A stretch of 63,801 nucleotides of DNA, the filler included, from Olpidium bornovanus S191 (taxonomy: Eukaryota; Fungi; Olpidiomycota): NCBI GenBank assembly GCA_017911155.1. It is 28 parts of 28 records of this genome, joined end to end, with 100 filler letters (N's around TTAATTAATTAA, not from the genome) between each part and the next. Parts side by side here need not be neighbours in the genome. Positions count along the whole stretch, not along the records: positions 14,300 to 18,241 come from JAEFCI010008785.1; 27 more parts are not named here. One strand, written 5' to 3'. This document shows, piece after piece, positions 1 through 63,801 of this stretch. Below the pieces are notes generated by a model. That model was not told the DNA's origin, searched no databases, and saw nothing but the letters and a program-made list of their open reading frames with translations. The position numbers and the translations under genes are program-made. The first letter of the stretch is position 1, and every line of letters begins with the position of its first letter.

Positions 1-2083
1 GAGCATGCTTTTCTAAGCCGGGTGTCTCGCGACAGTGCCGGCCCGTCCGCGTCGGCGGAACTCTCGCGGCAAACGTCAAGGTCATCCCGGCGCTTGTTTC
101 GCTTCGATCCCGGCCCGGCGTGCTCGCCGGGCCGCGTAAGGGAGAAGGCCGCGCGAATCGGACACACCGGCCGCCAGTGTCCACAGTTTGGGGCGCGGAG
201 CGCGGCCAAGCATGGTTTTTTTTTTCTTTCGGCCTCTTTGCGGCGGCCCTTCACCACTGCAAGACGCTTGCTCAGCGGCGGCGAAAAGGCCATGTGCGGC
301 AGCGCGCCGGTTGTCCGGCGCAGTTCCTCGGCGCTGCCTCGCCAGTCGACTCAGGGCTTCATTCCGACGCACGTAGCCCGTGCGTTGCGTCGTCGTCGTC
401 GCCAGTTGTCTGTATTTCGCCGGGCGGCGGCTGCACTCCATGCGCATTTTCCGTCGGTGCCTCCCGGCGCGCCAAACCCTCAGCGTCGAAGAGGCGCCCG
501 CAACAACCCGGCCGGGGTAAACAAAAGAAAACAAAAAGAGAAACGAAAAAAAAAGAAAAAAGTAAAAACATTTGGCGAGGGGAGATGGGCCAATGGTCAA
601 CTCGTTTTGGGAAGGGAGCGGGGTTAAGGGCACGACCGGCAATGGAGAGCAACAAAAACAGAACCAAACGCATCCCCTCTACGGCCGCCCGCTTGAAGAT
701 GAAGGTATACGACTCTGGCGGGCAAATCTGACCCGACGATAAGTCGACGGCGCAAGAGGTCTCAGTTTTGGGTATTGAAAATCCCTGAAGATCCCAGTTG
801 CTCCGCATCGCCAACTTCGCTGAATTTTTCCAGCACCGCGGCTTAAGTTGGCCAAGCGCCCCACTCTGCGGGGCCTCGCATCAGGGTTCTAGTGTACGCG
901 CACGGTGGTTGAAGTTGGCGAAGTGTGTCGTCGCGTAGATTCAAACGTGGGTTATCCATGCTGGGCGGAAACGGGAATTACTGCTATCACCGCTGTGCGA
1001 ATTTCAGGGTCTGCCCGCTGTCGCCGAAGTGCCGCAAGTAGCCCGAAGCGCAACGCCGCTGGTCTGCCCGCCTCTCTCCAAACATGCTGACGCAGATTTT
1101 TTATTCGATCCAGGCATGTCGCGTGGCGGTTGCCGACCGGATTCCCGCTCTAAAAACCTTTGCCCAGCGCAACGACGCAAACATCACGCCAAAGACCGGT
1201 CGCTATTTGGTACCGCGTCCGCGAATATCTGCCCCTTGTCGGGCGCGATGCGGCCGCGCACGTCACGATTCAAGGCGTCTATTAAGAGCATCGCAATTGC
1301 CAGGGCCCGCCAATTTTCACACCATGATCCGGTTGTTTCCCGCGACTGGCATCGGGATTAACAGGGTATAGGCCCGCGGTCGACCCCCGCCGCAGTCCGG
1401 TTTCCCGGGTCCGCATTTTAGTTTTACTAAGCCTTCCGCTCCGCTCCTGTGGAAAATTTTTCGGCTTTCGCCCCTCGGTGCTCCTACCGGGCCGCAGGCC
1501 GATTGAAGGCAGCGTCGGAAATTCTGTTAAGCTTTTTTTCTTGCGCGGTAAATTCCCGCCGATGTGTGCGGCGTGCCATCCTGACGCCGAAGTTTGTCGT
1601 CTTGCAATTCGCCGCCAGAAGGTTACCCGGCTTTTCCCTTGCACCTGCGCCAGCCAGCGGATCGGGCGAAAAAGCTTCAGAGTATGCGTCTTTGCCTGAG
1701 TTTCGTGCGTGCCCGACGTCGCCGAGACAGGTGCGCGGGCGTGTTTCCCCGACAATTGAAACCGCGGGCGAGGCAGAGCGGCGGCAGCGTAAGACCAAGA
1801 GTGAAAGGCGCTCGGTTCCGCAACACCGCACCTAAAGAGAGCCTGGCCGGGTCGTCGAACGCGGGACCGCCGTCGCGCCGGCGACGCGTCCGCGTCAAAG
1901 CAGCTCTCGCTCTGGCGCTCCAGCGAAAACGGGTCGATACGGCCGCCCCTTGCGAAGACGGAGCACAAACGACCTTTCTGCGCCTCGCCGGGACACTTGA
2001 TCCGCCGGCCGTCCGGCCGACCGCCGCAAAGTGAAATGCGGACCAGACTTTTTACGTCTCCGATGACAAGAGCCTGGAACGTG

Positions 2084-2205
2084 AGCCCCTGCGCAACTAC
2101 CCGATTCAGCTCGACGCGCCCTTCCCGCCGTGACCAAGGCAAAGCCCCTGCGCAATTACCCGATTCAGCTCGACGCGCCCTTCCCGCCGTGACCAAGGCA
2201 AAGCT
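2084..2205. repeat. 59-bp tandem duplication (2 copies, 1 mismatch)
   Basis: agcccctgcgcaa(c/t)tacccgattcagctcgacgcgcccttcccgccgtgaccaaggcaa at 2084-2142 and 2143-2201. Confidence 0.95.
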
Positions 2206-2538
2206 CTCCACCTTTAGCCTTTCCTGCCGACAGCGTCCCCAAACTCCGCACCCGCTTCGGAGATGGCGAGTTTTGGAAGTGCACGTGACCTAAGCGCGAG
2301 TGGTTCTCGAAGGAAAAATGCTTACAGTCGCTGGACGGAATGGGAGTTAGAGAAGCTTGTGTCCCTTGTCCGGAACTCCCTGCGATAGGCGGCTTCTCCA
2401 CGGTGGAGGGAGATTGCTGCTCACTTCCCGAGATGATCCATAGATGGTGTTGTACATAAGTTCTACGCCCTGCAACCGGAAGTCAGGTCGCAAGTTAAAG
2501 TGAAATGGTCTGAACATGACACGCACCTTGCGACGCTG

Positions 2539-3414
2539 CATGTGAGCCAGGGTGTATTAACGCAAGGGCTCGTTGCGTCTCCTGAACATTTGGTGCCGTC
2601 TATTTAAATTCAGTGATGAGTCAGTCCGCTTTCACCCCCATCCTCAGGCCTCACCGACAACGGACCTCTCTCACCTGTCGAATGACAGAAGGCATTCTTG
2701 GCAATCTGCGCAAACACCCAAATCAGATGGGCAGTCCCATGGAATGTCATGAGCAACGCAAACGCAAACCCTGTTCTGATCCGCTTCCAAGGAGGCATCG
2801 TAGGAGATGGAGCACTGATGATGTTGGACTGCTGAAGCAGTTGCGAATTCTAAGCCTACAAGCCGACTGGGTCTATATTTGCGAGCTGCTCGGACGCACC
2901 CCAGATGCCTACAGGCACATGGTGCGTGGTTGTTATGTGGGCATTACGAAACGGTTAAAAACTGGTGTTTGGTTGGTGGCTCAGTTTTACAGATGTTTGA
3001 GGTCGCAGGGCGTTCAGTTTCCCGTACCAAATATTGGTGAGTATAGGAGTAATACCGGCAAGTCGGTAAAATGGTCCAAAGCAGAGGTCGAAAAGCTCGT
3101 TTCCTGCCTCACCGAAATCGAGACCGACTAAGCTGGTCGGAATTGCTGGAGAGTATGTTTGACCGCTTAGCCGAAGCATTCGCACATAAGGCGCGTAACA
3201 CGTCTCACACGACAGAAAGCGCACTTCCACGCACGCTTAGGTTTTTTCCCCTTATTAGTTGAAACGAGTTCGCAAATCGTTGACTGCGAGCAGCGACGGC
3301 CAATCCCGGCGACCCGCGATCTCCGACGAAACAACACGGCGCACACCCGTGCGCAGCCCACATACTCCGTCGCCCCAAAGCCTGTTGACCACTGCTCCGC
3401 ACAGCACAATTTAG
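2539..3414 (+). pseudogene. Decayed Myb/SANT-repeat gene, paralog of 48329-49205
   Basis: WSTDDVGLLKQLR..DWVYICELLGRTPDAY and WSKAEVEKLVSCL..SWSELLESMFDRL are Myb-like. Relative to the paralog it has a 1-nt deletion near 3125 (frameshift), a stop in the upstream exon and a GT-to-GC donor change. Confidence 0.7.
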
Positions 3415-4485
3415 CCGGATCGCGTTTGCGTCGCCGGGAAAAGCTCAGGTCTTGCGGTCGAAGCGCGCGTGCGGCCTGAATTTTATTTTGCGGCGGAGCA
3501 ACGGCGCGCGAGTAAGTTGATTACCACCACCCCGCAACCACCTCCTCTCTACCGCGGGGCCCCTGGCACGGGCGGAAAATTTGTTATTTTCTTTTTGGCC
3601 GGAAGGGGGAGGATGGGATATTAGCGAGCGCAAATTTGTGTTTTTTCTTCAGAAACCGGCTACTGGACAGGAAATTCCGGCTCGCTTCCATTGCATCTAT
3701 AATAAAGGACATTTGGTTGCTCATGTGCTACACCAGGGTGAACGTCACTCCTTTAAGATATCTCCAGCACCTACGGAACAAGCGGCAAGGGCAACTCAGA
3801 TAGCAACCGGGCGCAAATATGGCGGCTGCGACAGTTTGATGCGGCAAAGACCTCGAAGCGGATTGAAGCCACCGTCGCTTCTACTAGCAGCGGGGGGCGG
3901 ACGTTGAGGGGCGCCGACGCCGCGTGAGGGGCAGTCGAGGAGGCAATGCCGCCAAACAAAGAAAGCGACGAAGATACCCCAACCAAATCCAGCGGCCCGT
4001 GCAATACGCACGGGCCGCTGATGCACGGCCGTTTCCACTTGTGACGCGGCATTGCCGACAAACGGGGCGCCCCCGCCTTCGGGGTACAGTTATTGACACT
4101 TAGATCCATCTACGCCTGTAAGCCTATTAGACGGTGTAGTATCATGTGACCCTTATTCCTGTTGGTCAAATACTATCGCATTGAACGAGCTATTATTAGT
4201 TGTGCGCCGAGAGTCAAGGAAGGCTGCCGCTGCAGCCGTTTGGCAATCCAGCCGCTGCGGGAACGGCCGGCGCCCTGTCACGGCCATCTTGGCCATCCAG
4301 GTGTTCGCGCCTTTCCGGAAGGCCGATCAGGAGGAGGCTACACGCCCCGAACAGCAAAAGACCATGTTCCAAACGGGGGACTAGCTTTTTGTCCCGGCGT
4401 TCGGAGCGCGGGTATTCAGGCGCCTGATTAAGGTTTGCGCGACTACGCTTGCCTCTGGCACAAGTCTTAATTAAAACGCTCGAGC

Positions 4486-4827
4486 TCAGTACCAGTTACC
4501 GTAGCCCTTGTCCTTCCCATAGCCGCCGAAGCCTTTCTTCCCGTAGCCTTTCTTCCGGTAGCCGCCGAATCCCTTCTTCCCGTATCCGCCGTAGCCCTTG
4601 CCCTTCCCGTATCCGCCGTAGCCCTTGCCCTTCCCGTATCCGCCGTAGCCTTTGCCCTTCCCATAGCCGCCGTAGCGCTTTCCTTTCCCGTAGCCGCCGT
4701 CGACGTCTCCGGGAGGGAAAGGCTCCGGAGCGGGCGCCGGCGCCGGCGCCGGATCGGGATGCGGCGCTGCGCGAACGACCTGCGCGAGGGCAGCAACTGC
4801 GATGGCAGCTATGACAGCGACTTTCAT
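4486..4827 (-). CDS. Small secreted Gly/Tyr/Lys-rich repeat protein (113-aa precursor)
   Basis: Intronless ORF: hydrophobic signal MKVAVIAAIAVAALAQVVRA, then X-Pro dipeptide run APHPDPAPAPAPAPEPFP, a KR site, and YGGYGKGKG repeats encoded by 27-bp units with synonymous variation. Confidence 0.9.
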   Translation of the reverse strand: MKVAVIAAIAVAALAQVVRAAPHPDPAPAPAPAPEPFPPGDVDGGYGKGKRYGGYGKGKGYGGYGKGKGYGGYGKGKGYGGYGKKGFGGYRKKGYGKKGFGGYGKDKGYGNWY

Positions 4828-5278
4828 GATTTCCTGGAATTATCCTGGAACGGTGGGCTCCTCCGTGGGCTCCTTCGCGAGGCAGTCAAACTGTTTTGGG
4901 GGAATACACGGAGTTAGATAAAACGAGTGAATAACGCTCTTGCGTGGCAATCCCCCGTTTGCCACGAAACCGGGCTATTCCCTTTTTCGGCTTTGGGCGT
5001 TAGGGTGGGCGTCCAAGTCCTGGTGCAAAAACCGAAAGGCTGTCTTCGCCGGTCTTTATATCTGAAAGACTTGCGATCGCTCTCGTACCTGCCGCGCGCC
5101 AACCGGACGCGCCCCCCGCGCTTGTCTCAAGGAAAACGCCCGCCAGAAAAATGGCGCGCGTTTCCGGAAATTGGAATTGCATGCCAAATTCGGATGATCC
5201 AAATTGCCACAAGCTGGAAAACGAAAAAACGCTTTACCGCGAGCAGCATTGTGGCGCCTCCAGCCCAACAAACCGACC

Positions 5279-5378
5279 NNNNNNNNNNNNNNNNNNNNNN
5301 NNNNNNNNNNNNNNNNNNNNNNTTAATTAATTAANNNNNNNNNNNNNNNNNNNNNNNNNNNNNNNNNNNNNNNNNNNN
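5279..5378. other. Artificial contig-joining spacer (first of 27 identical 100-bp spacers)
   Basis: N44-TTAATTAATTAA-N44, stops in all six frames. Others begin at 8834, 10407, 12518, 14200, 18242, 19802, 22037, 23194, 26207, 28019, 29467, 30581, 32324, 33784, 35013, 37442, 39018, 43487, 47630, 49206, 50306, 54655, 56340, 57748, 59189, 60983. Confidence 0.99.
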
Positions 5379-5499
5379 GGGGGGGGATGCCGAAACGCAG
5401 GATTGACCGCGAGGTGCGCACACGTTGTTTGCGGACGCGCGTGTATAACCGGGCCTGCTTTTTCTCGGCGAAAAGGCGGCGCGCAAGTCGCCGGCACAG

Positions 5500-7262
5500 C
5501 GGATCCACGCGGTCGCCGCCTCCGTCGCCACCTATGAGGGAGCTTCCGGAGCAGTGGAAAAGGCCGCGGCACTCCAGGGTGGTCCGCCGGAATACGTCTT
5601 CTGCTGCGCGGGTGAGGATCTGCGCTCCGCCGACGCGAGCACGGAGCCAACCGCCGCGCACGGGCGGAGGAGTGAGGAGGAGAAGTGGGGTTGGGAGGTG
5701 GGAGAGGCTGGCAAAAAGTTAGGACGAGGACGAGGACGAGAGACGAGGCTGCGGAATGAAGCTAACCAGACCGCGCACGGGCCGCCGCGCGACGATACGT
5801 TGCAGGCCTGGCGAGGCCGATGACCTTCCTGGATCAAACCGTGAAGAACTTCGAGGAGGTGATGCAGGTCAACTACTTCGGCTCCTTGTATACGATCAAG
5901 GTGCGAACCGGCCGTTTCGGTTCGCCTCTGCGATTGACGCCCGCCCGGGCACCTCAAAAGCCCGCGAGCGCGCCGGTGCGACCGGAGGATTCACGTGTTT
6001 TGGCCGTGCAGGCGGCGGTGCACAAGATGGTCGAACAGAACATTCGAGGGAGGGTTCTCGTTACTGGTTCGGTTGCGGGGTTCATGGGCATGTTCGGCTA
6101 CGCGGATTACGCCCCCACTAAGCACGCTCTGCGGGGTGAGATTTCTTTGTGCGCCCGTCCTCGCTTTGCTGGTGGGATGCCGTCGGGTAACTGCGCCAGA
6201 CATCGCTGACCGAGGGGCGCGCACGTGGGCGGAGCTGGGCGCCATCCTTGCAGGCCTGGCAGAGTGCTTGCGCAACGAGCTGCTGATGTACGGGATAAAG
6301 GTTCACTATTACGCGCCGAACACCATACTCTCGCCGGGATTCGAAGTAGAGGTGGGGCCATTTTTTTTTCGATACGCGCCCGGTCGGAATCCTCTCCGCT
6401 TTCCGAGAGGTACCAGCCGATTATCGGGACGCTCTCAACTTCGGCGGGAAAGCGGCGACCTCAATCTCAACGCCGTTGACGTTTCGTCCCCCAGCAACAA
6501 ACAAAGCCCCAGATCACAAAGGATTTTGAGGGCTCAGGTACCGTTTTTTGAGACACTGTTGACTTTTCAGTGCGGCATGCCACTATTTACAGTTGCCGGT
6601 GGTCGTTTTTGGGCGTCACGCGTGGACTTCCTGTGTTGTGCTGCAGACGGGATGACGCCAGACCAGTGCGCGGACGGTCTCCTCAAGGGTACGTGGCACG
6701 TAGCCGCTGTGCGAATTGACGAACGGGGCGGAGCTTTCAACAGTGGGATGTCGAAATACTTACTGTTGTACGCCGCTTCACGGTTCGGGATAATTCGTGC
6801 ACCGTCCAGGGCTTGGACGCAACGAATTCCTGATTACCACGGACATCGTCGGAGACGTTTTCCGATGCACCATGACCGGTGAGCGAACGGAGGACGAAAG
6901 GCCCGACCGCCTCAACGCACCAGCCGGGAAAGCCTTTACAAACAATTTCCCGCTCTCTTCGGTACCGTCGTTGGCCCTTTTTTCCCCGCGTTTTCTCCCA
7001 GGGTTATCCCCTCAGAATAATGTCATCGTAGACGCCGTTCTCGCTGCGGCCGCCTGGGTAAGTGTCGGCTTGGGGGGGGGGAAGGGGGTGGGAGACGCGG
7101 ATCAGCTTCCCGTTGTTCTGCGGTATGTAGGGCGCCTTGTAGCCCGCCAACTAGACGACTTTCCAGATCATTCTGGGTCCCGTCAGGATGTACATGGACC
7201 TCGTCGTGTGGAACGAGGGCAAGAGGCTCAGGGCGAAACGGCCGCAGAAGAAGGAGAGTTGA
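5500..7262 (+). CDS. TSC10: 3-ketodihydrosphingosine reductase (SDR family), 5'-partial, multi-exon
   Basis: Exons read RIHAVAASVATYEG..PEYVFCCAG / VMQVNYFGSLYTIK / VTGSVAGFMGMFGYADYAPTKHALRG (YxxxK) / LAECLRNELLMYGIKVHYYAPNTILSPGFEVE / MTPDQCADGLLKG / EFLITTDIVG / ..RAKRPQKKES*. The C-terminus is a KKxx ER-retrieval signal. GT-AG introns separate the exons. Confidence 0.88.
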
Positions 7263-8186
7263 CGATCGATTCCTCTTCTGGTCGCTTACGAAGCAAGATT
7301 CCGCAGTCTCCAGGAGTAGGTCGCTTGTAATGATATGTGCCGGGGGCGACTGTCATTGTGCTTCGGAGAGCACGCTTCCCTCCGCTAGGTTATTGGTTTG
7401 GCCGATCATGTACACCGGGCTGCTTGACTTCAGACTTTTGCGGTGGCGTCGGCACCCCACGCTTGGATCCACCGCGGGACTGACCTAATCTCGGTGTCAA
7501 ACGCACCCCCACGGCATCCGCGAAATCCCGCCGCACCCAACGAGCGAGAACTCTGAAGGTGACGGCTAAGGGGATCGCCAGGTTCAAGGGTTAAATTGAT
7601 GTCAGTGGCAAATAACCTGGGGGCTGCGTTTGTAACTGCTGGAGATTTACACATCAGCTCTGTGGCAGGAGTGGCGCAGAGGGTTCAAGCCGTCAGTGCT
7701 GCTCAGACCCCCGCGCAGACCAGCACCGGGCGGGGGGTGGCAAGCAGCAGCGGAATGTCGTGCCTTGGAAACAGGGGCCACGGAAGCGCGCTTACTGGCG
7801 GTCGTCAGGCCGAGGCGGCGCCGCCGCACCGCCGAGGAGCGATCGGCACCGCCTCGGAGGGAAAGGGGGAGGGAGTGGGGCGCGTGGGCCCGGGGGAGGA
7901 CCGGAGTGGGGTGCAAAGGAGTGGAGGAATCCACAAGAAACTTCCGGTTCGCTCCCCGATTCCCTTCCCGCCGTCCCCTGCGGAAGAGGCGTCGGAGACG
8001 GTCGCCGGCGGTGCGCGCGCAGTCGATTTTGGCACCCTCGTTGCGTTCGGCAGGAAGTCCGGGGTAGGACAGGTTTTTCGTCCGGAACTACGCTGCGCAA
8101 GGAAGCAGACCCTCCCCCCACGCCCCGCCCCCCTTCCTTCCCTGCCTCCCCTTCCGTCCCTTCTTTCCCTCCCCTTCCGCCGCACA

Positions 8187-8479
8187 TGGTCCGGAGCCTG
8201 GACGGTGACGCCGCCTCCTCCGCCGCCTCCTCCGCCGCCGCCGCCGCCCAGGAGCAACGCGCGCGGGAGGACGGGAAGGGTCTGCAGGACCAACGCGACG
8301 AAGAAGAAGTGAAAGCGGAGGACGGCGGCGGCGGCGACGACGCCGACGACGACGGCGAGGATGCGCGTTGGCGACCTAAAGGTTCTGCGGCCGGAGACGC
8401 GTTGCGCGAGAGACCGCCGCCGCCGTGGGACCTTCTGGAGGAGTCGAACTTCCTGCGGCTGTGCTGCAGGGGCCGGAGG
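8187..8479 (+). CDS. Probable first exon of an unidentified acidic, low-complexity protein
   Basis: ATG-initiated MVRSLDGDAASS..EEEVKAEDGGGGDDADDDGED..WDLLEESNFLRLCCRGR, followed by a GTAACC donor and an A-rich, intron-like tract. No family recognised. Confidence 0.35.
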
Positions 8480-9392
8480 TAACCAAAACCAAAAAAAAAA
8501 AAAAAAAACCCAAACAAACGCGCGCCACACAGCAGCAAACGCGTCTCTCTCTTCTCGTCTCTTCTCTCTTCCGCGCCGGCCAAAACGCGAACGAGCGCCG
8601 CCCTTCCCCTCCGCGCCCTTTTCCTCCACCCCGCCCCCGCTTCACTCCCCTCTCACCCTCACACCGCCGCACCCCCCCCCCCCCCCCCCCCCCGCCCCCC
8701 CCCCCGCCCCCGCCCCCCCCCGCCACTGCTGAAACGGGGCCTGCTTGTCAACCGTTTTCCCTCCAGTAACGTCTACAGCACGTCGCTGTTCACCTCGAGC
8801 TTACCGCTGACCGGCGTTGAGACCTCGCGACCCNNNNNNNNNNNNNNNNNNNNNNNNNNNNNNNNNNNNNNNNNNNNTTAATTAATTAANNNNNNNNNNN
8901 NNNNNNNNNNNNNNNNNNNNNNNNNNNNNNNNNCGTCATGGCTTTATAGTGGCGGGGAGCAAACCACCGAGGACTGAAGCATTGATTCCGTTATCAATTC
9001 CGAAAGTCAAGGGCACGCTGCAGCGGATGAGCTTTTTTGGTTACACCCGTTGGCAGGTTATTTTAGGGTGACGCAATACAAGAGAAGGCAAGGTGGTCCA
9101 GGACTGAGGTTGCCTGGCAGCTGAAGCCAAAATTGCGAATTCTCCTCCGCCCCGAACGCCTTTGTGATATGTGGAAGGATGGCGAAATTCATCCATTTGC
9201 CTGTCTCACTGCCTACGGGCGACGCGCGCTCCTTGACCGGAAAACGACGCGGTGTCGAGCGGCTCGGGAGGGCCCCCTGGAACCGGTGCGCGGAGGAGCT
9301 CAGGATATGTGAAGCCGAGCGGCGCCTGAAACTGCTCGCTCCCGCGCAGACTACAGAAGGAACTGGACGAGGGAGCTCCAAGGCGCGGAGAG

Positions 9393-10385
9393 ATGTCGGC
9401 GCTAAAGGACCTCGTGACTGGAGGGGCGAACTGCACGGAGGAGGGAGGGGGAAGCGGGCCGGCGTCAGTCCTCGCGAGACACCTCACCCGGGACTTGACG
9501 CTGGCAGGCGGGAGGGGACCCTTGCAACCAGCAACCGAACTGGTAGGCGGTCCGTTCATGTTTTCCCTGGAGGGGGCGCCGGGGGCGGTTCCGAAATGGG
9601 TGGGAAGGGAGCTCGACGCCGGTAACTTCGCTGACCGCATATCCTCTGGTGCGCGCTTGCATGGTGGCCCGTACGTCGCCTTTTCACGCTGGGACAACCC
9701 AGCGCAGACCAGCCGTGTCTGCTGCAAGAAACGTGAGTCTGGACTCTCCTGTGCGATGGTGACTCAAACCTCTCGGCGGAGCAACTTAAACTTCACGCCC
9801 CGCGGTTTTAGGCATTCGCTTCGCAGCAAGCGGCGCCCGCGTATTCGTGGGAGAGCGAGGTCTGCGTCCTTTTAATTGATCTTTGCGAACTGCTCCGCGC
9901 CCCGCTATCTGATCTTTCCTGATTGCCGTCGCCTGTTGCACATTGTCAGTTCGCCAGCAGTGCTTGGGACGCGTCTAGTAGGAGTGGCGAGCCACCGACG
10001 ATTCACTCGAACTTTGGATTCGGCAGCCTGAATCACGAAGTAGACGAGCTTGAGCGTTCGCTGGCCCCATTCAGTTCCCGCGGCGATCCAAGGGACTGGG
10101 CATCAGAATTTACGGGGCAGCTCCCAGATGTCACCGAATCTGAGGGCCAGGAGCAGTGGTTCCAGGCCGCGTTCGAACGTGCGTTCGAAAATGCCGACAC
10201 CTCCCGTGATGATTTATCAGGTGAGAACGCTGGACGGTCAGATCTGGGCATGACCAACGGTGCACTGACAAAGCGGCGCACGGTGTAACAGTCGAACAAT
10301 TGGAACACTTCACGCCGGAAGGTTCAGCGCCTTCAAAGGAGGACCAGCAGCGGTTTGGAAATGCATATGATGACGCCGCGTCAGG
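9393..10385 (+). CDS. PEX5: Peroxisomal targeting signal 1 receptor, N-terminal part (3'-partial, spliced)
   Basis: MSALKDLVTGGANC.. carries the conserved N-terminal Cys, like plant MAMRDLVNGGAAC. Downstream exons have WxxxF-type pentapeptides (WASEF, FERAF, FGNAY). The TPR domain is not on this contig. Confidence 0.75.
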
Positions 10386-11614
10386 TGAGATGGTCTGTTT
10401 CCATGANNNNNNNNNNNNNNNNNNNNNNNNNNNNNNNNNNNNNNNNNNNNTTAATTAATTAANNNNNNNNNNNNNNNNNNNNNNNNNNNNNNNNNNNNNN
10501 NNNNNNGCACAAACGCCCCCCCCCCCCCCCCCCCCCCGCCCCCCCCCCCCCCCCCAAAAAAAAAAAAAAAAAAAAAAAAAAAACAGATGTCCTCGTCCTT
10601 GCCGACGCATTCCCGACCCTGAGCGACCTTTCGTCCGCCACCGTGTCGAGCCTGATGGAGTGCTCTTTGGACCGTTCGACGGCGGAGAAGATTTCGACCT
10701 TCCTGTCGCAAGACTTCTCCGTGTGACCCGCGCCAGTAAATTATGCGGCTTCCCTCGCCCTCTTTTGAAGTCTCGCCGTCTGGTGCTCTTATCCCCCCCC
10801 CTTCCCCCCACCTACCACCCGCTTCTCGGCGCTGCTTCTGGTCGCGGCCGCGCGGCGCGCCCAGGACCGCGAGGTTTATCCGATTTGCTGCGTTTTCACT
10901 GCTTTATACGGATCGTTTTTTTCCCCCTGTGACTATCAGCCGTTCGGCTGTTTTTCTTTTTTTTTTAAAAAAAAAAAATAATTCGGGGTTGATGATGCGC
11001 CCCAACCTTCTCCCTGACAGACAACGATCAACGAAATTTGATGGCAGTACAGTATTCGCAATGCCATCATTGTTCAATCCGCGGCCTGTGTCGTTGTGTT
11101 CGTTGTCTACTGAGAGGGAGGGAATAGGGAAGGGGTTGGGGGGGGGGGGGGCTGCCCGCTCATCTGAGGCATATCGTCTTTTGAGAGGTGAACGGAAAAG
11201 CGGCGTAACACGCTCCGGGAGAAGAGTTGGGAGTGTGTTCTCGAAGACCCCCCCCCCCTCCCCACCACCCTGTGTACTTAGTTTGATCCCAGGACTCTGA
11301 TACAAGCGGCCCTGGACTATATGCTTCCGAACCGACCGGAGCGGGGACCTGGATTTGGCAAATTTTTCTCGTCCAAGGGGGGATCCTGAACACACGGACA
11401 TAAGTAGCTGGGCGGGGTGGAGGTGGGGAAAGGGGAGTTCCTTGAGTGTTCTGGGATGCAAAATTCCAATCAAATTTACTATCAGTAAAGCGTCAGACGC
11501 TGATTATACGTTTATGTTTGCTGCATCACAATGCTGCCAAATGCCCAGGGGAAAAAATTTTCATAAGCCACGCTTTAGAGTGGCCCGTAATTTTTGCCGG
11601 AAGAGAGAGAATGA

Positions 11615-11654
<40 letters not shown>

Positions 11655-11820
11655 GAGGGGGGGGGGGGGGGGCGGGGGGGGGGGGGGGGGGGGGGGGGGG
11701 GTTGGAAAAGGGAGGGAGGGAGAGACAGAGAGAGAGAGAGAGAAAGAGAGAAAGAGAGACAGAAAAAAAGCCGCGGCTAAATAAATACGGAACGCGAAAT
11801 TCGTGACGTTTTCTTTCGTT

Positions 11821-12517
11821 TCATCTCGGCCCGTGGGTCGGATGGCGCAGCGCCATCCGCACGCTGAACCCCCGAACTGTCATCTCGGGGGTCATCGCCA
11901 CCGGCTGCGAGCTCGCCGATCCCTCCGTTTTAACGTCGCCGGCCTGACCGCTCTTACACTCCTGGGAGGGGGCGGGCGCGTCCTCGAACGCCGCCCCGGC
12001 CGGAGCGGTGTCGGCCGGAGCAACCGGATCGAAGGAGAAGGCGGGCGACCAGCCCGCCACCCGCGCCTCGAGCTCGCGGACGGCCGCCTCGCCGAACCGG
12101 AACTCGTCGAACTGGTCAAACACGAACCGCCGGACGGGCAGCCGGAAGTGGAAAGCGCCGAACAGGCGCAGCGTCTCAAAGTACAGCGCCGGCTGTTGGA
12201 ACAGCTTCGGGTTCTCGTGTCTCGCCCTTCCGCGATTTCGTTTTTGCGTAAATCCAGTAAGTGGTCAGACATGCTGTTGTTATTTCGATGACGCTCGTGA
12301 CTGAGAAAACCTGGGTGTGCGTACCTGACCAAGGCCTTGGACGCCGCTGCGGCGAGTATGTGGTTGCTTAAATTGCCTATGGATGAGAGCACTTTGCATG
12401 CTCCGGCATCGAGCTTTTCTGTTCTTGACACCGTATCGCTGAAATCTGCTACTGATCGTGGCCGCAGGTTCGGCCATCCGGATATCTTCGTTACGGACGA
12501 GACGGGTGGTAAGGAAA
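11821..12517 (-). CDS. AVO3: TORC2 subunit Rictor/Avo3/Ste20, C-terminal exons
   Basis: KVLSSIGNLSNHILAAAASKALVR / HENPKLFQQPALYFETLRLFGAFHFRLPVRRFVFDQFD matches the Rictor C-terminal domain (NLSNHIL and FRLPVRRFI motifs). Confidence 0.85.
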
Positions 12518-12617
12518 NNNNNNNNNNNNNNNNNNNNNNNNNNNNNNNNNNNNNNNNNNNNTTAATTAATTAANNNNNNNNNNNNNNNNNNNNNNNNNNN
12601 NNNNNNNNNNNNNNNNN

Positions 12618-14199
12618 CATGCGCGTGTTTGTGCTCCTGGTGCCTTTGCTGTACGGGTCCGAGCAGGAGCTGATCAGGCGGACTGTGGACGACGGCGTCT
12701 GCGCGCTGATAGACGTCATCGCCGGCATCTCCAAGACCTCCAAACAGTTCGCGTCCGTCTACGCGGACGACGATCAACCGAACGTCGTCGCGGACGGAAG
12801 TCAACTTAGAACGTCCCAACCTGACATCCTCGCCAACGGCGACGTCGCGACGGACCTTCAACGGTTCGCGAACGAAGAAGGCCACCAAGAGGCGGCAAAA
12901 GGCGACACCGTAAAGATGAGGTTTCTCACGTTGGTCTCGCTGTACGTGAAATACGGCGGTTGCCTCACCGAAGCCCAGCTTGACAAATTGTTCGCGATCG
13001 CCTCCCGCGTCGCCCGAGACATGGCGAGCACGTCGTCCTGGCCGGGAACGCGGTGGTTTCGCGAATACGTCATCGGCACGGCCCTTGCTCTGAAAAATGA
13101 GAAAGAGGCGACTCTGGCCGTGTCCAGGGCTTTCAAGCAGCTCAGTGGCATGCTAAGGCAGCACGCGCGCGGGTTCGACTTTAGCCAATCGCTCTACGGG
13201 GTCACCGCCGCTGTCTTGGACTCAAGAAATTTTTTGCGCTGCGAGGAAACCAGCGTGCTCCTGCACGAAAGAATCATCAAGAGCGTGCTGGCCTTCATGA
13301 AAACGGAGACGGAAGAGGAACAGTGTGGACGGACAATGTACCCGGCGCTGGTCAAGCTCGTGGTGGCAGTCATGGAACGGTCCGACCGCGACGTGTACCA
13401 GGAGCTGGACAAATTGCCGAAGAGTCCCCGCGTCATGATGCACCTGATCCTCCCGATATGCTTCGAACTTAAGGTCAACCGGAACCCCGCGGTTTCGCGA
13501 GTCGAGCGGGCCGTGAACGAATTCTACTGGCACTGCCTGCTCTCTCACGTCCTGGAGCTCTGCAGGCTGCGGCCAAGCCGGCCCGCCGCGCTCCGAAGCG
13601 CCCGGAAGGCCAACGCGTCCACGGTTTTCGTTTCGGCGCGGACCAAGCTGCGCGACACGCTGACGCCCGGGCCGGGATCCCGGCGGGACACGCTTTTATT
13701 GGTCGCCGGCGACCGCGAGTCGCTTGTCGCCGGCGAACCGGAGGCGCTCACCGTGTACGACCCGGGGGACGCCGCCTCCTACCTGGCGGCCATAACGGCG
13801 ATTAAAGTGATACTGGTTCGCGCCGAACGCCTTATTACCTCTTGGAACATCTGGCCGCAGCTGGCACACCTGGTGAAACAGTCCATCTGCCACTTCGGAA
13901 ACGTCTTACGGAACGCGTCGATGGGAACGAAGGCCCTGGGCACGGCGCTCAGCTTCATCCTCTCCGCGGGAAAATACAAGTCGCACGGCAAAATGCAGCA
14001 GACCCTCCAGCCGGCGGATTACGCGACCTGGAGCATGCTGGAAATCATGGCCCACTATCCGATCCCGCTGGTCGCGTACATGAGAGGCCTCATACAAGAA
14101 AAGTTGGACGAGGCGGGGCCGATCACGCCGACTCTCGCTGGCGCGGGCGGCTGGGGCAGCAGCGTGGTGGACTTTCCCGACGGATCCGGGCCCCACGGC
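12618..14199 (+). CDS. UNC80-like alpha-solenoid protein, C-terminal region (partial at both ends)
   Basis: Frame open across the whole contig. AAITAIKVILVRAERL..WPQL and WSMLEIMAHYPIPLVAYMRGLIQEKL resemble metazoan UNC80 (ALKVILVCFERQL and WDFLDFIVRTRIPIFVLLRPFIQCKL, from memory). Confidence 0.65.
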
Positions 14200-14660
14200 N
14201 NNNNNNNNNNNNNNNNNNNNNNNNNNNNNNNNNNNNNNNNNNNTTAATTAATTAANNNNNNNNNNNNNNNNNNNNNNNNNNNNNNNNNNNNNNNNNNNNG
14301 CATGAAAAGCGGAACTGGCAGCAGGGAAAAGGTGACGCCGCGGGAACTGAACAAAATCGAGGGAAAAAGCCAAAAACGCTTTTGAGGGCAAAGTGAAGTT
14401 ATACCGCCAAGCTTCCACGCCAGAGGTTTTTGAAATACTGCGAATCTGGAAACACACTTGGGACGCCGAAAACTTAAACTGGACATGCGCTCCTTTCGCC
14501 GCCTGTTAATAACTAATGCGGGGCTCCGCTGGAGACCGTTCGGCAGCCGGTCCCGTTCTAGACGGTTCGACTCGGGCGAAGTCAAAAACGTTACTACAAA
14601 CAACATGAATCAGCACAAGTGGCTCCGAGTCGACCCGAGAAGCGCCCGTCCTGATAAGCG

Positions 14661-16971
14661 TCACAGCCTGCTGTCGAGCATCTTCCGAACGACAGCCGGC
14701 AGTTCTTCCAACATGTCCGACGCTTGCACCCCCCGACCAACCCTTTCGTAAGCCCGCCTGGACACCGCGCGGACGAGGTTGCATGCGCCGTAGGCGGCGA
14801 CCAGCGACGCAGGCTTTCCCGACCAGAGCCTCGGCATCTCTGCCGTCGCCTTCCCCGTCGTCTCCTTACCGTTGCTCTCTTCGTGCGTGCCCACCTGCTT
14901 TGCCGCCCGCACAGCCCACAGAAGCCAGACGGCCAAACAGCCCGTCAGCAAGTCTCCCTGCCCGCCGCAGCGTTTCAGGCCGCCAGGCTTGTCGCTCACG
15001 AAGACTGCAAGAAGCGCGCGGCGGCATACTGTTGTCAGGGACATGTTGTCCGGCTACGTTTATCCGTGGTTGTGCATCCACGCACCGTCTACGCCATTAG
15101 ATATGACGTCCACGTCGCCTTTCTCGACAACTGTCAGGCCGCCGAATGCTCTCGCCAACTTGGCGCTCATGGACGCTGCGGATCCTACGTTGCCACTGTC
15201 ACACTCGTCCACGTTCGCGTTGCCGCCGTCCTCGACCGCCAGATTCTGACAAATCCGAACAGATCCGCACTAGGGCTTGTGAGAGGTTGGCATAGATATT
15301 TCACGATGCGGGTAGAAAGAGGGAACGTACCACAGATTTGCACAGGCGGCCAAACTCGACAACATTTGGAGTGAGCACTGCGAGCCCATACCCCTTCACA
15401 AGCTCAGGGCGGTTGTGGACGAGAAACAGCGCATCCTGCGAACCACGTGCCAAAGCCATTCAGTTTGTGCTTTGACGGCCACGCTCAACCACGACTGCCG
15501 AACTCATTTCAAAAAATTATACCCCGTCCAAGACCAACAGCTTGTTATTCCTTTTTGCCACCTCGATGATTCGGCCGACGCACCGCATCGTGAGCTCGTC
15601 CCGGCCCAACCCCGGCCCAATGACGACCACGTCCATTCGGAACATCAGCCCTGACACCTGCCCGACCACGTTGTCCTCCGTCATCGGTCCGTGAACTTCA
15701 CCCCTAAATAAGCCAGTGCGGATGAGTGAGATGACGGTTTCTTGTCTAAAAAGTAGGCTTTCGTCCTGCCGCACAGACCAAGGCGGTGGACATTACGTTG
15801 TCGTGCTTGCGACGAGGTACGGGTAGACAATTACATCTGGACGCACTCATGAGTCACGATGCACCGTCTTCTCGTCAACTACGCACAGGTGCAATAATCA
15901 TCAACTCATACCTGGGGAATACGACTGCGGATGCTCGCATTAGCCGCAGACAATGAAATCCAAAGTCGACGCTTTCTTCTTGATTAGTAAATCGCCTTAC
16001 TTTGATGGCCGGTGCCGCGCTCCTCTCGCACACTACGTAGGCAAGGTCGGCGCCCTGCGGGGGGCAAAGTGGTATTACCCCAACCGAGTAAGCATAGAAA
16101 CGGAGGTCGGCTGGCGCATGTCGTTCAAAACGAAAAGATCTGCAACGTCCCACCGTGCGTAGAGCTGCCATGGCCGAGAAAAAAGGGGCTCCTGTATACC
16201 TAACACGTCGTCCCCCCCACAAAAAAAAAGGCAAAGAAGAAGCAAAGAAAATAGGGTGCGAGCGTCGCGGAAACTCTCGGACAAAGCCCACCCGGCGCCA
16301 CAACTATCGCTTCCAGGCGCAACCCGGGCGGGAAAACTCACATTTCAGCCCCTCCGATCACAAGCACTTTCCCTGAACGACGCGTGCAAAGCAGGTGGCG
16401 CCGTTGAGCGGCCGTGCGTTGGACAGCACGCCGGCCGGCCGCAGGCGCATTTCCGTACCGCATTCTCCCTTGCGCATTCCCGGCGTCAGCTTGACGACCG
16501 TCGACGCGAGCTCGCCATCCGCCGGGCGCAGCCGCGACGTCTTTTTCTGCAAATCCCCCATGCGCGCGCCTGCGCGTCCGGCTAAAAGGTCGCCCGGAAG
16601 ATGTCTTTTGTGGCGGATGTTTTTTTTTTCCCCCTTTGTGCGGGGCGAACTCTGGGGAACAGGCGAAGGCGAGGGAAAGGAAAAAAAAAAAAAAAAAAAA
16701 AAAAAAAATGAGTTTTCTGTCCACCGTCCGCCCGCTCCTCGCCCCAGCAACACGCTCGCTCCCCCGCCCCTTACGGCGGCCCAACGCGCTTACGCGCGGG
16801 GGTCCCGGGAGACTCCGCCTTGGCAACGGGCATCGTTCGCAGGAGCGCGTCCGCCACGTTTACCGCGGGCCGAAACGGCGCCAACTTCGCTAACCCCACC
16901 AACCCTTGCTGCGCGCGAGACGCGCGGTGGTCCCACGGACTCGCCAAACACGGGTTCATCGCGAAAGCCAA
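14661..16971 (-). CDS. NAXD: ATP-dependent NAD(P)H-hydrate dehydratase (YjeF C-terminal/CARKD family); 5' end uncertain
   Basis: Exons read [10 protein letters not shown] / [14 protein letters not shown] / [18 protein letters not shown] / SYSP / [16 protein letters not shown] / [12 protein letters not shown] / [10 protein letters not shown] / [36 protein letters not shown]. Confidence 0.92.
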
Positions 16972-17025
16972 ACCTCAGCAGCGGGGCAATTGGCAGCAAC
17001 TCCCTGTAGTGTGCTCGCGCGTCTT

Positions 17026-17526
17026 TGTCGGTGCTGCGAGCCGAAGGCGAAGCAGCGTCCGAGAATACGAGGCACGAGAGGCAGTTGAGCTAGCTATGAG
17101 TACTCACGCAGTAGGCTGGTATTTCTTCAAGAGAGCACTCATACCACGGCGAGCCTAAACGCCGCGGATGCTTCCGCGTCAATCCACCACGGTGCACTAC
17201 CTACGTGCGCCCAACAAATTGGGATTCGAACCCAAACCGTGATGAACTGATGAGGCTCCACTCATGATCACATTGATCATGATGCTCGTGCCTTTCGACA
17301 ACGAGACAGTCAAATCATCCCTCTTGCGAGAGGACTATGCACATCTTCCGATGTGGGCGGGCGGGTGGGTCATAGCTAGCTCAACTGCCTCTCGTACCTC
17401 GTATCCTCGGGCGCTGCTTCGCCTTAGGCTCGTAGCGCCGACAGGATACTACGGTAAACGAGGCAGTCCTCGTTAGCTGCTTTCACAGCAAACGGAGTTA
17501 GCTACCCTCTGCGGATTTCTCCGCAG
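17026..17526 (-). ncRNA. Unclassified highly structured element (candidate ncRNA, or non-autonomous element with long inverted repeats)
   Basis: 74-bp inverted repeat 17026-17099 / 17370-17443 (68/74 identical). Minus-strand hairpins are capped by GAAA, GAAA, GGAA, GCAA and GAAA, and there is a GGGUUCGAAUCCC T-loop arm. Confidence 0.55.
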
Positions 17527-17739
17527 TGCCAGAGACCATGTCCACATGGATTAGAGTCGGACGAAGCACGACATGTTCACAACACCGCATATCGTAATAA
17601 CGGAGCATTGTTGTTGGATAATCCCAACGATTAGCGGCCGTAACCGCTGGATCCTTTCCAGCATCCAATTGCGCAGTCGTGATGCTTTTGATCAGCACGT
17701 ACGGTGTGATCTTGGTCCTCGGGTAACCAAGTGTGGTCA

Positions 17740-18241
17740 TGTAATCCTTGATCCAGAATCGGTTGTTGCTTGTTCTGGCGTATGCGCATCCTTTGCGAGA
17801 CATGTCACGAGGAGAGTAGGTACCACTTTCCACGGAGCGCGAGCTGCCCAAGCCTGGTATACAGTGACAATGTCCGCTTTCGGGTCAACGGAAAGGTGTT
17901 CGCATACCAATGGTTGTACCTTTATTGCCGTCCGGCAATCCAATGTCTCTCCCGCTTCTTTCGGGGCAAAAACCGTGCCAGTGAACTGCGCATTGGTCCA
18001 TTGGACTTGTCTGCCAATCCGCGTCAAGCATGACGGTCTTCGTTTCGAGCCTAATGTCAATAAGGTACACAGCTTTCCAGCAAGTGAACAAAGCGTCAAT
18101 TTTTCATTTCACGGCCCGCGAATCATTCCGGCAATCACATCCTCTTCCAGGACGATTACTGAATCCGTTGATTTGGTTGCCGGCGCACCGTCCTCCACCT
18201 GCACTTCCAACATTTTCTCGGTGGCTTCTTCGCGCAATGCC
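17740..18241 (-). mobile_element. Possible degenerate retroelement gag/protease relic
   Basis: Stop-interrupted frame ..GKLCTLLTLGS.. ..VDPKADIVTVYQAW.. loosely follows the retropepsin layout (the DSG position reads TLG). Weak. Confidence 0.25.
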
Positions 18242-18575
18242 NNNNNNNNNNNNNNNNNNNNNNNNNNNNNNNNNNNNNNNNNNNNTTAATTAATTAANNN
18301 NNNNNNNNNNNNNNNNNNNNNNNNNNNNNNNNNNNNNNNNNCAGAGAGCGGATCGGACGGGAAGCCGACGCCGCGTCACGAAAGCCGATGGCGTGAAAGC
18401 GCCTAACAAAGGTAAGCCTCGAGACAACCGCTTCGCGCGACGACGACGCCGTGTTCGGCATGCGGTAATCCAGGACAGTGAAAAAAAAATCCAAGAAGAA
18501 AACTTGCCGTACGCGAACGCCCTGGGCCCTCTTGAATCACACACACGCACACACAGTCCGGAGGGCCGGTGCTTT

Positions 18576-18609
<34 letters not shown>

Positions 18610-18679
18610 CTTGATTATCAGGACGACCCTGAAGGCCCGGTTGAGGAATGGTCGAGGAAAGAAATTCACAGTGAACAAC

Positions 18680-18711
<32 letters not shown>

Positions 18712-19974
18712 CGGGAAAACGAAGAAGCCGACGTTGGAATCGTTAAAATCTTTTTTTACGTTCTGACCCGTTTCGCGCGCGGGCGCGCAATATTTTTCCG
18801 CAAACGGTTCTCCGACTTTCTTTCTCGACTGTGGATGGATTCGGAAGTTCTGGCCGGTAAATCCCGGAGACTTTTGACTCGTTTCTCCATTTATTCTTTA
18901 TTTATTCTTCTTCAGCAGCCCCCTTTTTATATTTCTTTTTTTTTCTGTTCTTTTTCTACGACCGGCCCCAGTTGGAAATGCAAGATTCGGCAAAAACGGG
19001 GTCTAGAGCAGACTAGCGGCCGGCTTTCGCCAATAACTAAACCAGACTCCGAAAAAGGGCAACGTAACAGTTGTTGTGTGCGCTGCCGAAATAGGCCAAG
19101 GCCTACGAATGTCCAAACACCTCCAGCTTTTGAGCCGAAGGTGATTTGCCTCCCCTCTTCTCCACTAATATAGACGATAAGTGTGATTTTCGCAAATCGA
19201 CGGATTTCGAAGAGATCTTCCCGCCATTAACCCGCCCCGACTCTCCGGCGCCACCCCAACGGCGCACCCACCAGCACGCCCCCACCGCTTTTCTTAGATT
19301 GCGGAAACCGGATGTCGTGCGCGTGAACACGCACACCTGCACCCCATAATCTCGCAGAAGTAGCAAGTGCACCCACACCTTTTCCGCCCCACCCCCGTGA
19401 TTTCAGCCCGGCGGGAAGCGCGTAGGCCGCAGTCGGAAAAAGTTCACTAGCAGCGCGGAAACGCTCCGGGGACAACGTATCATCGCATCAACAAATTCTG
19501 GGAGGTGTGTGAGTGTGTAAGGGTGGAGAGGTGGGAGCCGAATCGAAACAGTGCGGCAGAAGGGGGGAAAAAAGGCTTACCCGAACAAGGTGCCGGGAGA
19601 CCACAGCATAATGTTCAATAGGCAACCGACGTTATCTCCCTAAATCTCCGCATGGCCGCATGTGGCGGCCGCCTCACGGGCATGCTGGTGAGCAAAGCCG
19701 CCCCCGCGTGTTCCCCGCGCTTGAGGAACAGGTTTTTGGCCAGGTTTGGCAACACAGACCGTACAACAGCGGTCGATGGGTGGAGATGCGCCCGTCTCAG
19801 ANNNNNNNNNNNNNNNNNNNNNNNNNNNNNNNNNNNNNNNNNNNNTTAATTAATTAANNNNNNNNNNNNNNNNNNNNNNNNNNNNNNNNNNNNNNNNNNN
19901 NCTTTCTTTTTTTATTTGATCGGAAATCTTCTTTTCTTTTTTTGATTTTTTTTTTCCCCGTTTGTGCTGTGAGA

Positions 19975-21117
19975 AGCGGATCCCCCACAGACCTTCCTTT
20001 CTGAGCGTGGTCATCAACATGGTCGTCAGCCGCGGGGGCCGCTTGTAGTCGCCCTGGAATAATTTACGTAAAGGAAATAAGAAAAATTAAAACCACAAGG
20101 AAAAGACGCTTCTTTCGGCTCGGCGTTTTCCGTCCCCCCTCTCTTCCCTCTTCCCCTTTTGCGGCCGCCGCAGAAACGCACAAAACTCCCGAGGCGAAGG
20201 GGTCGCCCGTTACCCGCTCAGACATGACCCTGGTCTTGAGGACTTCGAGCGGAAACAGCATCGTGTCTGTCGGACAAAAAAAAAAAAATGGAAGGGCCCG
20301 TCCGTTCGGAAGGCGGCGGGTTGGACAACATGTAAATTTAGAGAATACACCTCCCCCACCTTGTGGGCGGGAAATAAAATTCAACATCGGGCAGCGCATT
20401 CTTTTTGAATGCAGCCGAGACGGGCCACGACGAACACACATACACACTCTCTCTCCGTCTCATTTTCCGTCTCTTTTTTTTCTCTCTTTTTCTTTTTCTC
20501 TCTTCCTCTCATTCACCCTCTCTCACCGACTGCGAAGATCCACGCCGAGCCGTACATCGCGTACGTGGAGAAGTGGAGATCCGACCACCGCGCGCTGCGT
20601 TGCGGCGGCTGCCCGCCGTCCCCCGACGGCCCGCCGGCGGCGTCGGCTCGGTTTTCCGCTTCGACGCCTGCCGAAGGCTTCTTCTCTTCCTCCCCCGCCG
20701 CCGCTGCCGGCAACATTTTTTTTTTCCTTTTCTTTTGGGCGAGGGCGCCGCGGGCCGGGTAGGTGGGGGGGGGAGTGAGGTGATCGTCAATGAGGTTTTT
20801 CTTTGGGCATCGGCCAATTATCAGGAATAAATAACGTTTCAATACATTCCACCCCATCCCCCACCCTTGCTGGCGGGGGTGGGGGGAGCGAGGCAGAGAA
20901 CCCGGTAAAGACGTTTCTGCGAGTGCGCGCGATTTTTTTTTTTTTTTTTTTTTTTTTTTTGTTTTTTGGTCGCCCCGGGAGGTCGGTTTCTTTTTCCAGT
21001 TTCCCGGGAACGCCCGGTGAAGATTGGGAGAGGTGCGTGCGTGTGGCGGGGGGGGGGGGAGGTGGACGGAATCGAGGGACCAAGTTTTCGATCTTTCGGG
21101 TTAGACGAAGAGTCCAT
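19975..21117 (-). CDS. Mitochondrial carrier family protein (SLC25A44-like), N-terminal part; start uncertain
   Basis: WSDLHFSTYAMYGSAWIFA / DTMLFPLEVLKTRVMSER (PxExxK signature) / TTLRKEGLWG, across GT-AG introns. Confidence 0.8.
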
Positions 21118-21833
21118 TGTAAGTGGACGAGGGAAAACGAGCACCAGGGGGTACAACAGGGCGGGGGGAGGGAAGGTGCGTAGAGGTCGAAACGTCGAAG
21201 GGGCAGGACCGGCGGATAAGGGCAGTGACGTCGGGTTTGAGAGACAGCTGGCGGTCGAACGTTGAGTACGGGCTCCAGCGCCGCCCCTTTTTGTTGCCCG
21301 CCTTGCTTTGGCGTGCATTCTGCGCATGTCAAAATCCCCCTCCCCCGTACAAAAATCGGTCGACATGTGTTCGGGCCGGATTTGCAAGGCAGATCTGGAC
21401 GGCAAACTCGGAGGGCAGACTCCGAAGACAGAAAGATCCGGAGTCTCGAAAAAAAAAAAAAAAAAGACGGATCCCGAAAGGAACGCATATCTGGAGTACA
21501 GGCAGACCCCGGCGCCACCTCTGAGGGCGCGGAGACCCGCCGAAGCGCAATGACCATAATACCGGCGCCAGAGCCACCCTGGGCATTTCCCGGCTGAGGG
21601 TTGTTGCTCGGGTGGTCCCTCGTTGACGCTTCGCCGCCGCTCTCCCGTCGCTCACGCCACACCGCCTCGCTGCTGCTCGTCATTTCACCCGCTTGTTGTC
21701 CCCTCGTCGCTGCTTGTGTCATCTGGCATTGCGCGCCGCTCCAGCCCCGCCCGGCCCGCCGTCGCCTTTCGTCGGTTTCGCCCGCGTTTATTTTTTTTTC
21801 CCTCGCTCGGACGGTCGTTGCAAATTTCCCACG

Positions 21834-21867
<34 letters not shown>

Positions 21868-21937
21868 CCCCTGTCGCGGCTTGGCGCGCGGGGAGGAAGT
21901 CACATTCTCTCTGCCTTTCCTTCCCGCACACCGCCGG

Positions 21938-21969
<32 letters not shown>

Positions 21970-21998
21970 GCCGCCCCCCCCCCCCCCCCCCCCCAAAC

Positions 21999-22029
<31 letters not shown>

Positions 22030-22141
22030 CCCCGACNNNNNNNNNNNNNNNNNNNNNNNNNNNNNNNNNNNNNNNNNNNNTTAATTAATTAANNNNNNNN
22101 NNNNNNNNNNNNNNNNNNNNNNNNNNNNNNNNNNNNAGAAA

Positions 22142-22198
<57 letters not shown>

Positions 22199-22317
22199 GT
22201 CAAAACACTCGCGTCGCCCGCGCGCGGTATGGACTCACTCGCCCTTTTGCGAACGATCTCGATTTCCCCCCCCCCCCCCCCCCCCCCCCCCCTTTCCCCA
22301 CTGCCGCCAATCACTTG

Positions 22318-22677
22318 CAGAACGCGTACGGCCTGATGACCGAGGTCCGTGGCTTCGGCGGACACGCGTTGTGGTCGAGCCCGTGGTTCTGGTCGCTGAC
22401 GGTCGGCTGCCTGGCGCTGTTTTTCGCCTGGTCGTGGAAAACCACAGCGAAGGCGGCCGTGCGGCTCATGGGGCTGGTCGTTCCGGTCGCCGTCCGCGGT
22501 TACGTCCACCTCGAGTGCTATTCGGGCCTGCTGCTCGGCTCGGCCGGCATCCTCTTCTTCCTGCTGGACAGGAGGCGGGTCGTCGCCTCCCACGCGCTGT
22601 GGCACGTCTTCGGCGGCCTCTGCCTGCTGTTCACGTCTGTCGACGTCGCGAAGAGCTACATGGGCCAACGAGCGTGA
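22318..22677 (+). CDS. CREST-superfamily multi-pass membrane protein (ceramidase/Per1/PAQR-like), last exon
   Basis: Several hydrophobic segments ending in SHALWHVFGG, the HxxWH metal-binding motif of CREST helix 7. Stop at 22675-22677. Confidence 0.65.
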   Translation, partial: QNAYGLMTEVRGFGGHALWSSPWFWSLTVGCLALFFAWSWKTTAKAAVRLMGLVVPVAVRGYVHLECYSGLLLGSAGILFFLLDRRRVVASHALWHVFGGLCLLFTSVDVAKSYMGQRA

Positions 22678-23293
22678 CGTCGGGGATGGCGGCGCGGGGC
22701 GGGACGGACGGCGGGGCCGGGGGAATGGGGAGGGGGATGGGGAAGGGGAGGGGAAGGGGTCTCCAGAGGAGGATCCAACCCGCCTAATATTATCGCCTCC
22801 TTTTTGTATATTGCTTGCACCACCACCCATGCGCCATTTGTCCTCGTTTTTAATGAAATTTGCACTTTTATTGTTTTTTTCCCCTCCCCCTTCAAGAAAC
22901 AGTTTCCTCAGTGTACTCCCGATATGTCCTTTTGGACGCAGAAATAGAAACTTTTGCAACGCTAAAAAAGGAATTTTTTTCGTGAAGGAACCTTCATCGC
23001 GGAGACGGAGAGGGGAAAGACAAGATAACATGCACACGGACTCTAGAAAAAAAACCGGATGAAAGAGGGGACGGGCAGAAGCAGACCGGCGCCGAGAGCA
23101 AAAAGCACACCCCCCCCCCTCGTCGGAGTGACGACGCCGAGACCATTATTTCGCGCGGGACGCCGGCCGGGGGGGGGGAACCGAGGGTGGGGGNNNNNNN
23201 NNNNNNNNNNNNNNNNNNNNNNNNNNNNNNNNNNNNNTTAATTAATTAANNNNNNNNNNNNNNNNNNNNNNNNNNNNNNNNNNNNNNNNNNNN

Positions 23294-23386
<93 letters not shown>

Positions 23387-24371
23387 GGAGACGGATGATT
23401 TTTAGCCTCTGGTGCGTTTTTGACGGGCGGCGACGGTTCGCCGGTCGAAGCGGAGATGTGTGGGGGTGGTCCTCTCAATTACTTTATTTTTGTTTCTTCC
23501 GCCGGCTGTTCTAAGTCTCTCCCCCCCCCTTTTCCCTACCCTCCTCTCTTCTCCACATCTTTTTTTTTTCTTTCTCTTTCTCGCGTGTCTCTCGCGCGGC
23601 GTCGGCGCGGTTGTCGCGTCGCGCGCGCGCGCATGCTTTTTTTTTGGCAAAAAAAACTTGGTACGTAGCACCGAAAAGGGGGGGGGGGGAAGAAGGGGGA
23701 ATTCCCGAGCGCGGCAACGCCGAAAATGGGGGAGGGTGGACGACGACGGTCGCGAGTTTCGGAGGAAACTTCCTTGTCTCTGTTCTTTCTGTTGTCGCGC
23801 GCAACTGGACGAAGCGCACGAACGCGGGAGGCCCGGGAAGGGAGAGGAGCGTGGCGCGAGCGGCCGTCGGAGCACGCGTTTCTGGTTTGTTTTTTTTTCT
23901 TCTTCTTTTTTTTTTCCTTTTGTTTTAAAGCGGCTGGTGCTTTTTGTCTCCGTTTGTACCGCCCCGTTCACTTTGGGGGAAGAGGGTGCGGGAGGCGCCG
24001 GGGAAGGATGACGCTGGCGCGCGCTTCTCCAACCCCCGCCGGTCGCGTCGTTTCCTGCGTCATCAAACAATTGATAATAAAAATTTCCGCCGGCCGCTGC
24101 GCCGCGCGTCGATCTCGCTCCTCCGATTGGCTGACGCCGCGCGCCCCTCCCTTCCCTTACCTTCCCCACGCCGCCCGAGCCCGCGCGCGCGACGAACAAA
24201 AAAGCCAAAAAAAAAAATCTTCTTTGCGCGCGCCCGCGGTGGAGGAGGGAGACGCGGGATGGGGAACGGGGGTGGTGAGGTGTAAGAGGAGGGAGGGGAA
24301 GAGCGGGTTCCTGTTTTACTTTAATTTTATTTCATTTATATCCTTTTGGGCAGTATTTTATTTCCGGGGCT

Positions 24372-25744
24372 TCAACAGCTGTCGTCGCCGTCGTCTGGCG
24401 CGGTCCACCCGTTCGTCGCGGCCCGCTCGAGCGCCTTGACGCACGCGAACACGAGCCTGGACCAGGGCATCGCCGCAGTCGCCGCGGGCAGGACGGATGT
24501 GGAGCCGCGGCGGGCGGCGGCGCCCATGGCGATGGCTTCGCCGAGGATGGCGTCGATCTCGGTGACGGCGGACGAGCCCGGGGCGCGCCGGTGGACGTCC
24601 TGGTACATGGACGAGAAGTTCCGGCTCGTCCTGGCGCACACCGCCTTGGCTTCTTCGACGAGGGCCTCGCCGCTGAGGAGCGCGGCGGGCACGGGCCGCG
24701 ACGACGCGGCGGCAGCGGCGGCGCCCCGCACGTCGGCTGAGAACTTGGCTGCTTGGCGGGGGAGGCGGGGGGAAAACGTCAGGACGGAAAAAAAAAAAAA
24801 AAAAAAAAAAAAATAAATTCGGCTACACGAAAGTCCCGCGGACACAAAAACGCGGGCGGGCTCAACGGTTGCCTCGGTAAGTCCTAAAGGGGAAAAAAAA
24901 AAGACGAACCGCGCAAGACGGGCGCGACTTCGGCCGCGACCCTCCTCATCAGGAACCTCCCGGCCGCGCTGCGCACCAGGTCCCCGTTGCGGACTCTCAG
25001 CAGGGCGGTGAGCGGGTTGACGCAGCAGTTAACCGCCAGCTTCGCAAGCAGCAGGGCGTGCATTTCCTCGGGGTCACACGGCCCGGCGCCGGCGCCCAGG
25101 GGATCCCGCAACGCCGCGTAGAGCTCGGCGACGGCGTCCGCCGCGGCGCCGGAGGAGGAGGAAGAGGAGGAGGAGGAGGAGGCGTCCGTCCCGAGCGGGA
25201 GTCCGAACCGCATGGTCCCCGCGCCCGCGTGGACGACCTCCCGCGGCCCGCGGCGGTAGCAGCCGTGGGTGGTCGTGCCGAGGACGAACTGCGGGGCGGC
25301 GTCGCGAGGGGACGGCGGCGCCGGCGGCGCCTGCCCGTAAAACCGGGCCAGGACGGCCTCGCGGAGGCCCCACCCGTTGGTGAGCAGAACAACCGCCGCC
25401 GACGCCCCCGGGGCGAGCCGCCCGCGCACGCGAGAGAACGCGTCCAGCGCCTGCGGCGCCTTCGTCGTGACGAGGAGTCGGGTGATCGGGGCGGACGCGG
25501 GCGCGGGCGAGGCGGCTGCAAGCTGCTCGGCGTCGACGGTGATGCGCAACGGCGTATCCCCGCCGCTTCCGCCGGCCGCCGCCGCGATTACGGTCAGACT
25601 GACCTCGCGCGGCGGCGCCGGCGGCCCGCGCAACAGCAGGGTGACAGGGTGCCCCGCGCGCCGCAGGTGGAACGCCACCAAGCCGCCGATCGCGCCCGGG
25701 CCAAGGACGTACCACCGGCTGGCGGCGGCGGCGGGGCCCGCCAT
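24372..25744 (-). CDS. PAN5: 2-dehydropantoate 2-reductase (ketopantoate reductase), 2 exons
   Basis: VLGPGAIGG (Rossmann fold), VTTKA, LLTNGWG, KLAVNCCVNPLTALL (catalytic Lys), SSMYQDV and TEID (catalytic Glu). Intron at about 24760-24915. Confidence 0.93.
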
Positions 25745-26083
25745 ACCGCGGGAGAGAGAGAGGAGAGGGGAGGGAAGTGGGTGCGGGGGGTGTGTACGTG
25801 TGTGGGCCGCCCCCCCCCGCGCTGCCGGGTGGGGGGGAAGGGAGGTGCGACCACCCGCAACGCGCCGTCACCGTCCTCGCGCGGGGCGCGGCACCTCCGC
25901 GGGGAGGAAGAAATGGGTGGTGGCGGTTCAAACGGTCGCCGCTCTTCCTTCTTCGTCCTGAACGGCGCTGCCGCGGGCCGCGCGGTTTAGGCGCTGGTAA
26001 ATCCCGGCGCAATTTCTATCTCTCTCTGTCTCTCGCCCGTTAACCTGCCCGGCGAAAGGTAGTGAACAAAGACTGCGATACCG

Positions 26084-26119
<36 letters not shown>

Positions 26120-26306
26120 CCCCGGCACGCCACTCGTGCGGCATATTCTCACTCTCTTCGTCGACGAGTCGACGAGCTGACCCGGTGCGGTCCTTTGTCC
26201 GGCGGGNNNNNNNNNNNNNNNNNNNNNNNNNNNNNNNNNNNNNNNNNNNNTTAATTAATTAANNNNNNNNNNNNNNNNNNNNNNNNNNNNNNNNNNNNNN
26301 NNNNNN

Positions 26307-27661
26307 ATCATGATGAGGGCGTATCTTTCTGGCACGCCCGAGTGCAAGTTCGGTTTGAACGACAAAGTTCTTCTTGAGCGCGAGCCGAAATCCAGGTAAC
26401 TTCGTGTCATCGAACGGGAATAGGTCAGCTTGTCGTCCGGAAGCGTCTCTCAAAAGAGGCCGCTACCACTGTCGGGCCGTCACACCTTGTCTCTCAGCAG
26501 TACGCGCAAGAGAACCAACGCGGTCGAGATAGACGACTGCCAGTTTCACCAATGCGTGAAGCTGGGCCGGTTCGACTCAGACCGAACCATCTCGTTCATT
26601 CCGCCCGACGGGGAGTTCGAGATGATGCGCTATCGGACAACCGAGAACGTCAACTTACCTTTTCGCGTCCACCCCGTCGTCAACGAAATTGGCAAGACGC
26701 GTGTGGAGTACAAGGTCCTTATCAAGGCCAGCTTCTCGTCGAAGCTGTACGCCAATAACGTGGTGGTCAAGATCCCGACGCCTCTCAACACCGCCAACAC
26801 CGACATCCGTGTCGGCGCCGGCAAAGCGAAATACGTTCCCGCCGAGAACGCGATTGTTTGGAAGTGGGTACAATCGGCGGACCGCGTGTTTGGACAAGTT
26901 TTAGCGGTCGGCTCCACGGCCGTTTCCGCCGCGACTTTGTAGTGCGCTTATATTGGGCTCCGAATTTAAAAACCGGCTTCCGACGCAGAATCGCGAGGTT
27001 CCAAGGCAACACCGAGTGCAGCTTGAGCGCCGAAGCGGAATTGTCGTCGATGACCGTGAAAAAAGCGTGGTCTCGCCCTCCCATTTCGATGGACTTCCAG
27101 GTCAGTTACGCCGAAAGGGGAAGGTTCGGATGCCTCGGTTGCGCCGTGGCAACTGAAAACCGTGCCGTCTGGTGAGGCGTGCGCGCACGCTCAAAGTTTA
27201 GAACCCGTTTTCCTTCCTCTTTTTTTTCGTTCGATGCAGGTGCTGATGTTCACCGCGTCAGGCCTAATGGTGCGGTTCTTGAAGGTTTTCGAAAAGTCTA
27301 ACTACCAATCCATCAAGGTAAATTTGGGCTGCTTCACGCAACCAGTTTCAAGAGTGTTGTAACGTGAATGCTGACTTCCTCCGCGTATTTACTGTTGCTT
27401 CTCGTTCACCGTAGTGGGTCAGGTACGTAGCCGATAGCATTACATTCAAACGGGATTTGGGATGGCTCGGTGACAATCGGGGCCGCCCTGCCGCTTTGTT
27501 TGCATTTAGGTACATGACCAAGGCCGGAGCGTATCAGATTCGGGTGGGTGTAGTTGATTCTGCGATGCGGGGTTACGGGCCATCCCCTGGCTTCCTAGAT
27601 AGTGCTTCCAGCCTTCAGGATGATGTCTGACCCGCCGTTTCTCCGGTTCCCGCAGTTCTGA
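26307..27661 (+). CDS. AP2M1: AP-2 adaptor complex mu subunit, 5'-partial, spliced
   Basis: MRAYLSGTPECKFGLNDK, DDCQFHQCVKLGRFDSDRTISFIPPDGEFEMMRYR, KAWSRPPISMDFQ, VLMFTASGLMVRFLKVFEKSNYQSIK/WVR/YMTKAGAYQIR/F*. Confidence 0.96.
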
Positions 27662-27986
27662 CCAATGTAATCCGCCTCGTAACCGGAAGCTGCCCCGCGC
27701 CGCGTCTCCCCATCTATAAATTATTTCATCCGGGTCCGTATCCGATGTGCATCTCTCTCGCCACGGTGGCGTGCCGCGGTTTGGGGCCCGGTCGGACCGG
27801 CTGTCCCCGCCTGTGCGAACCGTTATTTTCCGGGCCCCGAGAATTGGATTGAGAAATCTCCCCTCGACGGACGCGGCAACTTGAAGGGAGAAGGCGTCAA
27901 CTCGCCGCGGACGAGGATCCGCGTGTGCGCGAAGGGAAGGCCGAAAGTTGCGGCGGGGGGGGGGGGGGGGGGGGGGGGGGGGGAAG

Positions 27987-28017
<31 letters not shown>

Positions 28018-28123
28018 GNNNNNNNNNNNNNNNNNNNNNNNNNNNNNNNNNNNNNNNNNNNNTTAATTAATTAANNNNNNNNNNNNNNNNNNNNNNNNNN
28101 NNNNNNNNNNNNNNNNNNAAGCG

Positions 28124-28183
<60 letters not shown>

Positions 28184-29566
28184 GGGGGGCGGGGGGGGGG
28201 GGGGAAAAAAGGGGGGAAGGGCCCCCCCCCCCCCCACTCCGCCCCCCACCTTTTATACGAACTCTTTTCTCTTGTTACTTTTTGCCTCGTCCGGAACGCT
28301 GCGGAGCGGGGCAGGGCGGGCTCCGCTTCACGTTCACGCCCGTTCCCCCTTTCCCCGCCGCACCCCCTGAGTCCCTTGCCCCTTCCCCTTCCGGGGCCCG
28401 CCCGCTGCCCACCGCAACCCCTGGATCGACAGGCGACTCGAGTATCTACGAAGCTCGCCACGCCCTTCCTTTTCCCCTCATTCAGGATCGCAAACACGGA
28501 ACGGGGAGGAAGGGAAGAGGGGGGGGGGGAGGGGAAGGGGGAGGGAGGGGAGAGGGGGAGGGAGGGGAGAGGGGGGAAGAGGGGAGGGATGGGAGTGCGA
28601 CGGGGGTTTCCCGGGGCAACGGAGTGCGGGAACAATGAGAAAAGGCGCGAATGGCCGACAGAAAGGGGGAGGGGGGGGGCCGTTCGGAGAATTTTGTCGG
28701 AAAATAAGGGGGGGAGGGGGGCAAGAAAAAGGGGTAGAGAAGAGAAGAGAGAGGAGAGAGGAGGATGGGCTGGTGACGCCCGAGATTAGGGGCCGACGAA
28801 AGGTGGGGGGAAAATCGAAGACGTCCGACGCCCCGGTTGGGCTAAGACGAATTTGCGCTCGAAGCCCGCGGAACTGGAAAAAGGAGGAGGGGCGGGGGAA
28901 TGGGCGCTGAGTTTTGGAGCCCGACGAAAAGGGGGGAGGGGGGGGGGCAGTCGAAGACGCGACCCGGTTGGGCTGAGACGGTTTTTGTATTTCAGTTCCG
29001 CGGAACTTGGCGGAAGCAGAAAAGTTTGAGCACGGTATTATTTAGGTTGTTCTTTCCCACGGCCCGTTTTTACATCCACGCGTCGCACTCTTTTTGTTCG
29101 TCCCGTCGGAATGCGGGCCAGTACCTTTTTTTTTTTTTTTTTTTTTTTTTTGCAGCCTCTTTCTGACCCGAGCAAGTAGCGCTCGTTTCGTAACAGCAAC
29201 ACGCCGCCGGGCACAACCGTTTCGTATCAAGCCGCTTCCCGATTCAGGCGGCGATCATCTTTTTTTTTTTTTCTTCCGTCGGCTCCTGTACGCCCAGGGA
29301 TTTGCGGCGGTTTACTTGGTGATCGTCTCTTCAGGGCAAACACTGCGCCCGCGAAACCGGCCGCAGGCCAGGCGACAGGGAACGGACAAAAAACGCCGTG
29401 AAAATTTTGGTTTCGTACCGATTGCGTGAGTGCCCCTGTTTTGTAAACTCTCCGACCGGAGCGGGGNNNNNNNNNNNNNNNNNNNNNNNNNNNNNNNNNN
29501 NNNNNNNNNNTTAATTAATTAANNNNNNNNNNNNNNNNNNNNNNNNNNNNNNNNNNNNNNNNNNNN

Positions 29567-30395
29567 CATGTTGGGAAACACGTTCGACTTGGGCTTTTGT
29601 TTTTTGACAACCTTTTTGTTCGACTTCGTCGACGGCCCGAGGGCGTTGCCGACCGCCAACTCCTCGTCGGCGGCTGGCGGGGTGAGTCCCCGCGTGACAG
29701 AACGATCGGGACAGACGAGGAGCCGCAACGACGGCGCGAAAGAAAACGGGAAAGTGAGAGAAAGAGAGGTACCGCGTCAGGAAAAGGTAAACTCCCGGAA
29801 GGGGTAGCGGGAAGGGGGGGAAGGGGCCGCCGATGGGTTTTTCTCAGACATACAAAAAAAGTACGCACCCGCCGACCCCGCCACCGCCCCCTCGTCGACT
29901 TCCATCGCCGTTGCCGCGGGGGCGGCCGCCCCGCCGCCGTCCGCGAAAGAGGCCGAACCACCATTTCCCTCCGCGGCGGCTCCGGCAGCGGCGGCCGGCT
30001 CCTCCTTTTCTTCCGGCGGCGGCTGCCTCTGGGCGGTGCCGACGTGGTCCGGGCCGTCGGCGGTCGCGGCCTGCAGAGCGGCGAGCCGCTGCAACCGCTC
30101 GTCCTCGTCCTTCCGCCAAAGGCCCTCCGCCCGCTTCCGCCGCCGCGCGGCGCGCTTCTGCTTTGACCTGGAGGGGAAAAATTAAAAGAAAAAAGAAAAA
30201 AAGAAACGGGAAAAGTGGGTGGGGGGGGCGGGAAACGGAAGGAAAGAACGCGCATCGTCGTCAGGGACACGTCGCAGGCCCGCAAAAGGCCGCGAGCTGG
30301 GAAAGGGGCGGTGAGAGGGGGGAAAGAGGCGTCGCACGCGCGGCGTGTTTCGCGAGCGAGCGCCCGGCGTTGTCATACCTCAACCCCTTGGCCAT
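29567..30395 (-). CDS. DUF2423/YBL028C-like basic nucleolar protein (3'-partial)
   Basis: Spliced N-terminus MAKGLR/SKQKRAARRRKRAEGLWRKDEDERLQRLAALQ resembles the MAKSLRSK..KR..EDARLQRL family. Last exon is Lys-rich. Confidence 0.7.
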
Positions 30396-30469
30396 TTTGG
30401 GTGGGGCGGGGGGGGGAAAGGGAAGAAGGGGATTTTGCTGCGTTTGTTTCGCGCCACCCTGCCTTTTCC

Positions 30470-30511
<42 letters not shown>

Positions 30512-31573
30512 TATTGACGACGAGACTCTCTTTTCTCTTTTCTCTCACGGAGGGGACAAAAAGAAAAAAACAACAAAAAANNNNNNNNNNNNNNNNNNNN
30601 NNNNNNNNNNNNNNNNNNNNNNNNTTAATTAATTAANNNNNNNNNNNNNNNNNNNNNNNNNNNNNNNNNNNNNNNNNNNNATTTATTCTGAGAGGCATCT
30701 GGCCAACGATGTCTGAATTTTTTTCTCTGCAGGTGCATAGGGGGTAATTGACGGAGAATGCGGCAAACGTGTCTGTTTAGCAAGTGCGCATCCGTCGCAT
30801 GGGTTACCATGCCACGGAAGCCGCGGACAAGTGCGGAGACACGGTAAAAACTGGAATACGAGAAATGGCAAAAACGTTGATGTCGCTGCTCTGCGGTTGT
30901 ACGGTACACCTGCGCAAATGCACTGTGGGCGTCGGGTTTTCACTCTTTTTTATTATCCCTGTGGTCGTTGGTCAATGTTGACGAAAGCCAACTTTTTTAG
31001 GCGGAGAGCGCGCGCAGGAATTGACGGGGCCGTCCTTGGCGGAGAGCACGCGCCGCGAAAAAGGAGAGCGCGCGGCGGAGGGTTAAAACGTTGGATGGGG
31101 CCGTCCTTGGAGGGCGCGCACTCGCCTTTTCTCGGTTTTAGAGGAAGCCTTGTGCTCATAACCTGACGGTTTCCGCCCTTCTTCCTGCGTTCGGCAAAAG
31201 CCGCTTATTTACGTGCAGCGGAATATTCGAGATTTAACAAAACAAACACACACGACGCACCCGATGCTCACCAGATACAGAATCAGGTAAGCTTGAGAAT
31301 CTTGTTTGAGATTATATGTTTCGGAGTCTGTAGGTTTTTGGTTCTGTAGAAATTTACAGGACGAATGAGAGGGGAAAAGGGGGCGGGCGGGCGGTTTCGA
31401 CCCCCGGCGGGAACGGCAGGGGGAAGGGCGTGTGAAACGCCGCCTCTCTCCTCATCACCGAAATTAATACATTTTTCAGTCCGGCGCATCGGTCCCGTCC
31501 GGCTCCTCCAGACCTCCGGACGATCCTACTCCATCCGCCCGAGACGCGTTGCCCTTCCTCGCCTTCTCCCAAA

Positions 31574-32152
31574 ATGGCCGCAACCGTACCCGAGCTCGGC
31601 GACTTCCCCGCCGTCGACGTCGTGCCTGCCGAGGACGACGCCTGGCCCCCTCCCAAAAGCGCCGCCACGCGGACCTCGCTCTCCCAGCTCTGTCATGATC
31701 TCGATCTCGACCTGGCCGCGGCCCGTGAGCGCGCAGCTAAGATTCTGAACAAGGATAAGCGCGAATTCGCACCCGACGGCTCCACGCTCATGACCGTGAC
31801 TTACATCAAGCAGCTTTGCAAGGAGCAGAAGCTGTACCAGACTGCGGCCTTGAACGACAAACTGTACCTGCACTTCAAAGGTCAGGTAGAGGTCGCCGAG
31901 CGAGTGCCCGCGGAAAAAAAGAGAAAAAAAAAAAAAAAAAAAAAAAAAAATCCATTTCAGGCGTCGTCGTAGATTTAGGCCTTGATTTGCCATCGCTTCC
32001 CATGGCGCGCGCGTGCGACGGCGATCTGATATGCACCCCGCGTGCTGGGGCTTTGGTCACAGGGTTTTCGAAAATCGAAAACCTGGAAGAGTATACTGGG
32101 CTGCGCGCATTGTGGTTGGAAGGCAACGGCATCGGCAAGATAGAGAACTTGG
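31574..32152 (+). CDS. DNAAF1: Dynein axonemal assembly factor 1 (LRRC50/ODA7), N-terminal exons
   Basis: [31 protein letters not shown] / [29 protein letters not shown]. Intron 31881-32062. Confidence 0.95.
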
Positions 32153-32477
32153 GTACGCGCACACAGCAGATTTTTCCGCGGCGCGCGCACGCGCTTGAAA
32201 TTGCCGGAAGCAGACGAGCAACATCCCAACTCGGGGGGGTCTTTTTGGCCAACCACCGTTTGCAGAATCGTGCTCGGAATTGCGGTGCCTGTGAGTGCAA
32301 CACCGGCGGCCTTTCGACCATGANNNNNNNNNNNNNNNNNNNNNNNNNNNNNNNNNNNNNNNNNNNNTTAATTAATTAANNNNNNNNNNNNNNNNNNNNN
32401 NNNNNNNNNNNNNNNNNNNNNNNCATGTCACTCTTGCCTCGGGTATAAATGGCGAGTCCAATCCTTTCTCTTTTCCC

Positions 32478-32699
32478 TTGTCGCTCTTCTCGGTTTTCAG
32501 TCGCGGAATGGAGGCCGAGGAGGGTGGCCCCTTTTCCGATCCTGCCGCGCCTCCCCTCGCGGCTGTCCAACTCAATGCTGCGTCGCGCGTGATTTACGAG
32601 GCTTTCTGGAAGAATCGAACAAGGACATACGAGCGTCTTCACGCTAAGCTGGAGCGCTACAGCCGTCCCGGCACGCACATCACCCCGGTGTTGTACTAG
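32478..32699 (+). CDS. Possible terminal exon of an unidentified gene
   Basis: ..LNAASRVIYEAFWKNRTRTYERLHAKLERYSRPGTHITPVLY* follows a pyrimidine tract and AG and has protein-like composition. No family recognised. Confidence 0.3.
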   Translation: MSLFSVFSRGMEAEEGGPFSDPAAPPLAAVQLNAASRVIYEAFWKNRTRTYERLHAKLERYSRPGTHITPVLY

Positions 32700-33890
32700 A
32701 ATTGTACTTTAATTAGAAGGCGGAGTCAGCCGCTAAATCCCAGGGCTTCTCCAAGGCAGAAACCAAACAATCCGATAGGGACAAACGCGGTTCCAATTCT
32801 CTTTTTCTCTCTGTTTTTTCTCTCTCTCTCTCTCTGCTCGAGCGCCCCGGGCGGTCCGCCAGTACTGCTCTACTGCGTGCGTTCGGGTGTCGATGCGTCT
32901 CTACATTACGGGGTGGAGTGCGGGGCCCGCCCTCTCTCCCAACGCATTTCCCCCATCCCCCGGACGCGTTTAAATGTCCCCTGCACCCAACGCGTCACTC
33001 CCCGCTGCCGCCAGCGGTCCCCTCAGCATTTTGCCTCGCCTCCTTGTTAATTCGACAAACTTATGCGCTTCCTCGTCAATGCCCCATCATTCGTTTGTCC
33101 GTAGTACGCCGCTCGTTCCGCCTAACGTTGTGGAAATTCTTCCACATCCGCCCTCCCGTACAAGAGGTTCAACTTGTTTTAGAACTGATTGCGCGGTCTC
33201 CTGCAAGAATTTCGGTCCTTTCTCGCGCTCGTCCCGTCTTCCGTCACGAAAACGTCACGTGACTCCATCCCGTGTGTTGTGACGCCTCCCCCAGCCCTTC
33301 TCGCAAAAAGCTTCCGCGACGCCACACTTTTTCGCGCTCGTCCCTCCTCGTTCTGAGTTCCCGTCGGCTTGCACCTTTCGCAAAATTAAGCTTCGTGGCG
33401 CCGCCCTTCCTCGTCCTTTTTTCCCCCCCCCCCCCCGAGTTTTTCGCGTTCTTTTCTCTTGTATTGTGTGAATTTTTGTGGGAGTTACGAGAAAAATATG
33501 AAGAGTGAAGGTGGGATGTATCTGTGGTCACGTGACTTATTTATCTTCCATGACACGCCCTCTTGCCGGGACTATGCAACTTATATGGGAACTGGATTGG
33601 GAATAAATAGTGCCGGCAAATCAAAGGATAAATCGAGACTCAGGGTGTGATGATAATGACTCCATGTAACAGAAGTAGGAAAAACGAGGTAGGTCAGAGA
33701 GAAGACGAAGAAAATAAAATAAGGAAAAGGTCTCATAAATTTTATAAAACAGTTTATTCACCGGCGACTCGAGCCCGCGTGGANNNNNNNNNNNNNNNNN
33801 NNNNNNNNNNNNNNNNNNNNNNNNNNNTTAATTAATTAANNNNNNNNNNNNNNNNNNNNNNNNNNNNNNNNNNNNNNNNNNNNCTCGGCT

Positions 33891-33935
<45 letters not shown>

Positions 33936-33958
33936 CGGGGGGCGGGGGGGCGGGGGGG

Positions 33959-34008
<50 letters not shown>

Positions 34009-34320
34009 GTCGTCACTGCCGTGTGCGTGGCTGCCGCCGTCTGTTCGCGCATTTGACGCTGGATGCATTCCACGACTGTCACAAGGTTTTGCTTCCTGCC
34101 CTCGATGAGGGTAGCGGAGGTGACCACGTGGGGTTGTCCGTCTCGCATGGTTCCCGAAACACGAGTAAGGAGGTGTACGTGAGTGCCTCGTCGGCCTGGA
34201 TATGTGGGGAGGCGGGGCAGAGAAGACAGAGAGCAAAAACTTGCCGGCAGCCCTGTGGCCTTGGCGAAGGCTAACGGGGGAAATCAGAAAAAAGGCGTCG
34301 TGTTGTCCGTTCTGTTGTCT

Positions 34321-34492
34321 GTTCCATTTGGATGGGAGGGCGGATCGGTCGTCGCGCCTCCGTTCGTCGCGTTGGTCTTCGCGTCGTCCGTTTCGTTGCG
34401 TGGCTCCGTTGTTCCGTTTGGATGGGGGGCCAGTTCTGTCGTCGCGCCTCCGTTCGTCGTGTGTTGGTCCCCGCGTCGTCCTCTACATCCCC
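34321..34492. repeat. Imperfect ~90-bp tandem duplication
   Basis: gttcc(a/g)tttggatggg..gtcgtcgcgcctccgttcgtcg..gttggtc..cgcgtcgtcc begins at 34321 and again at 34411. Confidence 0.85.
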
Positions 34493-35112
34493 GTCATTCC
34501 AAAGAACAATCGTAATGTGGCGGGCCACCGAGAAAGACCGCAGAATGGGGGGTTCAAGGCGGGTTCTTTTCTTAAGCACGAAGACGATTGTTCAGTTTGG
34601 AGCTCGCGGAAAGATGCGAGATAATCGTTGGGTAGGGGAGATGCCGGTGGTGTGTTCTGTTCACCAGTCGTCGGTGCCGGTGGGTGTCCTGTTTATCAGT
34701 CGTCGGTGCCGGTGGGGTGTTCTCTTTTACCGAGGGCGGCGGCAGCGCCGGTGACAGGGGTAGCGCTATTTCTGGGGGGGTTAGCACAGCCGGCGAGTTG
34801 AGCACCACCTGAGACAACACCCCGGTGGCATAGTCCGCCACTCTGGACCACAAAACGGCGGCACAGTCCGCCGCCGGCGGCACAGCCCGTGACATGCCGA
34901 GCTTCTCTCGGGATCCCTCAAACTTGAGGTGGTCCAGCGGCTTGGCGCAGATATCCGTGTCATTTTCTGCTGAACTGGCCCCTTCGATAGTGATGGCCTT
35001 GTCGGCATTGCANNNNNNNNNNNNNNNNNNNNNNNNNNNNNNNNNNNNNNNNNNNNTTAATTAATTAANNNNNNNNNNNNNNNNNNNNNNNNNNNNNNNN
35101 NNNNNNNNNNNN

Positions 35113-35186
<74 letters not shown>

Positions 35187-36324
35187 CCCCCGGCCCCCCC
35201 CCCCCCCCCCCCCTTCCCGACGTGCGGCACGAAAAATATGCCGGGCCGCCGCTCGATCTGCGCGGGGCGGGTGGGATCACCCACCCGGGCTGGCGGGGCC
35301 CGGAAGGGGAAACGGCGGTGGGAGATCGGAAGGGAAGGAGGGGGGGGGGGGAAGGTGGTCAGCGCGGAAAAAATGTTTCCACACAGCGCCCTTCTCTCTC
35401 CGACTCTCGCGCACACCCCCCGGCTTTCCCCTTCCCCTTCCTCCCAATCTTCCGCGCAGAGGCCGGTCGGGGGAAGGGGGAGGGGGGAGGGGGGTGCTCC
35501 GCACAAAACGCCGGGTCGCTCGCGCCCGCCCGCGACCCACCACCGTGCGCCCAGGAAGGGGAGAGTCGGCTCAAAAACCGAGGGGAGGGGATGTCCCGGC
35601 GCGGCGAAGCGGCTGCAAATTTTGGAACGCGGCGGGGCTGTGTTCCTTGTTTCTGACGTTTCGGCGGCCGGGAAGCGGCACGATCGTGCGGCGTCGGGGG
35701 GAGTGTGTTGGGATGAGGAGCAAAGAGGGGGGGGGCTGGGGCGTTCGCACGCCGCGAGATTACCGACCTCCCCACTCCCGCCCTCTTTCCTCTCCATGGC
35801 AACGGAGACGATTGAAACCCCCCCTTCCCTCCTTCCCACTTTACGTCGGCCCTGGAGGGGAAAGACGGGGTTGCAGAGTGGTTCGCGACGTTGAACACGC
35901 ACATCTCGTCGTTCCCCCCTTCCCCCCCCCCCCCGGCCCGGCCCCCCGTTCCCACGGGAGGGATTCTGCGTGTATGCGGCGGGACGCGTCGCCGGGGTTG
36001 CTCTCCAGCCAGCCCGGGCTCGCGCGAGGAGAGCGCGTTCGCCGGAGGGAGGAAGGAGGAGCAGAGCAGCTTCGTCAGCCTGTCTTTCTTCTCTCAGCCA
36101 ACTACAGCCGACCCACGCAAGCCCCCGCCCCCCGCCAGCCCCCCCCCCCCCCCTCCCCCCCTTTCCCCGCCCCGCAAAACCCCGGAGGACACGCGTTTGC
36201 CGAAAGTCTCGGCCCGAGGGCGGGCGAAAAAAAAAAAGGCGGCAGCGTCCGCGGAAGAACCCCCCCCACCTCGTCTTCGCTAAGCCTCCGGAACCGTCTT
36301 TTTGAGTTTGCGGTCCCGCGCGCG

Positions 36325-36372
<48 letters not shown>

Positions 36373-36376
36373 CCCC

Positions 36377-36431
<55 letters not shown>

Positions 36432-36679
36432 CCCCCCCCCCGTCCGGTTTTTTTTGGTTTTTTTTTTTTTTTTTTTTTTTTGTTTGCCCGTTCCGCCCGA
36501 ACGCGTATACCGCGGGGCGCGTCCGCCCCCGGCCTGAACCGCGTCGTCTCACAACAGCCCGCCGGCGCCTCTTCTTCTCCTTCGCGCCGCGGGACCCGCA
36601 GGACCTTGGTTTTCTTTATTTTATTTTTTTTTTCTCCCCCCGTTCCAGACGCCCCGCGCTCCCTCTTCCCGTCGTGCGC

Positions 36680-37050
36680 TCCGGGCGAGCCGTCCCGACG
36701 TCTGCTCGAATTTCATTCCAATCTGATTCATATTCACCATCTTCTCGCGTGAGAGCAACAGCAATAGTATTATCCTATTTCGAGGGTAAAGACTTGACAA
36801 ACATTTGTGCTTAATTGGGTGTTGCCGCTCGGTCCTCAGTGCCCAACTTTCCACACTTATTCTCATATTGACGCATGATCTCCTTCGGATTCTCCGCGAC
36901 TCATTCCTTGAACTTTTAACCCGGTCACGCGCGTCTTATCTTATTGCTTGAATGCAAAGCGAAGGCGCTTCTTGAAATCCTCCCATGTTCCGCTTCTTCC
37001 TTTGTAACTTTCGATCAGAACGTCATATAGCGGCCAGTAGAAACGCCTCA
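36680..37050 (-). pseudogene. Decayed LTR-retrotransposon gag
   Basis: TWEDFKKRLRFAFKQ*DKTRVT, frameshift, then PKEIMRQYENKCGKL..*AQMFVKSLP..EDGEYESDWNEI. This follows the W..FK..L..F..D..RVT / ..DW..V pattern of Ty3/gypsy gags, with three in-frame stops. Confidence 0.55.
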
Positions 37051-37541
37051 AACAATTCGGCGTGCGGGACGCCGCCAAGGCCCGCTCTCGTTCGCGGGGA
37101 GGCCGAGCGCTGCTGCTACCGCCTTACTGTTTCGCAGCGCGTTAACGTACTTACAGAAAGGACATGCGGTCGCATTCAGAGAAGAGCGCCCCGGTATTTT
37201 CAACCGCAGGGGATGTTCACGGCGGGAATGACACCTGCGTTTCAGACCATTGTTCGTCTCGTGGAATTGCCCTCTGGGCGGTTTCTGGGTTCGTGCCCTT
37301 CGCAACGCCCCGCCCCGTTCCCGGCCTCCTTGGGTCCATGTGGGTCGCTCGAACAATTTGCTTCGGTGGATCACACCACCAGGGTTGTTATGGGAGTGAT
37401 TGGTGCCAAAAAGGGACGAAAAAAGAAAAAGGACAGGCAGGNNNNNNNNNNNNNNNNNNNNNNNNNNNNNNNNNNNNNNNNNNNNTTAATTAATTAANNN
37501 NNNNNNNNNNNNNNNNNNNNNNNNNNNNNNNNNNNNNNNNN

Positions 37542-38389
37542 CATGGGAGAACGAGATTGAGTGATGAGATTTACCTCGAAAGTCTGGCTTACTGTTTTTT
37601 TTTGTTGGCGTACCGTTTCAAGTTCGGCTCGGATACCCCATTGACGGCCGAGTAGGCTTTTGAATATGCCGCCGCTATCGCTTTCCGTTCCTGAACAATT
37701 TGATGAAAGACGAGGTGGCAAGCGACGAACGTAGCGTTCAGACGAATGTATTCAATGCACAGGTCGTGCACGTTGGTCATCTGCGTCCGGAGTTCAGGAA
37801 GGTGAGCGGTCAGAAACTGAAGAGACGAGACCAAGCGGACGTGGATTTGTGGCCGTCCGCACGTGTGACGCACCGTCAACGCCTCCGACTTTTCCGCCTG
37901 CTGGAACAGGGAAAGACATCTATCGTGGAATTCCTGGAAGTCGATCAACAGCTGATATGCGGGCTGCAGCTCTGCTACTATTTCTCTCTGCTGCCTGGTA
38001 AACGCATCGAAGCCTGACGTCTGCGTGGCGACCGAGAGGCACATGTCAGCTGCCGCGGGATGATCGTCTTCCAAGAGGCCCTCGCGTGCAGTCCCACCCG
38101 CTACCTTCGCGGCGTCTGTTGGATCCGGGAATTTCTTGATGAACGACTTGACGACGGCTGCGATGGCGGGATCGGTGAAAAGCCGGTACGCCGGTTCGCT
38201 GCCCACAGCTTCCCGCGTCGACTGCGTCGCGTCTGCTGCTTGGCCTCCGGAAGCCGACGACCACTTGCGGAGTGGATCGCTCAGCACAAGCACCCGCTTC
38301 AAATTTTGAAGTCCGGTGAGGAGCCCCACTCCGTGGCTGTTGAGAAGGAGGAGGTGTTCTGCGAAGTGGAGGAAGGTCCCGTCGGCCAT
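37542..38389 (-). CDS. NCKAP1: WAVE/SCAR complex subunit Nap1/HEM, N-terminal part
   Basis: FAEHLLLLNSHGVGLLTGLQNLKR, VKSFIKKFP, YQLLIDFQEFHD, VQERKAIAAAYSKAY parallel NCKAP1 [53 protein letters not shown]. Confidence 0.93.
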
Positions 38390-39128
38390 GCTTTGTGCTG
38401 CGGGCGTCCGCAGGTCAAGCTCCCGTCGGTATCTCTCAGTTTTTGCAGAAGCGCGTTAGCGGACTCGGAGGGCGGAAGGGGGGGGCAGGGGGCCGAGGGG
38501 GGGGTTGGCAGAGTGGGGGAAAGGGAACTGCCCCCCTCCCCACAAGAGACCGCGTAAATCTGCCACCGAAATTTTGAAGTCCTTCCCAGCCACGGATGGA
38601 CTGTCAGACCAGGGCGGATGTCAGGCAGAACAGTCCACCCGCAGAAGTGCGATTCTGCTGCTTCGGCCGGGCCCTCCCACGGGCTCTTTCTCCTCCCACG
38701 GCACGTCTGCCGGCAGCTGATTCCCGTGCCGTCCCCGTCGGGTTTCCTCCAGGCTGCCTTCCCTGTCACATCGCGCTTCAATTTCTGCGGCGCGCGGAAA
38801 GCCGAACGCCGGCAACTTCCGCGAACGTTCGCCTTCTGTGCGTTGCGTGACTCTGATTTAAAACGATTTTCCGCGTACTGCTCTCCGCCCACTGCGCATG
38901 CGGGAAACTAGGCTCGAATTCCAAACAGCCGAGCCCGTGCTCGGCAGAAATTGGGGAGCAATGATGGTGTCTGCCCCCCGGTCTAAATCAGCCACCGAAT
39001 AGGAAGTCAATTTCAGCNNNNNNNNNNNNNNNNNNNNNNNNNNNNNNNNNNNNNNNNNNNNTTAATTAATTAANNNNNNNNNNNNNNNNNNNNNNNNNNN
39101 NNNNNNNNNNNNNNNNNCCCCCCCCCAG

Positions 39129-39180
<52 letters not shown>

Positions 39181-39202
39181 ACCCCCCCCCCCCCCGGGAA
39201 GG

Positions 39203-39242
<40 letters not shown>

Positions 39243-39432
39243 AAAATAAAAAAATCGGCGGATGGCGGAGTAGGGCCGCGATAACAGAGACAGAGTGGGA
39301 GGGATGAGAGAAAGAGAGAGACGAAGGGTGAATCAGCTTCAGATCACAAGCAACGGTTGATACTCTCGTCGTCGCGGATTCACGGGAATGGGGCGGCGCA
39401 TTTTTTTTTCCCCAAAAGCGTACAGCAATTTT

Positions 39433-41000
39433 TCAGAACTCACCTCGAGCCCAGAGAGAGTCAGACTCTTTCTTTTCGCATCCGTCCCCACGTTGCAGCT
39501 GCTGGTGGTGATGCGGGGAGTCGTGCGAAACGGGCCGAGATTGCTGCTGGGGCGAAGGTTTGTTCTGGTGCTGGTGAGGAGGAGCGGCGGTGGCGGTGGC
39601 CGTGGCCGTGGCGGTGGCGGTGGAGGTGGAGGTGGCGGTGGCGGTGGCGGCGGAGGTGACGGTGGAGGTGGCGGTGGAGGTGGCAGTGGCGGTGGAGGTG
39701 GCGGTGGCGGCAGTCGCGTCGGCCGGAACGCTGGCGCTCAGGCGCTCAGGCGCCGAGGCCGAGGTTTCTTCGCTCTGTGCTCCGGGGAGGGCGCGGGCGG
39801 CGGGTTCCTCGTGCGAGGAGGCCGCCGGCTGTTCGGAGGATGTCTCGTCCGCCTTCGGGCGGCTCGGGCCTCGGGGAGAGGTGCGCGGGTGTCCGTCCTG
39901 CTGCAGCTGCAGCTGCTGCGCCGTCTGCTCTTGACGCGGCGAAGCGGCCGGAGCGCCCTTCCTGGCTCGCCGTTTGGCCGACCCGCTTCCCCGCCTGGGC
40001 GACGCTCGCGCCGGCGAGCTCGCCGGGCTCGCTTCCTGAGGAGTCGGCCACTCCGACGAGATGTCGGCTTCAGAGAGGCCGGCCGCTTCGGCTTCGCCCT
40101 TGCGGGACGCGACCAGCGGAGCCGTCCCGTCAGTGCTGCTGCCGGAGGAGGACGAGGAGGCGGAATCGGAAGATTCTCCTTCTTCGGACGCCGAAATGTC
40201 TCGGGCGGAGGCGACATCGCCCCGGCGCGCGTTGGCGGTCGCGGGGGCGGGAATCGGTGGCGGGGCGGCGGTCGCGGGAAACGGTACTTCGGCCGCTTGC
40301 TGCTCGACGGCGGCGTCAGAGGGTTCGCCGGCGTTTTCGGTCGCCGCTGCCGTTTCGGAAACGTCGGCCTTCTCGGCCTTGCAGTCGCCCTTCTCCTCCG
40401 GAGCCGGCCGAACGTCCGCGAACGCGCCCTCGGGGAGGGCCGAAACGGCGCCCGCCGGCTGCAGGGCAGACCCGTCGTCGCCCGGCTGTCCTGCCGCGGG
40501 GCGATCGTACTGAGCACCCTCCTTCTTCAGATCGGCCGATGGCTCCAGAACCGCCTCGCCGTCAACCGTCGTTCCTGACACGGCCTGCGGTGGGGCGGCC
40601 TGCTGCTCCTGCCGGTCCCGATCGCCGGCGGGGCAATCGTTTTGAGCACTCTCCTTCTTCAGATCGGCCGATGGCTCCTGAACCGCCTCGCCGTCAGCCG
40701 TCGTTCCTGACACGGCCTGCGGCGGGGCGGCCTGCTGCTCCTGCCGGTCCCCATCGCCGGCGGGGCTAGGGGTTTCGTTGTTGTTGTCGGAATTGCGGTT
40801 GCGGCAGCTCTGGTAGCGGCGGCCGCCGCGGGCCCTGGCGCCGCGACCGCCGCCACTGAAGGATCCACGCTGGTTGGCGTACCCGCCGTGCTCGGGACGA
40901 CCGGCCATACCGCCGTAGACGTTACCGGCTTGGTGTTGCTGCGCGGGGCGGCTCTCGCCGGGGCCTTCGCCGTGCGAATCATGGTTCGGACGTGCCGGCT
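39433..41000 (-). CDS. Large disordered Ala/Ser/Pro/Glu/Gln-rich protein exon with an RGG segment; unidentified, 5' exons uncertain
   Basis: 491-aa or longer open frame with an RGG/RG tract, a 44-aa internal duplication and Thr-Ala repeats. No folded domain recognised; overlapping GC-rich ORFs lower the certainty. Confidence 0.55.
40500..40766. repeat. 132-bp in-frame tandem duplication
   Basis: PAGD(G/R)DRQEQQAAPPQAVSGTT(A/V)DGEAV(Q/L)EPSADLKKE(S/G)AQ occurs twice; tgagcac at 40511 and 40643. Confidence 0.92.
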
Positions 41001-42030
41001 CGTTGCAGTCCGCCTTTTTTGATCATTAGGAAAAGCGAACCGGAGACTGTCAGGCATACGTAAGCAATTCCCGGCGAAAGGAAAAAAAACTTCTTCGCGG
41101 GGAGGACCAAGCGTTATCCGACGACGGGGAAGAGGTTCGGTTCACATACCCGCCCACCGTAGGAACAACTGAGCCTTGAATTTTCTTTCACCCGGTCAGC
41201 ACGCTTCTCAAGCGGGTAAGCCTGGCGCTTCTCCCAGTCCCCGCTGGAGAAAGGCGAACGAGAAACACGTTAAGAATGATACTGAGACGAGTGGGACGTC
41301 CGTTGTTTTCCGTTTTCCCCACACACGCCACCCGTTCGCTTAAAAAATTGGCACACTAAGAAAAAAAGGAGGAGGGGCATAAAACAAAGTAAACCGTCGA
41401 CTCACGCGCACTGCGGAATTTGGTTCTGCCGCATGCGGTTGCGAGAGCGTCCGTCGTTGAGCTGCGGGAGACACCCGCCGCGGTCTTCCTCGTTGGCACC
41501 GCGGGGCGCCGGTCCCCGGAGGGCGTGTCTCTGGTTGCGCATGTCGAGTTCGGCGCCTCCCTGACGGAGAAGGTTGGAGCTGTTTCTACTGCTGTTGCTT
41601 GTCGTCGTTGCCGTGCCGCGGTGACAGCAGCAGCTGCTGCTGCAGTGGAGTTTCCCCGACGTCGGGACTCTTTGTCTAACCGGTCAGCCTGCTCACTGTG
41701 GTTGTGCCAGCCCTGTCCTCCTCGTCTTTGTTCGCCGGGGGTTGGGCTTTTTTGCGAAAATTCCTCGGTCCCCCTCCCGCTCTTATAGACGGCTCCCGCC
41801 GGTCCGGAGAGGGTCGATGCCGCCGTCGCTCAAAACGCGCCGCCGTTGCTAACCGTCTCGCCGTTGCTAACCGCGGGGCTAGCCGCTTCGCCGTTACTAA
41901 CCGGGCCTTACCGCCTCGCCATTGCCGTCGATGACGTCACTGCCGTCGCCGTTCGCGGTCGCCAGTGCCGTTGCTAACCGCGGGCCATCGTTGACGTCAT
42001 TGCCGTTGCCGTTGCCGTTGCCGTTTGCTA

Positions 42031-42130
42031 GAGCAGTCGCCCGTTTGCTGCCGTTGCCGGCCCCCCGCGGCCGCCGCCCGAGGGAGCAGTCGCCCGTTGC
42101 TGCCGTTGCCGGCCCCCCGCGGCCGCCGCT
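42031..42130. repeat. 53-bp tandem duplication next to GCCGTT/GCCGTTRCTAACCG simple repeats (41843-42030)
   Basis: gagcagtcgcccgtt(t)gctgccgttgccggccccccgcggccgccgc begins at 42031 and 42084. Confidence 0.85.
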
Positions 42131-43586
42131 CCGCTCGGGCGGCGGCCTTGGGCGCGGGGCGCGGCAGCGGCTCCTGAAGGCGCGCTCGTCCGGCCGTGGG
42201 CTGGTCGTCGGTGACCGCATCCCTGCGCAGGCGCGTCGTACCCAACGCTGCCGTTTGCCCCCCACTCCTCCTCGTCGTCCTTCCTCCGCTTCCGTTCATC
42301 CTTCCTCCTCCTCCTCCTCCTCCTCCCACCCCGCCGGTTCCTTCCTTTCCTTCCGCCAGCGGGCGGTCGGGCTTTTGAGGGGGAAAGCGCAGATAAAAAA
42401 AGGAGGAAAAAAAAAAAAAAAAAAACCAGAAGCAACCGCTCGTCACCTACCTCGCCAACTACCGAAACGCTCCCCGCGCTGTTGGAAAAACGAGGTCTGC
42501 TTGCCCAACGAAAAACGGGCGCCCTGTGCCAAAACCGTGCCAATCTTGGCCGGTTCTGCATGTGCAGACGCCGTTGCTCAGGAGGCAATACGTGGAGGTG
42601 TTTGACAAGTTGCTTAGAGAATGATTAATGCATTGAGGGGACCCATACATCTGACCCATCCAAATTCTTTTACATTCCATCCTCTTGGGAGGAAACTGCA
42701 TGGATAAATAATCAATACTCTAATAAATATGCATATTACTCGTGTGGCAGGGTTTGCCCTTTTGTGTTTGTTTTGACGGGAACCTGCTGATTGCAAAAAA
42801 AAAAAAAAAAAAAAAAAAAGGAAATGTCAGACGAGTTCAGAACTATTGAGCCGTCGAGTCAGAGGTTATGAATCCAAAAAGACTTTCCGTGACGTTCTGA
42901 GCTCCCGCCTAGCTCAGCATCGACCGCAATCTCATGATCTTTGCATTGCATTCTACCACGCTCGCGATCTTGTGATCTGGGCAACCGGAAGAAGAGTTCA
43001 ATTGTTCGCGAGCTCAGGTGTGACCCGTCAATGGCCTGCGCGACCATGCCGATCGGAAAAAGCCCTCCTGATGCGACTACGCGCGGAAGACAGACCCGGG
43101 GCCCATAGGCAGCTGCCGCAGTGATTGGAGAGCGTCCCCAGGCCGTGGCACGCACCGGAGAGGCGCCCTTGGCCGTCGCCGCACAGCCTGGGGCTGTTGC
43201 GCGGGACGCCAACAGCACTGACTTCATCACCCGTTTTTTGGGCAAAAGGAAGCGGCAAAGCTGCTGGTAGCGCACAGCGGTCGGCGCTGGCATCAACAAA
43301 AATGCCTGTATCTGCCCGACGGCAGCAGCACCGGTACGTCCGCACAGGGGCCGAGAACAATTCCGGTGGAACAGCGCTGGCCGCGATGCACACTGTGGAG
43401 AATTAATTCGTCACAGCATTGTCAACTCCAAAAAAAAATTTCGGGCAGCAGCAAGCGCAGTTCCACAGGACGCTCACGAGCATGAANNNNNNNNNNNNNN
43501 NNNNNNNNNNNNNNNNNNNNNNNNNNNNNNTTAATTAATTAANNNNNNNNNNNNNNNNNNNNNNNNNNNNNNNNNNNNNNNNNNNN

Positions 43587-47629
<4,043 letters not shown>

Positions 47630-48328
47630 NNNNNNNNNNNNNNNNNNNNNNNNNNNNNNNNNNNNNNNNNNNNTTAATTAATTAANNNNNNNNNNNNNNN
47701 NNNNNNNNNNNNNNNNNNNNNNNNNNNNNCATGCAGTCCTCTGCCGCGACCAGCTTTCGCGTTCGCTCCCGACATTTGCGCCTGGCGCCCGGTATTCCGG
47801 GTATGCGCGGAACACAGTTCGTCCCGGCTCAAACAAAAGCACTTCAGCAGCGAGCGCATCAGGTCAACCAAAACAAAAGCGCCGAGAGGTGCTGCTTTTT
47901 TGGGATTGCACGCGGAAATCCAGTAGACGGCCCTCTAGCGGCTCCCATCGGCGGCCCAACCGTCCTGTTCTTCACAGCCGAGGCGTTAACGCACCTGAAT
48001 GCCGTTTTTGCGTCGTGCGGCGGCCCCGCTCCGCGCCGTCCCCTCACTCTTCCCGCACACGCCCCTCGCCCGGTCCCCTCCCCGCCATTTTTCGCCATTC
48101 CTCGCCCTCCCCCCCCTCCCACAGATGTGAAGTTCCCAAAGTTTCGCCAATCGTCGCGAATAATGTCGTTACAAACGTGATGTTTTCGGACGGCCGTCAT
48201 ACATTCACTTATCGCGGAAATGAACTGCCGAAAAAGCCGAAGTATCTTCCAGCGGCCGCCTGATGAAGCGAGACAGCCACTTGGCCTGGCACGTTGGGAT
48301 TCCGTCGCTTTGCATACCGAATCCAATC

Positions 48329-49205
48329 CTACAGGCACCCGTGCGTTTCTTCGCCTTTATGAGAAACGCATGCGGAGGCTGCGTGGCGGTTGATATTTCC
48401 GTCGGGTAAAGCAGAGCGCTGAGATGGACCACGGCGGCCTCCGTCCAACGATATGCGCATACGTTTCAACTGGAGCAGGATACGGAGAACATTTAGCCAA
48501 ATCATCTGTGGGGGGAGGGGGGTGCGCGTTTTTCATGCGAGGAGTGATGCACCTTTATTGCGCACGCTGCGGCTGAGCGGCCAGGCAGACTCTTAAGCAA
48601 TTTCGACCAGCTTGGGCGTTCCTCGATTTCGGTGACGCAGGAAACGAGCTTTTGGACCTCTGCCTCGGACCATTTTGCCGGTTTGCCGATATTGCTCCTA
48701 TACTCACCAATATTTGGTACAGGAAAATGGACGCCCCGCGACTCTAAACGTTTGTGGAACTGAGCCACCAATCAGACACCAATTTTTTACCGTTTCGTAT
48801 TGCTTACATAACAGTAACGCACCCTTTGACTGCAGGCAAGTGGGGTGCGCCCAAGCACCTCGCTAATATAGATCCAGTCGGCTTGTTGCCTTAGCAGTCG
48901 CAACCGATTCAGCAGTTCATTATCATCTGTGCTCCACCTTCTATAATGTTTTCCAGGAAGCGGATCAGAGTACGGAGTATGTTTGGGCAGTTCGCACTCC
49001 ACGGGACAGCCTATCTGACCCGGGTGTTTCCGCAGAATGTTGAGAACGTCTTGCGTCATTCGACGTGTGGGAGAGGTCAGTTGGCACTGCGGATTAAGAA
49101 TGGTGCTGGAAGCGGACTGATTTCTCACTGACGTTGTATAGCCGACACCGAACGACCCGGCAGGCGTGCGACAAGCCCTTGCGTCGATGTACCGTGGCTC
49201 ACATG
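48329..49205 (-). CDS. Myb/SANT-repeat protein, spliced, 5'-partial
   Basis: ..LPGRSVSAIQRQ / RRWSTDDNELL..DWIYISEVLGRTPLACSQR / KWSEAEVQKL..SWSKLLKSLPGRSAAACAIK / LKRMR. A 48-nt GTAAGC..CTGAT..CAG intron removes the in-frame stops near 48755-48790. Confidence 0.75.
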
Positions 49206-49305
49206 NNNNNNNNNNNNNNNNNNNNNNNNNNNNNNNNNNNNNNNNNNNNTTAATTAATTAANNNNNNNNNNNNNNNNNNNNNNNNNNNNNNNNNNNNNNN
49301 NNNNN

Positions 49306-49971
49306 GATTGCGATTGCGGGACTGCAGAGCGCACGAACCATTTTTGTGCTGGTTTCCAAACCCCACGCGAAGTGCAAATCGGTCGGCGCGGCTTACATAC
49401 GCGCTCTAGTGCCGGACGTCGTCATGTATGTCACAAGATTCCAAGGTCCACAAACGGAAGGCAAGGATGTCGCTGTGGCCGAAGAGGCAATACGAACCCT
49501 GACAGCCATGGGTGTTGTTGCCGGAGAAGAGGAGAGTACGTGGATCTCAAACAACACGCGCCGCGTATGTTTCGGCTCGAGAGCGAGCCGCCCTGCTAAT
49601 TCTGTCGTTTTGCGGGGCACGGGATTCCGGTTCTCGAAGGAACCGTGGTGTTAGCGCTCGTCGTTCCAGTTTTGATCCAACTTCTCGACCCGCACCCGGA
49701 CGGCCGGCGGCCGTCCGCAATTCACAACGCCGCGCTGGCGACGCTGCTGTCGCTCGCGGGACAGTCGCCCGACCCGTTCAGGAGGGTGGCGGCGGCTCTG
49801 CACGAGCGGCCGCGAGGGGTCCTGGAAACGGCGCTGCGGGCGAACGTGGCGGCGAACCAGAACGGGTTTTTCGAACGGGCGGGAGGCGGCGCCGCCAGAG
49901 CGGCGGAGAACGGCGCGGGCGGCGGCGAGCTGCCCAGCATACGGCTGAAAACGTTCGCGAGTTTTGCGTAA
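49306..49971 (+). CDS. LAA1: HEATR5/Laa1 AP-1 accessory protein, C-terminal exons
   Basis: YIRALVPDV..EEAIRTL / LALVVPVLIQLL..IHNAALATLLSLAGQSPDPFRRV..RGVLETALR..LPSIRLKTFASFA* matches the HEATR5/Laa1 C-terminal pattern. Confidence 0.8.
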
Positions 49972-50749
49972 TCGGAGTTTTCCACGAGCCCTGCATCACG
50001 CACGCACCGCTGGCCCCCTCCCCCCCCCCAATTCCGCTCCGCCCCCCATCGGTACTTTGCATCAGAATTGGATACTCCGGAGTGCTCATAAATATGCCAT
50101 CATGGGGGGATTCATGTAGGAAATCTTTCACTGGGAAAATCCTATCGCCCCATCCACATAATCCTAATTTTTTTTTTGTTTTTTTGTACGTCAGACAAGC
50201 ATCATTCCGTTTCGTGGTTCTCCTTCCCGGCATATCCTCGCGGGGGTTTTGCTGTTGAAACGCCGAACAGACGGGCAGAGTCGCGGCCGGGAAACCCCCC
50301 CCCCCNNNNNNNNNNNNNNNNNNNNNNNNNNNNNNNNNNNNNNNNNNNNTTAATTAATTAANNNNNNNNNNNNNNNNNNNNNNNNNNNNNNNNNNNNNNN
50401 NNNNNACAGGAATATATTTCCTTACTACACCTGGTGAATAGTACATTATGGTTTTTTTTTTGGCTTTGTTCCCAGCAGAGCATACCAGAGTAAATCCTGT
50501 CACACTCTTAAAAAGTGAAGCATGAGCCAGATTGTGATTGTAACAGAGCTCTTTATTGCCATACGCCAACGGCGTGATCTGGATGACAGTGAGCTGAAAA
50601 GAACTACGTCTAGCTCGAGGTCAGGTTTCTAGGTCTGGATCTGGGAACTATGTTCTTGCAGGAAAAAGGGTTTTCAAGATCTGGGTGCTTTATATAAGCC
50701 AAGGTCTGCAGCCTATGCCGCGCTGTGCGGCGCCCCAGCATGTACACAA

Positions 50750-50829
50750 TGCGGCATGGCGCGCACGCGGTGCGGCATGGTGCGCGCTGTGCGGTATGGT
50801 GTACACTCGGTGCGGCATGGTGCACGCGG
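50750..50829. repeat. ~20-bp minisatellite (4 degenerate units)
   Basis: tgcgg(c/t)atgg(c/t)g core repeated at 19-21-bp spacing. Confidence 0.85.
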
Positions 50830-51072
50830 CGCCGCATGCTGGAATGCAATATCCGGTATTGCGGCTCCAGAACTGGCGTTGGGCTCAGGAATATTCCGAG
50901 CCGCACAGCGTGTGGGAAATTCGCCGATATTGCGGCCGTGGCGCCACCACGCTGGTTAGCCACTGCGCTGGCTCCCACTGCTAGACACACGGCGTGCAGA
51001 AGGGTCACGTGCCCGGTTCTACTGGGCCACGCCCAGTGTGCCTGGCGGCCGCACCCGGTGGGGCTGGCGACG

Positions 51073-51157
51073 GTGCCCGGTGTGCCTGGCAGCGGCGCCC
51101 GGTGTGCCCGGTGTGCCCGGTGTGCCCGGCGGCCGCCCGGCGGCGGCGCCCGGCGGC
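51073..51157. repeat. 9-bp GCCCGGTGT/GCCCGGCGG minisatellite
   Basis: gcccggtgt repeated four times, followed by gcccggcgg(c) variants. Confidence 0.8.
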
Positions 51158-51706
51158 GGCACAGCCGTGACACAGATCCTCAAGGTCCGCCGAGCTCCAC
51201 GAGACGCCATCGCAACGGTAAGGACATGACAAGTACGGGGCAAAAAGCAATAACGAACATCCCGGCAGCTCCGCTCCCATCGAACAACTCTCTGTCGAAA
51301 GGGGTGAAGGCAATTCATTGGAGAGCAACGATCGGCGAGCACGACCATCCTAAAGATAACAAGAAAAACAAAATACAATCATATGCGAGCGAAGAGACAG
51401 GCACAAAAAAATGACAACTGAACCTTTGCCAAGATTGAAAGCCCACGAAGACCACTCGGAGATACAAAATATACAAAACAGGGAGAGAAAATTCGAGATG
51501 CCAAGAGACCGTTCGAAAGTATGCGACAAAACAAAGTTCCCAAGAAAAGGCTGCATACTGAAAACTCCGGCTCTTCGGGCGCCAGGGCGGCTTTCTCACA
51601 CGTCCTGACACTGAGTGACTGCTCGGAACGCGGCGAACTGCTGCAGGGTGCAGTAAGCACAGTAAGAGCTCTGTCACGCAGGTACGTGAAGGGAGGGGAT
51701 CCGTAC

Positions 51707-54071
51707 TCAGATTAGAACCCGATAGATGCCGCGGTCGCGGTTTCTACAAAACAGCTGAAAAACGCAATGACAAAAGAATGGTGTGCGCCCTTACACGCAC
51801 CATGAAAAGACACCAGTTCCAAATCTGCTGCGAGTTCAGAAAGTGGTCAAACCTGTACGGGAAACGGGACTCGGGGATCCGTTCGGTGTCTGGCGAAAAA
51901 ATGAGGACAGGGCAGTGCGGGAGTTAGACCACGAGCAGCACCGTATACCGAAGAAGTGGCAGAGATGCACGTTCTAGATCCGGGAAATGTCGAAAAGATG
52001 TGGAAACGTCCGAAGCAACATACAACACCAATATCCGAAAAGGTAGGCGCAGACGCCGAGGAACGGCGCCCAGGAGTCCTGGAATACGGCGAAGGCCATG
52101 TCGGAACCCGGGTAGGACAGTGAATGGATGGCCATCAGCATCACCGGAGCAATGATCATCAGGTAATAGTAGCGATGGAGTCGCCGAAAGAATCCGCTAT
52201 AGAACGCGTTCGTCCACGGAATCCACAATCCGAGCGCAGTAACGGTGGAAGTGGCCAGGACCAGCTTGTGCCGCAACACGAGGTCACAGGTGGTAGAGAA
52301 GTGGATAACAGAGAAACCGAGTGCAAACGCTAAAGGGCACAAGGGCCCGTCCGGAGTGTTTGACCGTTTGAATAGGGCAAAGGCCGTTAAGAGAGTTCGC
52401 CCCCGTTTAAAATGTAAGAGCAACGAAACAGGAGACAAATACCTACTCCCAACAAAAAACAAGTTATAGTCCAGAAGGCAGACCCTGTTGTGAACGAGCC
52501 GGTTCTTGTGGGGCCGGAAAACATCGTACGCCGCCGAAAACAGGGATGACATGGCGATCAAAGTGCAGTAGCCGGCGATTACGTAGCTCTCGGCAGGGGC
52601 GCCGAAGAAGTTATTCTCCGATTCCCTGTTGTATAATCCCGCACCAGGGTAAGCGAAGTTCTGGAAGGCCAAATAACTGAACAACCCCGAAGACGCAAAA
52701 AGCGTCCAGATAGCCACTGCGGACAGAAAATTCAACAATGTCATGATTTGCGTTAACAAAGTTCCTCCTTTAGAAATAGCGTCGATAAACACGATCAAAC
52801 CCACCGGTGTCGTTGTGCCAGGCAAAAATGCTCCTTATGCACTGCATTGTGCTGTATTCGATCCTGTATCCCGTCATTATGTCTTGTGACTCGCGCAAGT
52901 GCTCCGGAAGACAGTCAAATTCGTAGAGTGGAAGGCCGCCCATGCCTTCGAATTCCTCCTCAACCTCGTCAGAATCCTCCTCCGGAACGAAGTCGCTGTC
53001 GTCATCGTCGTCACCCCCAAACAAATCCTCTGCCTCACGCATATGCCGCCCTGGGCGAGGACCTTCGCCTTCGCTGTCACCCGGCGGGCCGGGCGAAGAG
53101 GGCGCACCCCCGGGGAAGCTTCGAGTCGCAGTGAAAGAAGCAAAGGACGGTGACTCGCCGGCGAGCTGGCCGCGGGAAAACAGCACCGGAGTCCCCTTGC
53201 CGTTGGCGACAGGGGCAACCGACGACAGAACAAACGGATCGTTGGTGTCAGAGGAATTGGATGCCTGCTGCTTGTGGTTGCTTCTGTTGTGTGTTCCAGG
53301 GGGGCGCAAGTCCGGGATTGACGCCAAACGCGGCGAGTGCAGCCTCCTCCCGGTCGAGCGCGTCGGAGTCTCCGGCGCCTGATTCGCAGAATTCTGCTTT
53401 CCAGGGCGTTCCTCCTCATATCCCCCCTCGTCGTCTTCCAACTGATCGAACGTCGGGCTGCTCGGCAGGCGCATGTCCGCAACCGCTCGGGCGAAGCGAT
53501 TCCGGACCGCGGCGATCCTGTGCCGGACTCCAGAGCTGGCAAGCGAAGGCGAGGGCGGCGCCCTGGAATCGTCCCTAGCGAGATCGTGGCGGGGATCACG
53601 ATTCTCGTGTTCGCCGCTCGGGCCAGACGCGTCACGACGGGGCGCAGCCGTTGTCGCCGCGGATGATTGAGACGCGGTGTCCCCGCGCCGCGCGGCGTTG
53701 CGGCGAACGATTGTTTCCAGCAGGCTGGGCTTTCCTCTCGTGCTGGATGGCTTGACCAGAGGGGTTGCCGGCGGTAAAGGTTCGTTCGCGACCCGAACGT
53801 CGTCGTCCTCCGGATCACGGCCGGCTCCTGGCTTCCCCCGGCTGGACAGATCGGCGAGCCGCGCCGACGGAACCGGCGGACGCGGAGGCACAAACACGGG
53901 CGGGAGGGCACTCTTGGCGCCCTGGGCGGTGGCGGCGAGTTCGCGTTCTCGCGCGGCTGCTGCCGCGGCGACAAACTCTGGCCGCCGGACTCCCGGCTTC
54001 ACGGGCTGGCGAAGAACCGCCAGGTCTGGATCGGACATGGACTCTGCCATGGCCGTCCTGCTCTGCTCCAT
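51707..54071 (-). CDS. PAQR (AdipoR/Izh) family membrane protein with a long disordered N-terminus; 3' end approximate
   Basis: LPEHLRESQDIMTGYR..QCIRSIFAWHNDT / VAIWTL..FSAAYDVFRPH..LLDY / RIPESRFPYRFDHFLNSQQIWNW follow the PAQR motifs LPxWL..ILTGYR, HNETVNIWTH, SxxxH, LDY and PER.FPG.FD..G.SHQIWH. Confidence 0.82.
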
Positions 54072-54754
54072 ATATCTCGCCTCACCGCGATGTTTGCGGC
54101 AACCCCTTTTTTTTTTCCTTTCCTTTTTAGTTTTCCCCTCTTTTTTTTCCTTTTTTTTTTTCTACTTCTTTTTTGGCACCCCTTCGCCCGTCTGTTGTCG
54201 TGAACCGGGTCGCAAAAGGCAGTTCGGTTCCGCACTGGGAATCACTGTGTCCCCGTCGTAATCTATTCAGGGCTACGGCAACTACCGGCTCTCTTTTCCT
54301 CAAGGACGGATGGAGACACACGGCTCTGAGGGAAGTTGCAGAAGCCTGACGCGCAGCTGTTCTTGGTGAAGGAAATGACTCCAAATATTTCCGTGATGAA
54401 TTTTGCCACAGTACACAGCTGACACTGTTTGGAGTTATTGGTTTCTCGCCAGTTTGGCGGCCGCGTAATCTATTCAAAAAATTCTAATATATATGTAATA
54501 CAATGAAGGCTCCAAACCAAGCTCAACACTCCTCCTTGTTGTGAGATAGAGGTGAATGAACACATTAAAGGCATTAGGGCTTTGGGACACTTACTGTAAA
54601 GGTATCAGCTACATTCGCGGTAGTGGCAATGAGATTGATGAAATTTAAACATGANNNNNNNNNNNNNNNNNNNNNNNNNNNNNNNNNNNNNNNNNNNNTT
54701 AATTAATTAANNNNNNNNNNNNNNNNNNNNNNNNNNNNNNNNNNNNNNNNNNNN

Positions 54755-56105
54755 CATGCGCAAAAAACTCCAGGGGTAGCGTCGTCCCAAGGGCCGCCTT
54801 GAGCTGGCGCCTATTTCGGATGCGCAAAAAAAAAGGTGTGTGCGTGCACGCGTGCGTGCGTGCGTGAGTGAGGGAGTGAGCAAGTGAGTGAGTGAGCGAG
54901 CGAGTGAGTGAGTGAGTGAGTGAGTGAGTGTGTGGAGGGTCACATCAGAATCTCCCCGTTCCTACAACGTCAATGCGCACGGGCTTTCGTAGGAAGAACG
55001 TACCCGATCGACTCCGCTGTCGCCTTATCTGTCGCGGTGCGGGTCCAGAGGGAAAGCCGGAAGACGGCTTTCCGCACGCCCAGGACGACCCCGCAGACCT
55101 CCTCCTCGTTCTCGAAATGCCCGCCAACGCACGCGAGGAGCTGGCCCGCGATCCGCACGCAGGGAACGGAAGGCGCCACGTATCAGCGAACGCCAGCCTG
55201 GCGATTTGCGCGGGGCTTTCCGCACGGCGGGGCCGCGGGGACCAAAGGGAAGAAGGATCGAACATCGCCGGCAAAAGTCAGAGCGAGCACATACCGCGTT
55301 CAGCCACTGCTGGCTGACTTCCTCGCCTATTCTCCTCATGTACTGAACGGTCCACCTGCCGCCCTTCTCGTTCGCCGGGTCCTCCCACATGGGCATTATC
55401 CCCCGCTTGAAGAAGTGGTAGGTAGCGCCCACGGGCAGGTTGGAAGCCAGGACGACGTTGTTGTAGACGCTGAGGGCGAACAGAAAAAAAAAACGCGGCA
55501 ACCGCTCGTCATGATCGCCACCGGGCCGCGCTTCCCCTCGACCGCAGGGACCGACCGCTGCAGACGAAAAGCCTAACCATTCACACACGGGCGCGTCTCC
55601 CGCGAGCGAGGGGCTGGAGCAAATAAGCGACACGCGGGAGCTTACCCCCAAAACTCCTCGACCGTGTCGAAGGTGATCAGCTCCTTCAGGTTCTGCGACC
55701 ACAAAGCCTCGGCAGTCTTTTGCGCCGGGTTGTCATACCACAACGTCCACGCGTGGTGGAGCGGGTGCACGACATTGAAATTCACCGGATCCGAGAACAC
55801 GGTGACCATTCCGGACGTCGGGGGCTCGCGCGCAGGCGGCGCGCCGGCGGAAGCCTCGACCTCCGTACCTGCACCGGTAGCGAGGCGAAAGAGGCAAGGC
55901 GGTAAGGGGCACGGTTTCGTCGCGCTCAAGTTCTCAGTGGGACACTCAAAGACCGCGGGCCCCCCTTCTCCACCCGCTCGCCCGGTTTCCACGCGGGGGC
56001 TCGCGGCTGCGCACCTTTTTCCGGGTCCGGCGGCTGGGCGCCCAGCTGCAAGGGCTGCGGCGGCGGCGGCATCACCTGGGGGAGGGGGCAGGCGGCGGCC
56101 ATTGG
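54755..56105 (-). CDS. EIF4E: Eukaryotic translation initiation factor 4E (class I), 3'-partial; first exon uncertain
   Basis: HPLHHAWTLWYD..WSQNL..FDTVEEFWG / YHFFKRGIMPMWEDPANEKGGRW..QQWLNA / EEVCGVVLGVRK..LSLWT / RQLKAALG..LEFFAH. All eight conserved Trp residues are present. Confidence 0.96.
54864..54930. repeat. (GAGT)n microsatellite in an eIF4E intron
   Basis: gagtgagtgagt.. run, preceded by (GTGC)n. Confidence 0.9.
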
Positions 56106-56285
56106 GGGCGTTGTTTTCGGCGGGCTGTATCTTTCTTTCTTTCTTTCTTTCCTCCGTTCCTTTTTCCTTTTCGGAAAGGAATAGCCCTGGAATTTTCTTC
56201 TTCTTCTTCTTTTTGTTCTTCTGTTCCGTTGTTGGACCGGGGCGGGGTTCCCCCCCCCCCCCCCCCCCGGGGGGGGGGGGGGAGG

Positions 56286-56338
<53 letters not shown>

Positions 56339-58326
56339 CNNNNNNNNNNNNNNNNNNNNNNNNNNNNNNNNNNNNNNNNNNNNTTAATTAATTAANNNNN
56401 NNNNNNNNNNNNNNNNNNNNNNNNNNNNNNNNNNNNNNNATCACTTGCTGGAATGTGTGGAATGTATCCAACAGACGACCTGTTTCCTCGGTTCTGAGCC
56501 GGAACAATAATTTTTCAAACTGCCGAGGAGACCCGGCGGCCCTTTTCTGCCGCATGGCGCGACACGCCCGAGACGCTTTTCGGACGTTCCCTCCTCCCTC
56601 CCCCCTCCGCCTCCGTCCCTTTTCTGCGGTACACGGGGCCGTCGGCAACGTACGGCAATTTTTGCTTAAACGGAAAAATAATGGCAACCTCGCGCCGAGG
56701 GCGTGTAAAACACCGCACGGTTTTTTTTTTCGGCCGCAAGGTACAATCGGCTTTTTTTGTTTTGTTTTGTTTTGGATTGTCTTGGTTTGGCAGGGCCACG
56801 TCCCGCCGCATTTCTCCTCTCGATAGGTAAAATCTAAAACAAAAACCAATGATTTTTGATGAAGCAAGCTCCTTAGGCACCGTGTATAATATGCGCCGGG
56901 AAGCATCCCGATTTGCCGGAGCCGCTTTCCGAGGCGTAGCACCGTCTTCGGAAAGCCGGCGAAATGGCGGCAGGGGACATCTACCCTACCGAAGAGTCTG
57001 GGTTTCCCTCGTCCACTCCTGCGAGCAGTCCGGCCCCGGTACCTGGGAGTTTTTGTTGTTTTTTTTTTTTGGCCAGCTGGCCCCACACAACCCGTGGTGT
57101 CAAATTGGTCCCCTCCCCCCTCATCCTTTCCCTTTTCGCGTTGTCGCATGCTTCTTTTCTCGTTCTCCGTTGTTTTGATAGCAGGCCGCATGCGGCGGCA
57201 AGTGAAAAGAAACAACAGAAAAAAACCAAAAAGAGAAGGAATTCGGAGGCAGAAGCAGGGTCAAGGGAACACACAAGATTCAGCGAAAAATTAGCGCCAC
57301 AATCCTGTAGAACTTCGCCCCCTTGTGAAATTCCCGGGTGCGTTGTGTCCCGGCCGCCGGCCGCAGTGCGTTACCCCGGCGTAGTCTTGTCCGATTTCCT
57401 CAAATTGCGTAAGCATTGGCGGTGGTCAGCATGGAGTGGTCAGCGTGGGCCTGCGTCGCGGGAAGTGACCAGCTAAATGGAGATGGCAGCCCGCTTCCCG
57501 GCTGGCCCGAACAGAGTGGGATACTGGCCTAGGAAAAAAAAAAACACTCTGCTTCCGGGGAACCCAGAATTTTGCAGGGTTTTTGCCAGTACTTTTTTTT
57601 TGCGGTCACTTTCACATATCAGCCTCTATACTCTCTCCTTGCAGCACTGTCGTACTAGCAGAGTTTGCTTTACTTTTTTTAGGTCACTTCCAGAAATCAC
57701 TTCTTATACTCTCCCCTTGCCGGCACCGGCTGTCGGAATCGCGAAAANNNNNNNNNNNNNNNNNNNNNNNNNNNNNNNNNNNNNNNNNNNNTTAATTAAT
57801 TAANNNNNNNNNNNNNNNNNNNNNNNNNNNNNNNNNNNNNNNNNNNNCACCCAACCGCTGCACGTTCTTGGCAGGAGAGCCAGGGCCCGACCGAGGCTAA
57901 CACCGGCTACAACGGACGACGAACGAAAACCGAGCACGGCCTCTCAACGACGAAACGTCCAGTTAAGAGAGACAATAGTATGACCTTCTTGTAGAATAAA
58001 GAGGGGGGTTGAGCCGTAGACACACTGTGCGCACCAGCCCGCGCTACGTATTGTGGAGAGTGTTGTGGTTCCGCAAAGGTTTCTTGTGTGCCAGGGTTAC
58101 CCTGGTATTTACCGTAAAAATCAGGATGGTGCCGTCTAAGCAAAACAAAACCGAGTTTAAGGTTTAGGCTAAGCTTGGAAAAGGAAGAAGCTCCTGTGAC
58201 GTTATTCTTGTTTTCATTGGTGTATTTCTAAGGGGGCTCTGTTTCCGGTGAACTTCTGCGGCGCGCTCACGCCATAGGCACAACTCCACCACCATTTTCC
58301 CCACCGCTGCGGAAGACACAGAAGGA

Positions 58327-58890
58327 GTGAACAGCCAAAGAGGAAGTTTTTCCCGCACGTTGGACGCGCGAGAAGCCGCCCTGCATGAGAGGGAAGAACG
58401 CCTTGCCCGTTTAGAAGAAGAACTCACGGCCAAACAGGCCGCAGCAACAGATGCCGCCACAGGCACACACGCGTTAAAGAACGAACTAACCGCGCTCGTT
58501 GAGAGCCGTTTTTCTCAACTTCTCTCCCTCCTCGAGCGCCAAACTCAACAAGCCAACGCTCCACCGCAGCAAGAGCGCAAACCAAGCTCAGCAGGCAAAG
58601 GCCCTGTCTCTGAACCTTACTACCCTGAACCTCGTCATTATCAAGAATACAATGAGAATGCCCACTCCGACACGTCCAGAGGTCACCCAAATTTCCCCAC
58701 ACCCTCACAAGACGCCGACCCAGAAATAAAACTTGCCTACTCCATGGTTAAGCCACTGCTAGCAGATGTCCCAGTCTATGACGGGACAGGGGGTGCTGCC
58801 TCACTCGAGAACTTTATTAGCAAGTTTGACGCGTATTCAACAGAGGTTACTGACCTCGTTCCTGAACGCAATCAACTCCTACAGGCAGCA
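58327..58890 (+). mobile_element. LTR-retrotransposon gag, N-terminal part, truncated
   Basis: Coiled coil (EAALHEREERLARLEEEL), then VPVYDGTGGAASLENFISKFDAY, the P.F/Y.G....L..F...F..Y start of a capsid domain. The frame runs into unrelated GC-rich repeats near 58890. Confidence 0.7.
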
Positions 58891-59081
58891 GGCTGTGCTG
58901 TAGCACGGCCCTCGAACCGTCGCCCTTGACCGACACCACGGAAGGCGGGCGAAGGGCGGAGGACGAAGGGCGGAGGACGAGGGGCGCAGGGCAAAGGGCA
59001 AGAGGCGGTCGAAGGGCGGAAGCGGCGGCGGGATCGAGGGCAGGACGGCCCCCGAACCCGGGGGTCGACCAATAAAATAGT

Positions 59082-59160
59082 CCCCCTCGAAGCCCGCCAA
59101 TCGAAGAGCGCTTCCCCCCTTCCCCCCTCGAAGTCCGCCAATCGAAGAGCTTCCCCCCTT
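59082..59160. repeat. ~40-bp tandem duplication
   Basis: ccccctcgaag(c/t)ccgccaatcgaagagc(gc)ttcccccctt occurs twice. Confidence 0.9.
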
Positions 59161-59288
59161 GCCCCCATCCCCTCCCAGCGGCACACGCNNNNNNNNNNNN
59201 NNNNNNNNNNNNNNNNNNNNNNNNNNNNNNNNTTAATTAATTAANNNNNNNNNNNNNNNNNNNNNNNNNNNNNNNNNNNNNNNNNNNN

Positions 59289-60664
59289 CATGTCATAACA
59301 GATTCCAATCCCAAATTTGCCGTATGCTGGGCGTAATCAGTCCGCGCCGTCCGAGTGTCTGTGAGATAACCGGCGGAATGTTTCCGGAAAGCGCGGGGGC
59401 GACGGAACAGGAGAAAAAAAAAAAAAGCCGGCTGCAGCCTGGATGACCGTATCTTACGGGTGGACACTATGGTTATCGAGTTGCCTGGCGATAATGCCTC
59501 GCTCTCCTGCACGAGTACGCCAGTCAGCGAAACCAAAACGTGGGCGCTAGCTTTATCTAGATTCCAAATTCGAAGCGGTCGCCATACTTTAAAAGTAATC
59601 TTTCCCTTGATGTCAACGTCGAACAGGTGAATCTGGAAAGCTCACAAGATCCGTTTAAAACAGTGGCATTCTCGGGTGACAAAAACGACGATAACGGACG
59701 CGGGGTCACCTTTCTGTGCTTAGCAATAATTTCCCCTTTTTGTTTAAATCTCCATCGTTAACCTCAGTAAGGTGAATTCTTGCTGACGGCTTGATCCACC
59801 CTCACCCCGCCCCATCCCCAACGCCACTCCCAATTCCGCAGACGGCATCCGCGGACACAGAAGTGGCAGCGCGGTTACCCGTACCATCGCCGTCAAGCAC
59901 CAGACACGTGTTGTACAGTTTCCCGGCGTTGTCCTTTTCAGGTATCGACCCTGCATAACCGGGTGGGGCCACGCCAGCGCAGATTCCCGAATGAGCGTCG
60001 CATCGTCAACACACCCAGCTGACGTCTCCGTAGTACTTTCAGCATGTCTCGTTACCTCCAACCAACACCACGCCGGCTTCGCGCGCGATTTCTCGGAGAG
60101 CCGCAGTGGATTCACCCTCGGGGATATGTTCGGCGTATGAAGGGAAACATTTCACGCCGTAAGGTGAATTGAAGCACTCCTTGTTTTTTTTTTTTTTTTT
60201 AGAGAAAACGAAAAAAGAAAGAAAGAAAAGGTTAGGCGACAAACGTCGAACACGCGGGAACGTCGCGTTAGGGCTCGAAAAGCGCATCGGCCCGCCGCTT
60301 CATCAAAGTCTCAAGTGGAGCTTTCACGCGACACCCCGCTTACCGGCAGCACCACCACCTTTGCGCCTCCCTTCCTTGCGGCATCGACTGCCAGGGAGCG
60401 GGCCTTCGCGAGGTTGGCCTGTTTATCCGCCGTCACGAGCATCTGCGAGGGTGCGCCGGCAGCGGGAACGTCTTTAGGGGCGAGCGGCGCCGTCAGCCTG
60501 CTTAGCTCCGGGGCCCCCCGCGGGTTCCCAGCCCCCCGGACGAGGTGCGGTGGCGTTTTGCGAAGGTTTTGCGCGCCTGTCGACCAACCTACCTGACAGA
60601 GGGCGACGCGGAACGGCTTCTGGAGCGCCGTGCGTCCCATCCCCGAGGCGATGGCGGCCTGCAT
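59289..60664 (-). CDS. NIT2: Omega-amidase (nitrilase family, NIT2/Nit3), 3'-partial, many short exons
   Basis: FRVALCQ / [13 protein letters not shown] / [19 protein letters not shown] / [12 protein letters not shown] / EIIAKHRK / [15 protein letters not shown] / ESEALSPG / [11 protein letters not shown]. The E-K-C triad is present. Confidence 0.95.
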
Positions 60665-60705
60665 GTCCGCACTGCTATGTCCCCTCGTCTCCCCCGGTCT
60701 TTGCC

Positions 60706-60706
<1 letters not shown>

Positions 60707-60793
<87 letters not shown>

Positions 60794-60800
60794 CTCTCTC
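60707..60800. repeat. (TGTC)n-(TC)n compound microsatellite upstream of NIT2
   Basis: Directly visible; followed by (CA)n. Confidence 0.92.
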
Positions 60801-60874
60801 GGACACACCGCAGACACACACACACACCCACCCTTCCCCGCGATATATTAGAATTTTTTAGACAAGCGAGGAAA

Positions 60875-60982
<108 letters not shown>

Positions 60983-61082
60983 NNNNNNNNNNNNNNNNNN
61001 NNNNNNNNNNNNNNNNNNNNNNNNNNTTAATTAATTAANNNNNNNNNNNNNNNNNNNNNNNNNNNNNNNNNNNNNNNNNNNN

Positions 61083-61792
61083 CATGATGAGCGAAGTCAT
61101 CCCGCACGGTGTGTGGCTGGATGCGATGGATTTGCCGCTTGTTTTGAATTCGGCCCAATCGCTCACGTGTTAGCGTTTTTTGCTTGCCTACTCAATATAG
61201 GCAAGGAGAACCTGTACTTTTCCATATATGGCATCGTCGGGAAGACGAGCGCTTTTATGGGCCCGATTATCGCTGGTGTAAGAATGGGAACACCGGAGTC
61301 TCCAGTAGCCATTGTACGGTAGGTAAACGCCGATGCTGACGTGTGGTTATTCTTCCTAGCTTATCATAAACGCTACCGGAAACGACTGGTCAGGGGTATG
61401 TACATTTCACAATTCGCCGCTCGGGGGCAGAGTTTATGTTGTTAGCGCCGAAATCGACGTGTTTTCTCTCTCTTCCCCCCTCGTGACTAATATTTTTTTT
61501 TTCGGCTGGCGATTTTTTTTACCTGGCGCGCCCTTTTGATCCGCGAATACACGTTACCCACCCTCCCTCGCTTTTTCAGTTCCTCTTCTGCCTCCCGCTC
61601 ACCGTCCTCTCGATCGTGCTAGTGCAGCTCGTGAACGTGGAAAAGTCCAAGGTCGAGTGCGCGCGGTACCTCGCGGCCGAGGCGGCGGCGACTTGCGTCC
61701 CCCGGGATTCGTTCGCGCCGAGCGCGGCGTCGGCGGGTTACGGGTCGTCCGACTCCTACGAGAATCCGGTCGCGCCTGGCAAGATCGCGTGA
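61083..61792 (+). CDS. ATG22: Vacuolar amino-acid effluxer Atg22 (MFS/UMF1 family), C-terminal exons
   Basis: MMSEVIPH / GKENLYFSIYGIVGKTSAFMGPIIAG / LIINATGNDWSG / FLFCLPLTVLSIVLVQLVNVEKSKVEC..* resembles Atg22 ELIPPG.E..WYGLYSITDKSSSF.GPL.VG.I.DATGN. Confidence 0.8.
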
Positions 61793-62347
61793 AAAAAAGT
61801 GAGGGCGGTTTTTGCCCTCGGCGATTATTATTTTCGAAGACTCTGGACCGTGCTTTCGTTTTTTTCCCCCCCTTCCAGCTTTCGCCCTTTTCCCTCCCGC
61901 ACCCTCCCTCCCTGCCTGACCAGAGTAAGATAAAACTATCGGCGGAAAAGCGCGACACCGCACCAGGCGATCGCTTGTATAGAGTTATTTCCCCTGTCTT
62001 TTTCTCCTCCCCACTCTCCCTTCCCACCCGGCCCCCATGACAAAGCTTTTTTTTTCCAGCCAACTCTTTCCCGTCACGTTTTTCCCCCCGAACCACTACT
62101 TCCGTTTATACTCGTGCTTGGAGGGAGGGGGAGGGGAGCGACCGTGTTGGAAATAGCGGCCCTCCCCCGCGTCCCTTCACGTGTCCGATCCAAGGACGAT
62201 CTTTTGATATTCTTTTTTCTTCTGTTTTCAAATTTCACTTTTTTGCTTACCCTTTCTTTCACTTTTTTGCTTACCCTTTCCGCACCGCAGTCACCACCAG
62301 ATTTGAGCGTAATCTTTTTAACCATTCTTCTTTATTCTTTTTTTTTT

Positions 62348-62612
62348 GTTTTTTATCCTTTTTTTTTACGTCGGCTTCTGTATGAATATGGCCCCCTTAA
62401 CCAACCCCCCCCCGTGGTTTCTGACGAAAATTCGGCTCGGACGAACAAAAAAAATATAATAAAATAAAAATAAAAGGCGAGATTTATCTTTTTTTTTTTT
62501 TTTTTGTGTTTTTTATCCTTTTTTTTACGTCGGCTTCTGTATGAATATGGCCCCCTTAACCAACACCCCCCCGTGGTTTCTGACGAAAATTCGGCTCGGA
62601 CGAAGAAAAAAA
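62348..62612. repeat. Direct repeat, ~105-bp core with a 159-bp period
   Basis: acgtcggcttctgtatgaatatggcccccttaaccaac..ccgtggtttctgacgaaaattcggctcggacgaa begins at 62368 and 62527. Confidence 0.93.
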
Positions 62613-63001
62613 AATAAAATTCGGACGAAAATGTTTTGTTTTGTTTTGTTTTGTTTGTTTTGTTTTGTTTTGTTTTGTTTTTCGATGGGTCCTGCGTCGT
62701 GCACCTCTCCTTCCCCCACAACGCCGGGCCCCTCTCTTCCCCTCCCCCCCCCTTTTTTGGATACGCGAAGAAAAGTCACAGTGGGTCTCCGGAGGCGGCA
62801 TCTTGCGGGGTAAACAGAAACGCCGGAGGATAAAAAAAAAAAAAAGCACTTTGCCGGCCCGGCGGGAAAAAAAACCGGAAAAAAAAAAGGGACGAGACGG
62901 CTTGTTTGCGACGTCACGGGACTGGCGCAACGAGCGCACTCGGTGCGGCCGCTTAGCTGGGCGCCGGATCTGGAAGATGACGTCACGTGACTTGCGCGGC
63001 G

Positions 63002-63087
63002 GGCGCACGCAGGGGGGCCGCTTGCCAAGGCGCACGCAGGGGGGCCGCTTGCCAAGGCGCACGCAGGGGGGCCGCTTGCCAAGGCGC
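63002..63087. repeat. Perfect 27-bp tandem repeat x3
   Basis: ggcgcacgcaggggggccgcttgccaa at 63002, 63029 and 63056. Confidence 0.96.
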
Positions 63088-63640
63088 GATCATGGCGTCT
63101 CGTGACTTGCGCAGCAGGCGCACTCGATGGGGCCTATTCTCAAAACGCAAGCATGACGCCACATCATCATTATGACGGCCGCAGCTTGGCAGGTGAAGGG
63201 TTTGACGGCCCCGCCGTGACAAAATCGAAGCGTCAGAGCGGGTAAGAGCGAAGAAGGGGGATGGGAATGTGGAAGTCGACCGTCGGCAATTAGAATCACT
63301 GTTTTGGAGTGAAACCGTCCACAAGGCCTAGTTCCATCTGCTCCGACTGCCCACAGATGCTTTTCCCAAGAGCACGGTGCTGCTGCTGCGTGCACACTGC
63401 TAGACAGAACACCGTCACTTCCCTTCAACCGAGAGATTTGTGAAGGAAATACGTCATGTCGTTGTGCATTCTGGCCAAGCGACCTCACAGTAATTGAAAA
63501 CATCCTCCAAGCTTTGCAATGCGAGAGGCGGATTCCGCACGCATTGGGAACGAAAAGCTTGCAACTGAGTATCTTGGACAGTCAACTGGAAACTGATCTT
63601 TTTTCTGGACATTCATGTTTGCTATGTTGCAGGGAAATAC

Positions 63641-63801
63641 CATAGATTAACGCTCCTGTCCGAAGCCGAGCTCGCCGAGCTACGGCGCCAATTGAAGGAG
63701 CTGCTCGACGCCGGCCACATCCAGCCTTCAAAGTCACTATGGGGAGCGCCGATCCTGTTTGTCAAAACGAAGGGATCCGAGAAGCTGAGGATGTGCATCG
63801 A
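63641..63801 (+). mobile_element. Ty3/gypsy reverse transcriptase N-terminus (runs off the window end)
   Basis: LSEAELAELRRQLKELLDAGHIQPSKSLWGAPILFVKTKGSEKLRMCI, the canonical L..GFI.PS.SPWGAP.LFV.K.DG.LR.CID pattern. Confidence 0.92.

Follow-up and report, generated by a model that had tools for sequence, protein, structure and literature searches.

A probable DIRS1-like retrotransposon end, old and decayed, upstream of NAXD in Olpidium bornovanus

The NAXD contig and its inverted repeat

Positions 14300-18241 of the window (the whole stretch of 63,801 nucleotides analysed here, along which positions are counted unless another element is named) correspond to all 3942 bp of contig JAEFCI010008785.1 from assembly GCA_017911155.1. 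The JAEFCI01 series belongs to Olpidium bornovanus and was obtained from DNA of non-axenic zoospores (PMC7865070); another protein of GCA_017911155.1 carries the NCBI label Olpidium bornovanus. The exons of NAXD are encoded on the minus strand of the contig and are the sole detection when the local ORFs are searched with Pfam. A DIRS-like relic, composed of a broken tyrosine recombinase (YR) gene and a long inverted repeat, shares the orientation of NAXD and is located about 0.5 kb upstream of it (Table 1). The original prediction had likewise placed its element upstream of NAXD on the same strand and 3′ of a possible retroelement relic. The interval between the end of the transposon and NAXD (16620-16708) contains another inverted repeat, 18 nt long, made up of a T10C5 run and an A-run of about 33 nt.

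The two arms of the long inverted repeat (17026-17099 and 17370-17443) are 74 nt long, separated by 270 nt and complementary at 68 of 74 positions (92%). Their six mismatches comprise five transitions and one transversion, and the similarity ends sharply at all four edges. These values reproduce the earlier description of the repeat in full. Comparison of the sequences flanking the two arms (17006-17025 versus 17444-17463) showed that they are unrelated, i.e., the repeat is not framed by a target-site duplication. A typical MITE, already doubted in the original prediction, was rejected on this basis.

Table 1. Features of the window copy and their counterparts in related elements (YR, tyrosine recombinase; ICR stands for internal complementary region and ITR for inverted terminal repeat; l and r, left and right)
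Feature	Window position	Strand	Basis or remark	L010	L009
NAXD exons	about 14660 to 16500	minus	Pfam Carb_kinase		
Distal repeat arm (right terminus, outer end)	17026..17099	minus	complementary to rICR	1466-1540	11633-11711
Right extension, putative	17026-17061	minus	about 36 nt; palindrome offset		
Divergent ITR part, putative	about 17062-17087	minus	in distal arm		
Boundary motif, direct, inner edge of distal arm	17088-17098	minus	recurrent motif	1469-1488	
Conserved part of rITR, probable	17100..17255	minus	metagenome contig, published layout		
Segment between rICR and terminal repeat	17256..17369	minus	C-rich motif, then four consecutive hairpins		
9-bp hairpin	17262-17282	minus	seen in both predicted folds		
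GNRA hairpins	17285-17305, 17319-17332, 17340-17355	minus	between rICR and terminal repeat		
C-rich motif	17358-17369		CCCACCCNCCCG	1118-1131	
rICR = proximal arm	17370..17443	minus	inverted motif at 3′ edge	1043-1117	10744-10822
Boundary motif, inverted, inner edge of proximal arm (rICR 3′ edge)	17371-17384			1100-1117	
lICR, putative	17444..17505	minus	62 nt; palindrome, boundary motif, L010 equivalent	981-1042	
GNRA hairpin	17476-17489	minus	in lICR		
Boundary motif at recombinase stop, lICR 5′ edge	17494-17505			981-1000	
YR stop codon	17498-17500	minus	natural stop	1007	10705
DIRS-type YR, catalytic-domain remnant	17501..18240	minus	translations, HMMER homologues, alignment		
GAAA-capped 7-bp hairpin	17509..17526	minus	within last codons of recombinase ORF		
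Arm length and complementarity	74 nt, 92%			75 nt, 88%	79 nt, 92%
Spacer between arms	270 nt			348 nt	810 nt
CACCAAGCTAGTTCAACC-family 18-nt motif or its inverse			L002, 1649-1662 and 1778-1791; L003, about 3850-3890; L004, 4640-4658; L012, about 2230-2250		10808-10827

A divergent recombinase and its relatives

The recombinase remnant consists of about 240 aa read from two minus-strand frames (18240-17501), which together span the entire length of a homologue family of about 240 aa. The gene is interrupted by an in-frame TGA (18109-18111) and by a frameshift near 17765, and its N-terminal domain is missing, the gene being cut by the contig end (18241). The proximal arm of the inverted repeat lies on the same strand, 57 nt past the end of the recombinase remnant. 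Since the arms differ by 8% and the recombinase gene is broken, this copy is an old and inactive insertion.

An exhaustive HMMER search retrieved nine related proteins among 1.8 billion representatives. One of them, P0001 (767 aa), is the public gene model of JAEFCI010008785.1 (14660-18240, minus strand), in which the broken recombinase is spliced onto NAXD (Carb_kinase) by a model that bypasses the in-frame stop and crosses the region of the ICRs (internal complementary regions) and terminal repeat. This fusion looks like an annotation artefact, and the locus exposes an apparent error of public annotation in which a transposon relic has been joined to NAXD. The other HMMER matches are 234-322 aa long and show 40-49% identity.

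A language-model feature search of a protein atlas led to Phage_integrase and tyrosine recombinases, and the ESM Atlas model of the homologue P0002 matches Phage_integrase clusters with a TM score of 0.74, so that a YR fold is supported for this homologue at the level of a predicted structure. The Pfam Phage_integrase model did not match the recombinase, and a profile search of PDB sequences returned nothing relevant; the AF2 model of the recombinase, built from an alignment of seven sequences, was too poor for a fold search (pLDDT 41.6). At box II, where H..R is expected, TPY.LIKS is present in all eight homologues and in the window remnant (17600-17640, minus strand), and the later catalytic positions of the family read RW and RHY. 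The conservation of TPY.LIKS points to a possibly unusual version of the active site, and this odd box II may also explain why Pfam fails to detect the domain.

No reverse transcriptase (RT) was detected within the contig (14300-18241). In the related elements L003 and L004-L008, the recombinase ORF is located directly behind an ORF of 761-771 aa that matches both RVT_1 and a Dam-like methyltransferase. L002 and L009 also have a Dam-like match, and both are counted among the elements with an RVT_1 ORF directly before the recombinase ORF; L009 encodes in addition an N-terminal recombinase domain, and one of its ORFs is RNase H-like. The Dam-like matches in four elements (L002, L003, L004 and L009) have E-values from 1.5e-5 to 7e-4 and all lie under the Pfam cut-off (19.7-25.1 bits versus 28.1). 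The succession of RT, RNase H, methyltransferase and recombinase is the gene order of DIRS1-like (and PAT-like) elements (PMC3266345, PMC3783388). By comparison with these relatives, the window copy probably once had an RT upstream of its recombinase.

The arrangement behind the recombinase gene is also shared. L010 (a second Olpidium contig from the same assembly) and L009 (from GCA_025602905.1) both display an arm-spacer-arm structure right after the YR stop codon, with the proximal arm beginning 36-39 nt past the stop, and neither has any DNA similarity to the window outside of the coding part. This geometry bears on the possibility that the locus contains an independent DNA transposon of the foldback or MITE-like type, 418 bp long and bounded by terminal inverted repeats of 74 bp, lying beside the recombinase relic by chance. 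The unit does resemble such elements in that long terminal inverted repeats enclose a short non-coding core, part of which recurs in another sample, but it has no target-site duplication, its flanks being unrelated, and the same structure is fixed directly past a homologous recombinase ORF in elements otherwise unrelated in sequence. Moreover, part of the repeat system lies outside of the 418 bp, with a copy of the boundary motif at the recombinase stop codon (17494-17505), as in L010. We therefore consider a chance neighbour of this kind very improbable. The inverted repeat belongs to the adjoining retroelement, which bears out the link to a mobile element suggested in the original prediction.

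The tyrosine recombinase alone would also be compatible with Cryptons, the YR DNA transposons of eukaryotes. However, Cryptons have no RT, RNase H, methyltransferase or ICR/terminal-repeat system, whereas the relatives of the window recombinase follow ORFs for RT and methyltransferase.

A word-index protein search yielded seven family members, all on contigs shorter than 5 kb, and no full-length element with two ends among them. The short-read contigs of the relatives stop 90-185 nt past the YR stop codon, and that of L004 stops exactly at the inverted boundary motif; contig breaks are expected at this place because assemblies meet such repeats there. In L009, no left inverted terminal repeat (ITR) was found within 20 kb. 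The L009 region seems to be a transposon nest with a 5′-truncated DIRS copy, and the left ITR has probably been lost through truncation by other insertions. By eye, translations of L009 contain a MULE-like transposase ORF upstream of the DIRS-like copy (6418-7776, minus strand) and a Tc1/mariner-like transposase just past its right end (12252-13229, plus strand).

Probable internal complementary regions and right terminus

We interpret the region, with a probability of about 0.85, as belonging to a DIRS1-like tyrosine-recombinase retrotransposon that has decayed; it would form the 3′ end of this element, whose sense strand is the minus strand of the window. In this reading, the two arms of the 74-bp inverted repeat correspond to the right ICR (rICR) and to the outer end of the right terminus, with which it pairs. 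Read in the sense direction, the broken recombinase would be followed by the left ICR (lICR, 17505 to 17444) and the rICR (17443 to 17370), then by a short hairpin-rich segment, the right ITR (rITR) and a right extension ending at 17026. In place of the unclassified stand-alone element initially proposed (a new ribozyme, a large non-coding RNA or a viroid-like element), the locus thus most probably contains the ICRs and terminus of a DIRS1-like element (PMC3266345, PMC7192593), which removes a false lead: the structure would represent no new class of ribozyme or non-coding RNA but a known one of DIRS elements.

[quoted passage not shown] The lengths proposed here are 62 nt for the left ICR (published range 36-110 nt), 74 nt for the right ICR (36-88 nt), about 36 nt for the right extension (9-75 nt) and about 170 nt for the terminal repeat (66-316 nt; PMC3266345), the extents of the lICR and of the conserved terminal repeat being putative. 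The summed length of both ICRs, 136 nt, is slightly over the published 85-130 nt.

The element resembles DIRS1-like retrotransposons (DIRS-1 of Dictyostelium and, among fungi, RoDIRS1, AmDIRS1/2 and MciDIRS1; PMC3266345, PMC7192593, PMC3783388) in several respects: a coding part with the YR gene at its 3′ end; an RT and a Dam-like methyltransferase upstream, in the relatives; a putative left and a right ICR, adjoining each other past the recombinase gene; complementarity of the right ICR to the right terminus at its outer end, right extension included; a short boundary motif common to the ICRs and the terminus; and the absence of a target-site duplication. This likeness is that of a right end alone, the window copy being known without its left terminus or gag/pol part. 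The host, an early-branching fungus, is a further point in common with the known fungal DIRS elements. The window element differs from them by the sum of its ICRs, by a recombinase that escapes Pfam and by the odd box II, and the window copy by an additional cluster of GNRA hairpins. No report of DIRS elements in Olpidium was found in the cited literature. The lineage documented by the present data, DIRS1-like but divergent, occurs in Olpidium, which stands at the transition from flagellated to terrestrial fungi, as well as in a small number of other samples.

PAT-like and Ngaro elements likewise combine a tyrosine recombinase with an RT, and PAT-like elements also have a methyltransferase, but both groups possess split direct repeats in the order A1-B1-A2-B2, whereas the window element has inverted repeats. 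Beyond A-runs and 14-mers, no direct repeats were detected in the piece, and no A1-B1-A2-B2 order was seen; these two groups were rejected for want of the split direct repeats.

The edges of the ICRs and of the terminus are marked by a boundary motif of 11-18 nt, with the core AGCTAGCT in the window and an 18-mer in the relatives. It occupies three equivalent places in both Olpidium elements. One copy, diverged in the window, is at the recombinase stop codon and opens the lICR; a second lies inverted at the rICR's 3′ edge; the third, in direct orientation, is at the inner edge of the distal arm. The motif is also found past the stop codon in L002, L003, L004, L009 and L012. These 18-nt copies mark ICR edges in elements that come from various samples and genomes and share no other non-coding similarity. 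A scan of JGI metagenomes with the 18-nt motif gave one match (L013), located outside of any recombinase context and probably due to chance. Its recurrence makes the 18-nt motif a candidate cis-acting site, at the level of sequence comparison, for DIRS replication.

The putative lICR would be the reverse complement of the element's left terminus. An imperfect palindrome spans the lICR and rICR together (z = -5.9 for the DNA fold), and its centre lies about 18 nt inside the rICR. Such an offset is predicted by a right extension of about 36 nt (36-42), and the same offset geometry is present in L009 (palindrome 10713-10816 versus arm 10744-10822). The counterpart of the lICR in L010 has the same length, 62 nt, and a segment of the lICR (17444-17466) resembles the divergent part of the terminal repeat (17062-17084). 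In both Olpidium elements the C-rich motif follows directly past the rICR.

The conserved part of the rITR is suggested by a 176-nt contig from an unrelated metagenome run, which matches 17088-17255 only, with about 93% identity. This contig has a 6-nt insertion (GTACCC) right after 17099, exactly where the distal arm meets the core, and five substitutions within 17169-17220. The location of 17100-17255 also agrees with the succession described for DIRS1-like ends, in which the conserved ITR is followed by the boundary motif, the divergent ITR part and the right extension (PMC3266345). A match running from the boundary motif inward would fit a conserved ITR that behaves as a repeat-bounded unit. 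A scan of JGI metagenomes with a 25-mer of the terminal repeat gave 0 matches.

In Dictyostelium DIRS-1, the ICR of 88 bp (33 + 55) is essential for retrotransposition (PMC7192593). By analogy with the mechanism established for this element, from which we infer the entire replication process here, the transcript of the Olpidium element would not include the outermost stretch of either terminal repeat. Single-stranded cDNA made from it by reverse transcription would anneal to the ICR, and with the ICR as template the two ends would be restored and joined in a circular junction. Integration by the recombinase would follow, leaving no target-site duplication.

Hairpins on the sense strand

The five GNRA hairpins described in the original prediction are all present on the minus strand, i.e., the sense strand of the element, and the 9-bp hairpin near the terminal repeat was likewise recovered. 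Among 300 dinucleotide shuffles, which average 0.34 such hairpins, there is no case of five, and the plus strand has one; the pattern itself was chosen post hoc. The enrichment is real in the window copy and is not foreseen by the DIRS model. The hairpin 17509-17526 and the further hairpins that had been followed up to about 17700 are located within the protein-coding remnant.

Shuffle tests also confirmed that the structure is not random. The z-score of -13 obtained for the folding of the whole region is almost all due to the long inverted repeat; the 270-nt core by itself gives z = -2.5 on the minus strand and -2.35 on the plus strand. The cluster of hairpins between the rICR and the terminal repeat (114 nt, 17256-17369) has a z-score of -2.9, and 0 of 200 shuffles fold as well.

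Neither property was recovered in the relatives. The corresponding regions of L010, L009, L002 and L004 show no enrichment of GNRA hairpins on the sense strand; the spacer of L010, the sister element from the same genome, contains no sense-strand GNRA hairpin and folds no better than its shuffles (z = +0.3). A separate functional RNA, of which the five loops were initially taken as the signature, is unsupported because the GNRA hairpins and the excess of folding are not seen in these relatives. A search of sequencing runs for the region returned one metagenome run and no RNA run.

One may still ask whether the sense-strand module with its five GNRA loops (about 17256-17526) acts as a functional folded RNA of the retrotransposon, in addition to its role as ICR and terminal repeat. 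Its enrichment on the sense strand only and the stability of the hairpin cluster relative to shuffles would be consistent with such a function. [quoted passage not shown] By analogy, the hairpin segment would be located near the 3′ end of the transcript, and a role in priming or in the recruitment of RT is conceivable for it. However, the GNRA enrichment is not shared by L010, L009, L002 or L004, the L010 spacer shows no excess of folding, this copy is dead, and the pattern was selected after the fact, so that we regard such a function as unlikely. The more specific proposal that the module is the 3′ end of a subgenomic transcript, which would recruit RT or self-prime the first strand, is similarly doubtful. 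The same low probability applies to a broader version, in which the hairpin module and the boundary motif shared across species would form a cis-acting RNA or DNA signal of DIRS replication, with the motif as a recognition site for end-joining or recombination.

The dense hairpins, a CUGAUGAG string on the plus strand and a tRNA T-arm-like hairpin on the minus strand could point to a novel ribozyme, to an RNA of the viroid or retrozyme type or to some other known class of structured RNA. Permissive searches of both strands against Rfam 15 gave no match above noise: the best one, mir-995 (24.6 bits versus a gathering score of 72; E = 0.11), corresponds to a hairpin (17382-17469) that is the ICR palindrome itself, and all others have E-values of at least 1. 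This agrees with the original prediction, which could fit the region to no tRNA, SRP, RNase P/MRP, snRNA, hammerhead or canonical group I/II intron. Combined with the lack of conservation of the structure in the relatives, the Rfam result makes an RNA of this kind very improbable. For the hammerhead ribozyme in particular, the CUGAUGAG string is present without a matching core, and no Rfam match appeared even at E-values up to 10.

A tRNA was rejected as well: ARAGORN predicted 0 tRNA or tmRNA genes, and neither a cloverleaf nor a permuted tRNA could be built by eye, nor could a primer-binding site with a CCA complement. The T-arm-like hairpin itself is located inside the putative rITR (17219-17235, minus strand) and has a perfect 5-bp stem closed by the loop TTCGAAT. 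It fits the consensus of the Pol III box B, and L010 has GTTCGA at a comparable place.
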